This document shows positions 1-64,000 of a DNA stretch of 64,000 bases, one piece after another. Below the pieces are notes generated by a model. The model saw nothing but the letters and a program-made list of their open reading frames with translations, was not told where the DNA came from and ran no database searches. Within the stretch, counting starts at the first letter, position 1; each line of letters opens with the position of its first letter. Made by a program: the position numbers and the translations under genes. The stretch is from an uncultured Porphyromonas sp. (GTDB lineage: Bacteria > Bacteroidota > Bacteroidia > Bacteroidales > Porphyromonadaceae): assembly GCF_915070105.1 (NCBI RefSeq), contig NZ_CAJZFJ010000001.1:11399-75398 (forward strand), written 5' to 3'.

Positions 1-1759
1 CTCCAGCTAGATACTCCTGCCGTCCTATGCCGTGTCCCGTGACGCTGAGGATGCGGCCTTCGTTGTAGTAATAGTCGGTATTAGCAGATATGCTTAGGTC
101 GTGTTTATCGGCAAAGACCTTGGTGTAGGTCGCACGTAGGTTGGCCGAGTAGTTGAAGTCTGTATTCTTCCCCACGGTGATGACTCCTCGTTCCGTAGGC
201 TTGCGTCGGGTCACCTCGTCGTAGGCTGTCGCAGGTGTGATCTGTTCGCTCTCGCTAAGTACGTAGTCAATACCTAGGATAGCATCCAGCTGTAGCCCTT
301 GTAGCGGACGGAGGTTGGCACTTAGGCTAGAGCCCAAGCGTACCTCCTTGCTCCAGCGTCGGAATTGATAGGTCAGATCCTGATACCTACGTCCTAGGTG
401 GGAGAAGAGGATGGGAGAGTCCTTTGACTCGTAGGGGTTGAGATCGTAGACGAGTTGCTGGGGGGAGTAATTACTGCTGTTGGGGCTGTTCGTCTTGGCA
501 TATCCCCCGCTTAAGCCTAGGGAGATGAAGCCTATCTTGTTCTGCCAGTCTAGGCTGTTGGCGAGAGCAAAGCGCTTGGTGTCGTTGCCCTCCAGCTGTC
601 CACCTTGTCGGGTGAAGTTCCCCGAGACATAGTAGGTCACCTCCTTGCTCCCTCCTCGTAGGCTGAGGTTATGGCTCTGGTAGGTGTTGGGGCGGATGAG
701 TAGCTTCCACCAGTCGGTCTCTATTCGTCTTAGGGAGTCCAGCTGTCGTGCCCCGTAGGCCAAGTAATCGTCTCGGGTCCAGGTGGGGGCGATACCAAGG
801 ATCGACTGGTAGGCCTGCCGTAGATCACTGAGCGTAGCAGTGCTGATGAAGTCAGAGGAGAAGAGATAGCCTGGGGTATTCACATTTCTCATGCGCCGCT
901 CGATCTCTAGCTTCTCCTCGGTCTGCATCATCGTAGTCGTCTGCCTGCCCCTGAGGGTAACCCCGAGGCTGGAGCTTAGGCTGATACTCATTGGCCCAGT
1001 TGTACCTCGGCGGGAGGAGATCTCGAGGACTCCATTGGCAGCCTTGATCCCGTAGAGGGCTGTCGCTACAGCGTCCTTGAGCACCTTAATCTCTCGGATG
1101 TCTAGGGGATTGAGGGTCATGAAGGCTTGGGGGGAGATGATCTTGCCATCTAGGACATACAGGGGCTCGTTGGCTAGATCTCCCTTGACGAAGGAGTTGT
1201 TCCCTCGGATACGTATCTCGGGCTTCTCTCCTAGCTCACCTCGGCTGATGACCGTGAGTCCGGGGACAGACCCCTGCAGGGCTAGGGCAAGGTCTATCAT
1301 AGGCTTCTGCTGGAGCTGCTTCATATCTACCTCTGCTACGACACCTGAGCGAGAGCGCAGATCTAGGGCATTGATGTTGGGGCGAGCTGTGATGACCACC
1401 TCACCTATCTGCTGGGTATCCTCGCTGAGGGTGATATGTAGGGCTTGGCCTCGATAGACGACCTCGCGAGTCTTCATCCCGAGGTAGGAGACACGTACTG
1501 TGACTCCAGAGGGCGAAGGGCGAGAGGCTAGATGTAGGATAAATCGTCCCTCCCTATCAGTCGAAGTCTTCATCCCAGCGGCCCGTACAGCTGCACCCAC
1601 GAGAGGGCTCCCAGAGCTATCTACGACTACCCCTGTGATCGTATAGGTCATAGGTCGCTGCATAGAGGTGGTACCCTCTGCTCGTAGATCAGAGATGCCC
1701 GAGGAGAAGGCTAGAACTAGGCTAAGGCCAAGGCTGAGCGGTAGTATAGGCTTCTTCAT
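1..1759 (-). CDS. TonB-dependent outer-membrane receptor, SusC/RagA-like (N-terminal ~586 aa; 3' end runs off window start)
   Basis: My own translation of the minus strand from ATG at 1759..1757 shows the expected domains. It begins with a signal peptide (MKKPILPLSLGLSLVLAFSS). A carboxypeptidase-regulatory-like region follows (ITGVVVDSSGSPLVGAAVRAAG...REGRFIL). Then comes a plug-like region (ALQGSVPGLTVISRG...IRIRGNNSF...PLYVLDGKII). It is absent from the ORF track because there is no stop inside the window. Confidence 0.8.
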   Translation of the reverse strand, partial: MKKPILPLSLGLSLVLAFSSGISDLRAEGTTSMQRPMTYTITGVVVDSSGSPLVGAAVRAAGMKTSTDREGRFILHLASRPSPSGVTVRVSYLGMKTREVVYRGQALHITLSEDTQQIGEVVITARPNINALDLRSRSGVVAEVDMKQLQQKPMIDLALALQGSVPGLTVISRGELGEKPEIRIRGNNSFVKGDLANEPLYVLDGKIISPQAFMTLNPLDIREIKVLKDAVATALYGIKAANGVLEISSRRGTTGPMSISLSSSLGVTLRGRQTTTMMQTEEKLEIERRMRNVNTPGYLFSSDFISTATLSDLRQAYQSILGIAPTWTRDDYLAYGARQLDSLRRIETDWWKLLIRPNTYQSHNLSLRGGSKEVTYYVSGNFTRQGGQLEGNDTKRFALANSLDWQNKIGFISLGLSGGYAKTNSPNSSNYSPQQLVYDLNPYESKDSPILFSHLGRRYQDLTYQFRRWSKEVRLGSSLSANLRPLQGLQLDAILGIDYVLSESEQITPATAYDEVTRRKPTERGVITVGKNTDFNYSANLRATYTKVFADKHDLSISANTDYYYNEGRILSVTGHGIGRQEYLAG

Positions 1760-1986
1760 AAATGTAAAGCTTGTTTGTATAGCGGGGATACGGATATGCT
1801 CCCTCTATCTCTAGGATGACAGATGACACGCATCTCCTGATGCGATGACTAGAGGGGGCTCTGACTATCTTGTCTTGTGGAGAATCGTTCCTTCAGAATG
1901 TAACTCTCTGTCTAAAGAGTCCTATGTCCTCATCTGTGGGACAAAGCGCAGCTCCATCAACGGGGCTAAAAGAAAACCAAGCATCT

Positions 1987-2012
1987 GCTAGAGCTTCATC
2001 CGAAGCTCTAGC
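1987..2012 (-). terminator. Putative intrinsic terminator closing the hmuSTUV-like operon
   Basis: There is a perfect 10-bp-stem hairpin, GCTAGAGCTTcatccgAAGCTCTAGC. On the minus strand it is followed by a U-rich tract (reverse complement of 1966..1982 is TTGGTTTTCTTTTAGCC). It lies immediately downstream of the ExbD-like gene, which stops at 2136. Confidence 0.55.
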
Positions 2013-2135
2013 CAGATAGCATTGTGGATATAGGAAATGGAGGTAGAGGGAGGAGGGCTAGGCCAAGGTCTAGAGTTCTCCCTCACCTATCCCTTTTAGA
2101 TATATGAGGAGACTAGCGGACGAGCTCCTATGCTG

Positions 2136-2501
2136 CTACTTCTTCTCCTCGGGCATTGCCTCTTCGGGGACGTAGTAGACATTGCCATCCTCCATCTCAT
2201 AGGCGACACCTACACGGCGTCCACGTGAGCTGGACTTGTCACTCTTCTCCCGAGAGGGGGTGTACCGCTCGATCTTATTCCCAGACCTTGTTATGATCTC
2301 CATGTTGTCCTTCCCAGGGTTCTTCACTATGGAGAAGTCCTCCTGAGTAAAGATCTCGGTCATGTTCATATTCATGACCATAGCGACCATGAGGGCGACG
2401 GCAAAGACCATCGCTACGTCGAAGAGATTGACTACGACGGTTAGTGGGTCTGTGTCCTCGCCCTGCATGAGCTTGTTGGGGCGGCGGGCTTTACGTGCCA
2501 T
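2136..2501 (-). CDS. ExbD/TolR-like small membrane protein (HmuV-like position in an hmuSTUV-type operon)
   Basis: The 121-aa protein has one N-terminal TM segment, PLTVVVNLFDVAMVFAVALMV, resembling the ExbD/TolR N-terminal motif, and a charged soluble C-terminus. Its stop is adjacent to the start of the MotA/ExbB-like gene. Confidence 0.5.
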   Translation of the reverse strand: MARKARRPNKLMQGEDTDPLTVVVNLFDVAMVFAVALMVAMVMNMNMTEIFTQEDFSIVKNPGKDNMEIITRSGNKIERYTPSREKSDKSSSRGRRVGVAYEMEDGNVYYVPEEAMPEEKK

Positions 2502-2502
2502 A

Positions 2503-3102
2503 CTACTTGGTCTTTGAGGCGAGGAGGAGTGAGGATACGTACTCGAGGATATTCACGTCTCGTGTGTACCAGCGCTGCTTGTACTGGAGGGTAATCAGCC
2601 CGACTAGGCTGATGACGAGCCCGACGACGGTAGTGGCGAAGACGACCTGCATGTTGTATGCCATCACTCCGATGTCCCCAGAGGACAGACCCACGAGAGC
2701 AGGACTCATAGCAATCAGCGTACCTACGAGCCCTAGGACTGGACCTATCTTGGTCAGGAGCTTGGAGAGTGTAAGGTCCTTCTCGCAGAGGTTCTCATAG
2801 TTGCTGAGCTGGAAGTTTACGTAATCCTCGGTGAGGCCCTCACGCCTAATGAGGTCATCGAGATACTCTACGAAGGGGGAGCGATTCTTATGTGGAAACT
2901 TCTCTGCTAGCTCATTCAGACGCTCTGCGGTCAGCTGGCGGGTATCCCCTAGTAGTGTAGCGATGTGTCTGCGCTGCATGAAGCTATTGTAGAAGCTCCC
3001 GACAAGCAGTAGCGAGCGGATGAAGAGCAGAATGAGGAAGAGAATGTCTGGTATGAGCAGACTATTGGCGATAGTAAAGAGAACTTTTGAGATCTGATCC
3101 AT
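2503..3102 (-). CDS. MotA/TolQ/ExbB proton-channel family protein (HmuU-like position)
   Basis: The 199-aa protein has three hydrophobic segments. The C-terminal half contains KIGPVLGLVGTLIAM...GDIGVMAY, typical of the ExbB/TolQ pore helix region. Confidence 0.75.
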   Translation of the reverse strand: MDQISKVLFTIANSLLIPDILFLILLFIRSLLLVGSFYNSFMQRRHIATLLGDTRQLTAERLNELAEKFPHKNRSPFVEYLDDLIRREGLTEDYVNFQLSNYENLCEKDLTLSKLLTKIGPVLGLVGTLIAMSPALVGLSSGDIGVMAYNMQVVFATTVVGLVISLVGLITLQYKQRWYTRDVNILEYVSSLLLASKTK

Positions 3103-3111
3103 CTCGTCGTA

Positions 3112-3792
3112 TTATTTATGCTTAAGATATTGCTTGATACGCTGTGCGAAAACTCCTAGGACGAAGCATAGACCAGCTACTCCTAGAGTGAGGACTAGCC
3201 CCCGCCACTCGATCGGGCTCTCTGTGGGTGCTGTCCGTATCGTCTCCTCCACTGAGGCGATGATGCCGAGGATGAAGACGAAGAGCTGTACGAGGAAGTA
3301 CACCTCTAGGCGAAGCTCCTCCTCGGGGAGGAGATAGCGCATGAGGTAGCTCAGGCCTACGAGCAGTAGAAGACTGCCCACAGCCAGAAGGAGAGAGACT
3401 ACGCCGAAGTCTACTCCCGGCAGGGCGAAGATGAGCGTAGACTGGAGATAGAAGAGGACAGGGAAGATAAGCAGCCCAGGGTAGAGTCTTAGTCCGAGGG
3501 CGATGAGCCTAGCTCGCTTCGTACGAGGGAGCTCAAGGCGAGAGAAGCTGTAACCGACAAGTAATGCCACCTCGAGAGAGATGAAGATCGCAGCATACTC
3601 CCTCAGAGAGCGGTCAGCGATGTAGCCTGCTAGCCCTGTCTTGGTCTGCTCTATCGCAAGAGGATACGTGAGGTAGACGAAGGCAGCAGCTGCTAGGCCA
3701 AAGAGGAGGGAGACCCAGACTCGCTCGAAGGAGAGACGGACAGCCGTCCCTACGACGATGAAGAGCATGAGGATCTGTACGACTAGTTCCAT
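3112..3792 (-). CDS. Polytopic inner-membrane protein of unknown function (HmuT-like position)
   Basis: The 226-aa protein has about six hydrophobic helices and no recognisable catalytic motif. It is tightly packed between the CobN-like gene and the MotA-like gene. Confidence 0.45.
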   Translation of the reverse strand: MELVVQILMLFIVVGTAVRLSFERVWVSLLFGLAAAAFVYLTYPLAIEQTKTGLAGYIADRSLREYAAIFISLEVALLVGYSFSRLELPRTKRARLIALGLRLYPGLLIFPVLFYLQSTLIFALPGVDFGVVSLLLAVGSLLLLVGLSYLMRYLLPEEELRLEVYFLVQLFVFILGIIASVEETIRTAPTESPIEWRGLVLTLGVAGLCFVLGVFAQRIKQYLKHK

Positions 3793-3818
3793 CGCAGTGT
3801 AGCTAGGGACGATAGGAC

Positions 3819-6800
3819 TTACTCGGCATCTCTGCGGCGCTTGATCCTCAGGACGATGAGCAGGATGACGAAGAGGACGGCCACCCCTGCCACGACATAG
3901 AGCCCACTGAAGCTCTTGGTCACCGAGCCTGTGCTGTCGGAGACGGTCTCTCGCTTCATCACCACACCATCCTGAGTAGAGGCATTAGCGTCAGAGCCTT
4001 GGTCTAGGTGCTGCATAGAGCCCTTGTACTGCTTGGCTGTCTCAGGGGAGACATGCTGTGCGATGAAGTCACGGAGCTTGTGGTTCTCCGTCGTCATCCC
4101 ACCACCAGAGGGGCCGTACTTAGCTACTAGCTCGGTGTGGCGAGCCGCTAGAGTCGAGAGTTGCTCGGGCGAAGCTTGCCACATCCCCTTACGTGCCGTC
4201 TCGAGCATCACAGCAGTGAGCTCCTCAAGGGCTGCAGGGCTCTTCCCCTCGAAGGCCTGTGTGACACCTAGCCCGTGTACGTCACGGATGTACATATCGT
4301 AGAGGTTATCCCAGAGCTCCTTGTCGATGACCTCGGGCTTCATGACGTTCCATCCGTAGGTGTTGGTGACGACCTCGGTGATATTCGCTACGCTATTGGC
4401 TCCACCTGCGAGGGCCTCCTTGACGTACTCGGGGTTGAGGACGGTGGCACGGCTCTCCACACCGATAGCCTCCTTGAGGTCTTGCATGCGCATGTGGCTG
4501 TGGTTGCGGTAGTCCGCCAGATAGGTGTCGGGATCCTTGCCAGTGACGTTACGCACGGATAGGGTTAGCCCGCCCATGAACTCGTAGACGTGGTCTAGGC
4601 TGAGGGCGCCCCAGGTGTTGTTCTGTCGGGGTTGGATCACCACATCGGTGTTCTTGAGCGCTGCACGGAAGAGGGGCTTGACGAAGCGTCCCCAGTCCTC
4701 CTTCTTCCCCGTGTAGGCTGCTCCCATGTTGTTGAGGTACACATCGGCGATCTCCTTTTCCTGCTCCCACTTGTCTCCAGCGGTGACCATCTCTTGGATC
4801 CCCGTACCATACATGCCGTTGATACCACCGAAGATACGTACGTTGGCTAGAGCACGGGCCTCCTTGGGGGAGAGGCCTTGCTCTACGAGTTCCTTCTCTG
4901 TATTGATAGACCCTTGGGCGACATAGTTCTCTTCGCTCTCCTTGCCTTGGCTGGCAACGAGCTCCACAGCCTTAGTGATGAGGGCGAGGCGTGAGGCTGC
5001 GAGGTCTCTGAACTGTCCAGAGGTCTGGATCACCACGTCGATACGTGGCCGACCAAGCTCCGAGGTAGGGATCAGTCGAACATCCTCGACCGAGCCAAAC
5101 TGCGTACGTACGGGCTCTACACCCAGCATATAGAGTACCTGGGCGATCGTGACACCCTCGGTCTCGACAAACTCACTGCTCCAGAAGGTGTAGCTCACCT
5201 TCGTGGGATACTTGCCATGCTGCTCCTTGTAGGCCTTCAGCGTAGCTTGGGCAAGCTGGACACCTTGGCTCCAGGCACGCTGCGAAGGGGTGCTCTCTGC
5301 CCGAACAGAGTAGAGATTGCGACCTGTCGGTACGGCCTGTGGATTGGCCACGGCATCACCTCCAGGTGATGGAGCGGTGAAGCCTCCGTTGAGGGCATTG
5401 ATCGTAGCGTCTAGCTCCAGTCGTGGGCTTTCGGTGATCGCTCGATGATTGGTAAGGATAGCTAGGATAGCACGCTCTAGATCGGTGATAGCCTCAGCCT
5501 TATCTCGCTCCTGCTTGCTTGGCTCATTACTGATAGAGTCCTTGGACTGTCCGGTTGGCTTCCCTTGGGCATTGCTTTGGCTGATGGCCTTACCCATACC
5601 CATAGGATTCTTGGCAGAGGGATCCTTAGGAGCGCTACTGGGCTTCCCGTCTGTGGGCTTCCCCTGCTGGCTAGCCATCATGGCTGCCTTCATCCCACCT
5701 CGTCCCTTGGGGGGATTGATCTTGTGAGCCTGATCAAGCTCTGCCTGTGTGATTCCTCCGTAGGAGAGTACTAGGCTAGGGCTGAGGGACTGTGAGGAGA
5801 GTACTCGTAGGACGAGCTGCTGGGCGGGCTGTAAGTACTGCTGATAGAAGCGATGCTTATTGCTGGTGTTGTCTATCTGCTTGGCGGAGCGAAGGCGATC
5901 TAGGCGAGCCTTGGCATAGGCAATAGGGTCTGCGCTCATCGCTACGACGGTGGAGGTCACCTTGGCTGGAGCGTAGGGTGCTCCAGTGATGTAGAGTGTA
6001 CCATTGACCTTCTCAGAGGCGATCTCCTCGGCGAAGTTGTCGATACGCTCAACATCCTTGGCTGAGTAGGGCTGGGTGAGTATCGAGTCTAGGCGTAGCT
6101 CTCGGTGTATGCCTAGTCCTACGGCGAGCTTCTTGACCTCTAGGCTCTGTCGATCCTTAGCGGTAGCATCCTGCAGGTCGTAGTACTTCTCGATAGCCTG
6201 CTGGAGCGTGGTGAAGGTATGGCGAGTCTTGCTCTCATCGAAGGGTGGGGTGATGTAGGAGATGAGGCTTGCATAAGACCTACGCTTGGCCATCATACTC
6301 TCCCCAACATTACCTATGGTATAGTAGTAGAAGTGTGGGAGGGGAGCGACCAAGGCATCACCCCAGTCGTGGTTGCTTAGGGCTACCTGCTTCTGTGGTG
6401 TGAACTCTAGGCTACCATGTGTGCCGAAGTGCATGATGGCATCAGCCTGGAAGGCATGTCGTGCCCAGAGGTAGGCACACACGTAGGGGTAGGGTGGGGG
6501 CGAGGCGGCTCCGTGGACGATGGCGAAGTTGTCACTGCCGATACCAGCTACGGGTTGAGGAAGGAGGACGACATTGCCATACTGGATACGTGTCGTAGCC
6601 AGCTCTGGTGTCCCACCGACCATACGAGTCATATACTGACCGGGTACGTCTCCATAGGTCTCCTTGAGCTCCTTGATCTGCTTGGGGGTAAGGTCTTGCT
6701 GGATCCACTGCTCTAGCTCGGACTTCTTCACCCAAGCGGGATGTCCGTGCGCTAGATACTCCTCCATCTGTCCTCCTGCTACAGACTGGATCATGGGCCC

Positions 6801-8084
6801 CTCGGTCATGATCTGACGCTCGAAGGTCTTGACATCCTCGGGTAGTCCCGTGAGGTTGTAGCCCTCAGACTTGAGACGACGAAGGAGATTGTAGAGAGAA
6901 GGGACGACCTCAAGTCCCTGCGCTGCGAGAGCCTCTTGTCCGGGACCCTTGAAGTAGTAGATGGCAAGCTTCTTATCTCGATTAGGCTTGGTCTTGAGGT
7001 TGAGGAAGCTATGGACTAGGCGAGTGAGCTTCTCGAGTCGGTCTGGGATCGCACGGAGCATATAGAGTCCCTGCCTATTCTCCTCCTGTGTGGTCACGAC
7101 ATAGGGGTAGACGGCACCATCTAGCTCGGGCATCCCGATGGTCTGTGAGAGGAAGCCCCCCATCATACCCTGTGCATCCTCCTCCCAGTCCTTTTGGCTA
7201 GTCATCAGGGTTAGGGGAGCGATGACGGGGATGTTGCGCTCACGTAGGTACTCGACGACAGCGTCCCCGCCCGTCATGGAGATGCGTCCGTGGGGGAAGT
7301 GGATGACAAGGTCGGGAGAGACCTCCTGTAGGAAGCGAAGGCGGTCAGTGAAGCTCGTCACGGGATAGACGTTGAGCCCAGAGCGATGTAGGCTCATGAT
7401 GATGCTATCGAGGTTCTGCTTATTCCCGCTGAAGGGGTCGTTGAGTCCTCCGATCATCAGTACCTTCTTCGCTCCCTCGTGGTAGAAGCCCTTCTTCTTC
7501 ATGTAGGCCTCATAGTCTGCGAGCTTCTCGAAGGCGACCTCCTCGTCTATATGGTAGTATACCTCGGTAGAGCTGTCAGCCACGGAGTCGGGCTTGGGGG
7601 CAAACCAACTCTTGCCATCGACATACTTGCGGATGTAGTTCGCTAGGCTTCGGTAGTTCTTCTTGTTGCCGCTACCCATATATTCGTTGATTCTCTGGGC
7701 GTGACGGTCTCCGAGGGTATTGATCTCGTTCTCCTCGGTGGTGGCATAGAGCACGAGGAGCTGGAGCCCCTTCTTGCCTTTCTTCTTGATCTCTGCACGT
7801 TGCTGCTCATTCCACTTGAGCCCCATCCCGAAGGTTAGGACACAGTCATAGCTCCCGAAGCGATCTATATCCTCCTGCTTGAGCTCGTCATACTTGACAT
7901 GAGCGTTCTCATTAGAGAGGATGATCCCTGAGGAGAGATAACCAGGGAAGTTCACTAGTGCAATACGTGTGGTGGCACCATAGTGCCCCCATACGAAGTA
8001 ACTGCCTACGGCGAGGATCAGGGCGATGATTAGCCCTATGATCATACGCTTACGTCTAGGCGAAGGTCTCTTCTTGTCACTCAT
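3819..8084 (-). CDS. hmuS: CobN/Mg-chelatase-family protein with N-terminal membrane anchor (HmuS-like heme-handling chelatase/dechelatase)
   Basis: The 1421-aa protein has an N-terminal TM helix (MIIGLIIALILAVGSYFVWG). It carries the CobN-family signature HFGTHGSLEF and a C-terminal TM helix (LYVVAGVAVLFVILLIVL). In Bacteroidales the combination of a CobN-like gene with a MotA/ExbB-like gene is the hallmark of hmuSTUV. Confidence 0.8.
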   Translation of the reverse strand: MSDKKRPSPRRKRMIIGLIIALILAVGSYFVWGHYGATTRIALVNFPGYLSSGIILSNENAHVKYDELKQEDIDRFGSYDCVLTFGMGLKWNEQQRAEIKKKGKKGLQLLVLYATTEENEINTLGDRHAQRINEYMGSGNKKNYRSLANYIRKYVDGKSWFAPKPDSVADSSTEVYYHIDEEVAFEKLADYEAYMKKKGFYHEGAKKVLMIGGLNDPFSGNKQNLDSIIMSLHRSGLNVYPVTSFTDRLRFLQEVSPDLVIHFPHGRISMTGGDAVVEYLRERNIPVIAPLTLMTSQKDWEEDAQGMMGGFLSQTIGMPELDGAVYPYVVTTQEENRQGLYMLRAIPDRLEKLTRLVHSFLNLKTKPNRDKKLAIYYFKGPGQEALAAQGLEVVPSLYNLLRRLKSEGYNLTGLPEDVKTFERQIMTEGPMIQSVAGGQMEEYLAHGHPAWVKKSELEQWIQQDLTPKQIKELKETYGDVPGQYMTRMVGGTPELATTRIQYGNVVLLPQPVAGIGSDNFAIVHGAASPPPYPYVCAYLWARHAFQADAIMHFGTHGSLEFTPQKQVALSNHDWGDALVAPLPHFYYYTIGNVGESMMAKRRSYASLISYITPPFDESKTRHTFTTLQQAIEKYYDLQDATAKDRQSLEVKKLAVGLGIHRELRLDSILTQPYSAKDVERIDNFAEEIASEKVNGTLYITGAPYAPAKVTSTVVAMSADPIAYAKARLDRLRSAKQIDNTSNKHRFYQQYLQPAQQLVLRVLSSQSLSPSLVLSYGGITQAELDQAHKINPPKGRGGMKAAMMASQQGKPTDGKPSSAPKDPSAKNPMGMGKAISQSNAQGKPTGQSKDSISNEPSKQERDKAEAITDLERAILAILTNHRAITESPRLELDATINALNGGFTAPSPGGDAVANPQAVPTGRNLYSVRAESTPSQRAWSQGVQLAQATLKAYKEQHGKYPTKVSYTFWSSEFVETEGVTIAQVLYMLGVEPVRTQFGSVEDVRLIPTSELGRPRIDVVIQTSGQFRDLAASRLALITKAVELVASQGKESEENYVAQGSINTEKELVEQGLSPKEARALANVRIFGGINGMYGTGIQEMVTAGDKWEQEKEIADVYLNNMGAAYTGKKEDWGRFVKPLFRAALKNTDVVIQPRQNNTWGALSLDHVYEFMGGLTLSVRNVTGKDPDTYLADYRNHSHMRMQDLKEAIGVESRATVLNPEYVKEALAGGANSVANITEVVTNTYGWNVMKPEVIDKELWDNLYDMYIRDVHGLGVTQAFEGKSPAALEELTAVMLETARKGMWQASPEQLSTLAARHTELVAKYGPSGGGMTTENHKLRDFIAQHVSPETAKQYKGSMQHLDQGSDANASTQDGVVMKRETVSDSTGSVTKSFSGLYVVAGVAVLFVILLIVLRIKRRRDAE

Positions 8085-8359
8085 CTGCTGTATATCGTTT
8101 GTCGTATATCCTAAAGAGTGTGTTGCCGTAAGTACCTATTCCATAGTATATGGCAGTATAGGGATACAGCAAGTAGTTGCAAAGGTACACCACCCCCTAG
8201 CGCTGTGAAATACCTATAAGTGGTGATTTTTCAGGGAGAAAGGTGTGGCGTGTTAGGCATAGATAGGTACGGCAGATATACCCCTCGGGAAGCTGTGTCG
8301 TCAGGGAGGAATCCGAGGGAGTCACTGACCCCTCATGAGAGGGTCTGTGTATAGATGCG

Positions 8360-8400
8360 ATGAGGGCAGGGACTACACCGAGTGTAGTCCCTGCCCTCAT
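8360..8400. other. Strong 19-bp-stem hairpin between the fabG stop and the hmuS-like start (terminator or insulator; no clear U-tract)
   Basis: The sequence ATGAGGGCAGGGACTACACcgagTGTAGTCCCTGCCCTCAT is a perfect inverted repeat. Confidence 0.4.
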
Positions 8401-8501
8401 GCTGTCTCTGCCTCTTGTCTAGCCCTTGTCCAGCTCTTCTGTAGTGGGAGCATGGTAGGGTCTAGTAAGGGAAACGTCCCTAGAGTAGAGCTAAGTAGAT
8501 G

Positions 8502-9248
8502 CTACATATTCATACCACCGCAGACGTGGATCGTCTGACCTGTGACATAGGAGGAGAGGTCGCTAGCGAGGAACGTAGCTACGTTGGCTACATCCTCAGG
8601 CGTACCGCCACGACGGAGCGGGATCTGAGCCTCCCACTGCTTGCGTACTTCCTCGCTCAGAGCGTGCGTCATATCGGTGATGATGAAGCCTGGGGCGATC
8701 GCATTGGCACGTACACCACGAGAGCCGAGCTCCTTGGCGATACTCTTGGCCAGACCGATCATACCAGCCTTGGAGGCAGAGTAGTTCGTCTGTCCTGCGT
8801 TGCCCGATACACCGACGACGGAGGCCATGTTGATGATGCTACCGCTGCGCTGCTTGAGCATCACGGGGGTAACGGCATGGATGAGGTTGAAGGCGGACTT
8901 CAGATTGACATTGATCACGAGATCCCACTGGTCTTCGGTCATACGCATCATGAGACCGTCACGTGTGATCCCAGCGTTATTGACTAGGACGTCTACACGG
9001 CCAAAGTCCTTGACGACCTGCTCGATGAGCTGATGGGCTGCTTCGAAGTCTGCAGCATTGGAGGAGTAGGCCTTGGCACGTACACCTAGAGCCTCTAGCT
9101 CACGGACGAAAGCCTCTACGCTCTCATCGATCTTGAGGTCAGTGATGACGACGTCTGCACCCTCCTGTGCATACTTCAGTGCTATAGCACGCCCGATCCC
9201 ACGACCAGAGCCTGTGATGATGGCTACCTTGCCAGATAGTAAGTTCAT
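8502..9248 (-). CDS. fabG: 3-oxoacyl-[acyl-carrier-protein] reductase
   Basis: GKVAIITGSGRGIGRAIA is an NAD(P)-binding Rossmann motif. NNAG is present, and YSASKAG gives the catalytic Tyr-x3-Lys. The length is 248 aa. Confidence 0.9.
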   Translation of the reverse strand: MNLLSGKVAIITGSGRGIGRAIALKYAQEGADVVITDLKIDESVEAFVRELEALGVRAKAYSSNAADFEAAHQLIEQVVKDFGRVDVLVNNAGITRDGLMMRMTEDQWDLVINVNLKSAFNLIHAVTPVMLKQRSGSIINMASVVGVSGNAGQTNYSASKAGMIGLAKSIAKELGSRGVRANAIAPGFIITDMTHALSEEVRKQWEAQIPLRRGGTPEDVANVATFLASDLSSYVTGQTIHVCGGMNM

Positions 9249-9282
9249 ATTCCTTGTCTTTAGTTAATATGGATTGCTAAGT

Positions 9283-9888
9283 TTATTCATACTCCCCCTT
9301 ACTAGGCTGCATGAGCCCATGTAGTAGGAAGTGACGGACGACCTGCCGTATCTCATCCACCGTACCCTGCGAGCGGTATGCTCCGCTGATGAAGGGTACC
9401 TCCATCCCCTTGACGATATTCTGTAGGAGGTAGGCTGTTAGGCGAGTATTCTCGACAGAGAAGTGTCCAGTGAGCTTCCCCTCCCTCAAGAGCTCTTCGA
9501 GCTGTAGGATCTCCTTACGGTCAAAGTCCATGCGTACCTGCTCCACGAGCCAGATGTCCTTGAAGAACTCTGCCCTCAGAGAGCCATTGCGCAGGACTAG
9601 GTCCTTAATCTTATCCAGATGGGTAAGCATCATCGTCATGAGTTTCTCCTCGGCACTGATCGGTAGACGCTTGACTAGCTCAAGGTCATGCCATAGGCCA
9701 TGGAGCTCTCGCTCGATCACAGCGTGGTAGATCTCGTCCTTGTTCTTGAAGTAGGTGTAGAGCGTACGGCGACCCTTCTTTGAGGCATCGGCAATATCGT
9801 TCATCGTCGTATTGGTAAAACCAAAACGAGCAAAGAGCTGCCGTGCTACTTCGATCATCAGATCTTTTGTCTTCAGGATAGTCGCCAT
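9283..9888 (-). CDS. TetR/AcrR-family transcriptional regulator
   Basis: There is an N-terminal HTH, ARQLFARFGFTNTTMNDIADASKKGRRTLYTYFKNKDEIY. The 201-aa all-helical remainder fits the family. Confidence 0.8.
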   Translation of the reverse strand: MATILKTKDLMIEVARQLFARFGFTNTTMNDIADASKKGRRTLYTYFKNKDEIYHAVIERELHGLWHDLELVKRLPISAEEKLMTMMLTHLDKIKDLVLRNGSLRAEFFKDIWLVEQVRMDFDRKEILQLEELLREGKLTGHFSVENTRLTAYLLQNIVKGMEVPFISGAYRSQGTVDEIRQVVRHFLLHGLMQPSKGEYE

Positions 9889-10214
9889 GCGTCTAAGTCT
9901 ATTCTATATATGGAGGTGGACTCTACTTGTCTGTAATTTATTGTATGATACCCCAGTCTGCTGGGTAGTCCCTTAGGGAATACTTGATACTACAAAGCTA
10001 CGAAAAACTGCGCACATTTGCCTAAAACGTGCAGTGCGCTCATCGTCAGTCCTCCTCTCGCTCTCTGTGTGGCATGCATCCCGCAGCTACTTCCCCATAC
10101 TCTACATCACCTCTCCTTCCGCCCGTAGTCACAGCTCACCCTATCCCCCAGTGTGGGCTATTGATGGGGCGATGAACTCCCTTTATATCAGGCATTCTGA
10201 GAGGGATGAAGAGA

Positions 10215-10353
10215 ACATACCGAGAAGGGGAGTATAGTACATATAATGTTCGCCTCAATCACCTATGTAAGGTGACTGGTGCGAACATACCGAGAAGAGG
10301 ATGGCGAACATATAATGGTCGTCCCTGTCACCTATGTAAGGTGATTAGAGCGC
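10215..10353. repeat. Family-B palindromic repeat: two tandem degenerate units (ACATACCGAG + hairpin)
   Basis: Two units are visible. One is ACATACCGAGaagggg...ATAATGTTCGCCTCAATCACCTATGTAAGGTGACTGGTGCGAACATACCGAG, and a second degenerate copy follows. Related copies lie at 19638..19715, 45350..45424 and 58483..58559. Confidence 0.65.
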
Positions 10354-10559
10354 ACATACCGACTCCTCTCCTAAGGGGATAATATCCCGTAGGTAGTGCG
10401 CTTGGGGAGTACGTCATACTCCATAATATAATAGGGGGACTTTTTCGCCCTCTCGTTAGGACTCGTTGGGGAAGAATGGTGGGTAGGACGGAAGATCTTT
10501 CTCATAGAGAAAGGAGGTGAACTCGTGAGGCTTACCTCTGAGAGATATATGCTTTTTGC

Positions 10560-10567
10560 TACCTTTG
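10560..10567 (+). promoter_or_regulatory. Possible Bacteroidetes-type -7 promoter element (TAccTTTG) upstream of topA
   Basis: It matches TAnnTTTG about 75 nt upstream of the topA ATG. No properly spaced -33 TTTG was found. Confidence 0.3.
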
Positions 10568-10641
10568 CAGGCAAACAGGTAGGGTAAGCCATTACGCTAC
10601 CTCCCTCACACATCTAAGCAACGCAGGGCATCCATAGATAA

Positions 10642-12996
10642 ATGAACTTAGTAATAGTAGAGTCACCCAAGAAGGCGGAGCTCATCCAAGGCTTCCTCAA
10701 GAAACATAAGCTTACAGACTATCGAGTGATGGCGAGTGCAGGCCACGTACGTGACCTGAGACAGCACTCCTTCAGCATAGACGTAGCGGACAACTTCCGT
10801 CCCGAGTATGTCATCACCGATGATAAGAAGACGCTCGTCAAGGAGCTCAAGGCACAGGCCAAGAAGGCAGACCTCGTCTACCTCGCCTCCGATGAAGACC
10901 GTGAGGGGGAGGCCATCGCTTGGCATCTCAAGGAAGCACTAGGCTTGGAGTCCGAGAAGGTACGACGTATCGTCTTCCATGAGATCACGGCAGAGGCCTT
11001 CCTGGAGGCTCTACAGCATCCTCGGGATATAGATATGAACCTCGTAGATGCTCAGCAGGCTCGCCGTGTACTAGACCGTATCGTGGGCTTCGAGCTATCG
11101 CCCGTACTATGGAAGCGTATCCGCCCCTCACTCTCTGCTGGGCGTGTGCAGTCCGTGGCTGTCCGCCTGATCGTAGACCGAGAGCGAGAGATCAATGCCT
11201 TCGTCCCGCAGTCAGCCTTTAGGCTACAAGCAGACTTTGCCCTCTCCTCGGGAGAGAGCCTACGCACGGAGCTCAATCACCGCTTCGCAGATGAGCAGGA
11301 GGCACGTGCCCTGATGCAGTCCTGCCTGACCCTACCCTTTGCGATCGGATCTATCACACGTCGCCCTGCACGCCGATCCCCAGCAGCACCCTTCACGACC
11401 TCTACGCTACAGCAGGAGGCAGCACATAAGCTTGGCTACTCAGTCTCTCAGACGATGCGCCTAGCGCAGTCCCTCTATGAGTCGGGGCACATCACTTATA
11501 TGCGTACCGACTCGGTGAACCTCTCCAACCAGGCTCTCAATGCCATCGCCCAGCAGATCGCACGACACCCAGGTAAGGAGTACCACCAGCCACGCAAGTA
11601 CCAGACCAAGAGCAAGGGAGCACAGGAGGCGCACGAAGCCATTCGCCCTACCTATATAGATAGAGAGCAGGTCGATGGTACCCCGCAGGAGCAGCGTCTC
11701 TATGACCTGATCCGCAAGCGTACCCTAGCCTCGCAGATGGCTGATGCCCAGCTAGAGCGCACAGTAGTGACCCTACCTGTCGAGGGCTCGGAGTATGCCT
11801 TCACGGCACAAGGGGAGGTGATCACCTTCCGTGGCTTCCTAGATGTATACATGGAGTCAGCGGCAGAAGATGGGACACCCGAGACAACGAAGCTCCTCCC
11901 ACCTATGAAGGAGGGGGAAAGCCTTACTCTCACGAAGCTCCTCGCAGAGGAACGATTTACCCAGCGTCCCCCACGCTACACCGAGGCCTCGATGGTTAGC
12001 AAGATGGAGGAGCTCGGTATCGGTCGCCCCTCCACCTATGCCCCTACGATCCAGACGATCCAGAACCGTGGCTATGTAGAGCGTGCTGACCGTGAGGGGC
12101 AGGAGCGCAACTACGTCGTCCTCAGCAGTGACGGCGGTGCGATCAAGCGTCAGGTGCGTAAGGAACTCTATGGCGCCGACAAGGGCAAGCTCGTCCCTAC
12201 GGATGTGGGGATCGTCGTCAATGACTTCCTCGTCGCCCAGTTCCCCAGCATCGTGGACTATAACTTCACGGCGAGCGTAGAGTCGGAGTTTGACACTATA
12301 GCCGAAGGGGGGAATGCCTGGACGGGGACTATTGGTTCCTTCTACGAAGACTTCCATCCCACCGTAGAGCGAGTGAGCACAGAGCGTAGTGAGCATCGTG
12401 TCGGACAGCGTATCTTAGGTGAGCAGCCGGGTACCGGCCTTCAGGTCTCGGTGAGCATCGGTCGCTACGGCCCCATGGCACAGCTAGGCACGGCAGAGGA
12501 TGAGCAGAAGCCACGCTTCGCCTCCCTACAGTCTGGGCAGTCGCTCGAGACCATTACACTAGAGGAAGCTCTATCCCTCTTCGACCTACCCAAGGTAATC
12601 GGAGAGTACGAGGGTGAGCCCCTTACCGTGGCAAACGGACGCTTTGGCCCCTATGTGCGTCACAAGGCCAAGTACTATAGCCTGCCCAAGGATATGGATC
12701 CCCTCTCCTGCACCCAGGAGCAGGCCATCCAGCTCATTCAGGAAAAGCATGCCAGCGAGGAGAAGAGTCTCCTCAAGACCTTCGCTGAGGACGCTGAACT
12801 CCAGATACGTGATGGGCGCTTCGGCCCCTACATGAAGTACAAGGGGGGGAACTACAAGCTCCCCAAGGATGTCGATCCCCAAAGCCTCTCCTATGAGGAC
12901 TGCATGAAGATCGTCTCCGAAGCTCCCGCCAAGCCTGCTCGCAAGAGTTCGGCAAGCAAGGGTACGACGACCCGAGGACGTAAGTCCAAGGCCTAG
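10642..12996 (+). CDS. topA: DNA topoisomerase I
   Basis: The Toprim region is present (VIVESPKKA, LASDEDREGEAIAWH). The active-site tyrosine motif GHITYMRTDS is present. The 784-aa protein has a basic C-terminal tail. Confidence 0.95.
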   Translation: MNLVIVESPKKAELIQGFLKKHKLTDYRVMASAGHVRDLRQHSFSIDVADNFRPEYVITDDKKTLVKELKAQAKKADLVYLASDEDREGEAIAWHLKEALGLESEKVRRIVFHEITAEAFLEALQHPRDIDMNLVDAQQARRVLDRIVGFELSPVLWKRIRPSLSAGRVQSVAVRLIVDREREINAFVPQSAFRLQADFALSSGESLRTELNHRFADEQEARALMQSCLTLPFAIGSITRRPARRSPAAPFTTSTLQQEAAHKLGYSVSQTMRLAQSLYESGHITYMRTDSVNLSNQALNAIAQQIARHPGKEYHQPRKYQTKSKGAQEAHEAIRPTYIDREQVDGTPQEQRLYDLIRKRTLASQMADAQLERTVVTLPVEGSEYAFTAQGEVITFRGFLDVYMESAAEDGTPETTKLLPPMKEGESLTLTKLLAEERFTQRPPRYTEASMVSKMEELGIGRPSTYAPTIQTIQNRGYVERADREGQERNYVVLSSDGGAIKRQVRKELYGADKGKLVPTDVGIVVNDFLVAQFPSIVDYNFTASVESEFDTIAEGGNAWTGTIGSFYEDFHPTVERVSTERSEHRVGQRILGEQPGTGLQVSVSIGRYGPMAQLGTAEDEQKPRFASLQSGQSLETITLEEALSLFDLPKVIGEYEGEPLTVANGRFGPYVRHKAKYYSLPKDMDPLSCTQEQAIQLIQEKHASEEKSLLKTFAEDAELQIRDGRFGPYMKYKGGNYKLPKDVDPQSLSYEDCMKIVSEAPAKPARKSSASKGTTTRGRKSKA

Positions 12997-13017
12997 CCTC
13001 CACCTCGTCCTCCCGAT

Positions 13018-13776
13018 ATGCGCTACTTCATCACCCTTAGCTACGATGGTACGGCCTATAGTGGCTGGCAGACGCAGCCCAGTGCCGTGACTGTACAGGA
13101 GACGATCGAGCAAGCTCTAGGCACGATCCTTCGCTCACCCACACCGATCCCTATCGTAGGGGCAGGGAGGACAGATGCAGGGGTGCATGCTCGGGGAATG
13201 GTCGCCCATGTAGACCTACCTTTGGAGCTAGAGGAGGTGCGAGAGCTTGTCTTCCGTGCCGACCGCTTCCTGCCCAAGGACATCGCACTACACGGAGTGC
13301 AGGCAGTACGTGAGGAGGCGCATGCTCGATTCAGTGCTACCTACCGCACCTACCGATACTATGTGACGCTGAGGAAGAACCCCTTCGCAGAGGGGCGTAT
13401 GCTCCGCTTGTACTTCCCTATGGACTTCGAGCGGATGAATGAGGCTGCACAAAGGCTGATGGACTACGAGGACTTTACCAGCTTCAGTAAGCTCCATACA
13501 GATGTAAAGACGAATGATTGCCGTGTCCTAGAGGCCTATTGGCAGATAGGAGCAGAGGAGGGGATGTGGATCTTCACCATCACGGCTGACCGCTTCCTGC
13601 GTAATATGGTACGTGCCATTGTAGGGACACTCTTCGCCGTCGGTAAGTCTCGTCTCTCTGTTGAGGACTTTGCTGCGATCATCGCTGCCAAGGATCGAGC
13701 TCTAGCAGGAGCCTCTGCCCCTGCTCACGCACTCTACCTAGAGGCAGTTGGCTATCCAGAGGAGCTCTACCTCTAG
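13018..13776 (+). CDS. truA: tRNA pseudouridine(38-40) synthase
   Basis: GAGRTDAGVHARGMVAHVD contains the catalytic Asp motif. The length is 252 aa. Confidence 0.9.
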   Translation: MRYFITLSYDGTAYSGWQTQPSAVTVQETIEQALGTILRSPTPIPIVGAGRTDAGVHARGMVAHVDLPLELEEVRELVFRADRFLPKDIALHGVQAVREEAHARFSATYRTYRYYVTLRKNPFAEGRMLRLYFPMDFERMNEAAQRLMDYEDFTSFSKLHTDVKTNDCRVLEAYWQIGAEEGMWIFTITADRFLRNMVRAIVGTLFAVGKSRLSVEDFAAIIAAKDRALAGASAPAHALYLEAVGYPEELYL

Positions 13777-13831
13777 TCTCTTTGGCTCCCATCGTTAGCA
13801 GTATTCATTGCTTACTCTAGGCTTGACTCGT

Positions 13832-13870
13832 GGGCTACTACTCTCGTTGGGTAGTAGCCTTTCTTTTTTC
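13832..13870 (+). terminator. Intrinsic terminator after truA
   Basis: A GGCTACTAC...GTAGTAGCC stem is followed by TTTCTTTTTT. Confidence 0.75.
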
Positions 13871-13968
13871 GATAATACTTCCTAGCTGGTAATTACCAAG
13901 ATTACGCTCTAGGGCTCTCCTTCGTCTGCTTTGATTTTAGGTTAGTATTTCAATACCGAAATAAAAGA

Positions 13969-14056
13969 CTTCGCCCCCCAAGGTCTAGCTAGACCTTGGG
14001 GGGCGAAGTTCCTTTTAGCTCCTCTCGTGTATGCTACGGAGAGCATACACGAGAGG
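13969..14056. terminator. Two adjacent perfect hairpins in the convergent gap (truA + / transglutaminase-like -)
   Basis: The first hairpin is CTTCGCCCCCCAAGGTCTAgcTAGACCTTGGGGGGCGAAG (13969..14008), followed by TTCCTTTT on the plus strand. The second is CCTCTCGTGTATGCTacggaGAGCATACACGAGAGG (14021..14056), directly after the minus-strand stop at 14065. Confidence 0.5.
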
Positions 14057-14064
14057 ATGATAGC

Positions 14065-16773
14065 TTAGGGCTGGGTGCAGGTACGTGTTGGCTCGGTGCA
14101 CTGCTCCTGCTCGAGGGCGGTGATCACACTGCGTAGCTGACGACCGAGACCGATCGTGTAGCCCTGTGAGACGAAGACGACACGATTGAAGGTATCTGCG
14201 ATAACAAAGACAGGCAGGTCGCCACTACGTAGCTTCATCGAGGTGCGTAGCTCATCTAGTATCTTGCCCGTGGCATCGATGCCGAAGACAGTACCCTTCG
14301 GTAGACCTTGGAAGTCCTCACTGCGGTAGCGTGAGCGACTTGTCTCGTCCTTGAAGAGGAGCACAAGGCTACGCCCCCAGTGCTCGAAGACTTCACGCTC
14401 GGCGATGATGTCCTTGAGGGCATGATTTGTAGGCTCTTCGCCAGCTCCGAGAATACCTAGGATGTAGTAGCCTCGGCCTGTGGTAGAGAGGAGCGAGCGC
14501 TCCTGAGGCTGTGCTGCCGTGATGTCGGAGGTCTTAGTCAAGGACTGAGCCTCTCCGAGGTAGCCGTAGAGGTTCTCCGAGTTGAAGCTCCCGAGGACAG
14601 CTACAGCGGTGGTGTCTCTACGCATCACGAGAGCTTCGTCTGTGGTCTTGCCTGCAGAGATCGATAGGGTCTTGACATTGACGAGTACGCTACCACTAGC
14701 AAGTCTGGAGCCAGAGACGAGGAGGTAGTGCCCTGCATCCATGGGGGCGCCATCCTTGAAGGTCTTTGCCCACGAAGTGCCTTGCTCTAGGCCATTGTCT
14801 CCTTCGTCATAGCTCAGTAGGTCGAGTGAGCCATCCTTCCCGAACTTAGATAGGGTGAACTGATAGTAGTACTTCGGATTGTCGATGATACCATTGTCCT
14901 TGTAGCTTAGGCGAAGTGTCCCCTGCTGGGCAGTAGCCTTGTGTGCGCTAGCCTCGAAGGTCACATCGTGCCAAGCCTTGCCCTCGTAGTACTGTACCTT
15001 ACCCGTGACACCATCAATGCGGGCAGGCCAGCCCATGGTACGAGCGAGTGATACGAAGAAGATGCCCAGTGAGTGGCGGTCAGCTCGTCTCGTGCGCCAT
15101 ACGCCGAGTGGCTCGATGGGATAGGAGAGCGGGTTGTTTGCCTCATCTATCGTGATGGAGCGGATGCACCACTGACGTAGCGCCTCGGGGCTACTGCGGA
15201 AGGCCTTCTGTAGCTCCTGAGGTACGGCAGAGAGGAATAGGCTCTTGTAGCTGGTCAGGGGCTCGGTAGATACTCTAGGGTTGTAGATATAGTTCATCAC
15301 GAGCGCAGCATCGGAGGCGAAGGCTTCGAGGGGCTGGGTATTCGTGAGGTGATCCCTCAGTACCTCTAGCTCTACGTCTCGTAGGTCCTTGGCGGAGATC
15401 ACACGTAGGAGCGCTAGAGCCTGCTCCTTATCCTTAGCTGTGTCTACGAAGGTACGTATCGTCTGCCAGTTGCCTCGTGCATCGAGACCATCAAGCTGCT
15501 TCGTGAGGAAGGTCGATACATAGCGCACTCGTATGGAGTCCTCCTCAGCCATACGGCGATCATTCTCGGCACGCTGCTCCTTGGTCACCTCGGGGTAGCG
15601 AGCATCTTCTCTAGGAGGGGTGATGGTGAAGTCTAGGTCCAGCTTCTCCTCGGGGCTATGGTTAAGGGTGAGGCGCACAAGGCTATCTTTGCCAAAGGTC
15701 ACCTGCTGCAGTCCGTAGCGGAAGCTATTGCCCACAGCCCGACTAGCGTACAGGATCATGTCCCCTCTACCGGCTATGAAGGTCGTACGTCCCTTGGCAT
15801 CTGTCTTCTGGCGAGCTACGGTGTGGAATTCTCCGTAGTTGTACACCTTGAAGTCTACCGAGGTGTGGGGCAGAGCTTGTCCCTTAGCGTCTACGACCTC
15901 TACGATGATCTTGCCCGTGTGGGCATAGTTATCTATGACATTGATCTCCGTATAGGTCGGGGTACGACTGATGACAGCCTCGGGGCCATCATAGCGTCCG
16001 AAGGCCTTGGTATGTACGAGCATAGCACGAGAGACGGGTGCGTTGAACCAAGCTAGGTTGAGCACAGGCTCGGGCTCACATGCCCCGAGGAAGTACCACT
16101 GCCCATCTACCCAAGCCTCTACCCAGGCATGGTTATCATCCGTATGTGCCCAGCGTGGGGTATAGACCTGACGGGCTGGGATGCCTATGGTACGTAGGGC
16201 TGCGACGAGGAGCGTGGACTCCTCTCCACAACGCCCGTAGGCAGTACGGATGGTCGCTAGAGGTGAGGAGGTGCGGGAGTCACTTGGTGTATAGACTACG
16301 TGCTCGTGACACCAGTGGTTGACCTCCAGTACAGCCTCCTTCAGGGATAGCCCCTTCACCCGATCCTTCAGCTCATCGTAGAGGACGAGGCGAGCCGAGT
16401 CGAGGGCTTCGTTATTGACTCGTGGCGGGAGCACGAAGTGTAGCCACTCAAGCTGGGGTACACTCTTACCCCAGGGAAGCTCCTGTCGAGCCCTGAGAGA
16501 GCTACGTACGTGGTCGAGGAAGAACTGACCCGAGCGGTTGATGAGGTCGTTGCTCGGCATGTAGGCGTAGAGGAAGGTGAGGGCATCACGCTCCTCTGGA
16601 GTCATTTTGCTCTGGAAGATGTCGAAGATCTTGCCTTCCTTGAAGGCAGCCCTTCGCTTCGCTAGGTCACTCTGGACCTGTATGGTCTGCCGACTGGGCT
16701 TCTTTACCTCCTTCGCCTGCCCTAGGGTCGGTAGGAGGGCAAGGGCGAGGGTAAATATCATCCGTGTGCGCAT
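14065..16773 (-). CDS. Secreted transglutaminase-like (papain-fold Cys/His/Asp) domain protein, 902 aa
   Basis: A signal peptide is present (MRTRMIFTLALALLPTLGQA). The transglutaminase core is visible as YGRCGEESTLLVAALRTIGIPARQV...DDNHAWVEAWVDGQWYFLGACEP. Confidence 0.7.
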   Translation of the reverse strand: MRTRMIFTLALALLPTLGQAKEVKKPSRQTIQVQSDLAKRRAAFKEGKIFDIFQSKMTPEERDALTFLYAYMPSNDLINRSGQFFLDHVRSSLRARQELPWGKSVPQLEWLHFVLPPRVNNEALDSARLVLYDELKDRVKGLSLKEAVLEVNHWCHEHVVYTPSDSRTSSPLATIRTAYGRCGEESTLLVAALRTIGIPARQVYTPRWAHTDDNHAWVEAWVDGQWYFLGACEPEPVLNLAWFNAPVSRAMLVHTKAFGRYDGPEAVISRTPTYTEINVIDNYAHTGKIIVEVVDAKGQALPHTSVDFKVYNYGEFHTVARQKTDAKGRTTFIAGRGDMILYASRAVGNSFRYGLQQVTFGKDSLVRLTLNHSPEEKLDLDFTITPPREDARYPEVTKEQRAENDRRMAEEDSIRVRYVSTFLTKQLDGLDARGNWQTIRTFVDTAKDKEQALALLRVISAKDLRDVELEVLRDHLTNTQPLEAFASDAALVMNYIYNPRVSTEPLTSYKSLFLSAVPQELQKAFRSSPEALRQWCIRSITIDEANNPLSYPIEPLGVWRTRRADRHSLGIFFVSLARTMGWPARIDGVTGKVQYYEGKAWHDVTFEASAHKATAQQGTLRLSYKDNGIIDNPKYYYQFTLSKFGKDGSLDLLSYDEGDNGLEQGTSWAKTFKDGAPMDAGHYLLVSGSRLASGSVLVNVKTLSISAGKTTDEALVMRRDTTAVAVLGSFNSENLYGYLGEAQSLTKTSDITAAQPQERSLLSTTGRGYYILGILGAGEEPTNHALKDIIAEREVFEHWGRSLVLLFKDETSRSRYRSEDFQGLPKGTVFGIDATGKILDELRTSMKLRSGDLPVFVIADTFNRVVFVSQGYTIGLGRQLRSVITALEQEQCTEPTRTCTQP

Positions 16774-16801
16774 ATTGTCTGTATGAAGGTACTTTATGTT
16801 G

Positions 16802-17554
16802 CTATGAGTGTAGTTGCTTGAGTGCAGAGAGTGCAGAGCGTATCAGCTCGGGGTCGGTCTCTAGGAGGCTGTACTCGTCTATGGTGACTGTCCCGCCCAT
16901 GGAGACCCCTGCGTGTCGGTAGAGCATACCACTAGGGGTAGGGTGACGAGCCGAGAAGTGGAACTCGCTAGCTCCCGTACGCTCAGCTAGCTGAGCTATG
17001 TTTGTCGGGTTCACACCACTACCTGGCATGATGACGATACGGCCTGCAGCCTGCCGGACCATACGAGCGAGCTCATCGGCTCCCTCTAGGGCGGTATTGT
17101 GTCCGCCTGAGGTCAGTACGTGCGAGCAGCCGAGGTCTATGATGGTCTCCAGCGCAGCCTCCCTATCCCGGCACATATCGATCGCTCTATGGAAGGTCAC
17201 GCTCATCCCACCAGCTGCCTCGATGAGCCGAGCCATGAGCGGTCTATCGACCTCCCCCTCAGGGGTAAGGCAGCCGATGACCACTCCATCTACGCCGATG
17301 CGCTTAGCCTGCTCGATGTCGTGGAGCATGATCTCCTGCTCGATCGGGGTGTAGAGGAAGTCCCCTCCACGGGGGCGAATGATGACGTTGAGCTTGATGT
17401 CTAGGAGGCGACGAGCGGTACAGATCTCGCCATAGCTCGGGGTCGTGCCTCCCTCAGGTAGGGCTGCACAGAGCTCTACTCGGTAGGCACCTCCCTGCTG
17501 TGCCCTGAGGGCACTGGTGGCAGAGGAAGCACAGTTCTCTATACGATAGTCCAT
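16802..17554 (-). CDS. cutC: Copper homeostasis protein CutC family
   Basis: From the internal Met onward the protein matches CutC: MDYRIENCASSATSALRAQQGGAYRVELCAAL...IIRPRGGDF. The listed ORF's 79-aa N-terminal extension overlaps the fucosidase gene in another frame and is presumably not translated. Confidence 0.75.
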   Translation of the reverse strand: MDYRIENCASSATSALRAQQGGAYRVELCAALPEGGTTPSYGEICTARRLLDIKLNVIIRPRGGDFLYTPIEQEIMLHDIEQAKRIGVDGVVIGCLTPEGEVDRPLMARLIEAAGGMSVTFHRAIDMCRDREAALETIIDLGCSHVLTSGGHNTALEGADELARMVRQAAGRIVIMPGSGVNPTNIAQLAERTGASEFHFSARHPTPSGMLYRHAGVSMGGTVTIDEYSLLETDPELIRSALSALKQLHS

Positions 17555-17562
17555 GTGCGCCC

Positions 17563-18891
17563 TTACTTGAGTGTAACCTCGACGATATAGTCGATGGCAT
17601 TGAGCTCGTGTGGAGCCTTGTCGAAGGTCAGGGTCAGCCCCGCCTTGGTCTGGGTGTAGGGGATGGGACGCTGAGTGTCGAAGGAGACAACACGCTGTAC
17701 TCGATCCGTCAGAGGTAGGGAGAGCATGCGGCTCTTCCAGTCGAGGATGTGTAGGTAGAGCGTCTTGCCTCGCTGGGTGGTCACACCCCATTCCAGAGGG
17801 GGCAGGATTCCCTCACGTACACCATCCTTGACGGTCTTGCCATAGACCTTCATCCAGGAGCCGATCTTGGCTAGGCGGTCTAGTGCGAGGGCAGGGAGGG
17901 CACCCGAGGGTTCAGGGCCGATGTTCAGTAGGAGGTTAGCATTGCGTCCTGCTGTCTGTACAAGTAGGCGGATGAGGGTGGTGTCGGACTTGTAGTTCTG
18001 GTCGATGATCTTGTAGCCCCACATACCATTCATCGTCTGACAAGTCTCTAGGGGGAGCTTACTGATGTCTTGACCTGATAGCCCTGCGGTGTTAGCTCCG
18101 GGGACGTCTCGCTCAAACATCTGGAAGTCCTCGCCTTGATGTGGTGCGCTATGGTGGTTGTTCCCGATCAGGCAGGCTGGGTTGATCTTATGGATATTGG
18201 CGTACATCTTGTCATATCGCCAGTCGAAGCCTGGGTTCTCATCCTGATCCCACTCTCCGTCCAGCCAGATAGCCTCTGCTCCGTAGTCTCGTACGAGCTC
18301 GGCAAGCTGTGCGTTCATGAAGGCATCGTAAGTGTCCCAGCTACCGTGGCTCTTGCGACCCGTACCTCGTCCTGTACGTCCGATGGGGTAGTAGTCCTCA
18401 CGATGCCAGTCAAGGATGGAGTAATAGATATGGAAGCCCAAGCCCTGCTTGCGGCACTCATCCCTCAGCTCTGCGAGGATGTCTCGGCGGAAGGGGGTAG
18501 CCTTGACGATGTTGTAGTCGCTCTGTTTCGTGTCCCACATAGAGAAGCTATCGTGGTGGCGCGAGGTGATGGTTAGGTAGCCTGCTCCCGAGGCCTTGAT
18601 GGCACTTACCCAAGCTGCGGCATCGAAGTGAGAGGGATAGAAGCCAGCGGCGGCCTTGGCATACTCGGCATGGTCGATATTGGCATTGGTCATATACCAC
18701 TCGCCTTGAGCGAAGGTGCTGTAGAGTCCCCAGTGGAGGAAGATCCCAAAGCCCTTGTCACGGAAGGCCTCACGTGCCTGGAGGTTCTCCTTCGTAGGCT
18801 TGTAGTCCTGCTGGGCTGAGGCATGCGGAGAGGAGGCAAGGAGCCCAAGAGCTATCCCTGCAGCATAGAGCGTAGTACGTACACTATTCAT
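17563..18891 (-). CDS. Alpha-L-fucosidase, GH29
   Basis: A signal peptide is present. GH29 hallmarks are present (GFGIFLHWGLYS, ITSRHHDSFSMWDT). The length is 442 aa. Confidence 0.85.
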   Translation of the reverse strand: MNSVRTTLYAAGIALGLLASSPHASAQQDYKPTKENLQAREAFRDKGFGIFLHWGLYSTFAQGEWYMTNANIDHAEYAKAAAGFYPSHFDAAAWVSAIKASGAGYLTITSRHHDSFSMWDTKQSDYNIVKATPFRRDILAELRDECRKQGLGFHIYYSILDWHREDYYPIGRTGRGTGRKSHGSWDTYDAFMNAQLAELVRDYGAEAIWLDGEWDQDENPGFDWRYDKMYANIHKINPACLIGNNHHSAPHQGEDFQMFERDVPGANTAGLSGQDISKLPLETCQTMNGMWGYKIIDQNYKSDTTLIRLLVQTAGRNANLLLNIGPEPSGALPALALDRLAKIGSWMKVYGKTVKDGVREGILPPLEWGVTTQRGKTLYLHILDWKSRMLSLPLTDRVQRVVSFDTQRPIPYTQTKAGLTLTFDKAPHELNAIDYIVEVTLK

Positions 18892-19066
18892 ATCAAATCA
18901 AGCAAAAGAAGTTAATTGTATGCTATATAGTTTGTATACCAAAGATAACGAATTCCTTAGATAACCAGCCCTCCAATTGAGCAAAATGACACATGTATGC
19001 TCTCCCCCTTCGCAAAGGGGACGACGCATGATCTCGCTCACACACTCCAGCCTTTAGATCTTTGGG

Positions 19067-19303
19067 GGTATCATTTCATATCCTAGGGAGCCCTAGCTCA
19101 TCCCTAGAGATCCTAGACATTATCTCTAAGAAACAGATATACAAGCGAGCCCTACAGAGGATATACTTAGAGCGTACTTGTGTACACGCGTGTATACAGT
19201 TGTGTACACGTGGGTATACAGTTGTGTACACACGTGTATACTCATCCCTCCTAGGTAGGAGGTATTCGCTTGGCATATCTACACCTAGCGGACACTTCTA
19301 TCT
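19067..19303 (-). repeat. Family-A repeat element copy 1 (contains 62-bp GTGTAYAC octamer array at 19180..19241)
   Basis: It aligns at about 85% identity with reverse-complemented or direct copies at 27683..27810, 44942..45173 and 57870..58087. Confidence 0.7.
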
Positions 19304-19637
19304 TTTCGGCCTATGCTCCTTGAGAACCTTGCCCTCGCACTATGGTGATTTCATGCGTCAGCCCTACCCATTTTATTGAGCCAAAAGACAAGAGAGTGTT
19401 GTCTCCCTCTGTGTGGGGGGATGTATAAAAGTGGCTAAACCCATCCTATCCTCCTACGGGGGATGGCTCTAGCCATCCTAAGAAGGAGGGAAGTGGAGGG
19501 AAAATGCTCCTTGATATAGGGAGTAAGTGGGGATCCCAGTGCAGGTAACAATGGATGAGTCCTAAGCCGTTCATACCTCCTATGTGTTGGGCTTTTCCAG
19601 AGGGTTGGAGAGGAGATACTGAGAGGGGTAAATCGGT

Positions 19638-19715
19638 CTCGGTATGTTCGCACTCGTCATCTTACATAGGTGATGGGTGCGAACATACCGAGTCCTCTAG
19701 TGCGAACATACCGAG
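19638..19715. repeat. Family-B palindrome copy
   Basis: The sequence is CTCGGTATGTTCGCactcgTCATCTTACATAGGTGATGGGTGCGAACATACCGAG, followed by a direct repeat of TGCGAACATACCGAGTCCTCT. Confidence 0.65.
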
Positions 19716-20026
19716 TCCTCTCCAGCCCTCTCGGAATGGTCGTTTTACCTGCATTATGGAGGGGTATTCGTGGGGATTGGAAAAGGCGGGTAGGGAGCTG
19801 TTTGTGGTAGGTTGGGCTAAGGGTTAGAGGGGGAATTTGATTTAAGGGCAGGCTTGCTGGAGCCCTCATTACAGAGGTGTGCTCTCATAATAGAACGGAG
19901 ACGCCCCTCGGTAGCTATCGCCTTGAGGCGAGAGTCTACCGAGGGGCTTCGGTGCTTCCTACCCTAGAGGTAGGTCAGCTCTGTGACGGGATAGCCTGCA
20001 GGTGGTATCCCTTGGGTCGGGCGAGG

Positions 20027-21634
20027 CTATTTGTCCTCTACGGTCATGATGCGAGCTAGATCAGTAAGGAGCTTCAGTAGGTTCTCCTTCGTGTTTAGCT
20101 TGAGCTCCATGTGTCCGTTCACTCCATCGTTGGTTGCTGAGAGGTAGGAGAGAGCCTTCAGGCGGTCTGATACCTTCTTGGGGACAAAGCTCATAACAAA
20201 GGATCCGACAGGGGTGCTTGTGAGGAGGTAGTTGAGGTCGAGTACCATCGAGGCGGAGTGTCCCTTGAGGATGGAGGAGTAGGTAGCTTCGCTGACATTA
20301 GGCTTCTGTTCCTTGAAGAGAGTAGCCTTGGCCTCATCTCCTAGAGCAAAGTAGGTGGAGCCGTCCTTATAGCCGAAGTATAGGGATGGATTTCCCTCCT
20401 TATGAGCGACATACTGGTGGTCCCCCTCGCTCTGTAGGGTGTATGGCTGGTCATAGCTCCATACTTCGATTGTTGAGTCAGTGGACTGCTTGCTCTTCTC
20501 CTCGATCGCTTGGGCGATTGCATCGACTCCTTGAGGGTTCTTACTCTCAGCATAGATGGTGACTGGAACGCCAGCGCTCCTAAGTGGGTTAAGCGAGGAG
20601 ATGGATAGAGCGAACTCACCATCGACTAGGCTGAAGAGCGATGAGGGCTCAATACCCATTTCTCCTAGGGCCTCAAAGACCCTGGTGAATGCAGGGTTAT
20701 CCTTGTAGACATTGACAATCTCAGGACCGCTGCAATAGCCATTCATGACGAAGAGGTTGTCCTTAGTGAGGAACTTACCATACTTGTTCTCACTCTTCTT
20801 TGGAGAGATGGTCTGGCTGAGCTTTGTGAACTTCTCTAGGGTTGCCTTGTCTTCGGATATGTACTTGATATCGGTGGTAGTCACTCCGCTCTCGAAGTTG
20901 ATATGTAGCGCTATCTGCATCTTGCTCATATCTATCCCTTGGGCAGCGAGCTGGTCGGGGTTGAGTTGGCCATATGCATAGTATGAGTAGAGTGAGAAGA
21001 GCTTCTTGTAGTCAAGGATAAGGGATAGGTCTGACTTCTTGGACTTGAGTTCCTTGAAGGATGAGGTTTCGTGGTAACGCTTGCCCTCCTTGAGCTTGAG
21101 TAGCTGGATAGCTTCCACACGCATATCCTTCTTGGTCTGGGTGGTGGGGATGAGGATGAGGAGTGCATCCTTGGTGAAGGCGACGGCGTTATCTCCCGTA
21201 TCGTTTAGGATCGAGATACCATCCTTCAGCTCCATGGTGGCCTGAGGATTCTTGATTTGGTTCAGGTCGGTGAGGAACTTCTTGAGCTTTCCCTCGTCAG
21301 ATACGCGAGCCAGGAATGCACCCTGGAGGTCAGGTGTAGTGAAGAGATAGACAGGGCTCTTGAAGTCGATACCTGCCTTCGAGGGATCTTCGAGGAGAGG
21401 TCTTAGGACCTTGGCCTCTGGGGCATTGGAGTTGGGGAAGAGCTGATCACGGAGTGCCTTGTTCTCCTTGGATAGAATTTCCGACTTCTTGACGAGCTGG
21501 TCTACAGATACTGAGAGGACGAAGTCCGCTTCAGCGGGGATGACTTGCTCGTAGACCTGACTCTTGCTACAGCTGGCAAGGGTGAGGGCAGCTAGAGCAA
21601 GTATACCTAGATAGTAACGAAGCTTGGTGCACAT
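20027..21634 (-). CDS. Lys-rich lipoprotein of unknown function (535 aa)
   Basis: The lipobox is LTLASC. No catalytic motifs were recognised. GC by eye is about 48-50%, below the window average. Confidence 0.6.
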   Translation of the reverse strand: MCTKLRYYLGILALAALTLASCSKSQVYEQVIPAEADFVLSVSVDQLVKKSEILSKENKALRDQLFPNSNAPEAKVLRPLLEDPSKAGIDFKSPVYLFTTPDLQGAFLARVSDEGKLKKFLTDLNQIKNPQATMELKDGISILNDTGDNAVAFTKDALLILIPTTQTKKDMRVEAIQLLKLKEGKRYHETSSFKELKSKKSDLSLILDYKKLFSLYSYYAYGQLNPDQLAAQGIDMSKMQIALHINFESGVTTTDIKYISEDKATLEKFTKLSQTISPKKSENKYGKFLTKDNLFVMNGYCSGPEIVNVYKDNPAFTRVFEALGEMGIEPSSLFSLVDGEFALSISSLNPLRSAGVPVTIYAESKNPQGVDAIAQAIEEKSKQSTDSTIEVWSYDQPYTLQSEGDHQYVAHKEGNPSLYFGYKDGSTYFALGDEAKATLFKEQKPNVSEATYSSILKGHSASMVLDLNYLLTSTPVGSFVMSFVPKKVSDRLKALSYLSATNDGVNGHMELKLNTKENLLKLLTDLARIMTVEDK

Positions 21635-21829
21635 GCTATGGAGTGATTAGGATGAATAATAGGCAGGGAGGCGATGCTCTCCCTACGTTAGTTTATGGGG
21701 TAAAGGTACTGATTTTTTCAACGGGTGCTACTAGAGACTAGCCCCATCAGATCGCCTTCGTAGATCTGATGGGGCTAGTATGGGAGAGTGCTCTCTCTCC
21801 TCGCTCTGATGGAAGGGGCTCTGTGTGTC

Positions 21830-23914
21830 TTACTCGAGGGTCATCAGTAGGAAGGCATACTCGAATGCTGTATCTCGTATCCCGTCATAGCGTCCTGTGG
21901 CACCTCCGTGTCCAGAGGTCATATCCATATGTAGGAGCAGGAGGTGGTCATCGGTCTTGAGGGTACGTAGCTTGGCGACATACTTCGTGGGCTCGTGGAA
22001 GAGTACCTGCGAGTCGTTGAGTCCACCGGTGACGAGGAGGTGCGGGTAGGGCCCTGAGTGGAGGTTGTCATAGGGGGAGTAGCTGAGCATATACTGCAGA
22101 TACTCGGGATCATTGGGGTTGCCCCACTCCTCATATTCGCCCGTGGTGAGGGGAAGGGTCTCATCAAGCATCGTCGTCACGACATCTACGAAGGGGACTT
22201 GTGCGATGACTGCGTGGAAGAGCTCAGGGCGCATATTCACCACAGCACCCATGAGTAGCCCACCTGCACTACCTCCCATAGCTGTGAGTCGCTCGGATGA
22301 GGTATATCCCTCCTGGATGAGGTGCTCGGCGCAGGCGATGAAGTCGGTGAAGGTATTACGCTTCTTCAGGAACTTGCCCTCCTCGTACCAAGCTTCACCT
22401 AGGTCGCTCCCCCCACGTACCTGTGCGAGGGCATAGACAAAGCCCCTATCGACCAAGCTGAATATAGATACCCCGAAGTGGGCATCCATCGCTATCCCAT
22501 AGCTCCCATAGCCATAGAGGAGAGCGGGGGCAGAGCCATCCCGTACGAGGTCTCGACGATAGAGTAGAGCCATCGGGACACGTGCCCCATCAGGTGCTGT
22601 CGCCCATCTGCGCTCCACGATGTAGCGCTCGGGGGAGAAGCCTCCGCCGACCTCTTGCTCCTTCAGTAGGCGACTCTCGCCTGTCGTGAGGTCGTACTCG
22701 TAGAGGGAGGAGGGGCGATTGAGCGAGGAATAGACATAGCGTATCGTCGTGGCCTCATACTGGCTATTGCCACGTAGACTGATCGTGTAGACGGGTTCGG
22801 GGAAGTGGATCTTGCCCTGCTCCTGACCTTGGCTGGTGAGGATACGTATCTCGGTCAGTCCTTCTCGTCGCTCTTCTAGGGCGATATAGTCCTGGTAGAC
22901 ACCGATGCTATCAAGGCGTACATCCTCTCGGTGGGGAATGAGGAGCGTCCAGCTTAGACGTTCAGAGACCTCTGCCTGTGGGGCGGTATAGACCATGCCA
23001 TTTAGGTGCTCCTTATCCTTGTAGTAGATGTAGAAGCGGTCTCTGTGCGAGAGGATTGAGTAGCGTACGTCAGCCTCTCTTGGCAGGAAGAGCTTGGGGT
23101 CTCTATCCTCGCCCGAGCTCCAGAGGTAGTACTCCTCGCTGGTCGTGCTGCTGGAGGTAGAGATGAAGATGAACTCACGTGTCTTCGTCTCGCTGACACT
23201 GCAGGAGAAGCGTCCGTCTAGCTCCTCATATAGGAGCTCAGCCCCGGGCTCCGATAGGTGCTGGACATAGATGCGCGAGGACCTCAGAGTGTCGTCTATG
23301 AGGCTGTAGTAGATGGTCTCGCTGTCCTCTGCCCAAGCCAACGAAGAGACACCCTGCAGGCAGAAGTCGAGGTCTTCGCCCCGCACGAGGTCCCGGATGC
23401 GTAGCTCAAACTCCGCGTAGGAGCCCGTATCGTTGGAGAAATAAGCTGCTAGACGATTGTCTGGGCTAATGGCATAGCCTGCAAAGATGAAGGCAGGCTT
23501 GCCCTCGGCCAAGGCATTGACATCGAAGAGGAGCTCTCCGCCTGTGACAGCCTCTGGATGCTCGCCCCATTCGGCCTCGAAGGCCTTAGCCTCGTAGCGG
23601 TAGTGTGTCGGGTACTGCTTCCCCTTCTCCGTGCAGGTGTAGTAATAGTAGCCTCGGCGTAGGGTAGGGTAGCTCTGGTCATCCTCCTTGATACGCCCGA
23701 GGATCTCCTGATAGATCGTCTCCTGCAGCTCCTTTGTCCCCTGCATGACCTCCTCGGTGTAGGCATTCTCTGCCTGTAGATAAGAGAGCACCTCGGGGGA
23801 GGACTTATCTCGCATGTAGTAGAAGGGGTCTGTGCGCTCTGTGTCTAGGTGACGTAGTAGCTCGGGTCTAGCCTCTGCCTGAGGGGGAGTAGGGAAGTGG
23901 GATTGCTTGTACAC
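21830..23914 (-). CDS. S9A serine peptidase (oligopeptidase B / prolyl oligopeptidase-like)
   Basis: There is an N-terminal beta-propeller region. The nucleophile motif GGSAGGLL is present, and a C-terminal His sits in LLLHMDMTSGHGG. The length is 694 aa. Confidence 0.85.
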   Translation of the reverse strand: MYKQSHFPTPPQAEARPELLRHLDTERTDPFYYMRDKSSPEVLSYLQAENAYTEEVMQGTKELQETIYQEILGRIKEDDQSYPTLRRGYYYYTCTEKGKQYPTHYRYEAKAFEAEWGEHPEAVTGGELLFDVNALAEGKPAFIFAGYAISPDNRLAAYFSNDTGSYAEFELRIRDLVRGEDLDFCLQGVSSLAWAEDSETIYYSLIDDTLRSSRIYVQHLSEPGAELLYEELDGRFSCSVSETKTREFIFISTSSSTTSEEYYLWSSGEDRDPKLFLPREADVRYSILSHRDRFYIYYKDKEHLNGMVYTAPQAEVSERLSWTLLIPHREDVRLDSIGVYQDYIALEERREGLTEIRILTSQGQEQGKIHFPEPVYTISLRGNSQYEATTIRYVYSSLNRPSSLYEYDLTTGESRLLKEQEVGGGFSPERYIVERRWATAPDGARVPMALLYRRDLVRDGSAPALLYGYGSYGIAMDAHFGVSIFSLVDRGFVYALAQVRGGSDLGEAWYEEGKFLKKRNTFTDFIACAEHLIQEGYTSSERLTAMGGSAGGLLMGAVVNMRPELFHAVIAQVPFVDVVTTMLDETLPLTTGEYEEWGNPNDPEYLQYMLSYSPYDNLHSGPYPHLLVTGGLNDSQVLFHEPTKYVAKLRTLKTDDHLLLLHMDMTSGHGGATGRYDGIRDTAFEYAFLLMTLE

Positions 23915-23926
23915 GCTTACTTTCGT

Positions 23927-24583
23927 TTAGGGGATTGTGGGACAGACGTAGCTGTCCCGAAGGATGAGTAGAGCCTCCGGGCCCATATCAAAGAGTAGAT
24001 CGAGGATGCTGAGATCAGGGACGAAGCCAAAGCGGTCTCGGTAGACCTGATGATAGGGACGGGGCACGAAGGTCGGGTTAGGCTCGGGATGCTTGGGACG
24101 TAAGCCATACCGCCAATCCTCTGGATGTGAGCCCAGAGGTGTGAAGGCCTCCGTCTCCTGCCAGGACACCTCTAGGTGTAGGAGTTGTAGGAGCTGTGTG
24201 AAGAGGGCTTCGTTGAAGTCCCATAGATACCTATACCCCCGCTCATAGATCGGCAGTAGATCATCTATGTAATACTCATAGAAAGGACTAGAGCCGTATG
24301 CCGTGCTCAATGCCTGTAGGTGAAGGTGTCGCCACGAGCCATGCTCCGAGATACGTACCTCACGGATAGGAGTCTTGAGACTCGGGGACTGCTCCACGGG
24401 GATCGTCAGCGCCTGCAGTCCGTTGGGACTAAGTATATGACAGCGGTTGCGGTAGGTCTGCTTGATATAGTTCTCCTCAGCCTCGATCCCCACGAGCCCT
24501 TCACCTATATGATAGAGCTTGGTGAAGTAGCTCACAGGTGGAGCGTAGGCCGTAGAGAGGAGGAGCGAGAAGGGAGACTGCAC
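23927..24583 (-). CDS. WbqC-like family protein
   Basis: The N-terminus, LLLSTAYAPPVSYFTKL...IEAEENYIKQTYRNRCHI, resembles the WbqC-like family as I recall it. The length is 218 aa. Confidence 0.55.
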   Translation of the reverse strand: MQSPFSLLLSTAYAPPVSYFTKLYHIGEGLVGIEAEENYIKQTYRNRCHILSPNGLQALTIPVEQSPSLKTPIREVRISEHGSWRHLHLQALSTAYGSSPFYEYYIDDLLPIYERGYRYLWDFNEALFTQLLQLLHLEVSWQETEAFTPLGSHPEDWRYGLRPKHPEPNPTFVPRPYHQVYRDRFGFVPDLSILDLLFDMGPEALLILRDSYVCPTIP

Positions 24584-24593
24584 GTACTAGGGC

Positions 24594-25253
24594 TTAGAGG
24601 GCAAAGAGGACGACTCCCTCGATGGCTTCGCTTGGGATGATCCCTAGATGACGTGAGTCTGGGGCTTGACTTGGCTGATCAATGAGCACCCAGTAGTAGT
24701 CTCGGTAGAAGGTGCGACGAGGGTCACGTCGTAGCTTCTCGATCCAGGTACTGGTATCTGTCCCTAGTCGCTCTCGGCGGTCACGAGCCAGTCCTAGGCG
24801 TTCCTCACTGAGGAGTGCCGTGCGATAGGCTACGAGGCTACGGGGAGAGATCGTATATACACCCTTGCGTCGGGGTACACGAAGAGCGTAGCTCTCATCG
24901 GTGCGCTTGGCTCGATAGTCCTTCTGTGGTCGTGCATTGACGTAGAGTTTGCCTTTAAGGAGCTCTATCGAGTCTCCTGGTAGGCCAATGACCCGACCTA
25001 GAGCCAGCTGATGATGACGCTTGTCTCCAGTGACCTGCTGCACCTGCAGTAGGACGACATCCCCTCTATGTGGTGTCTTCCCCCTCAAGGCAAGAGCCCA
25101 TGCTCCCTGCCGTATCTTAGGCTCCATCGTACGTGTATGTGCCCTAAACGGAATTAGGACGAAGAGGCGAAGTACGACTACGAGGACGAGAATCCCCAGC
25201 GGTAGTGCCCCGTATAGGAGCCAGTTCCGAACCTTATTATCCTTACTTGCCAT
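24594..25253 (-). CDS. Short signal-peptidase-I-like (S26) paralog
   Basis: There is an N-terminal TM. The S26 boxes VIGLPGD and DSRHLGIIP are present. The region aligning with the catalytic Ser/Lys appears substituted (TRTMEPK, ALGRVIG). The gene overlaps the upstream lepB by 11 bp. Confidence 0.6.
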   Translation of the reverse strand: MASKDNKVRNWLLYGALPLGILVLVVVLRLFVLIPFRAHTRTMEPKIRQGAWALALRGKTPHRGDVVLLQVQQVTGDKRHHQLALGRVIGLPGDSIELLKGKLYVNARPQKDYRAKRTDESYALRVPRRKGVYTISPRSLVAYRTALLSEERLGLARDRRERLGTDTSTWIEKLRRDPRRTFYRDYYWVLIDQPSQAPDSRHLGIIPSEAIEGVVLFAL

Positions 25254-26688
25254 GGATCAGTCTCATCATCCTGCCCCAACGGATACCTCCGCTCAGCAGT
25301 GGGCGTTCGTTATTGATCGATAGCCAGAGGAAGGCAGGCTTACCGACGATATGATCCTCGGGTACGAAGCCCCAGTAACGGCTATCAGCTGACATGTGTC
25401 TGTTGTCCCCGAGCATGAAGTAATAGTTCATGCCGAAGGTATAGGTCGTCTGTGGAGTCCCATCCACTAGGTAGGTGCCGTCTGCCCTCTGCTCTAGGCT
25501 GTGGCCCTCATAGTTCCGGATACAACGGCTATAGGCAGCCACAGTCGTGGGAGTGAGGTTGATCTTCATGCCTCGACGGGGGATGAAGAGAGGACCATAA
25601 TTATCACGTGTCCAACCGGTCTTGAGTCCAAGGGGATAGACGTCTCCAGTGCTCTCCCGAGGAGCTATCTCCACATCTATTGTACGGACATAGGGCTCGC
25701 CCTGTAGTCGTCCCTTCATCTCCTCGGTCAGAGGCAGGTGATAGATGAGTCCATAGCCACGCCCTTCGATCGGAGTCATCGAGAGGCGCATCTGGCGGAT
25801 GAATCCCGATAGATCTGCCTGATCGCCTGCCTGATAGGTGTAGAGGAGCTGTACATCACGGTCGTTGATCTCGAGCTCGTCAAGTAGGCTTTGGGGGAGC
25901 GGGGTGCCATCGGTCTGGACGAAGTAGTTCAGCTGCATATTCTTCGGGTTCTCGATCGCCTTGTCATTGATGTAGACTTGGTTGTTCTTGATAGCGAAGA
26001 ATTCCCCAGGTAGCCCTATACACCGCTTGACGTAGTGGTCACGACGGTCTACGGGGCGGTAGACGATCTCCCCAAACTGTGCCCTGTCTGCCCACACGGC
26101 ATCACGCCCGTAGGCAGCGCAGAGGGTGTAGTAATCGGGGTTGGGCATGTTGAGGGCAACGGTGTCTCCAGCAGGGAAGTTGAAGACCACGAGGTCGTTG
26201 CGCTCTACCTGTCCTAGGCCACGAAGTCTGCGATAGGGCAGTGAAGGCTTGTCCAGATAGGACTTTCGCCCAAAGGCTGTATTGTGTGCCAGCGGTAGGG
26301 CGATCGGTGTCATCGGGACACGAGGCCCATAGCTTAGCTTATTGACGAAGAGGTAGTCTCCGATAAGGAGTGTCTTCTCCAGCGAGGAAGAGGGGATAGC
26401 GAAGTTCTGGAAGAAGTAGGTGAAGATGAGGGTCACCATCAGCACGACGAAGACCACATCCTCCAGCAGAGCCCCTAGGGTACGTACCAGAGGATTGGGG
26501 TGCTTGCGCAGGTAACGCCAATTGATAAACCTCGTGAAGTAGAAGTCGATGAGTAGGGGCAGGAGCAGAAGCCACCATAGCCCAGCCCATAGGGCAAAGA
26601 TGATGAAGAGGACGATGATAATCCCGCCCTTGATGCGGGTCCATAGTTGTCGGCGTGCACTCTGTCCTTCGATCGGGTATCTTTTCAT
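25243..26688 (-). CDS. lepB: Signal peptidase I
   Basis: Two N-terminal TM helices are present. The catalytic Ser region is SSSLEKTLLIGDYLFVNKLSY, and the Lys box is YVKRCIGLPGE. The motif GDNRHMSADSRYWGFVPEDHIVGKP is present. Confidence 0.85.
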   Translation of the reverse strand: MKRYPIEGQSARRQLWTRIKGGIIIVLFIIFALWAGLWWLLLLPLLIDFYFTRFINWRYLRKHPNPLVRTLGALLEDVVFVVLMVTLIFTYFFQNFAIPSSSLEKTLLIGDYLFVNKLSYGPRVPMTPIALPLAHNTAFGRKSYLDKPSLPYRRLRGLGQVERNDLVVFNFPAGDTVALNMPNPDYYTLCAAYGRDAVWADRAQFGEIVYRPVDRRDHYVKRCIGLPGEFFAIKNNQVYINDKAIENPKNMQLNYFVQTDGTPLPQSLLDELEINDRDVQLLYTYQAGDQADLSGFIRQMRLSMTPIEGRGYGLIYHLPLTEEMKGRLQGEPYVRTIDVEIAPRESTGDVYPLGLKTGWTRDNYGPLFIPRRGMKINLTPTTVAAYSRCIRNYEGHSLEQRADGTYLVDGTPQTTYTFGMNYYFMLGDNRHMSADSRYWGFVPEDHIVGKPAFLWLSINNERPLLSGGIRWGRMMRLIHGK

Positions 26689-26704
26689 TCCTTGGGTGCT
26701 TTGA

Positions 26705-27433
26705 TTAGTGTACGTTCAGCATATCCTCCATAGTGAGCCAGCCGGTGTGCTTGGTGGCGTACTCTGCAGCTAGGATCGCTCCTAGGGCAAAGCCTTCACG
26801 TCCAAAGGCCTCATGAGTCAAGCTAATCCTATCTACCTCTGACGTATAGTGTACGGTATGGATGCCAGCGATCTCGCCCTCACGGTGTGCCTTGATGGGC
26901 AGGACATGTGGGCTGGGTTCATCGGTGAGCTCCCACTTCCTGAGCTCGTGACGCTCGTCTAGGATCGTCTCAGCTAGTGTGATGGCTGTGCCACTAGGGG
27001 CATCGAGCTTGTGTATGTGGTGGGTCTCCTCTAGGCTTAGCTGATAGCTAGGGGCAGCCTTCATGAGCTCTGCTACTCTACGGTTGATCTGGAGGAAGAG
27101 GTTCACTCCGATACTGAAGTTCGAAGCCCAGAAGAAGGTCTTACCCCCTTCCTTGCATAGCTTCCTTAGCTTCGGCAGATCCTCGCTCCAGCCAGTCGTG
27201 CCAGAGACAGTGGGGATGCCACGCTCTAGGGCTCTGAGGCAATTGGCATAGGCCATCTGTGGGGCAGTGAACTCTATCGCTACATCTGCCGTGAGGAAAC
27301 GCAGGTCGTCAAAGCGATCTTCGTCTCCCTTATCTATCGTTAGTACGATCTCGTGTCCTCGCCTCTGGGCTACTTGCTCTAGGACATGTCCCATCTTGCC
27401 GTAGCCGATGAGTACGATCTTTAGCTTCTTCAT
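26705..27433 (-). CDS. dapB: 4-hydroxy-tetrahydrodipicolinate reductase
   Basis: The NAD-binding motif MKKLKIVLIGYGKMG is present. The DapB signature EETHHIHKLDAPSGTA is present. The likely start is the internal Met, 9 codons into the listed ORF. Confidence 0.9.
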   Translation of the reverse strand: MKKLKIVLIGYGKMGHVLEQVAQRRGHEIVLTIDKGDEDRFDDLRFLTADVAIEFTAPQMAYANCLRALERGIPTVSGTTGWSEDLPKLRKLCKEGGKTFFWASNFSIGVNLFLQINRRVAELMKAAPSYQLSLEETHHIHKLDAPSGTAITLAETILDERHELRKWELTDEPSPHVLPIKAHREGEIAGIHTVHYTSEVDRISLTHEAFGREGFALGAILAAEYATKHTGWLTMEDMLNVH

Positions 27434-27682
27434 CTTATTTGTTGGGTGTGGGGGCTGCATGGAGCTTCCCTTAGTGCCAGCCCTTCACGCTTAGCGCATT
27501 CGTATTACTCGCAAAGATAACGAAAACAGCCTACTCACACCCCCCGTCCACCGAGACAGAGTGTCTGGTGAAGGCCTTCACCTCTGACCCCTCACCCTCA
27601 TCTCCTCTGCCTGTAGCCAGCCCTCTCTACAGTGCTCGGGTACGCTCCTCCTCAGCCAGGGGGGAGCCCCCCTAATTACCCC

Positions 27683-27810
27683 GCCTCAGTCCCTATAACG
27701 AGGAGACAAATGTGTACACGCGTGTACACATTTGTATACAGGCGTGTACACTACTGTATACACACGTGTACACAAGTGCGCTCTCGGTATGTCCTAGGGG
27801 AGGCTTATCT
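27683..27810 (+). repeat. Family-A repeat element copy 2 (array 27712..27773)
   Basis: The array is GTGTACACgcGTGTACACatttGTATACAGgcGTGTACACtactGTATACACacGTGTACAC, with conserved flanks. Confidence 0.7.
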
Positions 27811-28074
27811 CACACCCGTAGAAAAGGCGTCACCACACTAGCCACAGGGCACAGCTAGGGGGGCTGGAGCTCCATAGCCCGAGTCGCTGTTGGGCTTGCC
27901 CCGATCCCTTGACCATGAGTCGTACAGTGGAGTGGAATGTAAAGATGAGGTGTGGAGCAGGAGGATAGTATGTGAGCGGGGAAAAAAGTGTAATTTTACG
28001 GCAGGTAGGTGGGACGACTCCATGTAGTACATCGTCACTGTCCTGCCGATGAACCTTTTAATTAGGATATAGAT

Positions 28075-28755
28075 ATGAAGATCTTCCTCAGCATCTGCAC
28101 TCTTGCCCTCGGACTCAGTCTGACCTCTTGCGATCTGTCTATGCTCACTAATCGAAGTGAGACGAACCGCATTGAGCGTGGTATGACCAAGCGTGAGGTA
28201 ACCAATATTCTTGGCACACCCTCCTATCGTCGTCTCGCCACAGACGGCTCTGAGGACTGGGAGTATCGCCGTACCAACATCCTAGGGGAGACCTCGGTCG
28301 TGGTCGTCACCTTCTATGACAACCGTGTCGTACGTATGGACTCCTACAACGGAGACGACTGGGAGCGTCGCCGCTCACAGAGGGACTACCCAAGCTACCC
28401 ATCTAACCCTACTTACCCCTCTAACCCTCGCTACCCAAGCTATCCACAGGATCCTCGCTATGAGGACGAGCGTGATAGAGAATCCTTTGAGGACTTCCTA
28501 AGGGCGATCGCAGATAAGCACTTCACTAAGGATAAGATACGCTTCATCCGTGATGCTGCTCGTCGCAACGTCTTCACTGTGGCGCAGACTGCCCGCATTC
28601 TGCGCCTCTTCACCTGGGATAGCGAGAAGCTCGAGGTGCTGGAAGCCCTTGCTCCACGTCTGAGGGATGGCTACAATGCGTATAAGCTCGTAGACCTATT
28701 CACCTTCTCTAGCAATCAGGAGAAGGCTAGGCGCATCCTCGGCCTGACACGTTAA
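28075..28755 (+). CDS. Lipoprotein paralog 1: BamE/SmpA-OmlA-like N-domain + Pro/Tyr-rich linker + one DUF4476-like helical domain
   Basis: The lipobox is LSLTSC. The BamE-like N-domain shows IERGMTKREVTNILGTPSYRR...DGSEDWEY. The helical domain shows FEDFLRAIADKHFTKDKIRFIRDAARRNVFTVAQTARILRLFTWDSEKLEVLEALAPRLRDGYNAYKLVDLF. Confidence 0.7.
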   Translation: MKIFLSICTLALGLSLTSCDLSMLTNRSETNRIERGMTKREVTNILGTPSYRRLATDGSEDWEYRRTNILGETSVVVVTFYDNRVVRMDSYNGDDWERRRSQRDYPSYPSNPTYPSNPRYPSYPQDPRYEDERDRESFEDFLRAIADKHFTKDKIRFIRDAARRNVFTVAQTARILRLFTWDSEKLEVLEALAPRLRDGYNAYKLVDLFTFSSNQEKARRILGLTR

Positions 28756-28780
28756 AGAAACCCCCAACATAATACTACCA

Positions 28781-29770
28781 ATGAAGAAATATGCATGGGC
28801 TCTCGTATGCCTAGTCCTCGCCCTCACGACCTCCTGTGGGGGTGTGGGGAAGGCTCGGAGCAAAGTCAATCAGATCGAACGAGGAATGACCAAGGGGCAG
28901 ATCACAGCTCTGCTGGGTGCACCTAAGAACAAGAGTGTCCAGGATGATGGCACCGAGACCTGGGAGTACGTCTACACAGACATCCTATCTAGGCAGTTAG
29001 ATGTGACGGTGACCTTCGCTCAGGATCGTGTCTCCAAGTATGACAGCCGTCAGAGTGTAGTGGAGCAAGATCGTCATGTGAGCTCGGGTCCCGTAGTACC
29101 CATTCCTAGCCCCGTCCCAACCCCAGTACCAGGAGGCTATCCAGACCCGAGGGTGCTGGAGGAGGAGGCTCGAGCCTTCGAGGACTTCTACGGTGAGGTA
29201 CGTCGTATCCCCTTCGAAGAGGAGCGTATAGGCTTCATCCAGAGTGTGGCTCGGCGCAGCCTCTTCACGGTCGATCAGGCTGGACGGCTTATTACCCTCT
29301 TCCACTGGGACGAACAGCGTCTCGCTCTACTAGAGGCACTTGCTCCACGACTGAGGAATGGCTACAATGCCTTCCGTCTGCTGGAGCTCTTCTCCTATGG
29401 ACCAGCCCAGGATCGGGCTCGCCAGATCCTAGAGCGTGTGCCTCCCGTACCGAGGGAGTATGATCCCCGCTATGGCGGTCAGGTCGAGCCAAGGGAGAGC
29501 TTCGAGGAATTCCTAAGCGTAGTAGAGCGACAGACCTGGGACAAGGACAAGATCCGCTATATCCAAGATGCCGCACGATACAACTCGTTCACTGTCGCTC
29601 AGGTAGCTCGCTTACTCAAGCTCTTTACCTGGGATAAGGAGAAGCTACAGGTACTAGAGGCGGTCGCCCTACGTATACGGGATGGCTATAATGCCTATCG
29701 CCTCATAGACCTCTTCGACTTCGACAACGCCCAGCAGCAGGCTCGCCGTATCCTAGGTCTCACAGAATAA
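28781..29770 (+). CDS. Lipoprotein paralog 2: same architecture with the helical domain duplicated
   Basis: The lipobox is LTTSC. The BamE-like N-domain shows IERGMTKGQITALLGAP...DGTETWEY. Two copies of the F(E/D)DF...LFxWD...LEAxAxR(L/I)R(N/D)GYNA domain are present. Confidence 0.7.
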   Translation: MKKYAWALVCLVLALTTSCGGVGKARSKVNQIERGMTKGQITALLGAPKNKSVQDDGTETWEYVYTDILSRQLDVTVTFAQDRVSKYDSRQSVVEQDRHVSSGPVVPIPSPVPTPVPGGYPDPRVLEEEARAFEDFYGEVRRIPFEEERIGFIQSVARRSLFTVDQAGRLITLFHWDEQRLALLEALAPRLRNGYNAFRLLELFSYGPAQDRARQILERVPPVPREYDPRYGGQVEPRESFEEFLSVVERQTWDKDKIRYIQDAARYNSFTVAQVARLLKLFTWDKEKLQVLEAVALRIRDGYNAYRLIDLFDFDNAQQQARRILGLTE

Positions 29771-29789
29771 GCCCAACAAGATAGACCCT

Positions 29790-30500
29790 ATGAAGAGACA
29801 TGCAATGAAGGTCCTAGCTCTCGTGGTGGGGGTGCTTGCTCTCTCCTCTTCGTGCGCTACGATAGCTCGCCAGCGTACGGCGGTGCATAAGATGGCTCAG
29901 GGGATGACTCGGCAGCAGGTCTTAACACTGCTTGGATCACCAAGAGGGAAAGAGGTGGCAGCGGGAGGAAAGGAGATTTGGTCCTATTACTTCCTTGATA
30001 CCTATCGCAACTCACTGACGATCGAGGCAGCCTTCCTTCAGGATAGCCTGGTTCGTTACAGCTTCGTCGAGGGGAAGGGGGCTGACTACTTCTCTAATCA
30101 GCGTATGCCACGTACCCTCACTGTCCAGCCCGGACAGACTCCTACACCTCGGCCTGTACCACCCGCATCACGGCAGCAGAGGAGGCTTAACGAAGAGGAG
30201 CAGGACTTCAATGACTTCCTTCGTCAGCTACGAGAGGAGGCTTTCCCCGAGGAGCAGCTAGCCCTCCTACGACAGACATCGCTACGCTGCACCTACTCCG
30301 TGAAGCAAGCGATACAGATTCTTGGGGTCTTCGACTTCGAGGAGGAGCAGCTAGATGCCCTGCGGATTATAGCACCACGGCTAAGGAGGGGCTACAACAT
30401 CGGTCGCCTACTTGAGTTCTTTGACGAAGGTATGGAACGAGACGAAGCTCGGAAGATCTTAGAGCGGAGGTCTACTTCCTCCCCCTCTTCAGAGTGGTAG
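29790..30500 (+). CDS. Lipoprotein paralog 3 (more divergent)
   Basis: The lipobox is LSSSC. The N-domain shows MAQGMTRQQVLTLLGSPRGKE...GGKEIWSY. One helical domain copy is present (FNDFLRQLREEAFPEEQ...ILGVFDFEEEQLDALRIIAPRLRRGYN). Confidence 0.65.
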   Translation: MKRHAMKVLALVVGVLALSSSCATIARQRTAVHKMAQGMTRQQVLTLLGSPRGKEVAAGGKEIWSYYFLDTYRNSLTIEAAFLQDSLVRYSFVEGKGADYFSNQRMPRTLTVQPGQTPTPRPVPPASRQQRRLNEEEQDFNDFLRQLREEAFPEEQLALLRQTSLRCTYSVKQAIQILGVFDFEEEQLDALRIIAPRLRRGYNIGRLLEFFDEGMERDEARKILERRSTSSPSSEW

Positions 30501-30521
30501 GTATGATCCCCACAGATATGC

Positions 30522-30557
30522 AGAGCCCCCTATCGACCGAGGTCGATAGGGGGCTCT
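30522..30557. terminator. Bidirectional hairpin between the lipoprotein triad (+) and rnhB (-)
   Basis: AGAGCCCCCTATCGACCgagGTCGATAGGGGGCTCT has a perfect 16-bp stem. Confidence 0.5.
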
Positions 30558-30577
30558 GCTATTTAGGCTGGGGCTGC

Positions 30578-31183
30578 CTAGCGAATGGCGAAGGTCTTCC
30601 GGTGAATGGGGGTGAGGCCAAGCCTACGGATAGCTGCCTTGTGTGCCGGGGTCGGGTACCCCTTGTGCACCTCTAGTCCATAGCCAGGGTATTCGGTAGC
30701 TAGGCGAAGCATTAGGGCATCTCGGTGGGTCTTGGCTAGTACCGAGGCCGCAGCGATACTCATATACTTGCCGTCTCCCCCTACGATACACTCATGGAGA
30801 ATATCTGGATAGGGGGTGAAGCGATTACCATCAATGAGTAGGAGCTGGGGACGGAGGATAAGGTCATCGATCGCTCGGTGCATCGCTAGGAAGGAAGCCC
30901 GTAGGATATTGATCTGGTCGATCTCCTCGGGGGATACACTTCCTACTCCCCATGCTAGAGCCTCCTGCTCGATAATGGGGCGTAGGAGCTCTCGCTGTCG
31001 CTCTGTCAGCTGCTTGGAGTCGTTGAGTAGGGGATGAGAGAAGCCCTCGGGGAGGATTACTGCAGCAGCCACCACGGGCCCTGCCAGACAGCCACGACCA
31101 GCTTCGTCACAGCCACACTCGATGAGTCCTTCGTGGCCGAAGGTAGGGAGTAGGGGCGTGTGTACCTTTGCTTGCCTAGCCAT
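30578..31183 (-). CDS. rnhB: Ribonuclease HII
   Basis: [21 protein letters not shown] is present. The length is 201 aa. Confidence 0.9.
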
Positions 31184-31187
31184 ACAC

Positions 31188-32411
31188 CTAGAGGAGCATC
31201 GGGACGACCCGATGGAGTGCTTCGAAGAAGTAATCTACTTCCTCCCGAGTGTTATACAGCCCAAACGAAGCACGTGCCACAGCCTCGTACCCGTAGCTGT
31301 GCAGGAGGGGCTCGGCGCAGTGATGCCCCGTGCGAATAGCTACTCCCATGTGATCAAGGAGCGTACCTAGATCGAAGGGGTGTATCTTCCCGATCCCAAA
31401 GGATAGTATCCCCCCCTTGTGGGGAGCAGTGCCAAGGATGTAGCTCTCTGGGAACTCACTCAGTAGTCGCTCTGTCGCATAGGCTAGGAGCTCCTCCTCG
31501 TGATGTGCGATGGCCTCTATCCCTAGCCGTTCGACGAAGTCTAGGGCAACGGAGAAGGCAGTAGACCCGACATAGTCAGGTGTGCCTGCCTCGAACTTGA
31601 AGGGGAGTACATTGTATGTCGTCTTCTCGAAGCTTACTTTTTCGATCATCTCTCCCCCTCCCATATATGGGGGCATCTGCTCCAGTACCTCGGGACGACC
31701 CCAGAGGGCACCGATGCCTACAGGCCCATAGATCTTGTGCGCACTGAATGCGTAGAAGTCCGCCCCGATCTCCTCTACATTCACCCGAGTATGTGCCACA
31801 GCCTGTGCCCCATCGATGAGGACAAGTGCGCCCACCTCGTGGGCTAGACGTGTGACCTCCTCTACGGGATTGACCGTGCCGAGGACATTGCTGACATGGG
31901 CGACTGAGACGAGGCGTGTGCGTGGGGAGAGTAGGCTTCGGTAGGCGGACATATCGAGCTCTCCATCGGGAGTCAGCGGGATGACCCTGAGCTTGGCGCC
32001 ACGACGAGCTGCGAGGAGTTGCCAAGGGACGATGTTGGAGTGATGCTCCATCGTGCTGATGAGGATCTCATCACCTTCGTTCAGGAAGAAGGCTTCACCT
32101 GCGGAGTAGGCTACGAGGTTGATGGCCTCGGTCGTGCCTCGTGTGAAGATGAGGCCTTCAGGTGAAGGTGCTCCGATGAAACGAGCGACACGCCGACGAG
32201 CCTCCTCGTGGTGCTCAGTAGCGAGCTGGCTGAGATAGTGTACCCCTCGATGCACATTGGCGTTGGCCGAGTAGTAGGCTTCGTTGATGGCCTCTACTAC
32301 GCATAGGGGCTTTTGGGTTGTAGCTGCATTGTCGAGGTAGATAAGGGGCTTACCGTGTACCTCCTTACTCAGTATGGGGAACTCTTTTCTTATATCTTCT
32401 AAGCTGTACAT
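31188..32411 (-). CDS. sufS: Cysteine desulfurase, SufS-type (class V aminotransferase)
   Basis: The PLP-Lys motif FSAHKIYGP is present. The active-site Cys loop is [10 protein letters not shown]. The length is 407 aa. Confidence 0.85.
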
Positions 32412-32645
32412 AGCTTGATTTATCCTAGTCTGTTATACCATTAAAAGCACGACAAAAGTACGGAAAACAAGACTTCTCCTCCCCCAGCGTCCGTCTTTGG
32501 CTGTGGATGGGTATATATCTAGGGAGAAGTAAGAGCGTGTAGGGGAGGTGTGTAGGGGTGGTAATAGAGGTCTCGGGAGAGAGGCGCAATAGCTTATCCC
32601 GACAGATTAGGAAAGGCTATCCTTTATTCAGTAAGAGCCTATCCC

Positions 32646-33119
32646 TTAGGCTAGAGGGTCTTCATCCGTGGAGGGAGAGTAGTCGCTATAGTCGAGTTTA
32701 GGGGAGTCTGCCGTCGTCTCCTGATCGGGGGGGGAAGGTGTAGAGGGCGAGACTTTGGTCTGCTGAGCTGGGATAGCTTCCTCCCGCAGCTGTACATGCT
32801 GACAGACGATCTCGGTGATGTGGGAGAGATTACCAGCACGATCACTCTCTGTCGCATACTCGATTCGCCCAGCGACAGAGATAGTATCCCCCTCATGCAC
32901 GTGGGTCTCTACGTACTTCCCTGCCTCGCCACGCAGCACTATCCGGTGCCAGTACCTCTGCTCATAGGTCTTGCCTACGAGACGCTGGGATAGCTGCTCG
33001 CTGGTCATGAGCCTTAGACGTACCTCGGGGTAATCAGGGGCAAGGTAACGGACGATAGGTTCGTCCGTTACCACCCCCGTTAGGATGACTTGGTTAATCG
33101 GAATGTTGGAGGTACTCAC
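32646..33119 (-). CDS. Single-stranded DNA-binding protein-like (OB fold)
   Basis: NQVILTGVVTDEPIVRY...YWHRIVLRG resembles the SSB OB-fold core. The tail is Pro/Ser/acidic and ends DEDPLA rather than the usual D-D-(I/L)-P-F. Confidence 0.6.
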   Translation of the reverse strand: MSTSNIPINQVILTGVVTDEPIVRYLAPDYPEVRLRLMTSEQLSQRLVGKTYEQRYWHRIVLRGEAGKYVETHVHEGDTISVAGRIEYATESDRAGNLSHITEIVCQHVQLREEAIPAQQTKVSPSTPSPPDQETTADSPKLDYSDYSPSTDEDPLA

Positions 33120-33130
33120 AAGGAGATAGG

Positions 33131-33856
33131 CTAGCGGCCCAGTACTTTATTCTTGGCAATGACCGCAACGTACTCCTTGAGGTAGTTGGGCGTCCAGTAG
33201 GCTGTATCCACGAAGTCCTTAGCCTCATAGTGAGCAGTGGCAAGTGGGATCATTACCGAGGCTTCGGGTGCAAAGCCTTCGTCCCAGACCTCGTAGTCCC
33301 GCTCGGGCCATAGGCCTCGTGCTTTGGTCGCTCCATTACCGACGAGGATGTACTTGCCTTGTTTTAGCGGGGATGCTTGCTCGTCTAGTACCAGAGGAGC
33401 ATCCTCGGTGAGACGTCTGCCCTCTGCTGTGAACTGTGCGGTATAGACCTCCATACGTCGAGCATCGAGCATGGGGACAATCGTCACAGGGCTTCCCTCT
33501 GGAAGCTGGACAATAGCCCCTCGAGCTAAGAGCTCAAGGGTATCGACTGCTATAAGAGGGAGCCGTAGCCCGAGACAGAGTCCCTTAGCTAGGGAGGTCG
33601 CTATACGTAGCCCTGTGTAGCTGCCTGGGCCAGCACTGACGGCGATGGCACTGAGAGAGAGGTCTCTAGCCTTCATCTCCTGAAGTACCTCTTCTACCAT
33701 TGGTGCGAGAGCTGAGGCGTGTCCGCCCTCGGGAGCCTCGATAGCACGCTGGGCAATGACCTCTGTCCCCCAGCCTATGGCGACACTACAGCGAGTAGTA
33801 GAGGTCTCTATGCAAAGTATCATATCCGTATGAATGTATGTGGTGAGGTCTGACAC
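33131..33856 (-). CDS. tsaB: tRNA t6A biosynthesis protein TsaB (YeaZ)
   Basis: ILCIETSTTRCSVAI matches the inactive Kae1/TsaD-paralog fold. The length is about 230 aa. The true start is possibly the internal MILC. Confidence 0.8.
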   Translation of the reverse strand: MSDLTTYIHTDMILCIETSTTRCSVAIGWGTEVIAQRAIEAPEGGHASALAPMVEEVLQEMKARDLSLSAIAVSAGPGSYTGLRIATSLAKGLCLGLRLPLIAVDTLELLARGAIVQLPEGSPVTIVPMLDARRMEVYTAQFTAEGRRLTEDAPLVLDEQASPLKQGKYILVGNGATKARGLWPERDYEVWDEGFAPEASVMIPLATAHYEAKDFVDTAYWTPNYLKEYVAVIAKNKVLGR

Positions 33857-33859
33857 GTC

Positions 33860-34612
33860 TTACTCTAGGATGAGCTCTACAGGGCAATGGTCAGAGCCAT
33901 AGATCTCAGTATGTATGCTAGCTGAGCGGAGACGAGGAGCCAGTCGCTCGGAGGCTACAAAGTAGTCAATGCGCCAGCCTGAGTTACGTTCGCGAGCCTT
34001 GAATCGGTACGACCACCAGGAGTAGATGTCTACCTGATCAGGATGAAAGAAGCGGAAGGTGTCGATGAAGCCTGAGCCAAGAAGCTCGGTAAACTTCCCT
34101 CGTTCCTCGTCGGTGAAGCCTGCATTGCGTCGATTGCTCTTGGGGTTCTTTAGGTCAATCTCCTTGTGCGCCACATTGAGGTCTCCGCAGATGATCACAG
34201 GCTTCTTTTGGTCAAGCTCCATCAGATAGGCTCGGAAGTCATCCTCCCACGTCATACGATAGCCGAGACGGCGAAGGTCATCCTGAGAGTTAGGCACATA
34301 CACGGTGACGAGGTAGTAGTCTGGGTATTCGAGTGTGATTACTCTACCCTCCGTGTCGTGGTGCTCGATGCCTATGCCGTAGGAGACACTCAGAGGCTCA
34401 TGTCGGGTATAGATAGCCGTACCAGAATAGCCCTTCTTCTCGGCATAGTTCCAGTAGCTCATATAGCTGGGTAGATCAGCATCTAGCTGTCCAGCCTGCA
34501 TCTTTGTCTCTTGTAGGCAGACGAAGTCAGCATCTAAGTCCTTGATGATATCTGGGAAGCCCTTGCCGAAGACAGCACGTAGGCCATTCACATTCCACGA
34601 AATAAACTTCAT
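33860..34612 (-). CDS. xth: Exodeoxyribonuclease III
   Basis: [25 protein letters not shown] and [10 protein letters not shown] are all present. Confidence 0.9.
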
Positions 34613-34671
34613 TGATTGTCTTGAATTGTTTGTCCTCGGCTTAGATCATTTGTTCGCCCGAGGCTATTATG

Positions 34672-35358
34672 CTATTCTTTGTACTGTGTTGGGTCTATAA
34701 TCCCTGCTTCCTGCATAGCTTCTCTGCGCTCGATGCAGGTGCCACAGGTGCCACACTGGATCGTATCCCCTTCGTAGCAGCTCCAGGTCTCTGCGTAGTC
34801 GATACCGAGCTTCTTGCCATGAGCGGCTATCTCACCCTTTGTTAGATCAGTGTAGGGTGCAGAGATAGAGACATGATTTCCCGTGCCTTCATGAATAGCT
34901 TCATGCATAGGACGGATGAAGGAGCTACGGCAGTCGGGGTAGATGGCATGATCGCCGAAGTGGTTAGCGATATATACTCGGTCAAGTCCTCTGGATTCGG
35001 CCAGCCCAGCAGCGATGGAGAGCATGATGCCATTGCGGAAGGGAACGACTGTCGAGGCCATATTATCCTCATCGTACCTTCCCTTAGGGATGGCTCCTCC
35101 ACTAGAGAGGAGAGCACTATGGAAGTATTGACCGATGAAGCCAAGTGGGATCACGAGATATTCTATGCCGAGTCGCTCACAGTGTAGGCGAGCGAAGGGG
35201 AGCTCCCGTGCATTATGCTTAGAGCCGTAGTCGAAGGAGACTGCCAGCGCAATATCCTTTTGATATTCGTAGAGAAGGGTCACACTATCCATCCCACCAG
35301 AGAGGACGATGAGCCCATGCTTGTTATTCATTCTTCGAGTGATTGGGGGCTTAGACAA
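34672..35358 (-). CDS. queC: 7-cyano-7-deazaguanine synthase
   Basis: The PP-loop is VLSGGMDSVTLL. The C-terminal Zn motif is CGTCGTCIER. Confidence 0.9.
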   Translation of the reverse strand: MSKPPITRRMNNKHGLIVLSGGMDSVTLLYEYQKDIALAVSFDYGSKHNARELPFARLHCERLGIEYLVIPLGFIGQYFHSALLSSGGAIPKGRYDEDNMASTVVPFRNGIMLSIAAGLAESRGLDRVYIANHFGDHAIYPDCRSSFIRPMHEAIHEGTGNHVSISAPYTDLTKGEIAAHGKKLGIDYAETWSCYEGDTIQCGTCGTCIERREAMQEAGIIDPTQYKE

Positions 35359-37036
35359 AGAAGCTAAGGAGAATCTGAGCAGAGATGATGCGTACGAACA
35401 TCGCTACTGGATAGACGATGGCGTATGCTACAGAGCTGGAGCGAGACTCATTGATACTCATTGCATACTCTAGCGCCATAGAGTTCGCCATAGCTCCACA
35501 TAGTACTCCTACGGTCTCTGCGTGTGTCTTGCGATAGCCAAAGAGGGAGAGGAGACCGACGAGTATTGTAGGTAGGACTGTGATCAAGAAGCCAAGCCCT
35601 ATCCACAGGAATCCATCACCATGTATAATCGTATCAAAGAAATGCTCTCCACTAGCTAGTCCCAGCCCCGCTAGGTAGATGATGATACCAAACTGCTTGA
35701 GGAGCTGAGTGGCACTATTACTCATGTAGGTCGCTAGACGTAAGCGAGGGCCAAAGGCTCCCATCAGGATTCCTACAATGATAGGCCCACCAGCTAACCC
35801 CAGCTTGATGGGCATACTTAGCCCTGGGATGGCAATGGGGATAGAGCCGATGATACACCCTAGGGTAAGCCCAGCAAAGAAGCTCACGAGCTTGGGCTTG
35901 TCGAGGGTATTGATGGAGTCTCCGAGGTAGGAGGCTACTTTGGTTAGCTGCTGTAGCTCCCCGACGACAGTCAGGCGGTCACCTAGCTGTAGACGTAGGT
36001 CGGGTGTAGCTAGGATCTCGATACCTGCTCGGTCGATACGTGTGATGTTGATTCCATACTCATTGCGTAGGCGAAGAGCTCCGAGCTTGACTCCATTGAC
36101 CTTGGAGTTGGTGATAATGATACGCTTGGATACGAGTTGGGCATCGATGGCATCCCAGTCGATGTCAGGCTTATTCCAGTCTCTGGACTCAGCTCGATGT
36201 CCGAAGAAGACCTCTAGGACACGTAGATCATCCTTGTGGATCAAGACCAGTAGGTGGTCTCCCTGCTCAAGGATGGTCTGAGAGGAGGGTATGATTAGGT
36301 TGTTCCCCCGCCAAATACGGGAGATGATGAACTTCTTCTCTATCAGTCCTACTGCCTCTAGGACACTTCGGCCGAAGAGGGCTGGGTTCGTCAGTTCTAG
36401 CTCTGTGATGTAGGTGGTCTTCGACTCTGACTGCTGTGTATCCTTTCCTCGGTTAGGATCTATGTAATGTAGGAAGATGAGTGCAAGGATTACCCCAACG
36501 ACACCAAGGGGGTAAGTTAGGGCACAGGCTAGAGCAAGGTCTGCTACCTGTCGGGCCCCACCTGAGCCCAAGATATCTTGTAGGGTACTCTGTACAGCGG
36601 CTAGCATTGGGGTGTTGGTCACTGCTCCTGACATAATCCCGAGCATGTTCGGCATGGAGACATTGCAGACATAATGCAGGATGATGACGAGCATCAGTGC
36701 TAGTGCAATCAAGAGTAGTCCCAGCCCATTGTAGAGTAAGCCCTGCCTCTTCAGTGAGGGGAAGAACGAGGGGCCGACCTCCACTCCTAGGGCATAGACG
36801 AAGAGCGTCAAGCCAAGTGTCTGTGCAAAGCTATTCATCCCTGCGTTCACCTTCACACCGAAGTGTGCCCCTAGGATCCCCACAAAGAATACGAATGTGA
36901 TCCCAAGGGAGAACTTCCCGACTCGTAGCTTGCCAAGTATCAAGCCAATAGCCGAGACCAATGTGAGCATCACGAGGGTCTGTAGGACGGAGGGAGTGAC
37001 GAAGACATCACGTAGCCAAGCATTGATTGTATCCAT
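35351..37036 (-). CDS. YidE/YbjL/AspT (AAE)-family putative transporter with central RCK_C domains
   Basis: The 561-aa protein has two hydrophobic halves separated by soluble RCK_C-like segments (for example IPSSQTILEQGDHLLVL). Confidence 0.8.
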   Translation of the reverse strand: MDTINAWLRDVFVTPSVLQTLVMLTLVSAIGLILGKLRVGKFSLGITFVFFVGILGAHFGVKVNAGMNSFAQTLGLTLFVYALGVEVGPSFFPSLKRQGLLYNGLGLLLIALALMLVIILHYVCNVSMPNMLGIMSGAVTNTPMLAAVQSTLQDILGSGGARQVADLALACALTYPLGVVGVILALIFLHYIDPNRGKDTQQSESKTTYITELELTNPALFGRSVLEAVGLIEKKFIISRIWRGNNLIIPSSQTILEQGDHLLVLIHKDDLRVLEVFFGHRAESRDWNKPDIDWDAIDAQLVSKRIIITNSKVNGVKLGALRLRNEYGINITRIDRAGIEILATPDLRLQLGDRLTVVGELQQLTKVASYLGDSINTLDKPKLVSFFAGLTLGCIIGSIPIAIPGLSMPIKLGLAGGPIIVGILMGAFGPRLRLATYMSNSATQLLKQFGIIIYLAGLGLASGEHFFDTIIHGDGFLWIGLGFLITVLPTILVGLLSLFGYRKTHAETVGVLCGAMANSMALEYAMSINESRSSSVAYAIVYPVAMFVRIISAQILLSFFV

Positions 37037-37316
37037 TCTGTCTACTATCTACACGAGCTAGACCCGCAAGTAAGGTCTCAGCATCGACAAAATTACCACT
37101 TTTTGGCTAAGGCTGGTTACTTATCGCCTTGTTCTACAGCGTGACTATTGATATACGCTGTGCCAGGATCTATCTGTACTTGATAGCCACTTATACAACT
37201 GTATAGATCCCCTAGGCTACTTGATACCATTTGTTGGCAGGAAGTCACTCGCTAGCCTATTGTATCATAGAGATAGCCCTTAGCATCTTGCACTGGGGGA
37301 GATGAAGGGGAGGTAG

Positions 37317-38573
37317 CTATTCGGGGAGGATCATCTTCACAAGCACAATCTTCGTAGAGGTGCAACGAAGGATCTCGAAGCGAATGCCGTTGATCTCTAG
37401 GATCTCGCCCTGCGAAGGTATGCTTGAGTGGTGATGTAGGATGAAGCCTGCTATCGTCATGAAGTCTTCATCCTCGGGTAGCGAGAGTTCAAACTGCTCG
37501 TTGATGTCGTCTATCTCCATACGCCCACTGAAGATATAGGTGCGGTCGTCCACTCGCTTAGCGATACGCTTCTTGTGGTCGTGCTCATCCTCAATATCTC
37601 CGAAGATCTCCTCTACGACATCCTCTAAGGTGACCATGCCTGCTGTCCCGCCGAGCTCGTCGATGACGATGGCGATGCTCTTCTTGCGTTGCATGAGGAG
37701 CTTCATCAGCGTGCTGGCCTGCATACTCTCAGGGACAAAGATGCTGGGGACAATGCGCTCCCTCCAGTCCCCACTACGGAACATCTCGCTGGAGTGTATA
37801 TAGCCGATGATATCGTCAATATTCTCTCGATAAACAATGATCTTCGAGAGTCCAGTGCGGACAAAGAGCTCCTCTAGGTGAGCCTCCGTCACGCCGTACT
37901 CTACCCCAACGATCTCATTGCGGGGAAGTAAGCAGTCTCGTACCTGAAGGCCAGAGAAGGAGATGGCATTCTGAATGATCTTGACCTCGGTCTCTATGCC
38001 AGAGGCCTGCCCATCATCGGAGCTGTGGGTGAGGTAGTACTCGAGGTCGAGGGCGGACAAGGCTGGGCGGATAGCGACACTGCTCGTCTTTTGACCTGCT
38101 AGTAGGAGTACTCCACGGGTGATGAGCCCGATGATCAGTACAAAGGGGTAGAGTAAGATATAGATAAGGAATACCAGCCCCGAGAAGAATCGCATCGTCC
38201 GGTTGGGGTTGGCTCGGAAGGTAACCTTTGGGAGGAACTCTCCTACGAAGAGGATGAGTAGTGTACTTAGTATGGACTGTGCTAGGAGGATGATCCCATC
38301 ATTGTCTCCCAGGATAGATATAAGCCAAGGCTCCATGAGCTCTGCCATCAGGAGTCCATAGATGACTAGGGCTACATTGTTCCCTAGGAGCATCGTCGTG
38401 ATGAAGCGGTCAGGGCGACTATATATGAGCCCTAGGATCTTGGCGGAGAGTCCACCCTTGTTCCTATCCAGCTCCAGACGTAGCTTGTCCGAGGAGAGGA
38501 AGGCGATCTCCATCCCCGAGAAGAGGGCGGAGGCAACGAGGGTAAGTAGGATATATAGATACAGCATTGCCAA
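37317..38573 (-). CDS. CNNM/CorC-HlyC hemolysin-family protein (DUF21 + CBS pair + CorC_HlyC), GldE-like
   Basis: The 418-aa protein has an N-terminal four-TM DUF21-like region. A CBS region and a C-terminal transporter-associated domain follow. Confidence 0.8.
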   Translation of the reverse strand: MAMLYLYILLTLVASALFSGMEIAFLSSDKLRLELDRNKGGLSAKILGLIYSRPDRFITTMLLGNNVALVIYGLLMAELMEPWLISILGDNDGIILLAQSILSTLLILFVGEFLPKVTFRANPNRTMRFFSGLVFLIYILLYPFVLIIGLITRGVLLLAGQKTSSVAIRPALSALDLEYYLTHSSDDGQASGIETEVKIIQNAISFSGLQVRDCLLPRNEIVGVEYGVTEAHLEELFVRTGLSKIIVYRENIDDIIGYIHSSEMFRSGDWRERIVPSIFVPESMQASTLMKLLMQRKKSIAIVIDELGGTAGMVTLEDVVEEIFGDIEDEHDHKKRIAKRVDDRTYIFSGRMEIDDINEQFELSLPEDEDFMTIAGFILHHHSSIPSQGEILEINGIRFEILRCTSTKIVLVKMILPE

Positions 38574-38579
38574 GAGTGA

Positions 38580-39317
38580 CTACTTAGATGGAACCTTCTT
38601 CGGAAGGCTGTCAGGCTTCGGAGTGGGGACAGTGGTGGGAGTCGGAGTAGGACTTGGTGTAGTGGTTGTAGCCTCTTCATCGTACTCGATGACTCCCTTA
38701 TTATTGAGGATTTGATACCAGCTGAGGTCATCTGTGGCCTCGAAGCTGGAGCCACGTAGTTCTCTCCCCTCTGTGAAGAAATAGGTCGTGTCGTGCGAGA
38801 ATAGACGCCGCTGATCTCGCTGCCAGAAGAGGCGATGAGTGTGTAGGCGCTGTCCTTGGGGGCCTTGTACCTGGACATTGCCGATCAGTTCCCATTCCTC
38901 GTTAGCGGTGCTTCGTATAGCCGAGTCGGCCTTGATGAAGACCTTGCTACCGCTGATCGTGTCATAGGGGCGCAGGAGTAGTCCCTTAGGGAATACCCAC
39001 TCATTACGCTCGGGACGCTCATAGATCAGTAGGACGGGAGCAGTCATACGATAGCGTATCAGCCCCGAGTCAGAGATGAGCGTATTGAGCTTGATCATAC
39101 GGGCTGTGTAGAGAGAGTCTATATTGACGTTGAGACTCTTCGTCTCCACACGTTCCTTGGAGCAGGCTGCCATGAAGAGGATAGCCAGCAGGGTGAGTGC
39201 TGTCTGAGCTAATGGAGCCAGAGGGGAACGAAAGAGACCCCCTACCAAGGGCAGAATGTCCTTGGTAGGGAGTCCTAATAGCTTCCCTTTCGCTCTCGGC
39301 GAAGGAAGGTCAAGCAT
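38580..39317 (-). CDS. Membrane-anchored periplasmic protein, possibly LptC-like
   Basis: There is an N-terminal TM or lipobox (LLAILFMAACSK). The body looks beta-rich, with a Thr/Pro-rich tail. The position upstream of the CorC-family gene is conserved in Bacteroidales as I recall. The assignment is tentative. Confidence 0.3.
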   Translation of the reverse strand: MLDLPSPRAKGKLLGLPTKDILPLVGGLFRSPLAPLAQTALTLLAILFMAACSKERVETKSLNVNIDSLYTARMIKLNTLISDSGLIRYRMTAPVLLIYERPERNEWVFPKGLLLRPYDTISGSKVFIKADSAIRSTANEEWELIGNVQVQGPQGQRLHTHRLFWQRDQRRLFSHDTTYFFTEGRELRGSSFEATDDLSWYQILNNKGVIEYDEEATTTTPSPTPTPTTVPTPKPDSLPKKVPSK

Positions 39318-39333
39318 AGTCTAAGCTATGAGA

Positions 39334-40683
39334 TTAAGGGATGACGACAGACTCGCCACCGATGTTGAGCGTGCTACCCTTCTTGATCTCTGGGTGCATG
39401 AAGATGTCCTGAGCCGAGGGGAGGAAGCGAGAGTAGGTGGCGATGAGGCGGTTTGCCTGGCCTGCTACCTTGGGGTCTACGCTAGCTGCACGGCGGAGCT
39501 TGTTGATGACGAGGTAGTAGACACAGCGCTGCTTGATCTTGTCATCAGGGAAGTAGCTTGATGCAGCATTAGCCGTCATCTGTGCTAGTACGATGAGAGC
39601 CTGACCTGAGTTGGGGTTCTCTGCTAGTACCTTATTGGCATAGTTACGAGCCTGCGCCATGTTGTTCTGCTTCATCGATAGCTGGATCAGTACTTCGTAG
39701 CACTTGATACGCTCGCTGGAGGACTTAGCTAGCTCGATAGCCTTGTTGAGGTACTCAGAGGCCTCAGAGAGCTTGTTCCCTTCGATCGCTGCACCTGCTA
39801 GCTGCATAGCGGCTGTAGCAGAGGGCTCGATGTCGAAGAGGTACTTGCTGGCGTGGAGAGACTCGTTGCTGTTACATCCTGCACGGCTGAAGAGCGATAC
39901 GGCGGTCGTCAGATAGGACTTATCCTTCTTGTGCGCTTCGATCTTAGCAGTAGTGTATATCTTCGTCAGCATCTCACAGCCAGCGAGACCACTCTGGGCG
40001 AACTCAGCATCCATACCATTCTTGAAGGTATCGACAGCCTTACGAGCCTCTGGGTTGTTAGCCGTTGCTTCTACTGAAGCCTCGACATATTCAGCTGCAT
40101 CTAGGTAGTCCTTGATGTACTGCTCAGCCTTGGTCTTGTCACGTAGGGCTACTGCACGAGATGAGTAAGCGAAGTAGTAGAGGAGCTCAGCAGGAGTCTG
40201 TCCCTTGTAGCGAGCTACGACGGGCTTGAGCCAGGTATAGACCTCGGTGAAGTCAGCCTTGTCACCCATAACTGTTACATACTCCTTCGTCTTGGTAAGC
40301 ATGATCTGATCTGCGCCCATCTTGGGATCATCGCCGAAGTAGGTAGCACGATCATCGTAGAGCTTCATTAGGGCAGAGACAGCCTTCTTCTTGCTGGCAT
40401 CGTCCTTGGCCTGCTTGAGCTTCCACTGTAGGATCTTAGCCCCGATGATGTATATGTTCTTAGAGGACGCAGGGCACTCGTCATAAGCTCTCTTCCAGTG
40501 TTCGTAGGCATCTTGGTAGTTACCTGTCTTCCCGAGACTGGTGAATAGGCTGATGCTTTGGCGGCAACGGATACTGTCCTGTCCTGAGCCAAAAGGAGTC
40601 CCTGAAGCCTTACCCGTCTGGGCATAAGCAGCCGTGGAGAAGAGTCCAAGGGCTGCTACCAGGATCATTCTGTTCAGTTTCAT
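39334..40683 (-). CDS. Secreted TPR-like repeat protein
   Basis: A signal peptide is present (MKLNRMILVAALGLFSTAAYAQ). There are multiple helical Ala/Tyr-rich repeats (AIELAKSS..., YANKVLAENPNSGQALIVLAQ). Confidence 0.6.
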   Translation of the reverse strand: MKLNRMILVAALGLFSTAAYAQTGKASGTPFGSGQDSIRCRQSISLFTSLGKTGNYQDAYEHWKRAYDECPASSKNIYIIGAKILQWKLKQAKDDASKKKAVSALMKLYDDRATYFGDDPKMGADQIMLTKTKEYVTVMGDKADFTEVYTWLKPVVARYKGQTPAELLYYFAYSSRAVALRDKTKAEQYIKDYLDAAEYVEASVEATANNPEARKAVDTFKNGMDAEFAQSGLAGCEMLTKIYTTAKIEAHKKDKSYLTTAVSLFSRAGCNSNESLHASKYLFDIEPSATAAMQLAGAAIEGNKLSEASEYLNKAIELAKSSSERIKCYEVLIQLSMKQNNMAQARNYANKVLAENPNSGQALIVLAQMTANAASSYFPDDKIKQRCVYYLVINKLRRAASVDPKVAGQANRLIATYSRFLPSAQDIFMHPEIKKGSTLNIGGESVVIP

Positions 40684-40755
40684 TGTGTCTAGTTTTCTAT
40701 TTAGTTACATCGATATAGATCGATACTGTGTTTGATTATTCTTTGCCTAGTGAGT

Positions 40756-42066
40756 TTAATTGATTCGCGCCTTGCGGAACCATCCTTCATTGAAGGTTAT
40801 CCCCACGGTGAGACCGATCATGTGCTCGCTCACCATGCCTGAGACACGAGGCTTCAGGTAACTGTAGTCGAGCGTTAGGCTGACTAGAGAGCGACGATCA
40901 ATGAGTGGCATCCCGATACCGAGTGAAGCGCCGTACTGGTTGTAGCTAGCTAGCTCCCCATTAGGAGCAGGCACCTTCACATAGGAGTTGGAGCCATTGA
41001 GTCCAAAGCGGTAGTAGGAGCGACTGAATACGCTTCGTCCACGATAGTCTGGGATCCAAGAGCCACCTAGGGCGATACGATAGCGGTCAGTGAACTGTGC
41101 ACCGGCACCAGCTTCGCCTGCTCGACTCCACTTCATATAGGAGACGTCAGCTCCTACACTGAAGACATCCTGATAGCGATAGGTGAGCCCTGCGGAGAGA
41201 CTCATGGGGCTCAGATGCTGTGCGCTAGAGGTCAGCGTGTCAGCCTTGATGAGCGTACTACGCTGTGTCTTGGTGTCGTACTGATACTGCATAGAGACAG
41301 CCTCGGAGCGGAGCTTCGTCTCTGGAGCGAAGGTCGCCCCTAGGACGAGACTACGCCCACGCTTGGCATCTAGGGTCAGCTCATACTGTGCACCGATGTC
41401 GAACTTGAAGCCCTTTAGGTGTAGCTGGGACTGGTCGATCGGGTTGATCGCATTTTTCCCTGAGCTGTAGACCACCTGATGCTGCTGGGTCGTGTAGCCG
41501 AAGAGGTACGAGGCATTCACCCCAAGGGAGAACTGCCCGATACGTCCACCGATCCCGAGGTAGAGGTCATTGAAGCTACCACTACCTGAGTAGGCTCGCT
41601 GATAGAGACTCTGGTTCTCATCACCCTGGAGCTTCTCTGTGCTACCGAAGCGATAGCCAACGGTAGAGTAGGGGGTGATCCCTGCGCTGATGGCGAGGTG
41701 CTTGCTCACGGGGAAGAGGATCGTGAGGTAGTCGATATTCCCTAGGATACGGCTATCCTTCTTGCTCCCCTCTGCTAGGTAGGAGCCTCGCAGAGATACG
41801 GCTAGATCCATGATGAAGGTCAGGGAGTCTACAGCCGTGTAGGATGCGGGGTTGGCAGGGTTGGTGATGTTGGGGTCTCGTAGCCCAGCACCTAGTCCTC
41901 CCATAGCACGGGCACCAGCGGTCTGGCGTTCGCCTAGTCGCCCATAGCCGTAGCGGCTGTAGGGGGAGCGTTCGCTATTGCCCTGTCCGTATAGAGAGGA
42001 TGCACTGAGTGCTCCGATGAGCCCAGCCCAGACGAGCTGGTGGATGATCTTCTTCCTTGTTATCAT
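40756..42066 (-). CDS. Putative outer-membrane beta-barrel protein
   Basis: A signal peptide is present. The composition is Gly/Tyr/Ser-rich with alternating hydrophobic residues throughout. The N-terminus contains SPYSRYGYG. Confidence 0.5.
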   Translation of the reverse strand: MITRKKIIHQLVWAGLIGALSASSLYGQGNSERSPYSRYGYGRLGERQTAGARAMGGLGAGLRDPNITNPANPASYTAVDSLTFIMDLAVSLRGSYLAEGSKKDSRILGNIDYLTILFPVSKHLAISAGITPYSTVGYRFGSTEKLQGDENQSLYQRAYSGSGSFNDLYLGIGGRIGQFSLGVNASYLFGYTTQQHQVVYSSGKNAINPIDQSQLHLKGFKFDIGAQYELTLDAKRGRSLVLGATFAPETKLRSEAVSMQYQYDTKTQRSTLIKADTLTSSAQHLSPMSLSAGLTYRYQDVFSVGADVSYMKWSRAGEAGAGAQFTDRYRIALGGSWIPDYRGRSVFSRSYYRFGLNGSNSYVKVPAPNGELASYNQYGASLGIGMPLIDRRSLVSLTLDYSYLKPRVSGMVSEHMIGLTVGITFNEGWFRKARIN

Positions 42067-42797
42067 TTGTCTCTATTGTACTCCAATATCTTGTTTAGCC
42101 CATAGAGGACTAGGTCGGGCTCCACACAGACCTCTTCGCTGAGGAGCTCTTGTATCATTTGGGCATCGCCTCCCGTCAGGAAGACTACTGCCTCGGGGTT
42201 GGTCTGACGAAGAGCTTTGATGTAGCCCTCTACTTCGTAGATGAGCCCCTGTAGGACACCTCTACTGATGGCCTCCTGCGTCGTGACTCCGAAGCCTAGG
42301 GTCGTATCCTCTAGGTCGGAGAGCAGGGGGAGGCGAGAGGTGAAGTGGTTCAGCGCCTTGAGCCTCGTGTAGAGGCCTGGGGAGATATTCCCCCCGAGGT
42401 ACACTCCCAGCTGGGTAATGCGCTCAAAGGTGATCGCAGTCCCCGAATCTATGACCAGTAAGTCACTTCCCTTTGGTGCTAGGGAATATGCTCCGACGAC
42501 AGCTGCTAGGCGGTCACTACCCAGTCGCTTGCGGTCGTAGGCCACCTCCAGAGGGATGGCAGTCTTCTCGTCCACCTTGACCATTGTGTGCAGACGCTCC
42601 GAGAGGAGTCCTAGTAGAGGCTTGTCCACTCTCGCTACGGAGCTGTAGATCGCTGCTTCTAGGCCTGGGTGAGCAGAGAGCACTTGTCCGGCTTCGCGTA
42701 GGGATAGGTGTGGGTAGGTATAGTGCTGTATGAGCCTTCCTTCGGCTGCTACAGCTACCTTGCACACGGTATTCCCTTGGTCAATGATTAAGTTCAC
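42063..42797 (-). CDS. coaX: Type III pantothenate kinase
   Basis: MNLIIDQGNTVCKVAV contains the DxGNT motif. The length is 244 aa. Confidence 0.9.
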   Translation of the reverse strand: MNLIIDQGNTVCKVAVAAEGRLIQHYTYPHLSLREAGQVLSAHPGLEAAIYSSVARVDKPLLGLLSERLHTMVKVDEKTAIPLEVAYDRKRLGSDRLAAVVGAYSLAPKGSDLLVIDSGTAITFERITQLGVYLGGNISPGLYTRLKALNHFTSRLPLLSDLEDTTLGFGVTTQEAISRGVLQGLIYEVEGYIKALRQTNPEAVVFLTGGDAQMIQELLSEEVCVEPDLVLYGLNKILEYNRDK

Positions 42798-42917
42798 TTA
42801 GAATGGTAGAGTCAATTAGACCACAAAGAAACGCTTTTTCCTTGGAATAACCCCCTTCTCTGAGCTCTGGCACTATAATTCATTGTCCCATCTCTCCCTG
42901 CATATACCTCACTATGC

Positions 42918-43367
42918 CTAGTCGAGGAGAGACTCTCCCTCCCCGAGCTCTGCTCTCAGGAGGGATAGGGCTGACTCCTCAGCCTGGCGCATGCGTTCCT
43001 CGTCCTCATCCGTCTTATCGTTGAGTCCGCAGAGGTGCAGTACACCGTGGATGATCACTCTATGTAGCTCCTCGGCGTAGTCCGTCCCGATCTGCTCGGC
43101 ATTGCTCCTGACCGTATCTAGGCTGATGAGCATATCGCCTGCTATCCTATCCCCCTCACTCTCATCGAAGGTGATGATGTCTGTGTAGTAGTCGTGGTCT
43201 AGGAAGTCTTGATTCGTCTGGAGGATACGCTCATCCCCGCAGAACTGGTAGCAGAGCTCGCCTACCTTGCGGTCATAGCTACGTGCTACCTCTTCGATCC
43301 AGCTACGGACGAGCTTCTTGCGGAGTCTCGGCTCCTCGACGTCTTCATCCGAATAAAAGGCTATCAT
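42918..43367 (-). CDS. ybeY: rRNA maturation endoribonuclease YbeY
   Basis: IIHGVLHLCGLNDKTDED is present. The third canonical His position appears to be Asp. Confidence 0.8.
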   Translation of the reverse strand: MIAFYSDEDVEEPRLRKKLVRSWIEEVARSYDRKVGELCYQFCGDERILQTNQDFLDHDYYTDIITFDESEGDRIAGDMLISLDTVRSNAEQIGTDYAEELHRVIIHGVLHLCGLNDKTDEDEERMRQAEESALSLLRAELGEGESLLD

Positions 43368-43388
43368 GATGATATCTATCTCTATGGC

Positions 43389-44024
43389 TTAATATTCCTT
43401 CTTCAATAATGGCTCTTCGTCCGCTAGGCGACCATGTCCCATACGGAGCACCTCGAAGGGCTCCTCTGTACAATCAACGACCGTAGAGGGGGCGAGTGGT
43501 ATATCTCCAGCGTCAAAGACTCCTGCTACCTGTGCCCCGAAACGTTCGTCGATGAGCTCGGGGTTGGTCGCATACTCTGGCTCCTCACTATCCTCTATGG
43601 GGAGTGAGGCTGTGATCAGAGGGTTGCCTAGGTGCTCACTGAGTAGCTGCCCGATCGGGTGTTGGGCTAGGCGTACACCCACCTCCCGACGATGCTTGAA
43701 GATCTTGGGGAGAGCTCCCGAGGCTGGGAGGATGAAGGTGTAGTTCACCTCATGATCCTTGATGAACTTGAAGGCACGATCATTCATCTTGCAGTACTCG
43801 GAGACCTGACTCAGCGAGTTGCAGGCGATGGAGAGGGCCTTCTTCTTCACATCTATCCCCTTGAGCCTACAGATCTCTTCGATGGCTCTTGCATTCAGGG
43901 CATCGCAGCAGTAGGCATAGCCCGAGGCTGTGGGATAGATGAAGATCTCCCCATCACGTAGCCGATCGATGAGCTGGCTAAGTAGCCTATAGTCGGGGTT
44001 GTCGGCGTAGAGCTTGATGAGCAT
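43389..44024 (-). CDS. tsaC: L-threonylcarbamoyladenylate synthase (YrdC/TsaC-family domain)
   Basis: IFIYPTASGYAYCCDALNARAIEEICRLKG is present. The length is 211 aa. Confidence 0.7.
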   Translation of the reverse strand: MLIKLYADNPDYRLLSQLIDRLRDGEIFIYPTASGYAYCCDALNARAIEEICRLKGIDVKKKALSIACNSLSQVSEYCKMNDRAFKFIKDHEVNYTFILPASGALPKIFKHRREVGVRLAQHPIGQLLSEHLGNPLITASLPIEDSEEPEYATNPELIDERFGAQVAGVFDAGDIPLAPSTVVDCTEEPFEVLRMGHGRLADEEPLLKKEY

Positions 44025-44059
44025 GGTCTAAATAGGTCTTAGGGCAAGGGGGATTACTT

Positions 44060-44797
44060 CTACTTCTTCGCTTGGCGTACGACCTCGTAGATGAGGATAC
44101 CACCAGCGACGGAGACATTCAGCGAACCGATAGCTCCTACCTGGGGGATACGTACTATGTGGTCTACCATACGCAGTACGTCTGTCGATACCCCATGATC
44201 CTCGGCTCCGAGCACGAGACCCAGAGGAAGGCGTAGATCCGTCTCCGTGTAGAGGTCACTCGCCTTCTCTGAGGCTGCGACCACCTGGAGTCCGCTCTGC
44301 TGCAGTAGAGCTACTGCGGAGGCAATAGAGCTGACACGACATACGGGCAGGCGGTGCAGAGCACCAGCCGAGGTCTTGATGGCATCGGCTGTCACACTCA
44401 CGCTCCCACGCTCGGGGATGATGATGGCATCGACGCCTGCGCACTCTGCAGTACGTGCTATCGCCCCGAAGTTCCTCACATCGGTCAAGCCGTCCAGCAG
44501 CACAACGAACGGGGATCGTCCCTGCTCGTAGATCATAGGGATGAGCTGCTCTAGTGACGTGTACTCGATCTCGCTGACGAAGGCGATGACCCCCTGATGC
44601 TGTCCACGAGTCAGACGTGATAGACGCTCCTCGGGTACCATCTGTAGGGGGATGATACGCTCACGTGCCAGAGCCATGATACGATTTACTTCGTCGCTTC
44701 TTAGCCCTCGCTTTAGTAGTATTTTGTCGATTTCACGCCCTGCTTCTAGTGCTTCGAGCAGGGGGTGCATACCGAAGATCAAGTTATTTCTTCCCAT
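44060..44797 (-). CDS. rlmB: 23S rRNA 2'-O-ribose methyltransferase, SpoU/TrmH family (RlmB-like)
   Basis: LVLGAEDHGVS and the SPOUT knot motif IPQVGAIGSLNVSVAGGILIYE are present. Confidence 0.8.
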   Translation of the reverse strand: MGRNNLIFGMHPLLEALEAGREIDKILLKRGLRSDEVNRIMALARERIIPLQMVPEERLSRLTRGQHQGVIAFVSEIEYTSLEQLIPMIYEQGRSPFVVLLDGLTDVRNFGAIARTAECAGVDAIIIPERGSVSVTADAIKTSAGALHRLPVCRVSSIASAVALLQQSGLQVVAASEKASDLYTETDLRLPLGLVLGAEDHGVSTDVLRMVDHIVRIPQVGAIGSLNVSVAGGILIYEVVRQAKK

Positions 44798-44941
44798 TAA
44801 GTACAGTCCTAGAGTTTCTAATCTCTATAAGACAAAGGTAACAAAAGATTAGCTCTCCCGCATTTCCCTCCCCCCGAAGAGGGTAGTTCCGATGCTTGTT
44901 CTCATTGGGGATGCTCTGCCCTTTGGCTCTATGGGTGGCTA

Positions 44942-45173
44942 GTCCATGTCCGAGGAAGCCATAGGTCCATATATGGAATGTCTAGGCGTTATCCCCGAGG
45001 AATGAACATACGGGAGAGCTCTACAGAGGACATACTTAGAGCGATGTTGTGTACACGTGTGTATACAGTTGTGTACACGCAGGTACACTATTGTGTACAC
45101 ACGTGTATACTTACCCCTCCTAGGTAGTAGGTATATGCTTGGTGTGTATACTCCTAGGATACAGATATTTCTG
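44942..45173 (-). repeat. Family-A repeat element copy 3 (array 45048..45109)
   Basis: The array is GTGTACACgtGTGTATACagttGTGTACACgcAGGTACACtattGTGTACACacGTGTATAC, with conserved flanks. Confidence 0.7.
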
Positions 45174-45349
45174 TCTTGAGTATATGCTGCTTGACCACAT
45201 TGCACTCCCCCCTCTCCAGACTTCATGAGTCAGCTCTATCCCGAGGAGCCGAACATCCACCTGCTTTAGGTGGCTAGAGAGCGTAAGGCGTGAATTATTC
45301 CACTCTAATTCGCCCTATATCGAACACTCCGAGAGAGGGAGGCTAGAGG

Positions 45350-45424
45350 ACATACCGAGAGGGGGATATGGATATATAACGTTCGCCCCCATCGCCTCTG
45401 TAAGGTGACGGGGGCGAACATACT
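45350..45424. repeat. Family-B palindrome copy
   Basis: The sequence is ACATACCGAG...AACGTTCGCCCCCATCGCCTCTGTAAGGTGACGGGGGCGAACATACT. Confidence 0.65.
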
Positions 45425-45597
45425 GTGTCCTCAGATGAGGTGAGTATAGGCTCTATGAGGGGCACTTGAGATGAGCTCTACATCGCTAGTGTGATCGGGG
45501 CTTTGGGGGAGGATAATACCTTCGTAGCTATGCCCCGCTTGCCATCCCTCCTCTTGTTTATAGTATATGGGAGGATAGGTCAGGAGTAACCTAGAGG

Positions 45598-47478
45598 CTA
45601 GAGCCCGAGGCGGTAAAGGTGTAGGCCTCGTATCTGGGTGCTCCCTCCTTCGCTGAAGAGCTCCAGAGAGGTGTAGGGGGTACGGGGGAAGATGAGGTTG
45701 GACATAGCGATCCGCCCTCCCTCAACAAAGAGCTCCGCTAGGCTACGATCAATGAATAGACGTAGACGGTAGGTCTTGCGTGCACAGAGCCCGAGTGGAG
45801 CCCAAGTGGAGAGGGCGAAGTCGTTCTGGTAGTTCAGTCCATCCCCCTTGCGCCAGTCTGCGCTCTCCCGCTCGTGCGGGGTAGCTTGCTCTCCGAAGGC
45901 GATCAGCCCACTCTGTGTCCGATCCATCACGACACGTCCCTTGGACAGGTCAAGGAAGATAGGCAGGCGATCCCCCTGCTTATTCGTCAGGACAACCCCT
46001 GCCTGAGTAACCCCTGCCTCAGGGGTTAGCTCAAGCTCGAGCTCAAAGGCGTCACTGTACGGAGCAAGCAGATCCTCATGGCGCACTCGCTCGGAGAGAC
46101 GAGCCTCGGGGAGGGTGATGCTATCCTTACGGAGCTTGGTCACCTCTGAGGCAGGACGTGCCCCGACATAGGAGCGTCCTCCAGCCTCGAAGAGGAAGAG
46201 TTCACGGGGTAGGCCGTTGACACCTCGGCTCTGCTTATAGGGGGTGACATTGGCATACTGCCAGTTGCTTGCCCAGGGGATGCCGAGTACACGACCTGGC
46301 GTGCCGTGGAAGGTGACAAAGGCATAATGATCCTTGCCGAAGTCCAACCAGCGAGCGACCTCGGGTGCGGTGTCGGGTGTAAAGGTCTTCCCATCAAAGT
46401 TCCCGACGAAGTACTCCGTAGCACTTCCTCCGAAGGCTCCCCCGGGGTTGATATTGACCAGCATGACCCACTTACGTATCCCCGTGCCCTCCATAGGGAG
46501 CTCGAAGAAGTCTGGGCACTCAAACTGACAGGGACGTGCTCCATATCCATCACCGAAGGCACTGACATAGTCCCACTGCCGTAGGTCAGTCGAGCGATAG
46601 AAGCGCATCTCCTTGTCCGCAGAGACGATCATATACCAGCTCTTGTTCGGAGCATACCAGAAGACCTTGGGATCACGGAAGTCGCTGATACCATCGTGGG
46701 GGCTGAGGATGGGATTACCCGTGTACTTGGTGAAGCTCATCCCCTGATCCATGCTGTAGGCTAGGCACTGAGCCTGCCACTGCTTGCCCTGACGCATCTT
46801 ATGCGCCGTGTAGAAGGCAAGCAGAGCACCTTTCCCAAAGCCTGCCTGTCCCTCTCGGTCTATGATCGCACTGCCCGAGAAGATATGCCCTAGCGTATCA
46901 CGTGCTAGGGCAGGCTCATGTGTCTGCCAGTGTAGGAGATCCTCTGAGGACGTATGCCCCCAGTACATATTGCCCCACTTAGCTCCGTAGGGATTGTACT
47001 GGTAGTAGAGATGATAGCGACCATCCAGATAGACGAGTCCATTGGGATCATTCATCCATCCATAGGGTGGGGTATAGTGTAGGGTAGGGCGGTAGTAGTC
47101 TGCAGGTGCAGGAGTGAAGGTGTCACTTAGGCGGATCGAGTCCCAGGCAATAGCCTTGGCCCCTAGTCCGATGATCTCGACTTCACTCTCCCGATCCATA
47201 GGCAGAGCGAGGGGGACAAAGTAATCGATACTATCTACCGCTAGGCGTATATCAAGCTCCGTATCCTCAGGACGATCACCGATGAGGCGAACGAGGACCT
47301 CGGGCTGGCTCTCCTGTATGGGGAGTAGGAGGTATCGCTGTGGGGTACGTATCTGTACGAGGGCTGTCGTGTCACTCGTGCGCTGGATATGCATAGGCTG
47401 GGTGGTGTGGCTACAGCTCGCCATCAGCAGTAGGAGGGTGGTGAGGGCGAGGGTGAGTGAGAGTTGCTTGTAGGACAT
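45598..47478 (-). CDS. Glycoside hydrolase family 32 (beta-fructofuranosidase/levanase-like) lipoprotein
   Basis: The lipobox is LLLMASC. The GH32 catalytic motifs are present: GWMNDPNGL, FRDPKVFWY and FECPDFF. Confidence 0.85.
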   Translation of the reverse strand: MSYKQLSLTLALTTLLLLMASCSHTTQPMHIQRTSDTTALVQIRTPQRYLLLPIQESQPEVLVRLIGDRPEDTELDIRLAVDSIDYFVPLALPMDRESEVEIIGLGAKAIAWDSIRLSDTFTPAPADYYRPTLHYTPPYGWMNDPNGLVYLDGRYHLYYQYNPYGAKWGNMYWGHTSSEDLLHWQTHEPALARDTLGHIFSGSAIIDREGQAGFGKGALLAFYTAHKMRQGKQWQAQCLAYSMDQGMSFTKYTGNPILSPHDGISDFRDPKVFWYAPNKSWYMIVSADKEMRFYRSTDLRQWDYVSAFGDGYGARPCQFECPDFFELPMEGTGIRKWVMLVNINPGGAFGGSATEYFVGNFDGKTFTPDTAPEVARWLDFGKDHYAFVTFHGTPGRVLGIPWASNWQYANVTPYKQSRGVNGLPRELFLFEAGGRSYVGARPASEVTKLRKDSITLPEARLSERVRHEDLLAPYSDAFELELELTPEAGVTQAGVVLTNKQGDRLPIFLDLSKGRVVMDRTQSGLIAFGEQATPHERESADWRKGDGLNYQNDFALSTWAPLGLCARKTYRLRLFIDRSLAELFVEGGRIAMSNLIFPRTPYTSLELFSEGGSTQIRGLHLYRLGL

Positions 47479-47502
47479 AGTAGAGAGAGGGGCTATGAGA
47501 CC

Positions 47503-48465
47503 TTATACAACACGGCTAATATCTGTGCGCCCCTCTAGGAAGCGTAGTACGTTCTCCGTCATCTCCGCTGTCATCATCAGACGGCTGTCACGTGTCTGCG
47601 TCCCGACATGTGGAGTCATCACTACGTTGTCTAGCTCTGAGAGTGCAGGCAGGGGGAGGTCGTTATGCTCGAAGACATCCAGCCCAGCGGCTGCTATCTG
47701 CCCACTGCGAAGAGCCTCGACGAGGGCGGCTTCGTCTACGACTGCTCCACGAGCGGTGTTGATGAGGATAGCATGCTGAGGCATGAGTGCCAGCTCACGT
47801 GCCCCGATCAGGTGGTGTGTCGCAGGGCTATAGGGGGTATGTAGGGAGATCACATCACTCTCACGGAGTATATCCTCCAGTGGACGGTAGGTGAGTTCTT
47901 TGGCTTGCTCGACCTCGGGAGCTAGGCGGTGTCGCTTGTAGTAGAGGACTTGCATACCGAAGGCACGACAACGCTCTGCTACGGCCTCCCCGATATTACC
48001 ATAGCCCACGATCCCGATCCGCTTGCCCTGTAGGAGCCAGCCTAGGCGGTCGATACGTGAGAGACTAACCTTCACCCCAGGCTCACGACGTACGAGTCGG
48101 TCTAGCTCGCAGACACGGCGAGTGCAGTTCAGTAGGAGTGCTAGTGCTAGCTCAGCTGTAGGGACGATGACAGAGTAGGGGGTATTGGTGACGGTGATGC
48201 CGTGTGTACGGGCATACTCGATGTCGATGTTGTTGTAGCCGACAGCGTAGTTGGCGATGAGTCGTAGACGCTTGCCTAGGGCGATGAGCTCTGCTGGGAT
48301 AGGGATGTCAAAGACACTACATAGCACATCTGCCTCGGGGATGAGCTCTCGTAACTCCTCGGGTGTGAAGTCCCGACCATGAGGGGGACGGATCAGCGTA
48401 TGAGCTTGGGATAGTCGTTCGAAGCCTTCCTCTAGGGTGTCGAAGGCAATAAGTATGGTAGCCAT
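47503..48465 (-). CDS. D-isomer-specific 2-hydroxyacid dehydrogenase (glyoxylate/hydroxypyruvate reductase-like)
   Basis: GKRIGIVGYGNIGEAVA and TARGAVVDEAAL...MTPHVG are present. The start was taken at the internal MATILIAF. Confidence 0.8.
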   Translation of the reverse strand: MATILIAFDTLEEGFERLSQAHTLIRPPHGRDFTPEELRELIPEADVLCSVFDIPIPAELIALGKRLRLIANYAVGYNNIDIEYARTHGITVTNTPYSVIVPTAELALALLLNCTRRVCELDRLVRREPGVKVSLSRIDRLGWLLQGKRIGIVGYGNIGEAVAERCRAFGMQVLYYKRHRLAPEVEQAKELTYRPLEDILRESDVISLHTPYSPATHHLIGARELALMPQHAILINTARGAVVDEAALVEALRSGQIAAAGLDVFEHNDLPLPALSELDNVVMTPHVGTQTRDSRLMMTAEMTENVLRFLEGRTDISRVV

Positions 48466-48610
48466 AGGAGTGTAGGGGTTATAAGTATGAACTATAGGGG
48501 CGAAGTTACAATAAATATAGAGCTCATCCCCCACGTATGGCGGGATGAGCTCTAGTAGGAATGGGGATACCCCTATGGGCGGTAGGACGTCTCCCCCTCG
48601 ATCGATGAGG

Positions 48611-49900
48611 CTACAGCGGAGGTAGAGTCAGCATACTATGCTCATCCCTCGTACTCGTGACCAGCGGATCTATTACGTAGGTGGGTGGGGTGCTACCTCC
48701 CCAGTAGGCTCTGCGCCCCTCTGGATAGAGTAGATAGAGACGCCGGATGCGGAGGAAGGCCTTGATGCCCTCTTGCCATGAGGCACGTATGGCCTCTTCG
48801 CTCTGTCCCGCTAGAATCTGCTCTCGTAGCCTCTTCGTCCCAGCTAGTAGGTCGAAGGTACGAGGACGATCAATGAGCTTGAGTCCAAGACGCATCGCTC
48901 GCTGGTGGAGTTCGATGAGCGGGGCTAGGCTAAGGCGTCCGCTAGGGAGCGAAGTCTCGGAGAAGTCCATGCCGTAGCATGCCTTCCCACGATGCTTGGG
49001 GTTGGAGTCTTCCCCTGGCTTGACTTGTGGCGTGAAGACATAGCTCCCAAGTTGCTTATTAGGATGGCCAATCGCCTGGAAGGGCTTATCTGTGCCTCGG
49101 CCTACACTTAGGATAGTGGCCTCGAAGAAGCAGAGCGAGGGGTAGAGGGCTATGGAACGATCGTTCGGGAGATTGGGACTAGGACGCACGGGGAGACTAT
49201 AGGCATCACCATGCTGCCAGCCTAGTAGAGGGATGACCTTTAGCTGGCAGGCTTTTCCCGAGCGAAGCCACCGCTGTCCATTGATCATGAGTGCTAGTTC
49301 GCCGACAGTCATCCCATGGGCTACGGGTAGGGGATCGACTCCGATGAAGGAGCGACAGTCCGACTCTCGTATAGGCCCATCTACGAAGTCACAGGGGTTG
49401 GGACGGTCGCAGACGACGAAGGTCTTACCTGCCTCTTGGGCGGCCTCCATGAGGTAGTGCATGGAGGAGATATAGGTATAGAAGCGTACCCCCACATCCT
49501 GCAGATCAAAGATGAGGATATCTACATCGGAGAGCATCTCGGGTGTAGGGCGCTTGGTCTGTCCGTAGAGGCTGATCACGGGGAGCCCCGTACGTGGATC
49601 TGTACCACTAGATACATGCTTGCCTGCATCGACCTTGCCCCTTAGGCCATGCTCTGGGACGAAGATCTTCGAGATCTGGACACCACGGCTTAGGAGTGTA
49701 TCGACTAGGTGAGTCTTTGCCTCACCGACGAGGGAGGATTGATTGACCATGAGCGCTACACGCTTCCCCTCCAGTAGGGGTAGGAGGAGCTCCATACGCT
49801 CTGCTCCCATGACGGGGCGAGTAGTACCCTCTGCCCATCCCTTCGTTATAAAGGAGAGGCAGAGAAGTAGGGTATAGCTTAGGCGGAGGAGGTGCTTCAT
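48611..49900 (-). CDS. DUF1343/NamZ-like exo-beta-N-acetylmuramidase family protein
   Basis: A signal peptide is present. The resemblance to the YbbC/NamZ family is overall (429 aa), judged from memory. Confidence 0.7.
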   Translation of the reverse strand: MKHLLRLSYTLLLCLSFITKGWAEGTTRPVMGAERMELLLPLLEGKRVALMVNQSSLVGEAKTHLVDTLLSRGVQISKIFVPEHGLRGKVDAGKHVSSGTDPRTGLPVISLYGQTKRPTPEMLSDVDILIFDLQDVGVRFYTYISSMHYLMEAAQEAGKTFVVCDRPNPCDFVDGPIRESDCRSFIGVDPLPVAHGMTVGELALMINGQRWLRSGKACQLKVIPLLGWQHGDAYSLPVRPSPNLPNDRSIALYPSLCFFEATILSVGRGTDKPFQAIGHPNKQLGSYVFTPQVKPGEDSNPKHRGKACYGMDFSETSLPSGRLSLAPLIELHQRAMRLGLKLIDRPRTFDLLAGTKRLREQILAGQSEEAIRASWQEGIKAFLRIRRLYLLYPEGRRAYWGGSTPPTYVIDPLVTSTRDEHSMLTLPPL

Positions 49901-50730
49901 CCCTTATCTATCTTGACACGTATAGCATCTACATTCGTTCCCATAAAGATAGAGGCTAGCTCCTCGAACTTCTCGGGGCACTCTGTCGTGCGGTAGGATA
50001 CTTGTCCCCCTCGGCTTAGACGTTGCTTCATCTCTGGGTGGCGGAGCAGGTAATCTGCTAGTGAGGTAGCTACCAGCTCACCCTGTGCAATGAGCGAAAC
50101 AGTGGGCGGTAGAGCCTCCTTGATCTTGGAGCGGAGGAGTGGGTAGTGAGTGCAGGCGAGCAGTACGGTATCGATCTCCGGATCCTTGGCCATCAGTTCT
50201 GTGATGTACTTACGGACGAAGTAGTCTGCTCCATCCCCTTGGCTCTCACCATACTCTACGAGAGGTACCCACATGGGGCAGGCCTGCTCACTTACCCGTA
50301 CCTCGGGGAAGAGCTTGCCTACCTCTGTCGTATAGGAGCCCGAGGAGACTGTGCCTGGGGTCGCTACTACTCCCACATGACCTGTCTGGGTGAAGCTCGA
50401 TATAGCCTCCACCGTAGGACGTATGATCCCGAGGATACGCCGTGTGGGGTCTGAGGTATAGGGGAGATAGTGTTGCTGAAGCTCCCTAAGAGCCTTGGCC
50501 GAGGCAGTGTTACAAGCCAAGATGACTAGTGGGCATCCCTCGGAGAAGAGGTATTCGACAGCCTCATGAGTGAAGCCTCTGATCACGTCAAAGGAGCGGG
50601 TACCGTAGGGGGAGCGAGCGTTGTCCCCGAGGTAGATATAGTCGTATTGTGGGAGTCTCTTTCGGATCTCCGAGAGTATTGTCAGGCCTCCATAGCCTGA
50701 GTCAAAGACCCCGATAGGTGCAGAAGTCAT
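49897..50730 (-). CDS. murI: Glutamate racemase
   Basis: VFDSGYGGLT, ACNTASA and LACTHYP are present. Confidence 0.9.
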   Translation of the reverse strand: MTSAPIGVFDSGYGGLTILSEIRKRLPQYDYIYLGDNARSPYGTRSFDVIRGFTHEAVEYLFSEGCPLVILACNTASAKALRELQQHYLPYTSDPTRRILGIIRPTVEAISSFTQTGHVGVVATPGTVSSGSYTTEVGKLFPEVRVSEQACPMWVPLVEYGESQGDGADYFVRKYITELMAKDPEIDTVLLACTHYPLLRSKIKEALPPTVSLIAQGELVATSLADYLLRHPEMKQRLSRGGQVSYRTTECPEKFEELASIFMGTNVDAIRVKIDKG

Positions 50731-50769
50731 GATGAGGAGTGGAGTTGGGGTGATGCCTCGCCCTAGTGA

Positions 50770-51357
50770 CTAGGCAGGGACAAAGCTATAGAAGATCATA
50801 CCGAAGCCCCCAGCTAGGGCTAACAGCAGGAGAGGATTTGTCTTGAAGCGATAGGACGCAACGAAGGCAAGGGCAAAGAGCATAACACTCGCTACAAACT
50901 GTACAAGCGCCTCCCGAGGTGCCCCGAAGTTCTCCGCATTCATCAGCACTAGTGCTGCGGCAGCTACAAGGCCTACGATGGCAGGCCTTAGCCCAGAGAA
51001 GATGGAGCGTACCACGGGACTATCCTTGTGACGGAGGAGGTATCGACTGATGGCGATCATGAGGATGAAGGGTAGCCATAGGACGGAGAGTGTCGCTAGC
51101 AGTGAGCCTAGGATGGCAAGTAGTGGCGGATAGCCCTCGTTGATCACTGAGGTGTAGCCCACGTAGGTAGCGATGTTGATCCCTAGGGGGCCTGGGGTCA
51201 TCTGGCTCACTGCGACCATATCCGTGAACTCACTGGAACTGACCCAGCCCTGCTTGCGTACGACTTCGTCCTGAATGAGGGAGAGCATGGCATAGCCCCC
51301 ACCAAAGTTCACAATGCCTATCTTGGAGAAGACGAGAAAGAGCTTGAGGAAGATCAT
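50770..51357 (-). CDS. chrA: Chromate-transporter (CHR) family short-chain subunit B
   Basis: FGGGYAMLSLIQDEV is present, and the 195-aa protein is hydrophobic. It overlaps its partner by 4 bp. Confidence 0.75.
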   Translation of the reverse strand: MIFLKLFLVFSKIGIVNFGGGYAMLSLIQDEVVRKQGWVSSSEFTDMVAVSQMTPGPLGINIATYVGYTSVINEGYPPLLAILGSLLATLSVLWLPFILMIAISRYLLRHKDSPVVRSIFSGLRPAIVGLVAAAALVLMNAENFGAPREALVQFVASVMLFALAFVASYRFKTNPLLLLALAGGFGMIFYSFVPA

Positions 51358-51971
51358 ACACTATCCTTGCTACGAGAGATGCGACCATACAGCCAGCCAC
51401 TGAGACCAGCTACGAGTATAACGTAGATAGGAGAGACATCTAGCAGATAGATGAGTCCTGCTGCTACGATGGGGATCCAGAGCGTATAGCGTGTGAGCCC
51501 TGCTGTACGTGCCATGGTGAAGACAGGGGCAGCGATCAAGGCTACGACCACAGGGCGTATTCCTCTGAAGGCATATTCGACGAGCCTATACTCCTTGAAC
51601 TGGCGAAATATACCGGCTAGTAGAAGGATGATAAGGAACGAAGGTAGGATATTGCCCAATGCCGCTAGCAGGGCTACACGTAGCCCCCCGAGTTTGTAGC
51701 CAATATGTCCCGCCATATTCACAGCGAAGACTCCTGGGGTAGCCTGTGCGACGGCCATGATGTCGATGAACTCACCTTCGCTCAGCCAGCCCTCCTTCTG
51801 CACGATCTCGTGCTGCATCATGGGGATCATAGCATAGCCACCTCCGATCGTGCCTATCCCGATCCTAAAGAAGATCCCGAAGAGCCTTAGTTGCTCCCTT
51901 GGGTTCATCCCTTCGCTGGAGGATCTTCTCCCCTTGTATTCGTTCGTCATAGACAATAAATGATCCCGCAC
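51354..51971 (-). CDS. chrA: Chromate-transporter (CHR) family short-chain subunit A
   Basis: IGGGYAMIPMMQHEIV is present, and the 205-aa protein is hydrophobic. Confidence 0.75.
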   Translation of the reverse strand: MRDHLLSMTNEYKGRRSSSEGMNPREQLRLFGIFFRIGIGTIGGGYAMIPMMQHEIVQKEGWLSEGEFIDIMAVAQATPGVFAVNMAGHIGYKLGGLRVALLAALGNILPSFLIILLLAGIFRQFKEYRLVEYAFRGIRPVVVALIAAPVFTMARTAGLTRYTLWIPIVAAGLIYLLDVSPIYVILVAGLSGWLYGRISRSKDSV

Positions 51972-52018
51972 AGCCCCTACCTCTCGGCTGGGGCTGTGCG
52001 GGATAGGGTAGATATGAG

Positions 52019-54073
52019 CTACCAGACGACAATGCGATCCTTAGGTGCGATGTACATCTTGTCCTTAGGACGGATATTGAAGGCCTTGTAGAATGGGGTA
52101 ATGTTCTTCAGTGCCTGATTGACACGGAGTATCCCGAGGCTGTGGGGATCGAGCTTCGTGAGGCGGCGTACCTCTTGCTCGGTGATGTTCTGTCCCCATA
52201 GACGGGCATAGGCGATGTAGAAGCGCTGTGCAGGGGTGAGCCCTTCGATCTTCTTGGCCGGGTTGTTTCCGCCAGCTATCTCTAGGGCGAGGTAAGCAAT
52301 GGTCAGCCCGCCCTGGTCTGCGATGTTCTCCCCGAGGGTAAGCTCTCCGTTGGCATGCAGGCCTGGGGCAACGATGTTGCGAGAGAACTGCTTGGCTAGA
52401 CGCTGTGTCGTCTCCTCGAACTTCTTGCGGTCCTCTGCGGTCCACCAGTTATTCATGTTACCATCCTTATCGAAGTTAGAGCCTTGGTCATCGAAGCCGT
52501 GCGTCATCTCGTGTCCAATGACCACACCAATCGCCCCATAGTTCACAGCATCATCCGCATCCATATTGAAGAATGGAGGCTGTAGGATACCTGCAGGGAA
52601 GCAGATCTCATTGGTGGTAGGCATGTAATAGGCATTGACATCCTGGACATTCATGAGCCAGCGAGTACGATCTACGGGTTTACCAAGATCCTTGAGGTTA
52701 TCCTCCTGGAAGAAGCGTACGGCTGCCAGTAGGTTCTCATAGTAGGTCTTGTCGGCATCTATATCCATGGAGCTGTAGTCCTTCCACTTGTCGGGGTAGC
52801 CGATCTTCACCACGAAGCTACTGAGCTTCTCCTTAGCACGCTGCTTCGTCTCGGGGCTCATCCAGCTAAGGCCATCTACACGCTGCCCAAGGGCTGTCTG
52901 TAGGTTTCTCACCAGCTGGAGCATACGCTCCTTAGCCTCGGGAGAGAAGTATTGCTTCACATAGATCTCACCTAGAGCCTCTCCTAGTAGACTCTCTACG
53001 GTACTGAGGCTACGCTTCCAGCGTGGGTGCATCTCCTTCTTACCACTGAGCTGTTTGCCGAAGAAGTCAAACTTTGCTTCTACGAACTCATCGCTTAGGG
53101 CATCTGCTGCCCCACTGACGGATCGAGCTACGAGGAAGTCACGAAGCTCCTCAAAGGCGACACCTGCATACCACTTGTCGAAGGCCTTGAAGAAGTCTAG
53201 CTGCGAGAAGTTAGCACTCTCCAGTACGAGTCCTCGAGCCTGGAAATAGCCCATCCAGTCGAAGCCTGTGTTCTGCTGTGCGAACTCTTGTATGCGCTGT
53301 ATATTATAGTTGCGCTCGGTGTCTCTCAGCTCGGTGTTGGAGTAGGAGAACTGTGCAAGCTCGGTCTCTAGCTTCAGCGTATTGCGTGCTATACGCTGTG
53401 CTTCGCTAGTGCTGTAGCCAGCTAGAGTGAGTACACGTACTAGGTAAGCCTCATAGCCAGAGCGGATCTTCTTCATCTCCTCGCTCTGCTCCACGTAATA
53501 GTCACGGGTATGTAGGCCGAGGGAGACCTGCCCTAGGGCAAGGATATTCATGGTGCTGTTCTTCTCGTCTGCTCCTACATAGGAGGAGAAGAGGGTACCT
53601 GCACCATAGGTCTGGTCGAGCTCGGCAGCGAGACGTATGACGTCAGCCTTGTCCTTGAGCTCGCTTAGGCGGGTAAGCTCGGGCTTGAGAGGAGCGGCAC
53701 CAAGGCGATTGCGTGTGACGCTGTCCATAGCTTGGTTGTAGAGCGTGGCTACACGATAGTTGTTGGTACCCTTGACCTGCTCGTGAGTCGTGAGCTCTGT
53801 GATGATCCGGTGTACCTGTGCCGAGGTGGAGTCTCGGAGTACATCGAAGGTGCCGAAGCGGCTATAAGCGGGCTTGAGTGGGTTCTTACGTATCCATCCA
53901 CCATTGACATAGTGGTAGAAGTCCGTCTGAGGGCGGACAGCCTTATCCATATCGGCGAAGTTGATGGCGGGGACTTTCGTTGTCCCAGCCTGCTGTGCGC
54001 TGGCAGTGCCGACTCCTCCTTGGGCTAGGAGAGCTCCTAGCCCGAGGGTGATGATCATTCTACTTATCTTCAT
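52019..54073 (-). CDS. pepO: M13-family zinc metallopeptidase (PepO / endothelin-converting-enzyme-like)
   Basis: The zinc motif HEMTHGFD is present, together with GENIADQGG and NAYY. A signal peptide starts at the internal MKISRMIITLGLGALLAQ. Confidence 0.85.
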   Translation of the reverse strand: MKISRMIITLGLGALLAQGGVGTASAQQAGTTKVPAINFADMDKAVRPQTDFYHYVNGGWIRKNPLKPAYSRFGTFDVLRDSTSAQVHRIITELTTHEQVKGTNNYRVATLYNQAMDSVTRNRLGAAPLKPELTRLSELKDKADVIRLAAELDQTYGAGTLFSSYVGADEKNSTMNILALGQVSLGLHTRDYYVEQSEEMKKIRSGYEAYLVRVLTLAGYSTSEAQRIARNTLKLETELAQFSYSNTELRDTERNYNIQRIQEFAQQNTGFDWMGYFQARGLVLESANFSQLDFFKAFDKWYAGVAFEELRDFLVARSVSGAADALSDEFVEAKFDFFGKQLSGKKEMHPRWKRSLSTVESLLGEALGEIYVKQYFSPEAKERMLQLVRNLQTALGQRVDGLSWMSPETKQRAKEKLSSFVVKIGYPDKWKDYSSMDIDADKTYYENLLAAVRFFQEDNLKDLGKPVDRTRWLMNVQDVNAYYMPTTNEICFPAGILQPPFFNMDADDAVNYGAIGVVIGHEMTHGFDDQGSNFDKDGNMNNWWTAEDRKKFEETTQRLAKQFSRNIVAPGLHANGELTLGENIADQGGLTIAYLALEIAGGNNPAKKIEGLTPAQRFYIAYARLWGQNITEQEVRRLTKLDPHSLGILRVNQALKNITPFYKAFNIRPKDKMYIAPKDRIVVW

Positions 54074-54255
54074 TAGTCGTAAGTGTCTGAGGTGATACCT
54101 CTTCTTAGTGATTCGTTGTAGGGGCAAATGTACGCATTTTGAGCGTCCTATCCCCCCTTGTGCGTGTGAGACCACCTCTACGGCCTCCTCGTGGGGTGAG
54201 GGAGCTGTAGAGGTGGTAGGTGTGTATTAGGAGTGTCGTGTGCTAGAGCCCTGAC

Positions 54256-56040
54256 TTAGAGTGGTAGGGTCTTAGCACGTAGCCAGCTGGCCTCCTCTGC
54301 TGTGAGGTCTGGGGAGAGGGTCTGATAGACACGCTCCTGGTAGGCCTTGTACCAAGCGATCTCCTCGGCGGTCAATAGTTCCTTCTTGACAAGTGTATTG
54401 TCGAGGTAGCAGAGGGTGACGGTTTCGAAGCCAAAGAAACGCCCGAACTCGGTCTCCTCTCTTAGCTCTGTGACCACGAGGTTCTCGATGCGGATGCCGT
54501 ACTTACCTGAGCGGTAGATGCCAGGTTCATTGCTGGTGATCATCCCTATCTCGAGCTCGGTAGGATTGACCTCGGTACGGATGTTCTGTGGCCCTTCGTG
54601 CACGTTGAGGAAGTAGCCTACACCATGTCCCGTGCCGTGACCATAGTTCAGCCCACGATCCCAGAGAGCCTTACGGGCAAGGATGTCCAGCTGGCTACCA
54701 CGTGTCCCCTCGGGGTACTGTGCTAGGGCGATCTGGATGTGTCCCTTCAGTACGAGAGTGTAGTCTGTGCGTAGCTCATCGCAGGGAGCACTGAGGGCTA
54801 TGGTACGTGTGATGTCCGTAGTCCCGTCTAGGTATTGACCACCGCTGTCGAGCAAGAGTACTCCCTCGTTGCGTACGGTAGCCGATCCCTCAGCAGTAGC
54901 GTGGTAGTGGACGATAGCCCCGTTGCCTAGGTAACCACAGATGGTGGCGAAGCTGTCACCGTAGAAGTTCTTACCCTTAGCTCGGTACTCATTGAGTCGG
55001 ATATCTAGCTCATGCTCGGTGTAGGTCTCACCTCGGGAGAGAGCCTCCTCGAGCCACTTGAAGAAGCGGGTCAGAGCTACTCCGTCACGTGCCATCACGG
55101 TACGTAGGTTGGAGATCTCGGTATCGTTCTTGATCGCCTTCAGCTGGGTGATCGCTGATACCCCGAGCACCTTACGGCAGTGAGCAGGGATCTCGTCATA
55201 GAGGCGATAGGTGATGCGCTTGGTATCTACGAGTAGACGTACATCATCGCCTAGAGAGCGGATGAAGCTATCGATCTGATAGTAGTCCTCGATGCGTACC
55301 CCATTCTCCGTCAGGGAGGCACGTACCTCTGGTGTAACCTTCTCGGGGAGGACGAAGAGGACTGCCTCCTTGGCTCCTATGTAGCCGAAGCCTACCCCGA
55401 CGGGGTTGTAGGCTACGTCATAGCCACGGATATTGAAGACCCAAGCGAGCTCATCAATCATGGTGATGATCGTAGCGTTGGCACCCTGGCTGGCTAGACG
55501 AGTACGTACCTCAGCGATACGCTCTGCAGCACTGCGACCTGCATACTGAGTGGAATGAAGGAAGAGGGGCTTATTGGGGATGGAGGGGCGATCCTTCCAC
55601 ACGGCCTCTAGTAGGTCTTGGTCTAGGTGATACTCGATGCCATAGACCTCTAGGCGACGTCTCGTATCCTCGACCTCCTGTGCCGATAGGCAGGCTCCAT
55701 CGGCTGCTACGACAGCCCCTGAGGGGAGCTCTGCAGCCAGGAAGCCTTCGATGCTAGGAGTACCTGGGACACCCATCTTGTAGAGGTCGATCGTCGAACC
55801 CTCGAGCTGGGTCGTTGCCTGCAGGAAGTATCGGGAGTCTGTCCATAGACCAGCCTTGTCTAGGGTCACGACGACAGAGCCAGCTGAACCATTGAAGCCA
55901 CTGATCCAGCTCCTACCCTGCCAGCGAAGAGGGGTGTACTCGCTCAGGTGTGCATCTGACGAGGTGATGATGTAGGCGGAGATACCCTTAGCCTTCATTT
56001 CTTGGCGAAGGAGTGCCAAGCGTTCTGTGATTACACTCAT
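54256..56040 (-). CDS. Xaa-Pro aminopeptidase (M24B, aminopeptidase P)
   Basis: HGTGHGVGYFLNVHEGP is the pita-bread metal site. The length is 594 aa. Confidence 0.85.
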   Translation of the reverse strand: MSVITERLALLRQEMKAKGISAYIITSSDAHLSEYTPLRWQGRSWISGFNGSAGSVVVTLDKAGLWTDSRYFLQATTQLEGSTIDLYKMGVPGTPSIEGFLAAELPSGAVVAADGACLSAQEVEDTRRRLEVYGIEYHLDQDLLEAVWKDRPSIPNKPLFLHSTQYAGRSAAERIAEVRTRLASQGANATIITMIDELAWVFNIRGYDVAYNPVGVGFGYIGAKEAVLFVLPEKVTPEVRASLTENGVRIEDYYQIDSFIRSLGDDVRLLVDTKRITYRLYDEIPAHCRKVLGVSAITQLKAIKNDTEISNLRTVMARDGVALTRFFKWLEEALSRGETYTEHELDIRLNEYRAKGKNFYGDSFATICGYLGNGAIVHYHATAEGSATVRNEGVLLLDSGGQYLDGTTDITRTIALSAPCDELRTDYTLVLKGHIQIALAQYPEGTRGSQLDILARKALWDRGLNYGHGTGHGVGYFLNVHEGPQNIRTEVNPTELEIGMITSNEPGIYRSGKYGIRIENLVVTELREETEFGRFFGFETVTLCYLDNTLVKKELLTAEEIAWYKAYQERVYQTLSPDLTAEEASWLRAKTLPL

Positions 56041-56094
56041 AGTTATTGATGATATTTTAATGTACTGTATTTGCGATTTACTCTCCCTTGACGT

Positions 56095-57645
56095 CTAGCT
56101 CCTGCTCTGATGCTCGCTGCGTAGGAGGTCATTGACTTCCTTGACGGGGTTGAAGGTCTCGAGTGGAACCTCTACGAAGAGTGTGTTCCAGTCGTGCATA
56201 GCTCCGTTCCATAGCCCGGGCAGCTCTAGTGCGAGGAGTTCCTCTCCGCCGACGCTCTTGTGGGCGATGAAGGCAGTACGAGGATTGACGTACTTCGTGA
56301 GGTCAAAGGCATTGCCCTTGTAGTCTCTGATGGCACAGACGAGGTCTACGGGGTTGAAGTAGCTCCCAGCCTCGAAGTAGGCACGCTGTGTCTCGTCACT
56401 CATATTGATCTGACTGCTCTCGAGGATCTGTAGCGAGCTACTACCATCGACCTCTCGGATGATGAACGGGCCACCACCTGGCTCGCCCTCGTTGCGTACC
56501 ATACCGCAGACTCGTATGGGGCGGTCAAGCTTGGCCTGTATCCAAGTCGTGAGGCTTAGGTCATCTCGCTCTAGGGTCTCGGGGGGAGTGATGCAGAGCT
56601 GGCTATCCATGAAGGAGAGGATCTCCTCAAGCAGTGCGTGTGAGGGCTTTCCCCGATCTAGCTGCCTCAGGTAGCTGAAGATCTGTCGGCGTACACCGAT
56701 GAGGATACCCCCTAGGAACTTCTTGTAGATCACCGTGGCACTCTTGTGCTGGTCGAGGACTACATTGTCAATATTCTTGATGAAGACGATGTCTGAGGGT
56801 AAGACACCGAGGTTACGTATAAGTGCCCCATGCCCCCCGGGGCGGAAGAGCAGTCGTCCATCCTCCTTCCTGAAGAGTGATCCATCAGGGTGTAGGGCAA
56901 GGGTGTCGGTCGAGGGGAGCTGTTCGCTGAAGTCTATGTGGTAGAGCACCCCATAGTGCTCCTCGTAGCTCGTCTTGACACTAGAGAGGAGTGCCTCGAA
57001 GTCCCTGCGGTGCTCGGGCGAGACTGTGAAGTGTAGGTGGACATGCCCATCCCGATCCTTGGCATAGAGTGCGCCCTCGACGAGGTGCTCCTCGGCTGCA
57101 GTGCGGGTGTAGTCCTTGTATTTATGGAAGAGGAGTAGTCCCTTGGGCTTAGATCCGTAGCCTAGTCCCTTGGGCAGGAGGAGGTTCTCGACGATGGCCT
57201 TATAGTCCTCAGAGGTGATGAGCTTGGGGATGGTCTTCCAGTTGTTGCGTAGGCAGACTTCGTTGAGGCTCTCGTAGAAGGCAAAGCTACTGATGTGATC
57301 AAAGAAGTACTGTTCGGCGGGCTTCTGGGGCTTGGTGTAGGGCGCGTCGAGGAAGTTGTAGAGCATCTTGAACATGCGTGAGGCTGCCCCCGAGGCTGGG
57401 ATCATCTTGTACACATGCGCTTCTCCAGAGAGGAGGTACTCCTCCCATAGGTCCATATATCGGGCTTGCTCGTCTGGCTCGACACGGATGATACCTCGCT
57501 CTAGCGAAGCAGAGGCGATTATACTGAGGTAGGGGAAGCCACTACGGATATCGTGTACCTGAGCCTCGGCTTCCTCCACGGCTATGCCACGTCCCTGGAG
57601 CTCCTCGATGTCCTCTGGGCTGAATAAAACACTGTCCATAATCAT
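56095..57645 (-). CDS. UDPGP-like nucleotidyltransferase-fold protein (DUF4301-like)
   Basis: FRPGGHGALIRN...DIVFIKNIDNV parallels the UGPase WYPPGHGDIY...YIFVSNIDNL block. The upstream Gly-rich site reads MIPASGAASRMFK. The length is 516 aa. Confidence 0.45.
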   Translation of the reverse strand: MIMDSVLFSPEDIEELQGRGIAVEEAEAQVHDIRSGFPYLSIIASASLERGIIRVEPDEQARYMDLWEEYLLSGEAHVYKMIPASGAASRMFKMLYNFLDAPYTKPQKPAEQYFFDHISSFAFYESLNEVCLRNNWKTIPKLITSEDYKAIVENLLLPKGLGYGSKPKGLLLFHKYKDYTRTAAEEHLVEGALYAKDRDGHVHLHFTVSPEHRRDFEALLSSVKTSYEEHYGVLYHIDFSEQLPSTDTLALHPDGSLFRKEDGRLLFRPGGHGALIRNLGVLPSDIVFIKNIDNVVLDQHKSATVIYKKFLGGILIGVRRQIFSYLRQLDRGKPSHALLEEILSFMDSQLCITPPETLERDDLSLTTWIQAKLDRPIRVCGMVRNEGEPGGGPFIIREVDGSSSLQILESSQINMSDETQRAYFEAGSYFNPVDLVCAIRDYKGNAFDLTKYVNPRTAFIAHKSVGGEELLALELPGLWNGAMHDWNTLFVEVPLETFNPVKEVNDLLRSEHQSRS

Positions 57646-57869
57646 GAGTCCTAAATAAGCTGTGTAGCGGAGCCACTATCACCATCTCTCCTGACCCAAC
57701 AGGGGCGGGGATGTGTGACGCACCACAGAATGGTTGCTGTAAAGTTAGTGAATAACTACGTATCTCGTTACCCGTTTGGCTCCTTGGGGTAGCTAGCTGG
57801 TCTAGGATCAAGGCCAACACATGAGATCACCATAGTGTGAGGGCAGAGTAGTCAAGGAGCATACACGCA

Positions 57870-58087
57870 AGATAGAAGCATCTGTGCCCCAGGTATAGAT
57901 ATACCCAGGGTATACCTACGACCTAGGAGGGGTAAGTATACACGTGTGTACACTATAGTGTACCTGCGTGTATACAAGAGTGTACACACGTGTACACAAC
58001 CACGCTCTAAGTATCATCCCAGTAGGCTCTCATATTTAGCTCTCCTCGGGACTAACGTCTAGGCACCCTAGACTCCCTTGGACATGG
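57870..58087 (+). repeat. Family-A repeat element copy 4 (array 57936..57997)
   Basis: The array is GTATACACgtGTGTACACtataGTGTACCTgcGTGTATACaagaGTGTACACacGTGTACAC. Confidence 0.7.
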
Positions 58088-58482
58088 AATAATACCTCAA
58101 AGAGAAAAGAACAGAGAGTCCCAAACAGATTATGTATAGCCTCTGCGGATAGGAGCCATAGCCAGATAAGTGACTATGAGGGCTTGCTTCCCTCCTCCCG
58201 GGCAAGTGCCAAGAAGGCTCCCAAGTGCCCCACGGAGAGTGCGCCCCTCCCTCAGCTAGAAGGGTAGACAATGGTACTACCCTTAGGAGGGAGTAGGGCA
58301 TTTCTCCTAGCTAGGCAGAGAGGAGAAGGGAGGGCAATGAGCTCGTATCCATAAGGGAAAAGGTTGTAGCCACTCCTATCTAGGCATGGGGCGAAAGAGG
58401 AAGGTTAGTAGATGAGACGCGAGCTCAATAGAACTTCACTAACATTCTCTTTATCAAGTATTCTGAGAAGGGTCTAGGAGAT

Positions 58483-58559
58483 ATACCGAGAAGGCAGGAG
58501 GGGACATATAATGTTCGCCCCCATCACCTTACATAGGTGACGGGGGCGAACATTATATC
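58483..58559. repeat. Family-B palindrome copy (the most perfect one)
   Basis: ATATAATGTTCGCCCCCATCACCTtacataGGTGACGGGGGCGAACATTATAT has a 23-bp perfect stem. Confidence 0.7.
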
Positions 58560-58919
58560 TTCCCTCTAGGGAACATTACGTGTCCTCAAGTAGTGCTCAT
58601 CGGAACGCTTTATTCGTGATGATAATAGGAGCGTACACCCTAATCGGTGTGCAAGGGAAAAGAGGAGCGACTGTCCCTGCGAAGTCCTTCGCTTGGTCAG
58701 CCGCTCCTCTCTATTAGAGTGTCAATGTGATTAGTCTCGAGCCATAAGCTCCCATGAAAGAGTATCGAGAGTGCTCCTAGAGCTCCCCTCCGTCCTCAAA
58801 GTCGTCGAAGCTCCCTTCAGCAGAGAAAGAAACAAGGAGAGACTGTTGTAGGTCCATGATGTGGATAATCTCCGCTCTAGGGCGGTCATAAGGTAGGTGT
58901 ATCATAGTATAATCATGTG

Positions 58920-60692
58920 CTAGAGGTCCTTGAATAGGCGGACACAGGCATAGTTGGTTGGGGCTCCAAAGAGTGTACTTCCCCAAAACTCATATAGCCC
59001 AAAGATAGCATGGTGTCCGGGCCACTGATTAAGGGGAGTACTGGTCCAGTAGAAGCCTGATGCTCCTTGAAAAAAAGGGTCTTTGTGGGATGGATTTTGT
59101 GGAGCCCAGCGGCCAGCCATAGGTAGACGACGTTCTTCAGCTTTGCGATTCCTCCACCAGCTTTCAGAGTTTATGTCTTTCAGCTCTTCATGTGCCCCAG
59201 GTCCGAGGTAGCAGGATCTAATTACCGCTATGTAGCCTTCGGAGACGGGATTTTTCTCTATGCTATATCGCCATGCACTATAGCACCGACTATAGGCATT
59301 GGCTAAGAAGCGTACTGCATAGCAGATCTCCTGATCCTCAACTGTTTCATACTTGGAGACAACCGATCTTCGGGTATGGAACTCTTGTACCTCCTCGTTT
59401 ATGTCTCTTTTTAGAGCTTTACCTTTAAGATTGCCCTTGAAGGCTAATCCGTCTCCAACAGCAGTTATCCAGTCTCTCTCGGTAGGTAGTCTCCATCCTG
59501 GGGCTCGGCTTGCGATCTCTCTAGCCTGCTGGAAGTAGTAGAGTTGACTAAGATTATTGGAGTGATTGGAGAGGCGCGTCGTGGTAGGGTATTCTCCTAC
59601 GTAGTTTACCTCATCCATCTGTTCAAGGGGATTCCACCATGACTGTATCTGAGGACGTATGGTGAAGCATGCACCATTGCGTAGTGTCCTTTTGGGTGAC
59701 GAGATCGTTGCACTGAGAGGTGTGAGGAGTGGCTTGGAACTAGGAGTTAGTCGCTCTGAAACACGGTCACGCACGTAGGCATGAGTGATGGAGAAGGCTT
59801 TTGATCCATACTCACCAATACCATTAGGCATCATCCAAAGATAGTAGAATCCACTATCCTCAGTCTGTGCTGGCATATCATCAGTGGGAGTTTCGAGGAC
59901 ATAATTGCGTATCCATCCCCCCTCTGGCATAGCCTCGGCGAAGTTCCATTGAGGCTTTTGCAAATAGGGGGTATTGAGGTCGAAATACCCTCTGGGATCA
60001 CAGATGCGAGAACGGATTTGGTATTCATACACTTGGATATGGGACTGGGGAAGTGCATTGCGAGTACGTATCTTTAAGAGTACGCCCTGGGGGCTGAAGA
60101 TGAGTTTTTCCATTGCCCCCGCATCATAGCCGCCGTTAGGGCGCTCTCGTAGCTCTAGGGGAATCCAATCAGAGATGTAGGGCATCTCTAGCCCGATGTT
60201 ATCTCCTTTTTTTACACGTCTGAGGCGTATGGCATGAGAGTTAAAGTCTACTTTCCCCGTTTGGGTATTCAGTTCTCCGCCAATCATAGCCATGATATAC
60301 CATTTACGGCTAGTGCTGGGACGGAAGTTCTGGATATTGGCTTGTAGGGGGATCTCGGTTAGGTCGAGCTTAATCTTATTATCACTTTTGACCTTAAACT
60401 CTAGGGTTGTGTAGGTGGCAGGGTCGCGGGGATCATCGCTTCGGATGACGCAGTGAACTTTTATGAAGGGAGATGTTAGATGGACCCTAGGGATACCAGA
60501 GTTATCTACCTTGTAGTCTAGGTAGCGAGGTTCATCTAGGTTCCCCTCTAGCGAGAGTCGTATCATACACGTATCGCTGGATAGGCGTGTGTTGTCCGTT
60601 GTCTTTGGCTCATCCACTAGACCCTTGCTACAGGCACTGAGTAGGCAGAGGGTAGTGAGCAAGGTTAGATAGAGCCTTACCTTTGTCTTCAT
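58920..60692 (-). CDS. Lipoprotein with C-terminal Fibrobacter-succinogenes-paralogous (FISUMP)-like domain
   Basis: The lipobox is LLSACS. The C-terminal region APGWRLPTERDWITAVG...GFYWTSTP resembles the FISUMP CPxGWxLP...EW motif. The gene is clearly lower GC by eye (sampled 40-45%). Confidence 0.55.
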   Translation of the reverse strand: MKTKVRLYLTLLTTLCLLSACSKGLVDEPKTTDNTRLSSDTCMIRLSLEGNLDEPRYLDYKVDNSGIPRVHLTSPFIKVHCVIRSDDPRDPATYTTLEFKVKSDNKIKLDLTEIPLQANIQNFRPSTSRKWYIMAMIGGELNTQTGKVDFNSHAIRLRRVKKGDNIGLEMPYISDWIPLELRERPNGGYDAGAMEKLIFSPQGVLLKIRTRNALPQSHIQVYEYQIRSRICDPRGYFDLNTPYLQKPQWNFAEAMPEGGWIRNYVLETPTDDMPAQTEDSGFYYLWMMPNGIGEYGSKAFSITHAYVRDRVSERLTPSSKPLLTPLSATISSPKRTLRNGACFTIRPQIQSWWNPLEQMDEVNYVGEYPTTTRLSNHSNNLSQLYYFQQAREIASRAPGWRLPTERDWITAVGDGLAFKGNLKGKALKRDINEEVQEFHTRRSVVSKYETVEDQEICYAVRFLANAYSRCYSAWRYSIEKNPVSEGYIAVIRSCYLGPGAHEELKDINSESWWRNRKAEERRLPMAGRWAPQNPSHKDPFFQGASGFYWTSTPLNQWPGHHAIFGLYEFWGSTLFGAPTNYACVRLFKDL

Positions 60693-61183
60693 TGTGATTA
60701 GTGAAATACGATGTGTTTATTATGATAGGTGGTTCTGTATGTCTGATGGTATAGTATCGTATGCTGAACGAGTGCGATATCGCAATGCTCGATGGAAGAT
60801 TCCTAAATAGTGAGTGGCAGCAAAGATATGGGGAAGTATGGTATTCCCCTCATTTGCGGCTACATCACATCGGTACAATCCTCTCTAGGTGGAGAGAACT
60901 AATAACATGAAAAGCTACCAAATGGGAGCTGTGGCAAAGAAAATAGGAGCTGTGGGGAGTGTGTGTTCGTAGTGTGTTACCTCATGCATCCTAGCAAGAC
61001 CCTCATCGGGAATGCGAGTGCAAATGTAGTAAATTTCCTTGGCTTTAGTACAATTGTCAAAACTACCTACCCCCAATACCCTTTGATAGGTATTAGGGAT
61101 ACGTAGATATGGCAACGAAAAAGAGGAATGGTAAGGCTTGGTAGAAACCGACTGCTACGTCTTTTCCTCTCGTGGAAGAGGAG

Positions 61184-61834
61184 TTAGTCCTCTCGCTTAT
61201 CCGAGAGCTGTGCCATTAGGTCTGAGAGGCTACTATCCCCCTTGCTTGAGGCTAGCTGGGCATGTGTGTGGCAGAGATGGACGAGGAGGAGGTCTAGGAT
61301 GGTGCGCTGCTCCTGCTCTAGGGGCTGAGAGACTAGAGCCGCGGCGATACGTAGCTCTGGCAAGACCTTGGCGAGCTCTGCACGCCCAAGGGGTGTGATG
61401 GAGACCAGTATGCTCCTACGATCACGTTCGTCGGGTGTCTCCTCGACAAGACCTTTCGTCGCTAGTCGTCGTATGACTTCTGCTCCGGTGGTCTTCTCGA
61501 TCGCATTGAGGGTATTGAGAGCGGTCTTGGATAGTGGTCCTCCCATTAGGCTAACGAGGTAGGAATACTCCTCCTCGCTCTGTAGGAGCTGGGATACAGC
61601 TAGGGCTCGCTTGGTGTAGCTCCTAGAGAATCTCTGTAGGAGACTTAGGTGCCGAGCGATCGACACCTCATGGGATAGAGCGAAGGTAGAGGCCTGTGGG
61701 GTAGGACGATCGTGTAGGAGACTACTCGTGAAGGCAATGAAGCTCTGTAGGCTAAGCTCTTGCTCCAAAGGGAAGGCCTCCTCGAAGAGCTCAAGGTAGT
61801 CCAGGAGCTCAGCTAGTAGTCGCTTACTTCGCAT
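61184..61834 (-). CDS. MarR-family transcriptional regulator with ~80-aa N-terminal extension
   Basis: The winged-HTH region is ALNAIEKTTGAEVIRRLATKGLVEETPDERDRRSILVSITPLGR. Confidence 0.6.
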   Translation of the reverse strand: MRSKRLLAELLDYLELFEEAFPLEQELSLQSFIAFTSSLLHDRPTPQASTFALSHEVSIARHLSLLQRFSRSYTKRALAVSQLLQSEEEYSYLVSLMGGPLSKTALNTLNAIEKTTGAEVIRRLATKGLVEETPDERDRRSILVSITPLGRAELAKVLPELRIAAALVSQPLEQEQRTILDLLLVHLCHTHAQLASSKGDSSLSDLMAQLSDKRED

Positions 61835-61845
61835 TAGAGGGTCGG

Positions 61846-62334
61846 CTAGCGGGTGAAGCCCTTCTTCTTGATATTACGACGGGCTAGGTCAAGCTGAGCC
61901 TCTACCCGCTGGGCAGAGTCTACTCTACTGGAGTAAGAGAGCCAAGAGAGGACGATCTGATAGCTCATATCGTCATACAGGGGCGAGGAGCGGTCAGATA
62001 GTATAGCCTTGTACACGCGTAGCATCGTGGGGAGCTGCTCATCAGTGCACTGCTCTAGCGAGCGTACGAGGGCAGGGCTGACACGTGCTGTGTCAAGACC
62101 CGAGATGAAGCCACAGAAGTCATAGATTCTGTACTCGATGGCATCGGGCTTGGCATCTGCAGGGAGCTCATGATCCCAGTAGTGACCGATGATGTAGTCC
62201 AGCTGGTCAGTCAGGGAGGTGATGTGCTGCGGTACCTGTACCTGACCTGAGCTAATCGATTGCATCCTAGGACGACAAGCCGTGATCATCAGCCCCAAGA
62301 TGACAACTAAAGGAAGGATGTGTCTACTAGTCAT
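61846..62334 (-). CDS. Small lipoprotein of unknown function
   Basis: The lipobox is MITACR (or a signal peptide). The length is 162 aa. It overlaps the GT2 gene by 8 bp. Confidence 0.5.
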   Translation of the reverse strand: MTSRHILPLVVILGLMITACRPRMQSISSGQVQVPQHITSLTDQLDYIIGHYWDHELPADAKPDAIEYRIYDFCGFISGLDTARVSPALVRSLEQCTDEQLPTMLRVYKAILSDRSSPLYDDMSYQIVLSWLSYSSRVDSAQRVEAQLDLARRNIKKKGFTR

Positions 62335-63412
62335 AGAAGTTGTTTCGAAAAGCGGTAAACTCTCTCCTGCGCAGGATGTGCTTCCCCCACCACGCTCTCA
62401 CAAATCCCGAGCCATAACCCCAGAGCTGGATGAAGCATGCGGGGACGGCCCATAGTGCCACCTCGGTATCCTTGGTCTTCTGATAAGCGTCAATGAAGAA
62501 GAGTAGGGCGAGCAAGGCGAGCAGTGCCATCCCGATACCCGATAGGATGGCGATGGAGTAAACGAATGAGAGTAGAGCTGAGGAATGAAATACACATGAA
62601 ATACACCGCAAGCGTAGGAATAGCCTCGTGCTCACCCATGCTGCGATCACAAGAGCGGAGAGGATGGTGAAGAGAGCTGGGAGGCAGTGTACAAGACGAG
62701 TACTGCCTGGGTGGCGAGTCTCCAGGTGAATACGTGCGATGCCGGAGTTATGCACCTGCTTGAAGAAGCGACGTAGGTCTACCCTGCGCTTGTGGTAGAC
62801 ATAGGCCTCAGGTATGAGTACTGTGCGTGCACCAGCCTCCTGTAGGCGTAGGCTAAAGTCGATGTCTTCGCCGAAGCGCATCCCGACATCAAAGCCCCCT
62901 AGCTGTAGGAAGAGTGCTCTACGACACCCGAGGTTGAAGCTCCTAGGCTTGAACTGCTCCATCGCATCTGCACTCCCTCCTCTGATTCCCCCTGTGGTGA
63001 GGGTTGAGGTCATGGCATAGTTGATAGCCTTCTGTATCGGAGTGAAGTCCTCGGAGGCTGTGTCGGGTCCTCCGAAGGCATCAATATCGCCATGCGACAA
63101 AGCCTTATCTACAGCCAGTAGGTAACCCTCTGGTAGGACGACGTCTGAGTCCAGGATGATGATGTAGTCGCCCTTGGCATAGTTCGCTCCGATGTTTCGT
63201 GCACGAGAGGGGCCACCATTAGGTATCTGATAATAGTAGAGGGAATAGATCTGCGGGATAAAGCGCTGGATGACCTCCTCAGAGGTGCGGGTAGACCCAT
63301 CCTCTACTACGATGACCTCGTAGTCCCCTAGGCTCTGACGCATGATGCTCTCGAGGAGCTCCTGCAGTTCCTCGGGGCGGTTGTAGACCGGGATGATGAA
63401 GCTATAACGCAT
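62327..63412 (-). CDS. Family 2 glycosyltransferase with C-terminal TM helices (GtrB/ArnC-like polyprenyl-phosphate glycosyltransferase)
   Basis: FIIPVYNRPEEL is present. The DxD motif is IILDSDVV. There are three or four C-terminal hydrophobic helices. Confidence 0.8.
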   Translation of the reverse strand: MRYSFIIPVYNRPEELQELLESIMRQSLGDYEVIVVEDGSTRTSEEVIQRFIPQIYSLYYYQIPNGGPSRARNIGANYAKGDYIIILDSDVVLPEGYLLAVDKALSHGDIDAFGGPDTASEDFTPIQKAINYAMTSTLTTGGIRGGSADAMEQFKPRSFNLGCRRALFLQLGGFDVGMRFGEDIDFSLRLQEAGARTVLIPEAYVYHKRRVDLRRFFKQVHNSGIARIHLETRHPGSTRLVHCLPALFTILSALVIAAWVSTRLFLRLRCISCVFHSSALLSFVYSIAILSGIGMALLALLALLFFIDAYQKTKDTEVALWAVPACFIQLWGYGSGFVRAWWGKHILRRREFTAFRNNFYD

Positions 63413-63426
63413 AGACTATCGAATGG

Positions 63427-64000
63427 CTATAGAGACCACTCGGTCCCCTCCTTGGTATCCTTGATGGTGAAGCCTAGAGCCTCCAGCTCCTTGCGTATGT
63501 GGTCTGAGGTAGCCCAGTCCTTCTTCCCCTTGGCCTCGGAGCGCACCGCAAGCAGTAGGTCTACAGCACCTGCGAAGGCCTCATGTGAAGCACTGTCCCC
63601 CATACGCTCATCACGTAGACCGAGTAGGTCGAAGAGGAAGAGACGATAGACCACCTTCAGCTCCTCTAGTTCTGTCTCGGTGATGGTGGCTTGGGCATTG
63701 TGCACGGCATTGATGGCTCGTGCTGCCTCGAAGAGCTCAGCGATGACGATCGGTGTATTCAGGTCATCACAGAGTGCTGTATGGCAACGCTCTGCTAGTC
63801 CCGTGATGGAGACGCTGGAGCTATCGGTCGGTCTCAGCGTGTCGAGGAGGCTCGCTGCATCCATCAGACGTGTGAGCCCCTTCTCTGCTGCCTGTAGAGC
63901 CTCATTGCTGAAGTCTACCGTCCCGCGATAGTGAGCACTTAGGATGAAGAAGCGTATGGTCATCGGGCTGTAAGCCTGAGAGAGTAGGGGATGATCGCCT
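63427..64000 (-). CDS. cysS: Cysteine--tRNA ligase, C-terminal part (5' end beyond window)
   Basis: FFILSAHYRGTVDFSNEALQAAEKGL matches the CysS region after KMSKS. The protein sequence continues upstream of the listed internal Met. Confidence 0.85.
   Translation of the reverse strand, partial: GDHPLLSQAYSPMTIRFFILSAHYRGTVDFSNEALQAAEKGLTRLMDAASLLDTLRPTDSSSVSITGLAERCHTALCDDLNTPIVIAELFEAARAINAVHNAQATITETELEELKVVYRLFLFDLLGLRDERMGDSASHEAFAGAVDLLLAVRSEAKGKKDWATSDHIRKELEALGFTIKDTKEGTEWSL

Follow-up and report, generated by a model that had tools for sequence, protein, structure and literature searches.

In the genus Porphyromonas, both promoter activity and genome plasticity have been associated with MITEs, and short dispersed repeats of two other kinds offer further points of comparison. 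In enterobacteria and pseudomonads, the REP/BIME sequences are short imperfect palindromes forming close intergenic arrays, which are bound by IHF and gyrase; REPs are mobilised by RAYT (Y1) transposases, without TIRs or TSDs, and their arrays vary in number and orientation and are not part of any larger bounded element. In Neisseria, the Correia element (NEMIS) is a small TIR-bounded MITE with many intergenic copies. Its TIRs are 26 bp long, it has a TA duplication, and a single, functional IHF site lies near its centre; it also affects neighbouring genes. The nearest described analogues of the MITE presented in this work are BrickBuilt and MITEPgRS/MITE464 of Porphyromonas gingivalis (Klein et al. 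2015, PMC4596501). They resemble it in belonging to the same genus, in being intergenic, non-autonomous, a few hundred bp long and bounded by TIRs, in occurring in tens of copies per genome within a narrow host range, and in carrying internal tandem repeats of about 22-23 nt (or 41 nt) between non-repetitive "leader" and "tail" arms; BrickBuilt shares with it also the predicted long stem-loops (PMC4596501).

The four repeats analyzed here, found in a 64-kb window (i.e., the whole stretch of DNA that was analyzed), are very probably copies of an undescribed 353-bp non-autonomous MITE with ISAs1-like ends, whose array of six octamers probably has a DNA-level function. Membership in the BrickBuilt/MITEPgRS group was ruled out by the TIR sequences together with the TSDs and the repeat number as described in PMC4596501. 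The TIRs of the P. gingivalis MITEs are of the IS5 type, GAGACCTTTGCA (BrickBuilt) and GAGACTGTTGCA (PMC4596501), and neither was found in the 353-bp consensus with up to 2 mismatches allowed. The TSDs of BrickBuilt are irregular (2-5 bp) and its repeat number ranges from 1 to 22.8 and differs between loci and strains (PMC4596501), whereas the new MITE has regular TSDs of 10 bp and three repeat units in 32 of its 34 copies. Unlike the 23-nt minisatellite of BrickBuilt, its repeat unit consists of two 8-bp palindromes. The sequence-only reading of the window, which preceded this work, had pointed to BrickBuilt and MITEPgRS as an analogy and not an identity, and the different TIRs and the fixed rather than variable repeat number agree with that caution. 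A PgRS-like 12-mer at position 58839 of the window was judged to be a chance match.

The resemblance to the REP/BIME and Correia elements is one of functional analogy only. Membership in the former was rejected, as the arrays are exclusive to TIR/TSD-bounded elements, here 353-bp units, and no RAYT was seen. Correia, in turn, differs in having no palindromic octamer array and no sequence similarity to the new MITE.

The window and its four repeats

The window represents an ordinary piece of a Bacteroidota chromosome, with a G+C content of 54% and a gene content comprising housekeeping genes and Bacteroidales-typical domains (DUF4836, DUF4476, DUF4301, and DUF4980). Within its 64 kb, no tRNA genes were found and Rfam gave no match at or above the gathering threshold. 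The claim that no transposase or integrase lies near the repeats held across the whole window, and tblastn with an ISAs1 transposase had no match either there or in the loci that bear the MITE. Along the sole overlapping stretch of 8 kb, the window shows about 92% identity to the genome (MAG) of an uncultured Porphyromonas sp., SRR9217423-mag-bin.10, and it is 94-95% identical to two metagenome contigs, so it comes from a close relative.

All four copies are intergenic, and a search with an nhmmer profile of the MITE indicated no copies in the window beyond these four (Table 1). The octamer GTGTAYAC gave 34 strand-hits in the window, against 2.9 expected, and all 34 fell inside the four copies. 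Outside the MITEs, 13 octamers were observed in 305 kb, against 14.4 expected, i.e., they occurred at chance frequency and were never clustered.

Direct reading of the four copies bore out the array as it had been first described, i.e., six octamers in 62 bp in every copy, in the form GTRTAYAC, separated by spacers of 2, 4, 2, 4, and 2 bp. The octamers start at offsets 0, 10, 22, 32, 44, and 54, and their centres therefore lie alternately 10 and 12 bp apart. This alternation arises because the tandem unit holds two octamers: Tandem Repeats Finder described the arrays as a 22-bp unit repeated 2.9-3.2 times. The view that all six sites face the same side of the helix is right approximately, as the six centres span about 85 degrees at 10.5 bp per turn. 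The array coordinates given earlier were correct for copies 1, 2, and 4, while that of copy 3 (45048-45109) was one base off. The conserved flanks, CCTAGGAGGG..A.GT on the left and AAnnnCGCTCTAAGTATnTCC.C.GTAG on the right, were both present.

Table 1. Positions of the MITE copies and of their octamer arrays in the 64-kb window
Feature	Position	Strand	Description
MITE copy 1	19016..19366	-	351 bp, full length; young subfamily, 91% identical to the 353-bp consensus
Copy 1 array	19180..19241		six GTRTAYAC octamers, 62 bp; 22-bp unit x 2.9
MITE copy 2	about 27683..27810	+	decayed core of ~125 bp: CGAGGAG box, array, CGCTCTCGGTAT
Copy 2 array	27712..27773		six octamers
MITE copy 3	44884..45238	-	old subfamily, 74% identical to consensus, degenerate TIRs; orthologue is MAG locus L011
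Copy 3 array	45049..45110		within the window-MAG identical run 45023-45231 (209 bp)
MITE copy 4	57809..58145	+	337 bp, old subfamily, 72% identical to consensus
Copy 4 array	57936..57997		six octamers

Copy 1 has slightly mutated termini (TAGGGCTGACGCATGA ... TCATGCGTCGTCCCC) and no clean TSD, and the sole ORF running across it is a mechanical one of 105 aa with a TTG start. In the case of copy 2, the nhmmer match covered only model positions 110-225 (about 27695-27806, plus strand), its arms and TIRs being past recognition.

Extent, ends and candidate parentage of the element

For the identification of further copies, one genome per species (185,579 species representatives) was scanned with a strict 25-nt pattern taken from the right edge of the array. 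The pattern matched 31 loci, all of them in the single MAG SRR9217423-mag-bin.10, and gave no match in the remaining ~185,000 species representatives. It should be stressed that the pattern spanned octamers 5-6 and CGCTCT, and decayed MAG copies without the array were therefore invisible to it. Neither plasmids nor viruses yielded the element: the PLSDB plasmids showed no similarity to the MITE consensus, a three-octamer pattern had 0 matches in IMG/VR, and 19 matches to the TIR 16-mer in the same database were chance ones, with no MITE behind them.

An alignment of 31 copies (27 from the MAG and four from the window), with 400-bp flanks included, revealed that conservation rises and falls sharply at both edges of a 353-bp unit. 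The previously proposed length of about 130-240 bp was thus too short. The unit is bounded by 16-bp TIRs, CAGGGCTGACGCATGA at the left and TCATGCGTCGGCCCTG at the right end (reverse complement CAGGGCCGACGCATGA), and the two termini share 15 of their first 16 bases and 18 of 22 over a longer stretch. Six copies (L014, L015, L018, L019, L027, and L034) are flanked by perfect 10-bp TSDs, whose sequences are mutually unrelated (cccctatact, ggggaagccc, cccctaagat, tgatagcccc, agtgtacaca, and accgatctat), and three others (L010, L020, and L032) by TSDs matching at 9 of 10 positions. The 353-bp consensus has no coding capacity for a transposase. Because of its TIRs, its TSDs, its copy number of at least 31 dispersed loci and its presence/absence polymorphism among strains, the element is a true MITE, as the sequence-only reading had guessed when it called the repeat, if mobile, non-autonomous and MITE-like.

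Two further candidate features were rejected. L027 was considered as a nested insertion (TSD AGTGTACACA), yet its flanks are ordinary DNA with no other array. A small ORF, whose ATG follows an AGGAGG-like box in young copies, was dismissed, as this ATG is not kept in the old ones.

Identity to the consensus divided the aligned copies into 17 with 85-94% (all but two of them at least 90%) and the remaining ones with 52-74%. These values showed a young subfamily, evidently the product of a recent burst, which includes copy 1 of the window; copies 2, 3, and 4 are older and decayed.

ISAs1-family elements have ends starting with CAGGG and TSDs of 8-10 bp. One of the elements compared was H-rpt of E. 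coli, with the ends CAGGGAAAGAT... and ...ATCTTGCCCTG, whose YhhI protein scores as an ISAs1 family transposase (NCBIfam NF033564). Application of YhhI in tblastn against Porphyromonas-like DNA led to a decayed ISAs1-family IS in locus L043, with the IRs CAGGGTTCCCGCATCAAAATC and TGGGGCTCCCGCATCAAAATC, and the stitched translation of this IS led, in turn, to further transposases. The intact ones retrieved are 362-366 aa long and contain PF13808 and PF01609, and their contigs carry ISs of 1139-1177 bp with the IRs CAGGGC(TCC/AAC/ACC/GAC)CGCATCAAAA. Several of these IS contigs share a sample series with contigs of the window's species.

The CAGGG...CCCTG ends are common to the MITE, H-rpt, and eight IS copies from metagenome contigs, which represent six distinct ISs. 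When the MITE TIR was compared with the IRs of this ISAs1 subgroup, 12-13 of 16 bases matched. All mismatches but one fell at positions 7-9, which are themselves variable among the ISs, and the remaining one is position 15, which is G in the MITE and C in every IS examined; the IR consensus of the Bacteroidales ISAs1 subgroup is CAGGGCnnnCGCATCAAAA, versus CAGGGCTGACGCATGAAAT in the MITE. The ISs (of the Porphyromonas-like metagenome contigs L138-L148 and L166-L167) resemble the MITE also in the length of the TSD, 9 bp in L145 versus 10 bp in the MITE. Unlike the MITE, they carry a transposase gene, and no sequence is shared beyond about 20 bp per end. The octamer array is absent in these related full-length ISs.

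As no IS with ends identical to those of the MITE occurred among the eight ISAs1 transposase clusters fetched, we infer rather than assert that the transposition of the MITE depends on an ISAs1-family DDE transposase of this subgroup, which would recognise its ends and act in trans. On the similarity of the termini, the parent family appears to be ISAs1 and not the IS5 type of BrickBuilt. The element is a new MITE family with a probable ISAs1 parentage. It adds to the genus Porphyromonas a well-defined family, with a consensus, TIRs and TSDs; ISAs1-derived MITEs have, to our knowledge, rarely been described.

Conservation and possible roles of the octamer array

The phasing of the octamers, whose loss in further copies the sequence-only reading had named as a refutation, was kept: the exact six-octamer layout of 62 bp was found in 32 of 34 copies, and the two exceptions lack one 22-bp unit (L034) or 11 bp (L027). 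As the layout is near-fixed, with few length changes, the array is not a hypervariable minisatellite. Since the related full-length ISs are devoid of it, we infer that the array, in which a 22-bp unit holding two GTRTAYAC palindromes is triplicated, is MITE-specific cargo.

One explanation of this uniformity is that the array is functionless, i.e., a tandem repeat inherited from master copies, whose conservation results from ascertainment, the youth of the family and self-correction of quasi-palindromes. In agreement with it, the array contained the search pattern, identity to the consensus is 85-94% throughout the 17 young copies, and L034 and L027 lost part of the array. Decay was compared in the 13 old copies, for octamers 1-4, which lie outside the search pattern. 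The proportion of sites differing from the consensus reached 44-51% in the arms, 36-61% in the TIRs and 46% in the 4-nt spacers, 23% (all of them transitions) in the 2-nt spacers, and only 8.4% in octamers 1-4 (octamers versus 4-nt spacers, Fisher p = 2e-17). Octamers outside the search pattern are thus kept fivefold better than the spacers and arms of the same copies, which speaks against a functionless array.

The distribution of changes within the octamers bears on the same question. Positions 1, 4, and 5 are invariant, positions 3 and 6 switch solely between G and A and between C and T, respectively, and at positions 2, 7, and 8 departures from the motif are restricted to the central variant octamer, which is O3 (usually GTATACCC), or O4 where the unit is inverted. 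For an array without function, the invariance of positions 1, 4, and 5 would be surprising, as transitions there would keep the purine-pyrimidine alternation, and so would be the stable inheritance of the imperfect third octamer, which template switching is expected to perfect. On the other hand, the hairpins O2-O3 and O4-O5 have the variable 4-nt spacers as their loops, which are not correctable by template switching, just as a self-correcting array would have it. Neutral processes, i.e., quasi-palindrome template switching or the inheritance of octamers from the master copies of several subfamilies, could mimic constraint.

In six copies, sub-units of the array are reverse-complemented, namely O3-O4 in L024, L036, and L037, and O4-O5 in L025, L029, and copy 4 of the window. 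Because sub-units occur in both orientations, the constraint on the octamers is strand-indifferent; as shown by the substitution pattern described above, it is position-specific and strand-symmetric. This has consequences for the possibility that the array acts at the RNA level, where co-transcribed nested palindromes would form a long hairpin altering mRNA stability, processing or termination, in a manner likened to REP, BOX, ERIC, and Correia elements and to the predicted long stem-loops of BrickBuilt. The fold of the consensus indeed has a z-score of -7.3, with a nested hairpin formed by the array and pairing between the TIRs, although a fold of such strength is to be expected of any palindromic array combined with TIRs. 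The RNAalifold covariation term was -0.12 kcal/mol, with no compensatory change in the stems outside the palindromes or enclosing the array. Moreover, every octamer pair of the top strand holds a conserved A-C mismatch, the occurrence of both sub-unit orientations switches the strand that is able to form G-U pairs, and both a U-tract and an Rfam match are absent. We consider action through RNA improbable. As inversion is tolerated and RNA covariation is lacking, the constraint would act on double-stranded DNA.

The comparison of orthologous copies gave an inconsistent picture of conservation at the host level, since it is strong at copy 3 and absent at copy 2. In copy 3, the run of 209 bp at 45023-45231 is the longest identical one in the whole 8-kb alignment of the window and the MAG; it takes in most of the left arm, the whole array and the 26 bp immediately to its right, while the adjacent upstream spacer is 82% and the flanking genes are 94-96% identical. 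The identity of this array and most of its arm between lineages that are about 92% identical favours a function in binding, and the fact that the most conserved run of the 8 kb includes the array stands against the functionless reading. The arrays of copy 2 orthologues, by contrast, have changed at about the rate of their flanks, by ordinary substitutions and, in L039, by an 18-bp slippage expansion to seven octamers; this lack of extra conservation is what a functionless array would show and is a point against binding. On balance, we regard the absence of any function as rather doubtful.

Our best guess is that the array would act on double-stranded DNA, through specific recognition of the sequence GT.TA.AC. 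It may be, and we suggest this tentatively, that the array is a cis-acting DNA module which is needed by the MITE or has been co-opted by the host, serving either as a platform for a regulator or nucleoid protein or as a hinge, protein-assisted or intrinsic. In the first option, the array would offer multiple sites to a dimeric protein that binds or bends DNA. In the second, it would be a flexible central hinge, or a site of a bending protein, aiding the synapsis of the ends of the 353-bp element, which would explain why the subfamilies have retained the array and the 1.2-kb ISs lack it.

The platform option was elaborated as a dispersed operator platform, in which the octamers are bound cooperatively by a dimeric protein of the host, either a helix-turn-helix regulator or a nucleoid-associated protein, and the MITE spreads the module near genes. 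This was also the interpretation of the sequence-only reading, and it is compatible with the identity of the element as a MITE. The position-specific constraint on the octamers, with the 4-nt spacers left free, would fit such a platform, and the toleration of sub-unit inversion points to recognition of double-stranded DNA. The centres of the sites lie 11 bp apart on average, and the array is compatible with cooperative binding of a dimeric protein. Operators of GntR regulators follow the scaffold NyGTNxACNy, in which a 4-nt spacing between GT and AC is typical of the HutC subfamily, with the consensus GTMTAKAC and the palindrome NyGTMTAKACNy (PMC4494728). The octamer, GT.TA.AC, fits this scaffold with HutC-type spacing, which may serve as a lead only; its positions 3 and 6, however, are R and Y, and not M and K as in the HutC consensus (PMC4494728). 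It also counts against the operator platform that no regulator gene is linked to the copies and that the 305 kb contain no native, non-MITE operator. Judged from the sequence pattern, the protein-binding reading of the array is plausible, and its extended version, with a host regulator and a module dispersed by the MITE, is possible at low confidence. If the platform is real, the MITE would have built a regulon, with one and the same high-occupancy site in dozens of intergenic regions of this Porphyromonas lineage.

Only one feature sets the element apart from a routine lineage-specific MITE, namely how finely its octamers are conserved, and this pattern provides a concrete, testable target, 62 bp long with six GTRTAYAC sites, in the search for a DNA-binding protein or a bending function. 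If the array has no function, the element is an ordinary lineage-specific MITE.

Insertion sites and distribution among strains

Most copies lie in intergenic regions with at least one gene start, as would be expected of an operator platform. Their orientation relative to the genes seemed to be biased, as 25 of 33 copies had their right end toward the start of a gene (p = 0.002). This bias was rejected, because copies in divergent intergenic regions hold no orientation information, and the co-directional contexts alone gave 11 versus 6 (p = 0.17). The lack of a significant orientation bias weighs against both the operator platform and the action through RNA. Copy 4 of the window is oriented opposite to both flanking genes, which are encoded on the minus strand.

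The site of copy 1 was compared between strains. This copy is absent in seven related strains (L149-L155) with a 98% identical fucosidase, in which the intergenic region has about 340 bp, versus 1135 bp in the filled allele. The genome-wide search proposed in the sequence-only reading, which was to count the copies, define termini and TSDs, and find empty sites, thus yielded 31 MAG loci, TIRs and TSDs, but no clean empty site, as the filled and empty alleles of copy 1 differ by complex indels. The L018 copy, in turn, was present in every strain sampled, and in distant relatives synteny was lost at both the copy 1 and the L018 sites.

The promoter-proximal DNA is conserved in the filled and empty alleles of copy 1, and the insertion lies upstream of it, without overlap. 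This showed that the insertions are intergenic and upstream of the native promoter-proximal sequence, which stays intact. For the operator platform, such a position of the copies is unfavourable.

The filled and empty states of the copy 1 site exemplify a strain-typing marker. Furthermore, contigs in metagenomes often end within the MITE, and the element explains why contigs break and intergenic regions are long in assemblies of this Porphyromonas lineage, which is uncultured and probably oral.

Array changes among MITE copies

At the compared locus L039 (~6100-6220), the orthologue of the six-octamer array of MITE copy 2 (window 27712-27773) carries an 18-bp partial-unit expansion, which gives seven octamers and shows that slippage happens at orthologous copies of this non-autonomous element. 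In comparison with the canonical layout, sub-units of the array were also found in reverse complement, namely the central octamer pair in three loci of the related Porphyromonas MAG (L024, L036, and L037) and the unit of the fourth and fifth octamers (O4-O5) in two others (L025 and L029) and in the window (57968-57987). These reverse-complement sub-units suggest local inversion inside the quasi-palindrome.

ISAs1-family elements and the L027 target site

Within Porphyromonas-like metagenome contigs, a compact subgroup (1139-1177 bp) of ISs of the ISAs1 family, whose ends resemble the MITE TIRs, was identified (see the table). Its IRs are ~21 bp long (CAGGGCnnnCGCATCAAAA), and the right one contains the transposase stop codon. 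The element of contig L145 is flanked by a 9-bp TSD (CGGAAATAA), and in L043 a decayed IS of this family adjoins dapB.

The MITE copy of the MAG locus L027 (5928-6267) is bordered by a 10-bp TSD, AGTGTACACA, which includes the MITE's own octamer. Insertion into another MITE was ruled out, as the flanks are not MITE sequence; the octamer could be there by chance or could hint at a target preference.

Hairpin-family repeats and the copy-1 intergenic region

A second dispersed repeat family, distinct from the MITE, is present in the window. Its core is a hairpin, ATGTTCGCCCCCATCACCT-(loop)-AGGTGACGGGGGCGAACAT, bordered on the outside by conserved sequence (GAACATACCGAGA...). At 10.2 kb two copies of the family lie in tandem, and further copies occupy the intergenic regions that also hold MITE copies 1, 3, and 4.

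Coordinates of hairpin-family repeats, ISAs1-family ISs, and the ORF at MITE copy 1
Feature	Location	Strand	Remark
Hairpin-family copy	window 10181-10372 (tandem pair)
Hairpin-family copy	window 19580-19737
Hairpin-family copy	window 45361-45430
Hairpin-family copy	window 58447-58566
ISAs1-family IS	L138 693-1867
ISAs1-family IS	L145 2464-3602
ISAs1-family IS	L043 5157-6118
Further ISAs1-family ISs	L139-L144, L146-L148, L166, L167
105-aa ORF, TTG start	window 19062-19379	+	crosses MITE copy 1 on opposite strand

The spacer between the DUF4836 and fucosidase genes measures 1135 bp in the window (18891-20027), compared with ~340 bp in seven strains (L149-L155), whose fucosidase is 98% identical to that of the window. 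In these strains the spacer contains neither the MITE nor the hairpin-family copy, and the junctions are complex. The 105-aa ORF is almost certainly spurious, and it is of a type liable to be annotated as a hypothetical protein.

Neighbouring genes and assembly effects

MITE copy 2 is directly followed by a tandem set of three paralogues at 28075-30500 of the window, whose products are BamE-like/DUF4476 proteins. Short-read metagenome contigs of the one MITE-bearing Porphyromonas species repeatedly terminate within the MITE (L004, L006, and L161-L165); thus, this family fragments the assemblies of its Porphyromonas lineage.
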